NCBI GenBank assembly: GCA_041483195.1
Contig: JBGPFC010000043.1
Location: 1-29,000, forward strand
Length of the DNA stretch: 29,000 nt
From: Candidatus Eiseniibacteriota bacterium
GTDB lineage: Bacteria > Eisenbacteria > RBG-16-71-46
Direction: 5' to 3'
The translations under genes were made by a program, and so were the position numbers. Of this stretch, positions 1-29,000 are shown piece after piece. Under the pieces are notes generated by a model, which saw only the letters and a program-made list of their open reading frames with translations, searched no databases and was not told the origin of the DNA. Position 1 is the first letter of the stretch; each line of letters starts with the position of its first letter.

Positions 1-71
1 ACACCTCGCTCGTGAACGAGGTGGACGCGCTCTATCGCGCCTGGCAATCGGAGCGGGAGCCGGTGGCGTAG
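1..71 (+). CDS. 3' end (partial) of a second, inverted copy of the NAD-dependent epimerase/dehydratase gene
   Basis: Frame from base 3 reads TSLVNEVDALYRAWQSEREPVA* (TAG 69-71), almost identical to the C-terminus TSLVNEVDTLYRAWQSQREPVA of 162..1076(-). Confidence 0.7.
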   Translation, partial: TSLVNEVDALYRAWQSEREPVA

Positions 72-232
72 CGGGGCGGGGGGCGGCGGGATCGAGGGCG
101 AACCCGGCCTCCTAGAGGTAAACCGTCGGCCGGGTTCGCCCTCGACCCCGCCGCCGCCCCGCTATGCCACCGGCTCCCGCTGCGACTGCCAGGCGCGATA
201 CAGCGTGTCGACCTCGTTCACGAGCGAGGTGT
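1..232. repeat. Large imperfect inverted repeat (arms ~1-109 and ~128-232, 18-nt spacer); left arm probably continues beyond the window
   Basis: The reverse complement of 162-232 matches 1-71 with 6 substitutions; similarity continues through the 3' noncoding part (gagggcgaacccggcc / ggccgggttcgccctc). Confidence 0.92.
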
Positions 233-1076
233 GACGCGGCACCCAGCCCAGGTCGCGCCGGGCTCGCGCCGCGGTGGCCCGGACGCTCGTGAGCAGCGCC
301 TCTCCGTAGTCGCCCAGGCGCGCGCGCACGTCCGCGGCGTCCCACGGTTTCACGCTCGCGCCCGAGACCCTGGCGATCGCGTCCGCGATCTGGCGCAAGG
401 TGAGCGCGGATTCATCGGACAGCAGGTAGCGCTCTCCGCCGCGCCCGTGCTCGAGGGCGAGCGCGTAAGCGTCGGCCACGTCGTCGCGGTGCACCAGGCA
501 CCAGTGCTGGCTCCCGTCGCCGGCCACCGTGATGGTCTTCTTTTCGCGGGCTTCCGCGAACATCGCGCCGATCATGCCGCGCGATTCGCCGTACACGATG
601 CCGGGCCGGAACACGGTCACCTGCACCTCGTGCTCGGCGAGATCGAGCGCCACGTCTTCGTGGGCGGCGCGCCATTTCACGAGGGCGAGCGGGGCGAGCG
701 GGGTGGACTCGTCGAGGATCTTGCCCCCGCCATCGCCGTGAACCCAGATGCCGCTGGTGTAGAGCAGGCGGCGCACGCGGCCGTCCTGCGCAGCGGTGCG
801 AATCGCCCCCAGCGCCCGCTGGTCGTGAATCGACCACTGCGCGCCGCTGTCGGCCGCGGCATGCACCACGACGTCGCAGTTCTGGAGCACGCCGATCCAG
901 TCATCGGGGTTCGCGAGGTCGCCGATCACCGGCGTGATGCCGAGCGCCGCGAGGACGCTCCCACGCTCGGCGTGACGGGTGAGACCGAACAGCTCGTGGC
1001 CGGCCCGCTTCAGACGCGCGGCGATCGCGCTTCCGAGGTAACCGGTCGCTCCGGTGACGAAGATGCGATGATCCAT
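162..1076 (-). CDS. NAD-dependent epimerase/dehydratase family protein (atypical SDR)
   Basis: N-terminal Rossmann motif IFVTGATGYLG, plus VVHAA, YTSGIWVHG, RPGIVYG and VHRDDVADAY; 304 aa. Confidence 0.9.
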   Translation of the reverse strand: MDHRIFVTGATGYLGSAIAARLKRAGHELFGLTRHAERGSVLAALGITPVIGDLANPDDWIGVLQNCDVVVHAAADSGAQWSIHDQRALGAIRTAAQDGRVRRLLYTSGIWVHGDGGGKILDESTPLAPLALVKWRAAHEDVALDLAEHEVQVTVFRPGIVYGESRGMIGAMFAEAREKKTITVAGDGSQHWCLVHRDDVADAYALALEHGRGGERYLLSDESALTLRQIADAIARVSGASVKPWDAADVRARLGDYGEALLTSVRATAARARRDLGWVPRHTSLVNEVDTLYRAWQSQREPVA

Positions 1077-1207
1077 GATGAGGCTCTCCGCGAAACAGGA
1101 TCGATGTCAGTACGAGGTCAGGCTCGTCGCTGGGAAGGTGTCTGTTGGATAGCAGGCGCTCCCGACAGGTGCGATTTCGTTTCCGGCGGCGTCCTCCGCG
1201 CGCGCGC

Positions 1208-1573
1208 TCACGTGCCGCGATACGCGCATCGCGCGCTGCACGTCTCGTGGACCGTGACGACGCTGAGCAACGGCAGCTCGGGGCGAAGCCGTTTCCACAG
1301 CCACGCGCACAACATCTCGGCGGTGGGATTCTCGAGGCCCGGCACGTCGTTCAGCGTGCGGTGGTCGAGCTCGCGCTTCAGCAGCGGCTCCACCACGGCG
1401 GTGATCTCCGCGAAATCCTGCAACCAGCCCATCGGCTCCTCCACCTCGCCCGCGATCGTGATCTCGACGCGATAGGAGTGACCGTGCACCCGGCGGCACT
1501 TGTGATCCGCAGGCACCCGTGGCAGGTGGTGCGCGGCTTCGAATCCGTAGATCTTGCTCAGCTCGACGCGCAT
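1208..1573 (-). CDS. queD: 6-carboxy-5,6,7,8-tetrahydropterin synthase
   Basis: FEAAHHL, KCRRVHGHSY, LDHRTLNDVPGLENPTAE and VHET motifs; directly downstream of queC. Confidence 0.95.
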   Translation of the reverse strand: MRVELSKIYGFEAAHHLPRVPADHKCRRVHGHSYRVEITIAGEVEEPMGWLQDFAEITAVVEPLLKRELDHRTLNDVPGLENPTAEMLCAWLWKRLRPELPLLSVVTVHETCSARCAYRGT

Positions 1574-1577
1574 GGCC

Positions 1578-2273
1578 TCAGGTTCTCGCTCCGGACGCGT
1601 AGCGGGTGGGGTCGGCGATGCCCGCCTCGCGGAATCCGCGCATTCTCAGGCGGCAGGCGTCGCATCGCGCGCAGGCGCCACCATCGGGGCCGGGATCGTA
1701 GCACGAATGCGTGAGCGCGAAGTCCACGCCGAGCGACGCGCCGAGCCGCACGATGCCCGCCTTGTCGAGCGCCATGAGCGGCGCGTGCACGGCGTAGCGC
1801 GCGCCCCCGACTCCCGCCCGCGTCGCGAGCGCGGCCAGCGACTCGAAGGCGCTCACGAATTCCGGCCGGCAGTCGGGATAGCCCGAGTAGTCGATGGCGT
1901 TCATGCCCGCCACGATGTCGGTCGAGCCCAGCGTCTCGGCGAGCCCGAGCGCGATCGCGAGGAATAACGTGTTGCGCGCCGGGACGTAGGTCGATGGGAT
2001 CGCGTCGCGCATCGCGCGCTCGTCGCGATCGCGCGGCACCTCGAGGTCGGCGGTGAGCGCCGAGCCGCCGATCGCGCGGAGGTCCACCCGCACCACGCGG
2101 TGGTCCGCGACGCCGTTCGCCGCGGCGACCCGGCACGCGGCGTCGAGCTCGATGGAATGGCGCTGGCCGTAATCGATGGCGAGCGTCACGCACGAGAAGC
2201 CCTGGCCGCGCGCCCACGCGAGACAGGTCGCAGAGTCGAGTCCGCCCGAGAGCAGCACCACCGCGGTCCGCAT
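1578..2273 (-). CDS. queC: 7-cyano-7-deazaguanine (preQ0) synthase
   Basis: Starts MRTAVVLLSGGLDS (ATG 2273, TGATG overlap with the queE stop); YGQRH, TYVPARN, DYSGYPDCRPEF and the Zn motif SCYDP..CARCDAC. Confidence 0.96.
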   Translation of the reverse strand: MRTAVVLLSGGLDSATCLAWARGQGFSCVTLAIDYGQRHSIELDAACRVAAANGVADHRVVRVDLRAIGGSALTADLEVPRDRDERAMRDAIPSTYVPARNTLFLAIALGLAETLGSTDIVAGMNAIDYSGYPDCRPEFVSAFESLAALATRAGVGGARYAVHAPLMALDKAGIVRLGASLGVDFALTHSCYDPGPDGGACARCDACRLRMRGFREAGIADPTRYASGART

Positions 2274-2938
2274 CACACCCCCCGCCGCGCGCCCCACAGC
2301 CACACGTGGAGCCTCGGGCCCAGCCGCACGCCGAGCCGCTTGCACGCGACCGCCAGATCCGTCGCGCGCGCGCGCAGGGCGTCGGGGGTGATGCCCTCCG
2401 GCATGAGCATCACGCGGTCGTGCGGAAGCCGGTGCTCGGCGATCAGTCGCTCGGCATCGTCGAGATCGGGCGCATCGCCCACCACGATCTTGAACGTGGC
2501 GCGCGGCTCCTCGAGCCACGCCGGGATGTGCGCCCAGGTGTCCCGCCAGCGCGGCGTGGCCGACGGGAGCTTGGGCGACACGTTGTAGCCGAGCCGCGGG
2601 TCGTGGAGCGGCGGCGCGGCGATCCCGCTGGTTTCCACCTCGACCCGCGCCCAGCGCGAGAGCGCGTCGGCCAGCAGCGGCGCGAGGGCGGGATGCTCGA
2701 GCGGCTCGCCGCCCGTCACGACCAGCAGCGGCGCATCGCCCAGCGCGCGCGCGCGAGCCCAGATCTCGGGCGCCTCGATCGCGTCGCCGCGCGCGGCGTC
2801 CCAGCTGTACTTCGTGTCGCACCAGACGCAGCCCACGTCGCAACCCTGCAGGCGTACGAAATGGGCGGGGGTTCCGGCGGACGGGCCCTCGCCCTGCAGG
2901 GACAGGAAGATCTCGCTGATGCGGTAGGGCTGGCTCAG
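2273..2938 (-). CDS. queE: 7-carboxy-7-deazaguanine synthase (radical SAM); start uncertain (CTG 2938 or GTG 3034)
   Basis: ISEIFLSLQGEG, GCDVGCVWCDTKYSW (CxxxCxxC), VVTGGEPL, VETSG, NVSPKL and RLHVWLWG. Confidence 0.93.
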   Translation of the reverse strand: MSQPYRISEIFLSLQGEGPSAGTPAHFVRLQGCDVGCVWCDTKYSWDAARGDAIEAPEIWARARALGDAPLLVVTGGEPLEHPALAPLLADALSRWARVEVETSGIAAPPLHDPRLGYNVSPKLPSATPRWRDTWAHIPAWLEEPRATFKIVVGDAPDLDDAERLIAEHRLPHDRVMLMPEGITPDALRARATDLAVACKRLGVRLGPRLHVWLWGARRGV

Positions 2939-3687
2939 GGCGCCTTGAATTCGTTCGGCCCGAACTCCTTCACCGTCTCGACCTCGTTCGTGAAGATGTT
3001 CACCTTGTCCTGCCGATGCGCGGTCGGGAACCACAGGCCGTCGTGTTCCTCCCAGCCCTCCCAGGAGTACGTGCGGGGCGGAGGCTGATCGCCCTGCAGC
3101 ACCATGTCCCAGCGCTCGACCCGATGCGTCTTCGAGTTCACGTACACCCAGTAGTGATCGCCCGGCGTGTCGCCCACGTTCTCGAACGAGAGCGCGAGCC
3201 GCTGATAAGCGGTGCCGCTCACGGTCGTGTCGCCCGCCATCGCGAGATGGACCCCGGGGTCGCGGAGCTTGTAGGGCATGAGCATCCAGTAGGTGTCGTT
3301 GATCCAGATCGAGTTCGCGCGCTTCATGAGCTTCTTGAGCGAGTCGCCCTCGATCGTCGTGCCGTTCATCCAGGCCATGCCTTCATCGGTGCCGAGCCTG
3401 TGAATGAAGACGAACTTGTCACCCGCGCGCGTGGTGCCCTCGATGCGGTGCCATCCAGTGCGCCGGTCCCACGCGTGCCGCCGCGCGCTGCGCACGGTGT
3501 CGTTCACCGAGGATCCGAACGTCCAGCGCACGCCGGGGAGCGCGTCCCAGCGCTGCTGGCCGCCGAGCGCCTTCATCACCTGATCGGCGAGGCGCGCCGC
3601 CTTCGGATCCGCGGTGCCGGCGGCGCCGAGCGCCTGGGGGGCGAATCCGAGCAGCAGGACGGCGGCGAGCCAGATGCGGGATTTCAT
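2935..3687 (-). CDS. Secreted conserved hypothetical protein (DUF6503-like)
   Basis: Signal peptide MKSRIWLAAVLLLGFAPQALG; ALGGQQRW and INDTYWMLMPYKLRDPGV...GDTPGDHY pattern. Family assignment is from memory. Confidence 0.7.
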   Translation of the reverse strand: MKSRIWLAAVLLLGFAPQALGAAGTADPKAARLADQVMKALGGQQRWDALPGVRWTFGSSVNDTVRSARRHAWDRRTGWHRIEGTTRAGDKFVFIHRLGTDEGMAWMNGTTIEGDSLKKLMKRANSIWINDTYWMLMPYKLRDPGVHLAMAGDTTVSGTAYQRLALSFENVGDTPGDHYWVYVNSKTHRVERWDMVLQGDQPPPRTYSWEGWEEHDGLWFPTAHRQDKVNIFTNEVETVKEFGPNEFKAP

Positions 3688-3706
3688 GTGGGCACCTCGG
3701 CGCGCG

Positions 3707-4288
3707 TCAGTGCGCGCGCGTGCGCGAGAGATCGAACGTCTTGCCGCAGTTGAAGCACTTCCAATGATAGGTGGGCTGCCCGGCCGGCCAGCTCACGGTG
3801 TCGTTGCGTCCGCAGCCCGGGCACGACATGCGCACGCGCTCGGGATCGGCATGACGGGTTTCGGCGGTCGGTTCGCTCATGGGCTCACGGGATGGATGCA
3901 CGCGGTGGCGATGCTGCGGGACCTCGGCAGTATAGCGACCCGCCAGGATCTCCGCGAGTTTGGTGCTGAACGCGGAGCGCGGCATGACACGATCCACCCC
4001 GGCCGCGAGCGCGGCCTCGCGCAGCGGCTGATCGACGTGCGCGTAAAACCCGACGATCGCGATCGCCCGCGTCGCGGGATCGGATTTCAGCGCGCGCACC
4101 GCGTCGAGCGGGCCGCCCTTGGCGTGCAGGTCGACGATCACCAGGTCCGGTGGCTCCGCGCGGCACGCCTCGAGCGCACCGGTCATGCCGGTCGCGCGCA
4201 GCGTCACGCCCAGCGCCCGCGCGGTGGCGTCGATTCGCGACGCGAAGAAGACATCAGGCACCAGCACGACCACGCGCCGCGGGCTCAT
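3707..4288 (-). CDS. Atypical response-regulator receiver read in frame with a C-terminal CxxC..CxxC Zn ribbon (the Zn ribbon may be a separate ORF, 3707..3880)
   Basis: PDLVIVDL, ALKSDPATRAIAIVGF and AALAAGVDRV receiver pattern; then MSEPTAE...CPGC...WKCFNC. Confidence 0.75.
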   Translation of the reverse strand: MSPRRVVVLVPDVFFASRIDATARALGVTLRATGMTGALEACRAEPPDLVIVDLHAKGGPLDAVRALKSDPATRAIAIVGFYAHVDQPLREAALAAGVDRVMPRSAFSTKLAEILAGRYTAEVPQHRHRVHPSREPMSEPTAETRHADPERVRMSCPGCGRNDTVSWPAGQPTYHWKCFNCGKTFDLSRTRAH

Positions 4289-4355
4289 CGCGCGGCGCCG
4301 GCGCGCGAGTCGGGAGGAACCGACGTGCCGGGGTCGCGGACGCGGCTCGATCGGG

Positions 4356-4408
4356 CAACGAAATCGCCCGGCATCCGGAGCGCGAAGCGGGCGCCAGGAT
4401 GCCGGGCG
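4356..4408 (-). terminator. Probable intrinsic terminator/hairpin after the TWG-motif gene
   Basis: 12-bp stem cgcccggcatcc (4365-4376) / ggatgccgggcg (4397-4408), followed on the minus strand by AUUUCGUUG. Confidence 0.5.
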
Positions 4409-4420
4409 TTCGAAGCTGCG

Positions 4421-5212
4421 TTAGCGATAAAGCGACTTCAGCCGGCCCCACGTGGAACGACTGACCGCCGTCGTGGGAGACAGATCCCACTTGCCGTTCG
4501 GGTGAGCGCTGTAGCCGGTCGGCGTGCAGCCCGCCAGGTTCGCGCACCAGTTGCCGCCGTACGCGCCCTCGCCGTCGCCCACCGCGTTGAACAGATTACC
4601 CACGGGCGGAGGGCCCGGGGCATTGGGGTTCGTGAAGTGATACGTCGCGCGGAACGAGCCCCCGACGATGCTGCCGGTCTTGCTGACGTTGGTGTGGAAG
4701 CCGCACAGCGTGCCGGTGAGGATCGCGGTGCCGTCCTGGAAGTTGGCCGGAACCGTCAGGCCACCCGGCGGGTTGCTGTTCATCGTGCCCGCGGTCGGCG
4801 CGTTTCTCGGCGAGCCTTCCCAGATCGTGAACGACCCGACGGTGAGGCTGTCGTAGTTGGTGTCGTAGTTCGTGGTCGGTCCGTTGAGCGAAACGATCGT
4901 GCCCTGCGACGTGAGCCCGGTGACGACGAACGTGTATTCCTTGAGCGGGTCGGCCGCGTTCAGGAACCCGAGCGGCGTATTGAACGAGGTGATGATGCCC
5001 ACGATCGTCATCTGGCTTCCGGGCGACGAGTTGAATCCGGTCTTGGTGTAGGCCGTCTCGTAGGCGAAGCAGTCCGCGTCGAACTGGATGAACACCGGGC
5101 ACGGACCGCCCGAGCACGGAAGCAGTGCGTTGCAGACGCTGAATGCGTTGGTGGAGAGGGCGCCGACCGCCAGCAAGCTCAGCAGCGCCGCCACCCCGAT
5201 TTTGCGATTCAT
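4421..5212 (-). CDS. Secreted G/T/N-rich protein with C-terminal STWGRLKSLYR motif
   Basis: Signal peptide MNRKIGVAALLSLLAVGALSTNAFS; GGAGGU RBS; clean coding-like composition; homologous to 5267..5965. Confidence 0.85.
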   Translation of the reverse strand: MNRKIGVAALLSLLAVGALSTNAFSVCNALLPCSGGPCPVFIQFDADCFAYETAYTKTGFNSSPGSQMTIVGIITSFNTPLGFLNAADPLKEYTFVVTGLTSQGTIVSLNGPTTNYDTNYDSLTVGSFTIWEGSPRNAPTAGTMNSNPPGGLTVPANFQDGTAILTGTLCGFHTNVSKTGSIVGGSFRATYHFTNPNAPGPPPVGNLFNAVGDGEGAYGGNWCANLAGCTPTGYSAHPNGKWDLSPTTAVSRSTWGRLKSLYR

Positions 5213-5266
5213 ATGGAGGACCTCCATCTCGCGTTCCGCGGCGATCGCCGCGGGCGGAGTTCAGGG

Positions 5267-5965
5267 TTAGCGGTAGAGCGCCTTGACGGCTCCCCACGTG
5301 GTGTGGGCCGCCGGGGTCTTGCCAGGGATCCGGCACTCGCCGTCGACCTGGTGATCGTAGCCGGTGGGGATGCTGGGATTCGGAGCGCCGAGCAGACCGC
5401 CGAGAATCCAGCCCGCGTGCTGGCTCGGCGGGATGTAGATCAGGTCGGGGCCACCGTCGAGCGTCATGTTGCCCGCGAAGTTGCCCTGTCCCGTGTTGTA
5501 GTTGTAGACGAGCACCATCCCATCGATGTCGCCGGTGATCCGCTCCGAGCCGTCGATGAACGTCGAGGGCGCGGTGGCGTTCGGAGGATTGATCCCGTAG
5601 GTCGCCGCGGTTCCGCCATTGTAATCAAAGTCGTCGCGATAGTAGCTGCCGCGGCCGTTGTCGGCGAACGTGACCGTGAGGTTCGGGAACGTGAAGAAGT
5701 TTCCGTTCACGGTGAGGTCGCGGACGTAGATCGTGTACTCGTACGAGGTGAAATCGATCCACGTGGAGATGATCGGACCCGCGCTCGTGACGAAGCCGAC
5801 GACCTTGTAGCCTTCGCCGATGTCGAGGTACGTGCTGCTCGGGTTGGGATTCTGGTAGTCGAACCCGGTGAATCCGATCAGCAGTTGATCATCGGTATTT
5901 GCGAACGCCGGCACCGCATACAGCAGGATTGACGACAAGAGAAGTAGCAAGGCCTTACGCTTCAT
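5267..5965 (-). CDS. Secreted protein with C-terminal TTWGAVKALYR motif; paralog of the neighbour
   Basis: Signal peptide MKRKALLLLLSSILLYAVPAFA; GGAGGU RBS; shared blocks EYT..V..LT, NPP....P..F.DG....TG and PTGY. Confidence 0.85.
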   Translation of the reverse strand: MKRKALLLLLSSILLYAVPAFANTDDQLLIGFTGFDYQNPNPSSTYLDIGEGYKVVGFVTSAGPIISTWIDFTSYEYTIYVRDLTVNGNFFTFPNLTVTFADNGRGSYYRDDFDYNGGTAATYGINPPNATAPSTFIDGSERITGDIDGMVLVYNYNTGQGNFAGNMTLDGGPDLIYIPPSQHAGWILGGLLGAPNPSIPTGYDHQVDGECRIPGKTPAAHTTWGAVKALYR

Positions 5966-6138
5966 CGGCCACCTCCAAAGGGGGTATCGGATGTCGAGCC
6001 AGAGGCTGGTTCAGAGACGGCGATCATGCCGCCAGAAGCGCCTTCTCCCACCTTTCTGGGGTCCTGCGTCCGCGACCTGCGACCCCGACTGAGTTGCAGT
6101 GGTCGGCTCCGAATGAACGAAGCCAATTCTCTAGCCCG

Positions 6139-6155
6139 GGCAAAACGCACGCCCG
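6139..6155 (-). promoter_or_regulatory. Possible sigma54 (-24/-12) promoter for the TWG-motif genes
   Basis: Minus strand CGGGCGTGCGTTTTGCC has GG-N10-GC with TTGC, in a relatively AT-rich intergenic region; the -24 element is imperfect. Confidence 0.3.
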
Positions 6156-6251
6156 CGCAAAATGGATGTCACGAAGTATAGGCCCGAAGGAGTAGAAATC
6201 AAGACCCAAAAGTAGGCCCGCGACCGTCGTTCTCCGAAGGCATGAAAGAGT

Positions 6252-7865
6252 TTAGCAAGAGTATTCACGGCCCGCGATACGCCGGATCACGGCCCGGATG
6301 GGCAGTGCCGCGAGAGCCAACGCTGCCCCTGCCGGCACCCAGATCGACAATCCTTCGGACCCGCCGGCGGCGCCCGGGCCGGGCCCCGCCGCCGCGAACA
6401 TCCATAGTCCCGCCTGCAAGATCATGAGCCCCGCGGCGATGAGCCGGCCATTCAGGGTGAGCATCGCGCGCGGATTGGTCCATCCCGGGTCGGCGAAGGT
6501 CGCACCCACCCACAGGCCGACCGCGACCGAGAGGCCGAGCGCCGAGCCGGCCGTGAGGGCGGCCGTCCCCCATTGGCCGGCGGTGAGCCCGCCCGAGAGC
6601 CCGAGCGAGAGGGCCGCGATCGTCACGAGCGGGAGCGCAAGCAAGGTCGCGCCCGCGAAGCGCGCGAGGACCCAGCTCCCGGGTGCGACGGGCGCGAGCC
6701 TCATCCACGCCTCGCCCCGCCGCTCGATCGGAAACGCGCGCGCCGCGATCTCGTAGCCCATCCCGACCGCGAGCGTGGTGAGCATGGCGCGCACCAGTCG
6801 AGGCGGCGGCATCGAGTGGAGTGCCGCGCCCGCCAGCGGAAGCAGCGTCCACAGCAGCGCGGCGGTGATCACGTCGGCGAGCACCGTCCAGTCGCGCGCG
6901 AACAACTTGATGTCGCGTGCGAGCGCCACCCCCACCAGCCCCGCGCGCCGCGATGTCGCCCCGGGTCGTGCGCGCGCTCCCCGGGTCGGCCCCCGCGCGG
7001 CGGGGGTGCGCACCGCGGCCAGGACCGAGTCGAGGTGCCGCCCGGCGCGCCACGCGGCGAGCCCCGCGGCGGCGAGCGCCATCGTGACCAGCGCGCCGCC
7101 CGCGCGCAGCGTCGAGCCCAGGTCGCCTTCGCGCGCGCCATCGAGCGCCGCGGCCGCCCAGCTCGCGGGCGAGAGCGCGAGCATGAGGGGCTTCGATGCG
7201 CTCCACGCGCGCAATGGGGCGAGCGCGTCGCCGGTCTCGGTGACGAATCGCGGCAGCACGATCAGGTTCGCGAGCCACAGCGCGGTCACGGTGAGAGTCG
7301 AGAGCAGGCCGAGCGCCTCGCGCGCGCGATGCGCGGGCGCGAGCCTCAGCAGCTCGATCGCGATCGCCAGCCCGAGCGCGAGCGGAACGATCCACAGGCA
7401 CGCGAGGGCCGGCGGGACGAGCAGCCACGCCCAGGCCGGGAGCGGCCGCACCGTGCTCCACGCCAGGACGGCGGGCAGCGCGAGCACGATCAGCGGGCCG
7501 GCGGTGCGCGGCAGCGCGTCCGCGAGCTTGATCGCGAACATGCGGCGCGGCGCGATCGGCGCGCGACGGAGCAGATCGAGGTCGCGATCGAGGAGCAGCG
7601 TCGCCAGCGCGCCCTCGAGATCGAAGGCGAGCAGCGCGACGAGGGCCGCGCCGAGCGCGAGCGCCAGCAGCCCGGCGAGCTCACGCGGCGACGCGCCGCT
7701 CCGATCGAGCGCGCGGAACAGCGCGGCGAGCCCGGCTCCCACGACGCCCGCGAGCGCGAACACGAGCAAGGCGCCCGCCGCCGTCCGCAGCGCGGCGCCG
7801 CGGCGGCCGAAGAGCGCGGCGCGCGCCAGCCGCGCGCGAGCGAGCAGGACGCCGCGCGCGATCAG
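6252..7865 (-). CDS. Putative ABC exporter permease (multi-TM)
   Basis: Many hydrophobic segments; DRDLDLLRRAPI, RDIKLFARD and FPIERRG motifs; directly downstream of an ABC ATPase; start uncertain (CTG at 7865 overlaps the ATPase stop). Confidence 0.8.
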   Translation of the reverse strand: MIARGVLLARARLARAALFGRRGAALRTAAGALLVFALAGVVGAGLAALFRALDRSGASPRELAGLLALALGAALVALLAFDLEGALATLLLDRDLDLLRRAPIAPRRMFAIKLADALPRTAGPLIVLALPAVLAWSTVRPLPAWAWLLVPPALACLWIVPLALGLAIAIELLRLAPAHRAREALGLLSTLTVTALWLANLIVLPRFVTETGDALAPLRAWSASKPLMLALSPASWAAAALDGAREGDLGSTLRAGGALVTMALAAAGLAAWRAGRHLDSVLAAVRTPAARGPTRGARARPGATSRRAGLVGVALARDIKLFARDWTVLADVITAALLWTLLPLAGAALHSMPPPRLVRAMLTTLAVGMGYEIAARAFPIERRGEAWMRLAPVAPGSWVLARFAGATLLALPLVTIAALSLGLSGGLTAGQWGTAALTAGSALGLSVAVGLWVGATFADPGWTNPRAMLTLNGRLIAAGLMILQAGLWMFAAAGPGPGAAGGSEGLSIWVPAGAALALAALPIRAVIRRIAGREYSC

Positions 7866-8604
7866 GGCGCGGCCCCGGCGCCGCCCGTGAGCTCGAGGAA
7901 CACGTCTTCGAGCGTCGCGGAGCCGCGCCCGCCGCGCAGCGCATCGAGCGTGCCTTCGGCGAGCTTGCGGCCGTGGTGCAGGATCGCGACGCGATCGCAC
8001 AATCGCTCGGCGACCTCGAGCAGGTGCGTCGAGATCAGCACGCCGAGGCCGCGTGCCGCGCGCTCGCGCAGCAGATCCTTGAGGGCGCGCGCGGCGCGCG
8101 GATCGAGGCCGGAGAGCGGCTCGTCGAGCATGACCAGCGGAGGATCGTGCAGCAGCGCGGCGGCGACCGACACCTTCTGCCGCGTGCCGCGCGAGCAGCC
8201 CTCGAGCAGCCGGTCGGCGGGTTCCAGCTCGAGGCGCTCGCACAGCTCGTCCGCGCGTCGCGCGGCGAGCTCGCGCGGGACGTCGTAGAGCGCCGCGATG
8301 AACTCGAGGAATTCGCGGGCGGTTAGCAGCTCGTAGAGGCAGGGCTCGTCGGGAACGAACCCATTGCGGCACGGGCCGCGAGCGGCCGCGTGGCGAGCGG
8401 CTCCCCCGCGATCACGACCCGGCCCCGATCGGGCGCGATCAGCCCCGCGCACATGCGGAGCGTCGTGGTCTTGCCCGCGCCGTTCGGCCCGAGGAATCCC
8501 AGGATCTCCCCCGGGGCCACGACCAGGTCGAGGCCATCCACCGCCGTGACGTTTCCGAAGCGGCGGGTGAGGGCGGAGGCGGCGAGCGGGGGCGGAGCGG
8601 TCAT
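7862..8604 (-). pseudogene. ABC transporter ATP-binding protein with a 1-nt deletion frameshift at ~8361 (pseudogene or sequencing error)
   Basis: Walker A GPNGAGKT lies in ORF 8323..8604; FVPDEP, signature-like SRGTRQK, Walker B VMLDEP and the STH motif lie in another frame ending at 7862. Junction reads atg-gg-ttc-gtt-ccc. Confidence 0.88.
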
Positions 8605-8780
8605 GGGTGATCCCGGGGTGAAGCGGGCAGTCTAACAGCCGCACCGCGCTCCGCGCTCCGCAGGAAATGCGGAATTCGCGCGCGATCCGCATCACGAGCG
8701 CCGCGTTCGGCGCGCGGGCGCGGCGTGCGAGGCCCGCAGCTGGCGCGGAGTTCGAGCGCATCGTGCCGTCGAGTCGTGCG

Positions 8781-8797
8781 CTGGCACATCGGCTGCA
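8781..8797 (+). promoter_or_regulatory. sigma54 (RpoN) promoter
   Basis: CTGGCACATCGGCTGCA against consensus YTGGCACGNNNNTTGCW: GG-N10-GC spacing exact, 2 mismatches; predicted +1 near 8808. Confidence 0.7.
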
Positions 8798-8807
8798 TTC
8801 GTCACGC

Positions 8808-8970
8808 GTGACTTCGCGGCGCACGCGCGGGGTCTCGAGTCCGCGATCGCCTTCGAACGGGGACCGCGCCGCAAGGCCGGAAGGATTTGAAGGTGGGTCG
8901 CGGGCTCGAGATCTCACGCGGGCCGTCCGCGAGCGCGGAGCGCGGCCGGGACTCGCAGCCCCCGGCCGCA
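8808..8970 (+). ncRNA. Putative structured non-coding RNA: long hairpin with GCAA tetraloop plus 3' hairpins
   Basis: 8829-8857 pairs with 8886-8915 (29 bp, 6 G-U pairs, one bulged G); inner ccg-c-gcc-GCAA-ggc-cgg; outer pairing extends to ~8813/8933; further hairpin 8942-8969. Confidence 0.6.
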
Positions 8971-9025
8971 CCGCGCGGATCGAACCGGGCCCGCGGGTCG
9001 CCGCCGCGCGGGCGAAACGCGGCGC

Positions 9026-10813
<1,788 letters not shown>

Positions 10814-10888
10814 GGGGGATCGTCGACCTCCGGCGGCTCGGAAGGGCGCGTGGCTCGCACCGAGCGTAGCAAACGCCCGCGGGAGACG

Positions 10889-11896
10889 CTACGCCGGAGC
10901 CAGCGCGCGGGCCAGCTTCGGCAGGCTCACGTCGTAGCGGTAGCTCACGTTCATGTGGCCGTCCGCGAACTCCTGGTACTCGTGTGCGATGCCGAGCGCG
11001 GAGAGCCGACGGGTGAAGATGCGCGCGCCGTGCTGCAGGTGAAACTCGTCCTTCGTGCCGCAGTCGAGATAGAGCAGCCGCATCGCGCGCAGCGCGGGGG
11101 CGTGGCGATCGAGCAGGGTCAGCGGATCGTGCTCGAGCCAGCGGCGCCACACTTCCTCGCGCAGCGCGCCGGTCTCCATGTCGCACGGCAGGTCGATCCC
11201 GAGCGGCGTCGTTGCCGGATTCGGCGAGTAGGCCGCGGCCATCGCCAGGATGTTGAGCACCTCCAGGTCCTCGTGTTTCTTCTGCACCTTCGATTCGAAG
11301 GCCGCGAGCCACGCCGCGATTCCGCCGGCGTTCTGCACCGCCACGCAGAATTTCGGAATGTCGCCGCGGTAGCAGTAGTCGAAGTAGACGTCGCCGCTGT
11401 GGCAGGCCATCGCGCCGAACACCCCGGGATGCCGCATGCCCAGCACCAGCGTGCCGTAGCCTCCCGACGACTTGCCCGCCACGCCGCGGTGCGCGCTTTC
11501 CGCGAGCGTGCGGTAGGTGCGATCGACGTGCGGCACCAGCTCCTCGACCAGGTGGGTTTCGTAGCGCCCGGTGGCGGTCGAATCGAGGTATTGCGAGCCG
11601 CCGAAGCGGGTGAAGCAATCGGGCATGACGAGGATCATCTCGCCGCACAGCCCGCGCGCGATCAGGTCGTCCATGCGATCGGAAAGCCCGGGCGACCATG
11701 GATTGTCGTTGAGCAGCATGCGCCCGCGCCCGGTGAACCCGGTCAGCACGAACACCGCCGGGTAGCGGCGCGCGGGCGATGCTTCGTAGGAGGGCGGCAG
11801 GTACACCGGCACGCGGCGAACGTGCGGATCGCCCGCGGGATTGCCCTTGAGAACCGCGCTCTCGAATTCCTCGACGACCACCCGGCCGCGTTTCAT
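10889..11896 (-). CDS. Alpha/beta hydrolase, putative esterase (Fes-like family)
   Basis: VYLPPSY, nucleophile elbow GKSSGG, LDCGTKDEF and EFADGH. Confidence 0.88.
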   Translation of the reverse strand: MKRGRVVVEEFESAVLKGNPAGDPHVRRVPVYLPPSYEASPARRYPAVFVLTGFTGRGRMLLNDNPWSPGLSDRMDDLIARGLCGEMILVMPDCFTRFGGSQYLDSTATGRYETHLVEELVPHVDRTYRTLAESAHRGVAGKSSGGYGTLVLGMRHPGVFGAMACHSGDVYFDYCYRGDIPKFCVAVQNAGGIAAWLAAFESKVQKKHEDLEVLNILAMAAAYSPNPATTPLGIDLPCDMETGALREEVWRRWLEHDPLTLLDRHAPALRAMRLLYLDCGTKDEFHLQHGARIFTRRLSALGIAHEYQEFADGHMNVSYRYDVSLPKLARALAPA

Positions 11897-11971
11897 GATT
11901 CGCTCCGATGGAGAGAGTTGCCGCCCGCGACGATTCCACAAACCGGCGCGCGGGGCCAGCGCAAGACGCGT

Positions 11972-13990
11972 TCAGAACTCGATGACGCCCGATCGTCCTC
12001 CGCCTCGCCGCTCGAGGGCGTCCCGCACCGCCGCGATCGCCGGATCCAGCCGCGCACCCGGGTCGATCCGATCGAGCGCGCGCAACTCCTCGACCGCGCG
12101 ATCGTCGAGCCGCGCGGCGGCGAGCTCGCGCACCAGTTCGCGACGCGCCAGCCAGTCGCCGGGCTTGAGCCACACCGCGACCATGGTCTCGAGCGCCGCG
12201 TACTTCGGGCGCTCCCGCTCGAGCAGCGCCGCGAGCACGGCGTGCGCCTCGGGCCGGCCGATCCCCGCATGGATCGCGCCCATCAGCAGGCGGCGCGTCT
12301 CCAGGGTGTCGCGATCGTCGTGCAGCGCGGTCTCGGCCCGCCGCAGCTGGCGGAACCACATCAGCGAATCGTCGGATGCGCCCCACGCGCGCCACGCCGC
12401 CTCGGCCGCCCCCCGATCCCCGCGCCACAGCTCGGCCCAGCCCAGCCAGTACAGATGGTCGAGCGGATTGCCGCCCGACGCGAGGCCGCGGCGAAAGGCG
12501 TGTGCGGCGCCGGCGGGCCGGCCCAGCAGCAGCAGATCGGATCCGATCTGGAAGAGCGGATCGCGTGCGCGCTCGTACAGGGGTTCGAGCCCGATTCCGT
12601 TCCAGAACAGAAAACGCACGGGGTGCTCCGCGGCGGTGGACTCCGAGTACTGCGAGAAGAAGTAGGAGCCCAGCGAGGGATCGCGGTAGAGCGTGCGAAC
12701 CAGCGGACCATTGCCTCGCTGGAATCCGGCCCACGGCGGGAGCGTCGCGAAGAAGAATCGCGTGCCGGCCGGCGGCGACGGGTCGAGCGTCCGCAGCTGG
12801 CGCGCGAGCGTGTCGGAGAGTGCGGCGCCCCGCTCGAAGTAGAAGCTGGTGAGATGCGAGGTCCATACCCAGGGACGGTCGGCGAGTGCGAAGGCGCGCG
12901 TCGCGGTGCTGCCCGCGTGCCACCACAACAGCCCCGCCGTGAGGCCGAGCCACAGCCAGCGATCGATCGCGCGGCACGCGAGCGCGAAGAGCACCGCGCC
13001 GCCCACCGCCGCGAGCGTGTAGTAGTAGGCGCTCCACGAGTGGGCGACCGGCCCGGTGACGATGGCGAACGCGATCAGCCATGCTCCCGCGAAACGGGCG
13101 ACGTCGCGGACCGGCGGCCGGGAACGCGCGTCGCCGTGCGTCCCGCGCGTGGCCGGCATCCAGATCGCGAGCGCCCCGATCACCAGCAGCGGAATCGGAG
13201 CCGGGCCGTGCTCGGCGAGGCCGCGCGCGATCCCGCCGGGATGATCGAGCCCGAGCAGGCTCTGCGCGCCGTGTGCGAGCCCCGCCAGGAAATCTCCCGG
13301 CCCGAAGCGCAGGAACGCGGCGGCTTCGGGATTGTGCGCGCGCACCACGAGCAGCACCACGCACCACGCGCCCACCACGGCCGCGGACGGCCACGCGCGC
13401 GAGACGATCGCGCCCGGAGCGCTCCGCGCGATCCAGTGGTCCCACGCCGCAAGCGCGAGCGGGAGCGGCAGGGCGACCTCCTTGCTCGCGACCGCCGCGA
13501 GCGTGGCGAGCGCCGCGGGGCCGCGGTGACCGCGCCGGTAGAGCGCGAGCGCCGAGAGCGAGAAGACCAGCGCGAGCAGATCCTGGCTGCACGAAATCCA
13601 GGTGAGGTTCACGCGCTGGAACGGAAGCAGCGCGAAGTAGAGAACTCCCGCCATCGCGGCGGCGGGCGCGACCAGGGCGAGCAAGAGATCGAGCAGCAGC
13701 GCGAGGGCGAACAGCCAGACCGCCGCGTTCGCGAGGTGGAACGCGAGCGGGTTCCCGCCCGCGACCGGCGTGAGCAGCGCGAAGTAGAGCTGGCGCGAAA
13801 GCGGCCGGTAGAAGTTGCCCAGAATTCCGAGGCGGGTGAGCGACTCGAACAGGGAATGGGTGCGGGCCTCCTCGAGGAATAAGTAGTCGTCGTTGAGGAA
13901 GCCGCAGCGCAGCGCGCCGGCGTACAGGGCGAGAAGCGACAGCGCCGCGAGCACGGGCGCCGGCCACCAGGAGAGTCTGCGGGCGGTCAC
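11972..13990 (-). CDS. GT-C-type membrane glycosyltransferase-like protein (TMTC-like) with C-terminal TPR-like helices; start uncertain
   Basis: GFLNDDY after TM1, FYRPLS, AFHLAN and SKE motifs, many TM segments, helical C-terminal region. Confidence 0.65.
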   Translation of the reverse strand: MTARRLSWWPAPVLAALSLLALYAGALRCGFLNDDYLFLEEARTHSLFESLTRLGILGNFYRPLSRQLYFALLTPVAGGNPLAFHLANAAVWLFALALLLDLLLALVAPAAAMAGVLYFALLPFQRVNLTWISCSQDLLALVFSLSALALYRRGHRGPAALATLAAVASKEVALPLPLALAAWDHWIARSAPGAIVSRAWPSAAVVGAWCVVLLVVRAHNPEAAAFLRFGPGDFLAGLAHGAQSLLGLDHPGGIARGLAEHGPAPIPLLVIGALAIWMPATRGTHGDARSRPPVRDVARFAGAWLIAFAIVTGPVAHSWSAYYYTLAAVGGAVLFALACRAIDRWLWLGLTAGLLWWHAGSTATRAFALADRPWVWTSHLTSFYFERGAALSDTLARQLRTLDPSPPAGTRFFFATLPPWAGFQRGNGPLVRTLYRDPSLGSYFFSQYSESTAAEHPVRFLFWNGIGLEPLYERARDPLFQIGSDLLLLGRPAGAAHAFRRGLASGGNPLDHLYWLGWAELWRGDRGAAEAAWRAWGASDDSLMWFRQLRRAETALHDDRDTLETRRLLMGAIHAGIGRPEAHAVLAALLERERPKYAALETMVAVWLKPGDWLARRELVRELAAARLDDRAVEELRALDRIDPGARLDPAIAAVRDALERRGGGRSGVIEF

Positions 13991-14106
13991 GGTGGCGCAA
14001 TCTATCAGTCTCGTGCCGGCCGAACCACGCCGCGCGCCCCGCGGGCGCGGGCGGGCGCGGGCCGAAGCCCCGCGCTTCGGCCGACCCCGATGCCGTCTCG
14101 CCGGCC

Positions 14107-14135
14107 TAATCCCGCGGCCGGTCCCCGCCGATAAC
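14107..14135 (+). promoter_or_regulatory. sigma28 (FliA/WhiG)-like promoter
   Basis: TAAT-N16-GCCGATAAC, ending ~56 nt upstream of the histidine kinase start. Confidence 0.5.
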
Positions 14136-14191
14136 TGCCGGGACCGGTCGTATCGCATGATCTGGGACAACGGGGCAGGGGGGCCCTTCCA

Positions 14192-15814
14192 TTGAACGTT
14201 TCATTGGGATCCAAGCGGGATCGCATCAATCGGCGCGGCTGGTGGCTCTGGGCGGTGACCTTCACCGTGGTCATCGCGCTGGCGGCCGCGGTTCCGCTCC
14301 TCTACGTTCCGTTGCTCCGGATGATCGAAGAGCGCGAAGGGGGCTCCGGGCTCGAGAGCTATTACGCGATCATCGGGCTCTCCGGGCTGGTCGCCATCTT
14401 CTGCCTCTACACCGCCCTCAAGCAGCGCGAGCTGAACAAGACGCGCGAGCACCTCGAGCGCGAAGAGCGGGACAAGCAGGAGACCGGGAATCGGCTCTCC
14501 GAGCTCTCTGCGCTCTTCCAGGTTTCGACCACGCTCAACCTGCAGCTGCAGCTCGGCGTGATCCTCGAGATCATCGTGCGCCGAGTGGTCTCGACCCTGC
14601 GCGCGCAGCAGGCCTCGATCATGATCTTCAATCCGGAGGACGGCATGCTCGAGACGCGCGCCTCCTACGGCCTCGAATCGGAGTTCGCGCGCCACGCGCG
14701 CAAGCGGCTGGGTGAGGGCATCGCGGGCTGGGTCGCGGAACGCAAGGAAGCGGTCCTGCTCACCGGTCGCGACGCCCCTCCCGGGCTCAGCCAGCACTTC
14801 AAGCCGGACCGCAACATCACATCGGCGCTCTCGCTGCCGCTGCGCGTGGGCGAGCGTTGTGTCGGGGTGCTCAACGTCAACCGCATCAACCATCCGGAGC
14901 CGTTCCAGGAGCACCACCGCGAGATGCTGCGCCTCTTCTCCGAGCACGTCGGCGCCGTCATCGATCGCGCGGAGAGCCTGGAGCGTCTGAGCAGCCGCAC
15001 CCGCCAGCTCGAAGCCGCCAATCTCAGGCTCAGCGAGATGAACCAGATGAAGGATGTGTTCCTCTCGACCGCGAGCCACGAGCTCAAGACCCCGCTCTCC
15101 TCGGTGATCGCGTACGCGGAGCTGCTGGAGGACAACGACGAGCAGCTGCGGCCCGAGCAGCGCACCGAGTTCCTGCGCCGCCTGCGGGGCGAGGCCGGCC
15201 GCCTCCTGAACCTGATCGAAGACATCCTCGACCTGTCTCGGATCGAGAGCGGGAAGCTGGTGCTGCGACGCATGTCGATGCCCGTGAACGAAATCGTGAG
15301 CGCCGCGATCGAGACCTCGCGCACGACCGCCGGCAAGCACGGGATCGAGATCGTCGAGATGCTCGCTCCCGATCTGCCGCGCATGATGCTCGACGAGGTC
15401 AAGATGCGGCAGGTGGTCGTCAACCTGCTCGTCAACGCCGTGAAGTTCAGCCCCGAGCGCGGCACCGTGAAGATTCAGACCCGCGCCGACGACCAGTACG
15501 TGCTGATCGAGGTGATGGATCAGGGTCCGGGCATCCTTCCCGAGGAGGCCGTGCACATCTTCGAGCTGTTCGGGCAGGGCGTGCGCGGGCCGGACGGCAA
15601 GGCCGGAGGGCTCGGAATCGGGCTTCATCTCGTCCGCCGCATCAGCGAATTGCATGGCGCGCACGTCGGGGTGAACAGCCAGCCCGGAGACGGCAGCACG
15701 TTCTGGGTGCGCCTCCCGCTCGCGCTCGCCGAAGAGGCGAAGCACACCGCGGAGATCGCGGCCGCGGACGCGGCGCAGCGGGCTCAGGGCGTGGACGCGC
15801 GCGCGGCCGCCTAG
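14192..15814 (+). CDS. Membrane-anchored GAF-domain sensor histidine kinase
   Basis: 2 TM segments; GAF (GEGIAGWVA, SALSLPL, GVLNV); H-box ASHELKTPL; N-box NLLVNAVKF; DQGPGI, FELF and GLGIGL; TTG start. Confidence 0.95.
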   Translation: MNVSLGSKRDRINRRGWWLWAVTFTVVIALAAAVPLLYVPLLRMIEEREGGSGLESYYAIIGLSGLVAIFCLYTALKQRELNKTREHLEREERDKQETGNRLSELSALFQVSTTLNLQLQLGVILEIIVRRVVSTLRAQQASIMIFNPEDGMLETRASYGLESEFARHARKRLGEGIAGWVAERKEAVLLTGRDAPPGLSQHFKPDRNITSALSLPLRVGERCVGVLNVNRINHPEPFQEHHREMLRLFSEHVGAVIDRAESLERLSSRTRQLEAANLRLSEMNQMKDVFLSTASHELKTPLSSVIAYAELLEDNDEQLRPEQRTEFLRRLRGEAGRLLNLIEDILDLSRIESGKLVLRRMSMPVNEIVSAAIETSRTTAGKHGIEIVEMLAPDLPRMMLDEVKMRQVVVNLLVNAVKFSPERGTVKIQTRADDQYVLIEVMDQGPGILPEEAVHIFELFGQGVRGPDGKAGGLGIGLHLVRRISELHGAHVGVNSQPGDGSTFWVRLPLALAEEAKHTAEIAAADAAQRAQGVDARAAA

Positions 15815-16067
15815 CGGCGGGTCCCCCGCGGAATCATCCGGGCGGCCGGAGGCCTTCGAGCCTCCGGCCGCTTTGCGTTGCCGGGGCGCGCCGGGCCCGG
15901 CTCACGCCGCGGCGATGCGCTTCGTCCGCCCGCGCAGCGAGAGCGCGCACCCGCCGCTGGACCGCGCGGTGTCCTGTGCGATACTCGCGCCGCCGGCCGG
16001 CGCCGCCCGCGCGCTGTGAAAATCGAGACCCCGATCCACGATCCGCACGCACGGAGGAACGCTCCGA

Positions 16068-16649
16068 GTGGTTGCCCCCATTCGCACGACACAGAATCCG
16101 CCGGCTTCCGTACCACCTCGCGTGGGCCGGGCGGAGCCGGCTTCGGTTTCTCGTCCCGGATCCGAGGCGGATGGGAGAGCGACGCGATCGGGCGCGGCAC
16201 GCCCCGCGCTCCCGCGCGAATTGCTGGAGCGGGTGCGGTCGCGCGATCCGGATGCGCTCGCCGAGTTCTTCGAACGGTACTTCGATCAGGTGTACGGCCT
16301 GGTGCGCCATCTGCTCGGCGACCGGACGGCCGCGGAGGACATCACGCAGGAGGTCTTTCTCAAGGTGCACCGCGCCGCCTCGCAGCTCGATCCCAGCCGG
16401 GATCCCGCGCCCTGGCTCTGGGCGATCGCCGCCAACGCCTGCCGCGATGTCTGGCGCTCGGGGGCGTATCGCATGGGGCGGCGCAGCGCGTCGATCGAGC
16501 AGGACGAAGCGGTTGCGTTGCGGCTCGCGAGCCGCGGCGACGACCCGGAGCGCGCCGCGATCGCGGCGGAGCTCGGACTCAACCACGCCGCGGTGCGCAA
16601 GCGCTACTCGCGCGCGCTCGCCGCGCTCGGCTGCGTGACGCGTTCGTGA
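16068..16649 (+). pseudogene. ECF sigma-70 factor lacking most of region 4.1 (probable internal deletion); start uncertain
   Basis: Region 2 is present (AEDITQEVFLKVHR...PWLWAIAANACRD), but DDPERA joins directly to the region 4.2 HTH AIAAELGLNHAAVRKRYSRA. Confidence 0.7.
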
Positions 16650-17356
16650 GCGGAACGTTCGTCGCGCCGCGGCCGGAGCGCCGCCGGCCGACCGCTCGCC
16701 TGGCCGCGCTCCGCTGGGCCGCGCTGCCGCTCGCCGCAGCGGCCGCGCTCGCGGCGGCGAGTGCCCTGAACCAGGGTCCGCCCCTCACGCTGCGCGCGCG
16801 GATCGGCGAGGGCGTCGTGGTGGTCGATGGCGTGCCGGTGCCGATGGCGGACGCGGCGCAGCTCGCGCGGCGATTGCGCCCCGGCGCGCGGGTGCGGGTG
16901 CCGGACGGCGCCCGGATCGAGCTCGTGAGCGAGGGTCAGCTCGCGATCCAGCTCGCGGGCGGCACCGACGTCGCGTTGCCGGGTGTCCCCGGCCGCTGGT
17001 TCCGGCGAGTCGCGCGCGCCGAGGTGCGCGGAGGCGAGCTGCGGATCGCGACCGGCGCGCGATTCCACGGGGCGCGCCTCGAGATCGAGACCCCCGAAGC
17101 CGCGGTCACGGTGACCGGCACCACGCTCGCGGTGATCTGCGAGCCCACCGGCACCTGCGTCTGCGTGCTCGATGGACGCGTCGCGGTCTCGCGCAAGGGC
17201 GAGAGCCTGGTGGTGGTCCCCGCGGGCTGGCGGCGCTACGTGTACAACGACAATCGCGCCCCCGAGATGAACGGCATGCGGCCCGACGAGCACGACCAGC
17301 TCGGCGAGTTCCGCGACCGCCGGCGGACCGATCTGGGCGGGGCGGCCAGGGAGTGA
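16646..17356 (+). CDS. FecR-domain putative anti-sigma factor, probably N-terminally truncated
   Basis: One TM segment (WAALPLAAAAALAAA), then FecR-like ETPEAAVTVTGT...VCVLDGRVAV; follows the ECF sigma gene. Confidence 0.75.
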   Translation: MSGTFVAPRPERRRPTARLAALRWAALPLAAAAALAAASALNQGPPLTLRARIGEGVVVVDGVPVPMADAAQLARRLRPGARVRVPDGARIELVSEGQLAIQLAGGTDVALPGVPGRWFRRVARAEVRGGELRIATGARFHGARLEIETPEAAVTVTGTTLAVICEPTGTCVCVLDGRVAVSRKGESLVVVPAGWRRYVYNDNRAPEMNGMRPDEHDQLGEFRDRRRTDLGGAARE

Positions 17357-17372
17357 GTTCCCGCGGCGCGAC

Positions 17373-18902
17373 TCAGGCCGCCGCTTCGCCCTCCGGCTCC
17401 TCGGGATATTCCTCGGCGCGCAGCGCACGGCCGACGTTCAACTCGGACGGAATCGGGCGGTATTCGCTCGGTTCCTCCGGCGTGAGCCGGCGACGGTCCG
17501 CGCGCGCGATGACGCGAACGTGGGGGCGCTCCAGATCCTGCGGGTTGGGCGAGAGCACGAGCGCGATGTAGCCGTTTTCGAGGACCACCACCTGCCCGGG
17601 CGGATAGAGTCCCACCGTCTGGACCAGCGCCCACAGCATGACGGGATCGAAGCTGGCGCGCATCGGGCCGAGCATCATGCCCAGTGCCTGATAGGGCGTC
17701 ACGTTGGCGCCATGGCGGCTGCGGTAGGTCTGCAGGCTCACATAGCAGTCGGCCACGGTCACGATTCGCGAGAGCAGGCTCGTCGACCATCCCTTCGGCG
17801 CTTCGGGGTAGCCATCGCCCGCCGGGTACATGTGGTGCTCGAGCGCGACGCGGATACAGCGCAGCGTGGTGGGATTGAGCGTGGTCGTGCGCGCCAGCAG
17901 CTTGGCGCCCTCGACCGGATGGCGCTCGGCGGCGATCTTCTCGTCGTCCGTGAACTCGTCGAACGGCCGCTGGATCAGGTCCGCGACCGCATTCTTGCCG
18001 ACGTCGTGAAGGAGCGCGGCCACGCCCAGGTCCGCGAGCGCGCGACGGTCGAGGCCGAGCGCGTGGGCCATCGTCACCGCGACCATGCACACGTTGACGC
18101 TGTGCGCATACGTGTACTCGTCGTGATGACCGAGCGTGGTGAGGCCCACCACGACCGGCTCCTTGTCGAACGCGCCGTCCACGAGCGGCTGCACCACGCG
18201 CTTGGCGTGCCGCAATTCGATTCCCGCGCTGAGCGAGGTCGTCGCGAGCAGCGAGCGCGTGCCCAGCATCGCGATGCGATAGCTCTTGTGCGAAGCGCCG
18301 CGCGGCATGCGGGATTGCGTCTCCGGCTCCGGCTTCTCGGGGATCGCGCCCCACGTGTCTTCCTCGGGCTTGGCGTCGCGCTCGGGATCGCGCTCGCCAT
18401 CGAAGAACTCGCTCTCCGGCGCCTCGGTGCTGGCGTGGATGACCGGCAGCATGCGGTCGATTCCGGCGGCGAGACAGGCCTCGAGCATGCTGGTGCCGTA
18501 GTAGACGTCGGGCCGCATGAAGAACACGAAGAAGTTCTCGACCTCGAGCGGCTCGACCCCCTTCTCGATCCTGATCCCGGCGATCTTCCGGCGCCGGAAT
18601 TCCTCGAGCACCGTCTGGTGGAACCGCAGGTTCGCCGTGCGGATCGGGATGCGGAAGCCGTTCAGGTACAGGTCGGTCTCCAGCGAGACCAGCACGACCT
18701 CTTCGGCGTCGGCCAGCACTCCGCGCGCCGCGTCGAGGAAGCTCAGGATCTGCTTGGTGAAGATCTGATTGCCGACCTGGTAGGCCCTGCCGATGCGGAT
18801 CAGCGCCGAGAGCCGCATGATGATGCGCAGTCCCATCTCGCGAATGTTCTGCTCGGCGCGCCGCGGATCGGGCGTGGCCGGGAGCTCGGGGGCCGGGCTC
18901 AC
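17373..18902 (-). CDS. HD-GYP domain protein (putative cyclic-dinucleotide phosphodiesterase)
   Basis: YTYAHSVNV, ALLHDVGK, HPVEG, EHH...GDGYP and IVTVADCY; GTG start overlaps the upstream stop (GTGA). Confidence 0.9.
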   Translation of the reverse strand: MSPAPELPATPDPRRAEQNIREMGLRIIMRLSALIRIGRAYQVGNQIFTKQILSFLDAARGVLADAEEVVLVSLETDLYLNGFRIPIRTANLRFHQTVLEEFRRRKIAGIRIEKGVEPLEVENFFVFFMRPDVYYGTSMLEACLAAGIDRMLPVIHASTEAPESEFFDGERDPERDAKPEEDTWGAIPEKPEPETQSRMPRGASHKSYRIAMLGTRSLLATTSLSAGIELRHAKRVVQPLVDGAFDKEPVVVGLTTLGHHDEYTYAHSVNVCMVAVTMAHALGLDRRALADLGVAALLHDVGKNAVADLIQRPFDEFTDDEKIAAERHPVEGAKLLARTTTLNPTTLRCIRVALEHHMYPAGDGYPEAPKGWSTSLLSRIVTVADCYVSLQTYRSRHGANVTPYQALGMMLGPMRASFDPVMLWALVQTVGLYPPGQVVVLENGYIALVLSPNPQDLERPHVRVIARADRRRLTPEEPSEYRPIPSELNVGRALRAEEYPEEPEGEAAA

Positions 18903-20671
18903 GCGCTGGTCTTTCTGCTCAGCGCGTCGAGACACGCCACGCGCACCTGTTCGTTCCTCGCGCGCAGCCCCGCCTCGAGCACGGCGATCGCACGCTCGCT
19001 CCCGATGCGGCGCAGGGTGCGGGCGGCTCCGATGTGCACCCGCGAGGGTCGCGACAGCCAGCCGCCACGACGGAGCAGCTTCTCCAGGTCCGGGACCAGG
19101 CTGTCGTCGGCCATCTCGGCGAGCGCGGCGAACAGCGCGCGCTGATTCTCCTCGCTGAGATCGTCGAAGCGGGGCGCCGCGATGCGGTCGAGAATGGCCC
19201 GCACCACGCGGGGATTCGGGTCGCGGGTCAGCATGTTGAGCGTGGCGGCGAGCAACTGCGGATCCTCGGTGGTGAGCATGCTCATCAGGACCGGGGTGCG
19301 CTCGGCGCGCGACACGCTTCCCAGCGCCATGACCACCTGACGGCGCACGCGGGACTCCGGGTGCTGCGCGGCCGAGCGCAGCATGTCGAGCACGGCCGAG
19401 CCGCCGATCTGCCCCAGCACGAACACGACGTTGCGCACCACATACCAGTGTGGGCTTGCGAGCTGGGGGACGAGCAATCTCGGGTTCTCGCTGCACAGAT
19501 ACATGAGGGCGGTGCTGGCCGCGGCGCGGGCGCGCGCGCGGGTACAGGTGCTGAGCACGGCGCACGCGAGGTCCACCGCCGGCGGGCCGAGCGCCACCAT
19601 GAGCGATGCGAAGCGGGCCTGCACCTCGGGCTCGACCTCATCGAGCTGCTCCGCGATCTCTTCGCTGTTGAGCCGCTTGAGCACGGCCGCGAGGTCGGTG
19701 CCGCTGCGCGAGCGGTCGGGATCGAACTCGCACAGCAACTCGAGCGCCTGCGAGGCCTCCTCCCACGCCGAGCGCTGGATGGCGGACGCCACCCAGCTCA
19801 TCGCGGCGTGCGACACGCTCTGACGGGTGTCGTCGGCCGCATCGAAGGCCAGCAGCTGGCGAAGCACGAGGGGTGCCTGCTCGGTCCATTCGATCGCGCG
19901 CTCGTCCTCCCAGGCCGCGAGCGTTCCCGCGCGCAGCGCCTCCATCACCGGCAGCAGGGCGCGATAGGCCTGTGGGGTCTGGGCGTGCACTTCGGGGAGC
20001 GGCCAGTCGTCGAAGGTGTCCCGATGGAGTCCCTGCGCCCCCACGACCTGGCCGAGGTCGGCGTGGATCTCCGAGCCGGAAGGCGACCACGCGTAGGTCT
20101 GGCCCCGAAATCCGGGATCGGCCTTGGCGCGGCCCCGCCGCGAGGAGAGGAAGATCGTCTGCTCGAGCGGCACCGCCTCGATCTGCACGTGCGTGAGATT
20201 CGCCTGCCAGAGCAGCGTCACCAGGTCGTCCTGAGTCATGGCGCTCGATCCCGCCAGACGCAGCGCCTCGAACAATGCGTCGATCTCGCGGCGCGAGATC
20301 CCGGGTTGCAGCGTCATGCCCCGGACCCCGTCGCGGTAGAAGAGGAACGGCATCTGCTCCTCGGGCGCGACGATCGGGGCCTCGCCCCCCGGCTTGCGGG
20401 CGCCGGGGCGCACCAGGACTTCGTCGTCGAACCGGATCTCGCTCGAGGTGAAGCGCAGCTTCCATGCGCCGCAGCGCTCGAGCTGCTCGGTCAGCGTGTC
20501 CGCGATCTGGTCGCGAATTCCCCGGACGGTGGGATTCTCGGTGCGATAGAGCCGCGCGGTCTTCAAGCCTCGCGCGAGATGGCGGAACCACAATGCCGCG
20601 GCCTGCGCCTCGGGCGAAAGCTCACGCCCGGCGGATACGAGAGGAAGCGGGGCATCGGGAGTGATTCCCAT
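18899..20671 (-). CDS. HEAT-repeat domain protein (start ATG 20671 or GTG 20686)
   Basis: WYVVRNVVFVLGQIG, HPESRVRRQVVMALG and NEQVRVACLDAL HEAT-PBS-like repeats; coupled to the HD-GYP gene. Confidence 0.85.
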   Translation of the reverse strand: MGITPDAPLPLVSAGRELSPEAQAAALWFRHLARGLKTARLYRTENPTVRGIRDQIADTLTEQLERCGAWKLRFTSSEIRFDDEVLVRPGARKPGGEAPIVAPEEQMPFLFYRDGVRGMTLQPGISRREIDALFEALRLAGSSAMTQDDLVTLLWQANLTHVQIEAVPLEQTIFLSSRRGRAKADPGFRGQTYAWSPSGSEIHADLGQVVGAQGLHRDTFDDWPLPEVHAQTPQAYRALLPVMEALRAGTLAAWEDERAIEWTEQAPLVLRQLLAFDAADDTRQSVSHAAMSWVASAIQRSAWEEASQALELLCEFDPDRSRSGTDLAAVLKRLNSEEIAEQLDEVEPEVQARFASLMVALGPPAVDLACAVLSTCTRARARAAASTALMYLCSENPRLLVPQLASPHWYVVRNVVFVLGQIGGSAVLDMLRSAAQHPESRVRRQVVMALGSVSRAERTPVLMSMLTTEDPQLLAATLNMLTRDPNPRVVRAILDRIAAPRFDDLSEENQRALFAALAEMADDSLVPDLEKLLRRGGWLSRPSRVHIGAARTLRRIGSERAIAVLEAGLRARNEQVRVACLDALSRKTSA

Positions 20672-20803
20672 TGGCGTCGCGTCCACTTTCCGTCGTCGGC
20701 CCGGCCTGCCGGTCCGGGCGCGCACGATGCATGGAGCCCCCGGCCGTGCATGGGCAGGGGCTCTCACGCCTCCCGTGCCATGCGTGCGGGAGGCCTCCCC
20801 GGG

Positions 20804-20832
20804 GTTATCGGCCGGTCGGGGGGCTCACTTCA
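20804..20832 (-). promoter_or_regulatory. sigma28 (FliA/WhiG)-like promoter for the HEAT/HD-GYP operon
   Basis: Minus strand TGAA-N16-GCCGATAAC; same -10 element and spacing as at 14107. Confidence 0.5.
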
Positions 20833-20844
20833 ATCGAAGCCGCC

Positions 20845-20874
20845 TTGACGGGGGCGCCGCGATTCCCGTAGTCT
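20845..20874 (+). promoter_or_regulatory. sigma70 promoter of the rpmH operon
   Basis: TTGACG-N18-TAGTCT, ~50 nt upstream of rpmH. Confidence 0.7.
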
Positions 20875-20925
20875 GCCCCGTCTTTTGGCAGCGTATCCCT
20901 TTGCCGTTTCGAGGCCTCGATACCC

Positions 20926-21069
20926 ATGAAGCGCACTTATCAACCCCGCAATCGCCACCGCAAGAAGACCCACGGCTTCCGGGCGCGCATGAAGACCAAA
21001 GGGGGCCGCAAGGTGCTGGCGGCCCGCCGCGCGCAGGGCCGCAAGCGTCTCACCGTCTCGTCGGCCTAG
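20926..21069 (+). CDS. rpmH: 50S ribosomal protein L34 (not in the ORF track)
   Basis: Translated by hand: [47 protein letters not shown]. Confidence 0.98.
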
Positions 21070-21183
21070 CCGCGAGCCGCGGCTCCCAATTTGCGGTTGA
21101 ATCCAGTCGCCATCACTCCCGTCGCGGGCCGGCGGTTCACTGGTCTTGCCCTCGGGCCCGGGGCGGTCCCCGTATGGAGCAGC

Positions 21184-21570
21184 ATGAGCGTCGAGCATCC
21201 CGAGCGCCTGCCGCATTCGCATCGGCTCACCCGTGAGCGGGAATTCGCGGCCGTGAAGGCCTCCGGCACGGCGTTCCGCGGGCGCTGCTCGTTGCTGCTG
21301 GTCCTGCCCCGCCCCGGCGAATCCACCCTCATCGGATTCATCGCGAGCAAGAAGAGCGTGGGGGGCGCGGTGCAGCGCAACCGCGCGCGGCGCAGGCTGC
21401 GTGAGATCGTGCGCAGACGCTGGCCGCGGATCGTGCGTCATGGCTACTGGATGGTGTTCATCGCGCTGAGTGGTGTGCTCACCGCCGCGCACCAGGCGCT
21501 CGCGACCGATGTCGAGCACCAGCTCGCGAGTGCCGGAGCGCTGCGTCCGATCGACGCGCTCCGACCCTGA
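21184..21570 (+). CDS. rnpA: Ribonuclease P protein component
   Basis: RLTREREF and [24 protein letters not shown] (RNR motif); synteny. Confidence 0.95.
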
Positions 21571-21574
21571 CCCG

Positions 21575-21784
21575 ATGCGAACGCTCGCGATCCTCCTGAT
21601 CCGCCTCTACCAGCGCTGGATCTCGCCGCTTCTCGGGCGGGGCCACTGCCGCTTCACCCCGTCCTGCTCCGAATACGCGTGCCAGGCCATCGAGCGCCAC
21701 GGCCTGCGCGGCGTCGCGCTCGCGATCCGCCGCATCGCGAGCTGCCATCCGCTGGGTGCCGGCGGATTCGATCCGGTGCCCTGA
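21575..21784 (+). CDS. yidD: Membrane protein insertion efficiency factor
   Basis: [23 protein letters not shown]...[13 protein letters not shown]. Confidence 0.95.
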
Positions 21785-21785
21785 C

Positions 21786-23624
21786 ATGGACCGCAAGACC
21801 ATCGCTCTGGTCGTCGTCTGCGTGCTGTTCCTGCTGTTCTACTACCCGCTGCTCAAGCTCGCGGGTCTCGGGGGCATGCTTCAGCCCCAGAGCCGGACGC
21901 CGGTTTCGACCGTGGACACGCTCGCGCGCGACAGCGCGCACCGCGCGCAGGAGGCGCCGGGCGGACTGTCGGGCGGTGTGGTCCCGAAGGCCGCCCCGAT
22001 CGCGACATCGAGGCTGGCCGCGGCTCCGCCGATCCGGCCCGCCGCGAGCGTGCTCGAGCGCGCGTTGCGCATCGAGACGCCGCTCTACTCCGCCACGTTC
22101 TCGAATCGCGGCGCGCGCATCGTTTCGGTCGAGCTCAAGCGCTACGCCACCGCCCACAGCTATAGCGCGGGAGGCAGGACGCCGCGATCCGGACACGGCG
22201 GCATCGTGCCAGAGGGCTCGCGGGTCTCCCTGAACGGCGCGCCGATCTTCGGCGTCGACCTGGGTTCGGGGCCGGCGCTGCGCTCGCTCTCCGAGGTGGT
22301 CTATGCCGCGAGCGAGAGTCTCGACGCGGCCGGCGACACGCGCGCCATCACGTTCACCGCGAGCGACAGCGCGGGCCTGATGGTGCGCCAGACCTATCGT
22401 GTCAGGCCGCAGGGGTACGCGCTCGATCTCGAGGTCGAGATCCGCAACGTGCCGGACGCCTGGCGGCTCACCGATTACTCGCTGACGTTGCGTTCGTGGC
22501 CGCTGCTCAACGAGGCCAATCAGCAGGCCGACGAGCGCATGCTGCGCGCGTCGAGCCTGGTCGGAACCAACATCCGCCGGGACCCGGCGGCCTCGTTGCT
22601 GAAGGGCGACAAGCCGCTCGAGGGGAGCGCGCGGTGGGCGGCGGTGCAGAGCCGCTATTTCCTCGGCGCGGTCGCGGACATCGACGGCACCGCTCGCGGC
22701 GCGCGTGCGAGCGCGGACCGGCGCCAGCTCACGGATGAGCAGCTGGCGACGCTCCCGCCCGGCGCGAAAGCCGAAGAGCCGGTCGCAATCAACTCGCTGG
22801 TGATGGGTCTGCCGTCCGGCGATCGCCCGGTGAATCACTTCCTGCTCTACGTCGGACCGAGCGACTACGTCGTGCTCGCCGCATACAAGCTCCAGATCGA
22901 GCGCGCGGTGGACATGGGCTGGAGCTGGATCCTGCCGTTCAGCATCCTGCTGCTGCGCCTGCTCAACTGGCTCGAGGGGCTGCTGCGAAACTACGGCGTG
23001 GCGATCATCGCGCTCGCGACGCTGGTGCGCGTCGTGCTGCACCCGCTCAACATGTCGAGCATGAAGAGCATGCGCGCGATGCAGAAGCTGCAGCCCGAGA
23101 TCGAACGCCTGCGCGGGAAGTTCAAGAACGACGCCCAGGCCCTGAACACCGCGATGATGGCGCTGTACAAGGAGAACAAGGTGAACCCGGCGGGCGGGTG
23201 CCTGCCCATGCTGATGCAGATGCCCCTGTTCCTGGCGCTCTACCAGGTGCTGTTCAACGCCATCGAGCTGCGCCAGGCCGGCTTCGTGGCGTGGATGACC
23301 GATCTCTCGGCGCCCGATCTCCTCTTCACCGCATTCGGTTTTCCGATCCGCCTGCTGCCGCTGCTCATGGCGGGATCGGGATTGCTGCAGCAGAAGCTCG
23401 CGCCCACCGATCCGCGCCAGCAATCGAGCATGTACCTGATGAACGTCGTGATGGTCGTTTTCTTCTACAACCTGCCCTCCGGGCTGGTGCTCTACTGGAC
23501 GGTCATGAACCTGCTCACCGCGCTCCAGCAATGGCTCGTGCTGCAGCAGGATTCGGGATCGTCGCCCGCCGTCGAGGTGGTCGCGGCCGCGGGGAATGGC
23601 CGGCGCCGGGGCGCCGGTCGCTGA
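21786..23624 (+). CDS. yidC: Membrane protein insertase YidC (long form with periplasmic domain)
   Basis: MDRKT start, FSNRGA, NYGVAII, NPAGGCLP, ELRQAGF, DLSAPD and LPSGLVLYW. Confidence 0.97.
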   Translation: MDRKTIALVVVCVLFLLFYYPLLKLAGLGGMLQPQSRTPVSTVDTLARDSAHRAQEAPGGLSGGVVPKAAPIATSRLAAAPPIRPAASVLERALRIETPLYSATFSNRGARIVSVELKRYATAHSYSAGGRTPRSGHGGIVPEGSRVSLNGAPIFGVDLGSGPALRSLSEVVYAASESLDAAGDTRAITFTASDSAGLMVRQTYRVRPQGYALDLEVEIRNVPDAWRLTDYSLTLRSWPLLNEANQQADERMLRASSLVGTNIRRDPAASLLKGDKPLEGSARWAAVQSRYFLGAVADIDGTARGARASADRRQLTDEQLATLPPGAKAEEPVAINSLVMGLPSGDRPVNHFLLYVGPSDYVVLAAYKLQIERAVDMGWSWILPFSILLLRLLNWLEGLLRNYGVAIIALATLVRVVLHPLNMSSMKSMRAMQKLQPEIERLRGKFKNDAQALNTAMMALYKENKVNPAGGCLPMLMQMPLFLALYQVLFNAIELRQAGFVAWMTDLSAPDLLFTAFGFPIRLLPLLMAGSGLLQQKLAPTDPRQQSSMYLMNVVMVVFFYNLPSGLVLYWTVMNLLTALQQWLVLQQDSGSSPAVEVVAAAGNGRRRGAGR

Positions 23625-23845
23625 CAGGATCAGCCGTGGCCACGAAGGCCGGGGAGAAGTAAGCTAGGGATATCACCGTGGGCGTAAGACGCGACATGCG
23701 GGCAGGGCCGGACGCCGTCGAACCCGGCGCCGGACGAAACCGCTCGGCCCTCGCGCCGCCCTCCACACATTCACGGTTCGCCACTCGCCGGGGTCGGGGC
23801 TCACGCTCGCACGCATCCCCCCCGCGGCACGCCGAGAGGTAACAC

Positions 23846-25111
23846 ATGGGGCCATCGGGCTCGATCTTCGAAGGCAAGACGCTGGACGACGCGGTACGCA
23901 AGGGACTCGACGCGCTGGGACTCTCCCGCGCCGAAGTCATGATCACCATGCTCGAGGAGGGCTCTGGCGGATTCCTCGGGCTCGGGGCCAGGCCATACAA
24001 GGTCCGTGTGATGCCGCGTCCGGGAGGCGCACCGCACGAGCCGGAAGCGCGGGGCGACCGCGACGGCCGCAGCCGCCGCGATCGTGACCGCGGCCGGAGC
24101 GGCCGTGGACCGCGCGGCGGTCGCGACGAACGGCGCGCAGCTCCCGCCGCGGGTGGTGACCGGCCGCCGCGGCACGAAGCTCGCAGCGAGGATCGCCGCG
24201 GCACGCGTGGCCGCGCGCCGGAAGGCGAGCGCGCTCCGCGCGCCGACGCCCGCCCGACCGAAGAGGTCCGCCCACCGCGCGCGGCCGACGATTCGCGTGC
24301 TCCGCGTTCCGCCGAGCGCGCGGAATCCGGTGATGCCGCGCCCGGGGACGCGGGTGAACGCCGCCGCCGTCGCGGGCGCCGCGGCGGTCGCGGCCGGGGC
24401 CGCGAGAACGGCGAGCGCGAAGGCGCGATGGCGCGCGAGGATCGCCCGCGGGAGTCGCGGCCCGGCGCGGCGGTCGCGGATGCCGGCGAGGCCCCGCAGC
24501 CCCGCGCGGAATCGAGCATGGAAGACGCGCCCCGCGACGTGGCGCCCCGGGCTCCACGCGATCTCGCGCCGCGTACCCCTCGCGATGCCGCGCCCCGCGA
24601 GGATTCATTCGAGGGCCCGATGATCTCTTCGGCGGAGCTCGAAGCCGAGGGCAAGCGGTGGACCGAACAGTTCCTGGCCGCGATGGGATTCGAAGCCACG
24701 GTGACCGCGACCGCGGCGGACGGGCGGGTGGACGTGACCGCGGTGGTCCCCAAGGACGACGAGCTGCTCGCCGGGCGCAAGGGCGAGGTGCGGCAGGCGC
24801 TGCAGCATCTGCTCAATCGCATGATCAACCGCGGCGAGGGCTCGCGCTATCATCTGCAGCTCGAGATCAACGATTTCTGGAAACGCCGCGAGGAGGAGCT
24901 GCACTCGATCGCTCGCCAGCTCGCAGAGGACGCCGTCGCGAATGGGACGGAATCGGTGAGCGAGTACCTGAACGCGCAGGAGCGCCGCATCATTCACGTC
25001 GCGTTGCGCGAGGATACGCGGGTCAAGACCTACGCGCTCGGCACCGGCATGATCAAACGTCTCGCCGTCGCGCCGGCCGACTATCCCGAGGGCCCGAGCG
25101 ACGACGAGTAG
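23846..25111 (+). CDS. jag: Jag/EloR (KhpB) RNA-binding protein
   Basis: Jag_N (EGKTLDDAV...GFLGLG), KH (LLAGRKGE..ALQ) and R3H (ERRIIH), with a long R/G/D/E/P-rich linker. Confidence 0.93.
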   Translation: MGPSGSIFEGKTLDDAVRKGLDALGLSRAEVMITMLEEGSGGFLGLGARPYKVRVMPRPGGAPHEPEARGDRDGRSRRDRDRGRSGRGPRGGRDERRAAPAAGGDRPPRHEARSEDRRGTRGRAPEGERAPRADARPTEEVRPPRAADDSRAPRSAERAESGDAAPGDAGERRRRRGRRGGRGRGRENGEREGAMAREDRPRESRPGAAVADAGEAPQPRAESSMEDAPRDVAPRAPRDLAPRTPRDAAPREDSFEGPMISSAELEAEGKRWTEQFLAAMGFEATVTATAADGRVDVTAVVPKDDELLAGRKGEVRQALQHLLNRMINRGEGSRYHLQLEINDFWKRREEELHSIARQLAEDAVANGTESVSEYLNAQERRIIHVALREDTRVKTYALGTGMIKRLAVAPADYPEGPSDDE

Positions 25112-25129
25112 CCCGAATCGCGCACGCGT

Positions 25130-25161
25130 GAGGCGCCGGGCTCTCGCGAGTCCGGCGCCTT
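25130..25161 (+). terminator. Strong hairpin between jag and mnmE (no clear U tract)
   Basis: gaggcgccgggctc-tcgc-gagtccggcgcctt, 14-bp stem including G-U pairs. Confidence 0.4.
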
Positions 25162-25183
25162 CGCATTGGCGGGGAGCCTGACC

Positions 25184-26650
25184 ATGAATGCGCTCGAAGA
25201 CACGATTGCCGCGATCGCGACCGCGCCGGGCACCGCGGGACTCGCGGTGGTGCGCCTGAGCGGCCCGGCGGCCATCGCCATCTCCGACGAGCTGTTCCGG
25301 GGCGCGGCGCCGCTCGCCCAGGCGGCCGGGAACACCCTCCATCACGGCTGGGCGATCTGGCCGGAGCGCGCGATCGGCGTGAATGGCGCGGGCGAAGCGC
25401 GCGGCGTCGAAGCCCCCGGCCGCCGCGGGGCCGAGCCCCGCGCCGTCCGCATCGACGAGATCGTCGCCGCCGTGTTTCGCGCGCCGCGCTCCTTCACGCG
25501 CGAGGACGTCGTCGAGCTCTCGTGTCACGGCGGGCGCATCTCCGCGGCGCGCGTGCTGGCGGCGGCGCTGCGCGCCGGAGCCCGCCTGGCGCGCCCCGGC
25601 GAGTTCACGCTCCGCGCGTTCCTCAACGGGCGGATCGATCTCACCCAGGCGGAGGCGGTGGCCGACTTGATTCATGCCGAGACCGAGGCCGCGCACGCGC
25701 TGGCGCTGGCCCAGCTCGGGGGCGCGCTCTCGCGACGGCTGGACGCGCTCGCGGAGCGCCTCACCGACGCGCTCGCCGAGGTGGAAGCGCGCGTGGATTT
25801 CGCAGAGGACGTGGGCGGCGTGGAGGTGCCGGGGCACGTGGTCGCGACCGTCGCCGAGGTGGATCGCGCGCTCGGGGCGCTGCTCGCCGACGAGGCCTAT
25901 GCGCGTGCGCTGCGCGAAGGCGTGCGGGTTCCGATCGTGGGCCGCCCCAACGCGGGGAAGTCGTCGCTGTTCAACGCGTTGCTCGGCGAGGAGCGCGCCA
26001 TCGTAAGCGCGACGCCGGGCACCACCCGCGATCGGGTGAGCGAGGCCATCGAGATCGCGGGGGTGCGCGTCACGCTCTCCGACACCGCAGGGCTCCGCGA
26101 GCGCGGCGAAACGGTGGAGATGATCGGCATCGCCCGCACGCGCGAAGCGCTCGATCAGTGCGCGGTCGCGCTGTGGGTGGTGGATGGCGCGGCGCCGCTC
26201 GCCGACGAGGACCGCTGGATCGCCGCGCGGCTCGCGGGGAAGCGCGTGCTGGTGGCGCTCAACAAGCGCGATCTGCCCCCACTCGCTGACGAGACCGCGC
26301 TCGCCACGCTGCTGAACGGCGCGGCGTACGGGGTGGTGCCGGTCTCCGCCGCGCGCGGCGAAGGGCTCGACGCGCTCCGGGCCGCGCTGGCGGCGCTGCT
26401 CGGCTCGAGGTCCGCGGCGGGCGCCGGCGATCTGGGCGCCGCGGTGGCGAACCTCCGCCACGCCGAGGCGCTGTCGCGCGCGCGCGCGGCGCTCGGCCGC
26501 GCGTGCGAGATCGCGCGCGCCGGCGCGCCGGGCGAGATCGTGGCGCTCGAGCTTCGAGAGGCGCTCGATGCGATCGGCGAGGTGACCGGGCGAACCATCG
26601 GCGAAGATCTTCTCGACCGGATCTTCAGCCGGTTCTGCGTGGGCAAGTGA
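25184..26650 (+). CDS. mnmE: tRNA modification GTPase MnmE
   Basis: DTIAAIAT, PGEFTLRAFLNGRIDLTQAE, GRPNAGKSS, GTTRD, DTAG, NKRD and FCVGK. Confidence 0.98.
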   Translation: MNALEDTIAAIATAPGTAGLAVVRLSGPAAIAISDELFRGAAPLAQAAGNTLHHGWAIWPERAIGVNGAGEARGVEAPGRRGAEPRAVRIDEIVAAVFRAPRSFTREDVVELSCHGGRISAARVLAAALRAGARLARPGEFTLRAFLNGRIDLTQAEAVADLIHAETEAAHALALAQLGGALSRRLDALAERLTDALAEVEARVDFAEDVGGVEVPGHVVATVAEVDRALGALLADEAYARALREGVRVPIVGRPNAGKSSLFNALLGEERAIVSATPGTTRDRVSEAIEIAGVRVTLSDTAGLRERGETVEMIGIARTREALDQCAVALWVVDGAAPLADEDRWIAARLAGKRVLVALNKRDLPPLADETALATLLNGAAYGVVPVSAARGEGLDALRAALAALLGSRSAAGAGDLGAAVANLRHAEALSRARAALGRACEIARAGAPGEIVALELREALDAIGEVTGRTIGEDLLDRIFSRFCVGK

Positions 26651-28650
26651 TCGCGCCCCTGCCGCTCGCGCCGGATCGCGCGCCCGGCGACGCCGGCTTC
26701 GACGTGGTCGTGGTGGGCGGCGGCCACGCCGGGTGCGAGGCGGCCGTCGCGTGCGCGCGCATGGGCCTCCACACCGCGCTCCTCACCGTGAACCTCGCCG
26801 ACGTCGCGAAGATGTCGTGCAACCCCGCGGTGGGCGGCATCGCGAAGGGTCACATGGTGCGGGAGATCGACGCGCTCGGCGGCGTCATGGGGCTGGTGAC
26901 CGACCGCGCGGGGATCCAATTCAAGATGCTGAACCGCGGCCGCGGCCCGGCCGTGTGGTCGCCGCGCGCGCAGTGCGACAAGTCGCTCTACTCGATCGAA
27001 ATGGCGCGCCTGCTGGCCGGCGTGCCGGGCCTCGAGCGCGTCGCGGGGATCGCGCACCACGTGCGTCTCGAGGGCGGCGCGGTCGCCGCGATCGAGCTGG
27101 ACGACGGGCGCAGGTTGCGCTGCCGCGCGGCGGTCATCACGCCCGGCACGTTTCTCAACGGGCTCATCCACATCGGCCCGCGCCAGATCGAGGGCGGACG
27201 CATCGGCGAGCACGCGGCACGCGCGCTGAGCGAGTGCCTCGCCGAGCTGGGCCTCGAGCGCGGGCGGCTCAAGACCGGCACGCCGCCGCGCCTCGATCGC
27301 GCCTCGATCGACTGGGACGCGATGACGCCGCAGCCCGGCGACGATCCGCCGCAGCCGTTCTCGCATTGGACCGAACGGCTCGAGCTCGATCAGGTGCTGT
27401 GCTGGCTCACCAGCACCAACGCACGCACCCACGGCGTGATCCGCGACAATCTCCGGCACTCGCCGCTGTATTCGGGCGCGATCAAGGGCACGGGGCCGCG
27501 CTATTGCCCGTCGATCGAGGACAAGGTTGTGAAATTCCCGGAGCGGACCTCGCACCACGTCTTTCTGGAACCCGAGGGCCGCGAAGTTCGCGAGATCTAC
27601 GTGAACGGCATGTCGTCGAGCATGCCAGAGGAGATCCAGCTCGCCTTCGTGCGCACCGTGCGCGGGCTCGAGCGCGCCGAGATGCTGCGTCCCGGCTACG
27701 CCGTGGAGTACGACTTCGTGCTGCCGCACCAGCTCCGTTCCACCCTCGAGGTGCGGACGGTGCCGGGGCTCTTCCTCGCCGGCCAGATCTGCGGCACCTC
27801 GGGCTACGAGGAAGCGGCGGCGCAGGGGTTCATCGCCGGCGTCAACGCCGCGCGTCGCGTGCGCCGCGAGCCGGCTCTGGTGCTGCGCCGCGACCAGGCG
27901 TACGTCGGCGTCCTGATCGACGACCTCGTCACGCGCGAGCATCGCGAGCCCTATCGCATGTTCACATCGGCCGCCGAACACCGGCTGCTGCTGCGCGCGG
28001 ACAACGCCGATGAACGGTTGAGCGAGATCGGCCACGCGCTCGGGCTGCTGAGCCGCGAGCAGCTCGATCGCGTGCGCGCGAAGGTCGCGGCGATCGAGGC
28101 CGAGGAGCGCCGTCTGACCCGCGTCACGCTGAGGGCGCCCGGGCGCGCCGATCCCAGCGAAGGCGAGGTGCCGGCCGATGCGGCCGGCATTGCGCCCCGC
28201 GAAGAGCACGAGGCCGCGGGCCGCGACGAGCCCGGCGCCGCGCCCGTCCCGGCGCCGCGGGCGATGCGCGCCATCGATTTCATCGCACAACCGGGCGGTT
28301 CCTACGCCGCGCTGCGGACGCGGGGCGTGGAACCCGCGCTGCCCGCGCCATGGGGCGAGTGCCTGGAGGTGCGCGCGCGCTACCGCGGATACATCGACCG
28401 CGAGCGCCGCATCGCCGCGCGCTCGGTCGAGACCGGCCAGATCGCGCTGCCCGAAGCGCTCTGGTCGGGTTCGCTCACCGGGCTATCCCACGAGGCGCGC
28501 GAGAAACTCGTGCGCTGGAAGCCGGAAACGCTGGGACAGGCGGCGCGCATCGCGGGGGTATCGCCCGCCGACATCGCGGTGCTGATGGTTCACGCGCGAC
28601 AGGCTTCGCGATCCTCGGGCGCGCGGCGCGCTCTGGAGCGCGGGACGTGA
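26647..28650 (+). CDS. mnmG: tRNA uridine-5-carboxymethylaminomethyl synthesis enzyme MnmG (GidA)
   Basis: VVGGGHAGCEAA, MSCNPAVGG, RLKTGTPPR, PRYCPSIEDK, GYEEAAAQG and EPYRMFTS; GTG start overlaps the mnmE stop. Confidence 0.98.
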   Translation: MIAPLPLAPDRAPGDAGFDVVVVGGGHAGCEAAVACARMGLHTALLTVNLADVAKMSCNPAVGGIAKGHMVREIDALGGVMGLVTDRAGIQFKMLNRGRGPAVWSPRAQCDKSLYSIEMARLLAGVPGLERVAGIAHHVRLEGGAVAAIELDDGRRLRCRAAVITPGTFLNGLIHIGPRQIEGGRIGEHAARALSECLAELGLERGRLKTGTPPRLDRASIDWDAMTPQPGDDPPQPFSHWTERLELDQVLCWLTSTNARTHGVIRDNLRHSPLYSGAIKGTGPRYCPSIEDKVVKFPERTSHHVFLEPEGREVREIYVNGMSSSMPEEIQLAFVRTVRGLERAEMLRPGYAVEYDFVLPHQLRSTLEVRTVPGLFLAGQICGTSGYEEAAAQGFIAGVNAARRVRREPALVLRRDQAYVGVLIDDLVTREHREPYRMFTSAAEHRLLLRADNADERLSEIGHALGLLSREQLDRVRAKVAAIEAEERRLTRVTLRAPGRADPSEGEVPADAAGIAPREEHEAAGRDEPGAAPVPAPRAMRAIDFIAQPGGSYAALRTRGVEPALPAPWGECLEVRARYRGYIDRERRIAARSVETGQIALPEALWSGSLTGLSHEAREKLVRWKPETLGQAARIAGVSPADIAVLMVHARQASRSSGARRALERGT

Positions 28651-28662
28651 TAAGGTGCGCGC

Positions 28663-29000
28663 GTGAAATTCCGACGCGCTGCGCCGCGCAAGCCGGCTGA
28701 AGATTCCGGCGCGGGTGGTCGAGCCTCCCAGTCGAGCAGGCGCCGAAATCCGAATTACGGCCCGCAATCCCGGGGACCGTCATCCCGGCGATCGAGACCC
28801 GGTTCCCAGCCGTTTCGAGGGGCTGGGGCCAACGCGCGCCCCACCGATTCCGATTCGAGGCCCGGGCGATTTCGCCGCGCAGGGGGCGATCCTCGATCGG
28901 CGCGGCCCGACACGCGTCCGCCGCGGTTCCGCCGCGCGGGGGGCGATGCGCGATCGGCGCGGCCCGACACGCGTCCGCCGCGGTTCCGCCGCGCGGGGGG
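28663..29000 (+). CDS. Partial ORF with low-complexity Arg-rich N-terminus; by synteny possibly RsmG (not shown by sequence in this window)
   Basis: AAGGT RBS then GTG 28663; reads MKFRRAAPRKPAEDSG... and stays open to the window end. Confidence 0.5.
   Translation, partial: MKFRRAAPRKPAEDSGAGGRASQSSRRRNPNYGPQSRGPSSRRSRPGSQPFRGAGANARPTDSDSRPGRFRRAGGDPRSARPDTRPPRFRRAGGDARSARPDTRPPRFRRAG
28873..29000. repeat. 57-bp tandem repeat (2 full copies plus a partial third)
   Basis: Units start at 28873, 28930 and 28987; units 1 and 2 differ at 3 positions; encodes RRAGGD(P/A)RSARPDTRPPRF. Confidence 0.95.

Follow-up and report, generated by a model that had tools for sequence, protein, structure and literature searches.

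A conserved hairpin RNA with a predicted sigma-54 promoter and enhancer beside the gene of a GAF-domain activator in uncultured Candidatus Eisenbacteria

INTRODUCTION

Between the start of an ABC transporter ATPase gene (8604, minus strand) and the end of a sigma-54 activator gene (9026, minus strand), a contig of Candidatus Eisenbacteria carries an intergenic stretch (8605-9025) in which a preliminary description, made from the bare sequence, had placed a sigma-54-dependent structured RNA. The question raised by this locus is whether the stretch holds an RNA gene of its own and, if so, what controls the gene and how its product might act. The DNA analyzed, here called the window, comprises 29,000 nt (~75% G+C) of contig C43 of a genome of 4.17 Mb in 93 contigs that is 96.8% complete (the source genome, G000; its copy of the RNA, the window copy, is labeled W). 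To our knowledge, Candidatus Eisenbacteria have no cultured member. A literature search for small RNAs or sigma-54 (RpoN) regulons of Eisenbacteria found none, and only work on CsrA came up. Small RNAs that depend on sigma-54 and lie beside the gene of their activator are already known, for example Qrr (PMC4878744) and CrcZ (PMC8871633 and PMC6296734). Comparative sequence analysis indicates that the present locus very likely encodes a hairpin-shaped small RNA, not described before, from bacteria of sediments and soils that have yet to be cultured.

RESULTS

A long hairpin on the plus strand

The minimum-free-energy fold of 8800-8975 (+) reproduced the proposed core stem, in which 8829-8857 pairs with 8886-8915. 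Its 29 pairs comprised 23 Watson-Crick and six G-U pairs (four GU and two UG), with a single bulge at 8895 and no other non-Watson-Crick pair. The fold also contained the apex GCC-GCAA-GGC, flanked by CGGGGA and AAGGA, and the further hairpin past the main stem, both as first described (Table 1). The sequence of the second hairpin was kept in the closest relative only (G003), with the same stem and a different loop. The fold of the plus strand had an energy of -114.4 kcal/mol (z = -5.4), which none of 200 shuffles equaled, versus -99.5 kcal/mol (z = -2.6; equaled by 2 of 200 shuffles) for the minus strand.

Table 1. Features of the RNA locus and loci of the basic protein (positions refer to the window unless a locus is named)
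Feature	Position	Strand	Basis or remark
ABC transporter ATPase	7862..8604	-	divergent from RNA gene; 1-base frameshift splits the ORF in the window assembly
Palindromic upstream activator site (predicted), TCCGCA-GGAAA-TGCGGA	8657..8673	.	~125 bp upstream of -24
Third TCCGCA half-site	8686..8691	.	~-97
Sigma-54 type -24/-12 promoter, TGGCAC-ATCGG-CTGCA	8782..8797	+	predicted +1 near 8808
Long RNA hairpin	8813-8933	+	fold including outer stem; conserved core 8825-8920
Apical module	8859..8885	+	purine-rich internal loop (GGGGA / AAGGA), 6-pair helix, GCAA tetraloop
Terminal G+C-rich hairpin, probable 3' end	8934..8975	+	fold; without U tail in the source genome
GAF + AAA+ sigma-54 enhancer-binding protein, 595 aa	9026..10813	-	convergent on RNA gene; probable activator
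Basic-protein loci	L072:1234-1374(+); L076 (three tandem copies); L070, L069, L080, L081, L074; G003:C165 (L105)

The absence of a credible ORF downstream of the promoter, as originally claimed, was borne out by the homologues: a coding reading of the core was rejected, as none of the three plus-strand frames was open through the conserved core in all 21 of them. Neither a sigma-70 promoter consensus nor an intrinsic-terminator consensus was found in a scan of 8500-9150. The stretch from 8556 to 9100 was identical in contigs of four DNA runs, which come from the same sample type and lend no independent support.

Homologues, copy number, and Rfam status

A BLAST search of the source genome returned, besides the locus itself, a lone 51-nt match of 77% identity, and BLAST against 41 relatives returned a single true homologue, in G003 of the same genus (80% identity over 8814-8975), the remaining matches being short and G+C rich. 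A covariance model built from W and the G003 copy (R1, starting at 8806) was run on 89 genomes of the family and matched in 10 of them, the source genome included. In addition, a pattern search with the apex retrieved seven loci from public genome contigs, all in genomes already found (titled Candidatus Eisenbacteria in four cases, "uncultured bacterium" in two, and Ca. Limnocylindria in one), and 12 loci from metagenomes, one of which was a shortened duplicate, leaving 11 distinct contigs. A second model, R2, built from 21 sequences, matched the window at 8825-8920 with 80 bits. Among 151 genomes sampled across the phylum, its matches were confined to the family itself (8 of 59 genomes, plus the source genome), with none in 91 genomes of 16 other families. 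At 12 activator loci that lacked the RNA, R2 run with filters off returned generic hairpins only (≤27 bits), and a scan of these 12 activator-bearing genomes in full added one copy, in G095, which brought the RNA to 11 of the 89 family genomes. Scans of more than 40 genomes, including all those that lacked the activator, used the stricter filters of Infernal, so weak copies may have been missed there. The element was single-copy per genome, by BLAST in its own genome and by covariance models elsewhere, which speaks against the dispersed MITE- or REP-like repeat that had been named as a possible refutation.

The window had no match at gathering score to any family of Rfam 15, including Qrr, GlmY/GlmZ, CrcZ, 6S, and SRP, as the claim of novelty had required. 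At E ≤ 10, only miRNA-hairpin models matched (≤29 bits, versus thresholds of 50 to 104), and these matches reflect a long hairpin and no more. Eight homologous loci had no Rfam 15 match at E ≤ 1. SRP RNA had been suspected from a resemblance to its GGAAGGA and was rejected: the SRP RNA of the genome lies on contig C44, and no SRP model matched at the hairpin.

Covariation and strand asymmetry

An alignment of 21 sequences (A3), all of them kin and not independent and 11 of them retrieved by the apex pattern, had strong covariation, and the stem was conserved at orthologous loci, as the first description had predicted. RNAalifold placed 32 pairs in it, 19 of which had compensatory double changes. 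The fraction of alignment cells that were paired was 94.0%, versus 84.4% in shuffles, and the covariation score was 0.399, versus 0.209 in shuffles, none of which (0 of 500) reached the observed value. In a control with the partners slid by 1 to 3 columns, 33 to 51% of the cells were paired. The strand-specific tolerance of G-U pairs that had been read from the window alone recurred across the alignment, with 81 G-U or U-G cells versus 12 A-C or C-A cells among 672. The locus contains a conserved plus-strand RNA structure, predicted to fold into a long covarying stem.

Within this stem, the segment UCCGCG / CGCGG(G/A) (8843-8848 and 8899-8904) was nearly invariant, and the neighboring pairs covaried. 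The segment agrees at five of six positions with the half-sites of the predicted enhancer, TCCGCA/TGCGGA; this may be a chance resemblance in a G+C-rich genome, or the same DNA-binding domain may recognize both.

That resemblance, the position of the element between the activator gene and an ABC operon of the same direction, and the fold of the minus strand (z = -2.6) would fit an element acting as DNA, whether as a protein-binding palindrome, a minus-strand terminator of the activator gene, or a REP/MITE-like repeat. Such a role appears extremely improbable, however, given the excess of G-U over A-C cells, the R2 scores of 72 to 103 bits on the plus strand versus 37 bits on the minus strand, the single copy per genome, the sigma-54 promoter on the same strand in every copy, and the invariant apical loops, which would be pointless in a terminator.

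A nearly invariant apical module

The consensus of the apical module, GGGG-R-CYG-Y-GCC-GNRA-GGC-CRG-N-AGG, was nearly invariant; GGGG, C, G, GCCG, GGCC, G, and AGG were the same in 21 of 21 sequences. A GNRA-type tetraloop was present in 19 of 21, and the CYG/CRG pair covaried (UA in 14, UG in 4, and CG in 2). Among the 11 rows fetched by the apex pattern, invariance of the apex is partly circular; the rows found by covariance model agreed with the module, except those of G001 and G100, whose tetraloop differs. The flanks of the hairpin were not conserved, and no conserved linear unstructured region was found outside it.

The consensus kink-turn consists of a helix, a 3-nt bulge, and tandem G-A/A-G pairs. 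A kink-turn pattern (GA before CYG and CGG-AAG-GA after it) fit 6 of the 21 sequences, including the window copy, and 14 had GG and GC at the tandem positions.

The preliminary description had suggested a protein-titrating RNA on account of its GGA motifs, and the window copy indeed has AAGGA and GGGGA in its loop. Furthermore, the genome has a CsrA gene (PF02599, 91.4 bits, contig C2; an ORF of 84 aa), so that titration of CsrA/RsmA could be envisaged. The alignment did not support this reading: of the 21 sequences, 6 have AGGA and 14 have AGGC in the 3' loop, and the 5' loop is GGGGA in 8 of them and GGGGG in 13, so a loop GGA is found in only 6 to 8 of 21. There is also a single conserved hairpin here, versus the many GGA hairpins of CsrB/RsmZ-type RNAs. 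Because the GGA is not conserved, titration of CsrA is very unlikely even though CsrA exists. In one study, Eisenbacteria are described as having low frequencies of CsrA homologues that the model of that study predicts to be functional (PMC13443453).

A conserved sigma-54 type promoter and a phased candidate enhancer

The near-consensus sigma-54 promoter of the first description, TGGCACATCGGCTGCA, was found at 8782-8797 (+), with its GG at 8783-8784 and its GC at 8795-8796; the usual -24/-12 spacing yields the start point listed in Table 1. The pattern TGGCAC-N5-YTGC occurred once in the 29-kb window versus an expected 0.11 times, but the match alone is not significant, since 11 of 100 shuffles also reached one match. 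Its conservation at orthologous loci, which had been predicted, was complete: all 21 aligned copies had GGCA(C/T)-N6-TGC 66 to 93 nt upstream of the apex and on its strand, and so did G095. Neither the promoter nor the enhancer had been included in a retrieval query, since model R1 begins at 8806 and the pattern search used the apex alone. The genome encodes RpoN (PF04552, 213.6 bits, contig C41; an open frame of 485 aa) and contains 148 loose sigma-54-like sites.

Upstream sequence sufficed in 20 copies, and in 11 of these a palindrome, TCCGCA-N5-TGCGGA, was phased with the promoter (TCCGCA at -124 to -129 and TGCGGA at -113 to -118). A further six of the 20 had at least one half-site, and three (M44, M45, and M49) had none within 200 nt. 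The exact palindrome occurred once in the 4.17-Mb genome, at the RNA locus. In addition, a third TCCGCA, at -94 to -99, was present in W, G003, G010, G063, M40, M41, M42, and M48.

The neighboring activator gene

The claim that the neighbor is a convergent GAF-sigma-54 activator was confirmed by Pfam matches to PF00158 (4e-67), GAF_3, and AAA_lid_14 and by a GAFTGA motif. The C-terminal 140 aa of the protein (9029-9448, minus strand) had no match to Pfam HTH_8 and ended in a conserved 12-residue motif that every orthologue has; the region that binds DNA may therefore be atypical.

With these C-terminal 140 aa as the probe, the activator was single-copy in 22 of the 89 family genomes. The RNA was present in 11 of these 22 genomes versus none of the 67 genomes without the activator. 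A composite of palindrome, N100-115, and promoter occurred as 20 units in 12 of the 89 genomes, all 12 of which bear the activator, and a reversed-pattern control for the composite had no match in the 89 genomes. The order divergent ABC ATPase, RNA, and convergent activator was found in W, G001, G010, G012, G017, G063, L041, L047, and L051. The early proposal that the neighboring activator drives the RNA is therefore supported by adjacency at nine loci, by the phased and unique palindrome, by phyletic nesting, and by restriction of the composite to activator-bearing genomes, all of which predict the regulation from genome comparison. The predicted sigma-54 promoter and enhancer are conserved and tied to the GAF activator.

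A divergent ABC ATPase gene lay upstream of the RNA at 13 homologous loci. In G019, the activator and ABC ATPase genes are directly adjacent, and against this arrangement the RNA cassette looks like an insert between them. In G010 (L037, ~3100-3960), some 850 bp of lower G+C content with no credible ORF lie between the RNA and the activator gene, and in L051, a secreted-protein gene is inserted in the same place. In the window, Pfam placed the N terminus of ABC_tran in the frame 8323..8604 and its C terminus in that of 7862..8971. Two public runs yielded contigs with an extra C after 8359 (together with T>C at 8365); by frame arithmetic, this C would fuse the two frames into one. The contig of a third public run equals the window sequence around 8359. 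The frameshift (8323-8372, near 8359) stems either from an error (assembly or homopolymer) or from a real polymorphism.

A probable stand-alone transcript

Hairpins with T-rich tails followed the RNA on its own strand in G063, G007, M48, and M51 and, by eye, also in G017, G012, and M46. The 3' extensions of the RNA were not conserved, and in some copies long ones preceded the terminator. An RNA that stands alone is indicated by the absence of a conserved ORF over the core, by a downstream gene that is usually convergent, and by the terminators with T-rich tails in several copies.

In one clade, a gene of the HlyD family lies 3' of the RNA on the same strand (L035 of G018, 3251-4165; L044, 1342-2280; and L050, 356-1324), and L044 also has a weak peptidase-M50 match 3' of the RNA. 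Given these genes, and a lipoprotein-like ORF downstream on the same strand in G003, a leader role is conceivable in G018, L044, L050, and G003. As a general reading, a cis-acting 5' leader (riboswitch-like or an attenuator) of a downstream operon, orphaned in the source genome, seems most unlikely, as the next gene is the convergent activator at no fewer than nine loci, the downstream genes are mutually unrelated, terminators directly follow the RNA in G007 and M46, and covariation is kept among copies without a downstream gene. Convergent neighbors, strand asymmetry, and single copy together disfavor the leader, terminator, and repeat readings.

We therefore regard positions ~8808-8975 (+) as a probable stand-alone structured small-RNA gene of ~170 nt, whose conserved core is a hairpin of ~100 nt, in an activator-driven sigma-54 circuit, and assign this reading a probability of roughly 0.8. 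The hairpin RNA very likely represents a new RNA family that depends on sigma-54 and the activator.

Other cargoes of the same cassette

The 20 units of enhancer and promoter pointed to the RNA in seven cases, to a Lys/Arg-rich protein of 41 to 51 aa in 12, and to a secreted protein in one. Two of the 12 basic-protein units were cut by contig ends, and some were in tandem arrays. The basic protein (MAAKKT..RAKATKK..) is preceded by a strong Shine-Dalgarno site, AGGAGG, and its gene is followed by a T-tailed terminator; the gene is usually convergent on the activator gene and reaches up to six copies per genome (G097). The protein had no Pfam match, its sole NCBIfam row was at E = 1.2, and its best match in the Atlas (0.75) was an unnamed cluster. 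A homologue in the source genome was not found by tblastn, motif scan, or profile.

Among the 22 activator-bearing genomes, eight, including the source genome, had the RNA only, three (G003, G018, and G100) had both RNA and basic protein, six had the basic protein only, and five had neither cargo detected. In G018, a single contig has the RNA and, 5.5 kb away, the basic-protein cassette, with the activator gene next to them.

Arginine-rich peptides bind hairpins such as boxB or RRE. The use of one cassette type for both products and the presence of both genes in three genomes could suggest that the RNA is the partner or stand-in of the coregulated basic protein, which would bind the purine-rich loop in a small RNP. 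We consider this improbable, as the eight genomes with the RNA only have no detected basic protein and six others have the protein without the RNA. More broadly, the GAF sigma-54 activator might have a swappable "cargo slot" that holds the structured RNA, tandem basic micro-proteins, or both, either as physical partners (an arginine-rich-peptide/RNA-hairpin RNP like N-boxB) or as equivalents that share a target; this idea is speculative and rather doubtful.

Two further genomes had other sequences at the site. In G005 (L084, ~1165-1490), the slot between the palindrome and the activator stop codon contains TGGCCC-N5-TTGC and then ~220 nt that are related neither to the hairpin nor to the basic protein and end in a strong T-run terminator; this sequence may represent a third type of cargo, again a small RNA. 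In G002 (L087, ~830-1320), a palindrome ~100 nt from the activator stop codon, in the opposite orientation, points to GGCAC-N5-TTGA and then to a small ORF of ~88 aa with a signal-peptide-like N terminus.

DISCUSSION

Proposed circuit

The predicted parts of the locus can be arranged in a sequence of steps. The enhancer-binding protein would sense a signal through its GAF domain and would bind the palindrome at 8657-8673, as conservation, phasing, and phyletic linkage suggest. By the established mechanism of such activators, it would then open the sigma-54 promoter through ATP hydrolysis. The transcript, judging by covariation, would fold into the long stem and present the invariant apical module. 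No output of the activator other than the RNA is predicted in the source genome. In a last step, the RNA may act in trans through the apical module.

How the RNA might act

The apical loops and one helix segment account for most of the conservation, the flanks are variable, and no Hfq was found in the source genome, which is 96.8% complete. We therefore tentatively favor specific protein binding, as a decoy or a scaffold, over a linear seed of the Hfq type as the most likely mode of action, at somewhat less than even odds. Of the features of an Hfq-dependent seed RNA, neither Hfq nor a conserved unstructured flank was found, and the window copy has no U tail, although some relatives do.

As the main alternative, the same sigma-54-driven RNA could act by Hfq-independent base pairing, in which either the tetraloop or the exposed purine-rich strands of the loop, AGGGGR and NAGGMAG, would bind target mRNAs at stretches rich in pyrimidines. 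The conserved single-stranded purine runs of the loop would suit this role, as would the long nonconserved 3' extensions before the terminator in some copies, and most characterized sigma-54-dependent small RNAs, for example Qrr, pair with their targets. We nevertheless rate base pairing as unlikely, if still worth weighing, because no linear unstructured region is conserved outside the hairpin, Hfq was not found in the source genome, and, in a genome of 75% G+C, seeds of five to seven purines lack the length and rarity needed to nominate targets.

Relation to known systems

Protein binding has a precedent among sigma-54-dependent RNAs encoded beside their activators, of which GlmY and Pxr are further examples. 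GlmY of the Enterobacteriaceae has a sigma-54 promoter, activated by the adjacently encoded GlrR of GlrK/GlrR (QseE/QseF), and a sigma-70 promoter as well, and it acts by binding the protein RapZ rather than by a seed. The present RNA resembles GlmY in its sigma-54 promoter and in the adjacent gene of an enhancer-binding protein, both known here from sequence; it differs in structure and has no sequence or Rfam similarity to GlmY. Furthermore, GlrR, which is among the NCBIfam models, is a two-component response regulator, whereas the activator described here has a GAF sensor domain.

Qrr1-5 of Vibrio, which work with LuxO, form several short hairpins and use Hfq-dependent seed pairing; qrr1 adjoins luxO. 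The predicted dependence on sigma-54 and an activator, and the location near the activator gene, are shared, whereas the present RNA forms one long hairpin in a genome in which Hfq was not found. CrcZ and CrcY of Pseudomonas, which work with CbrB, are protein sponges encoded, like the present RNA, beside the gene of the activator on which they depend; CrcZ has repeated A-rich Hfq/Crc motifs, in contrast to the single conserved G-rich purine loop, without repeats, found here. Pxr of Myxococcus, encoded beside nla19, has a sigma-54 type promoter and three stem-loops in a high-G+C host. The present RNA also has a sigma-54 type promoter and a neighboring sigma-54 activator gene in a high-G+C bacterium, but it belongs to a different phylum and has no similarity to any Rfam model. 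What is new here is an RNA family in an uncultured phylum, its different architecture, and an unusual slot for RNA or micro-protein cargo.

Significance

The finding supplies an RNA family backed by covariation and not represented in Rfam, together with a complete predicted circuit composed of a GAF sensor-activator, a palindromic enhancer, a sigma-54 promoter, and the RNA. All of these parts are small enough to be rebuilt in Escherichia coli, so the pair of RNA and basic protein offers a direct route to the functions of both. Whereas the RNA is the sole predicted target of the activator in the source genome, the same cassette drives a basic micro-protein in related genomes; if the cargo slot is real, RNA and peptide would be interchangeable effectors of a single regulon.
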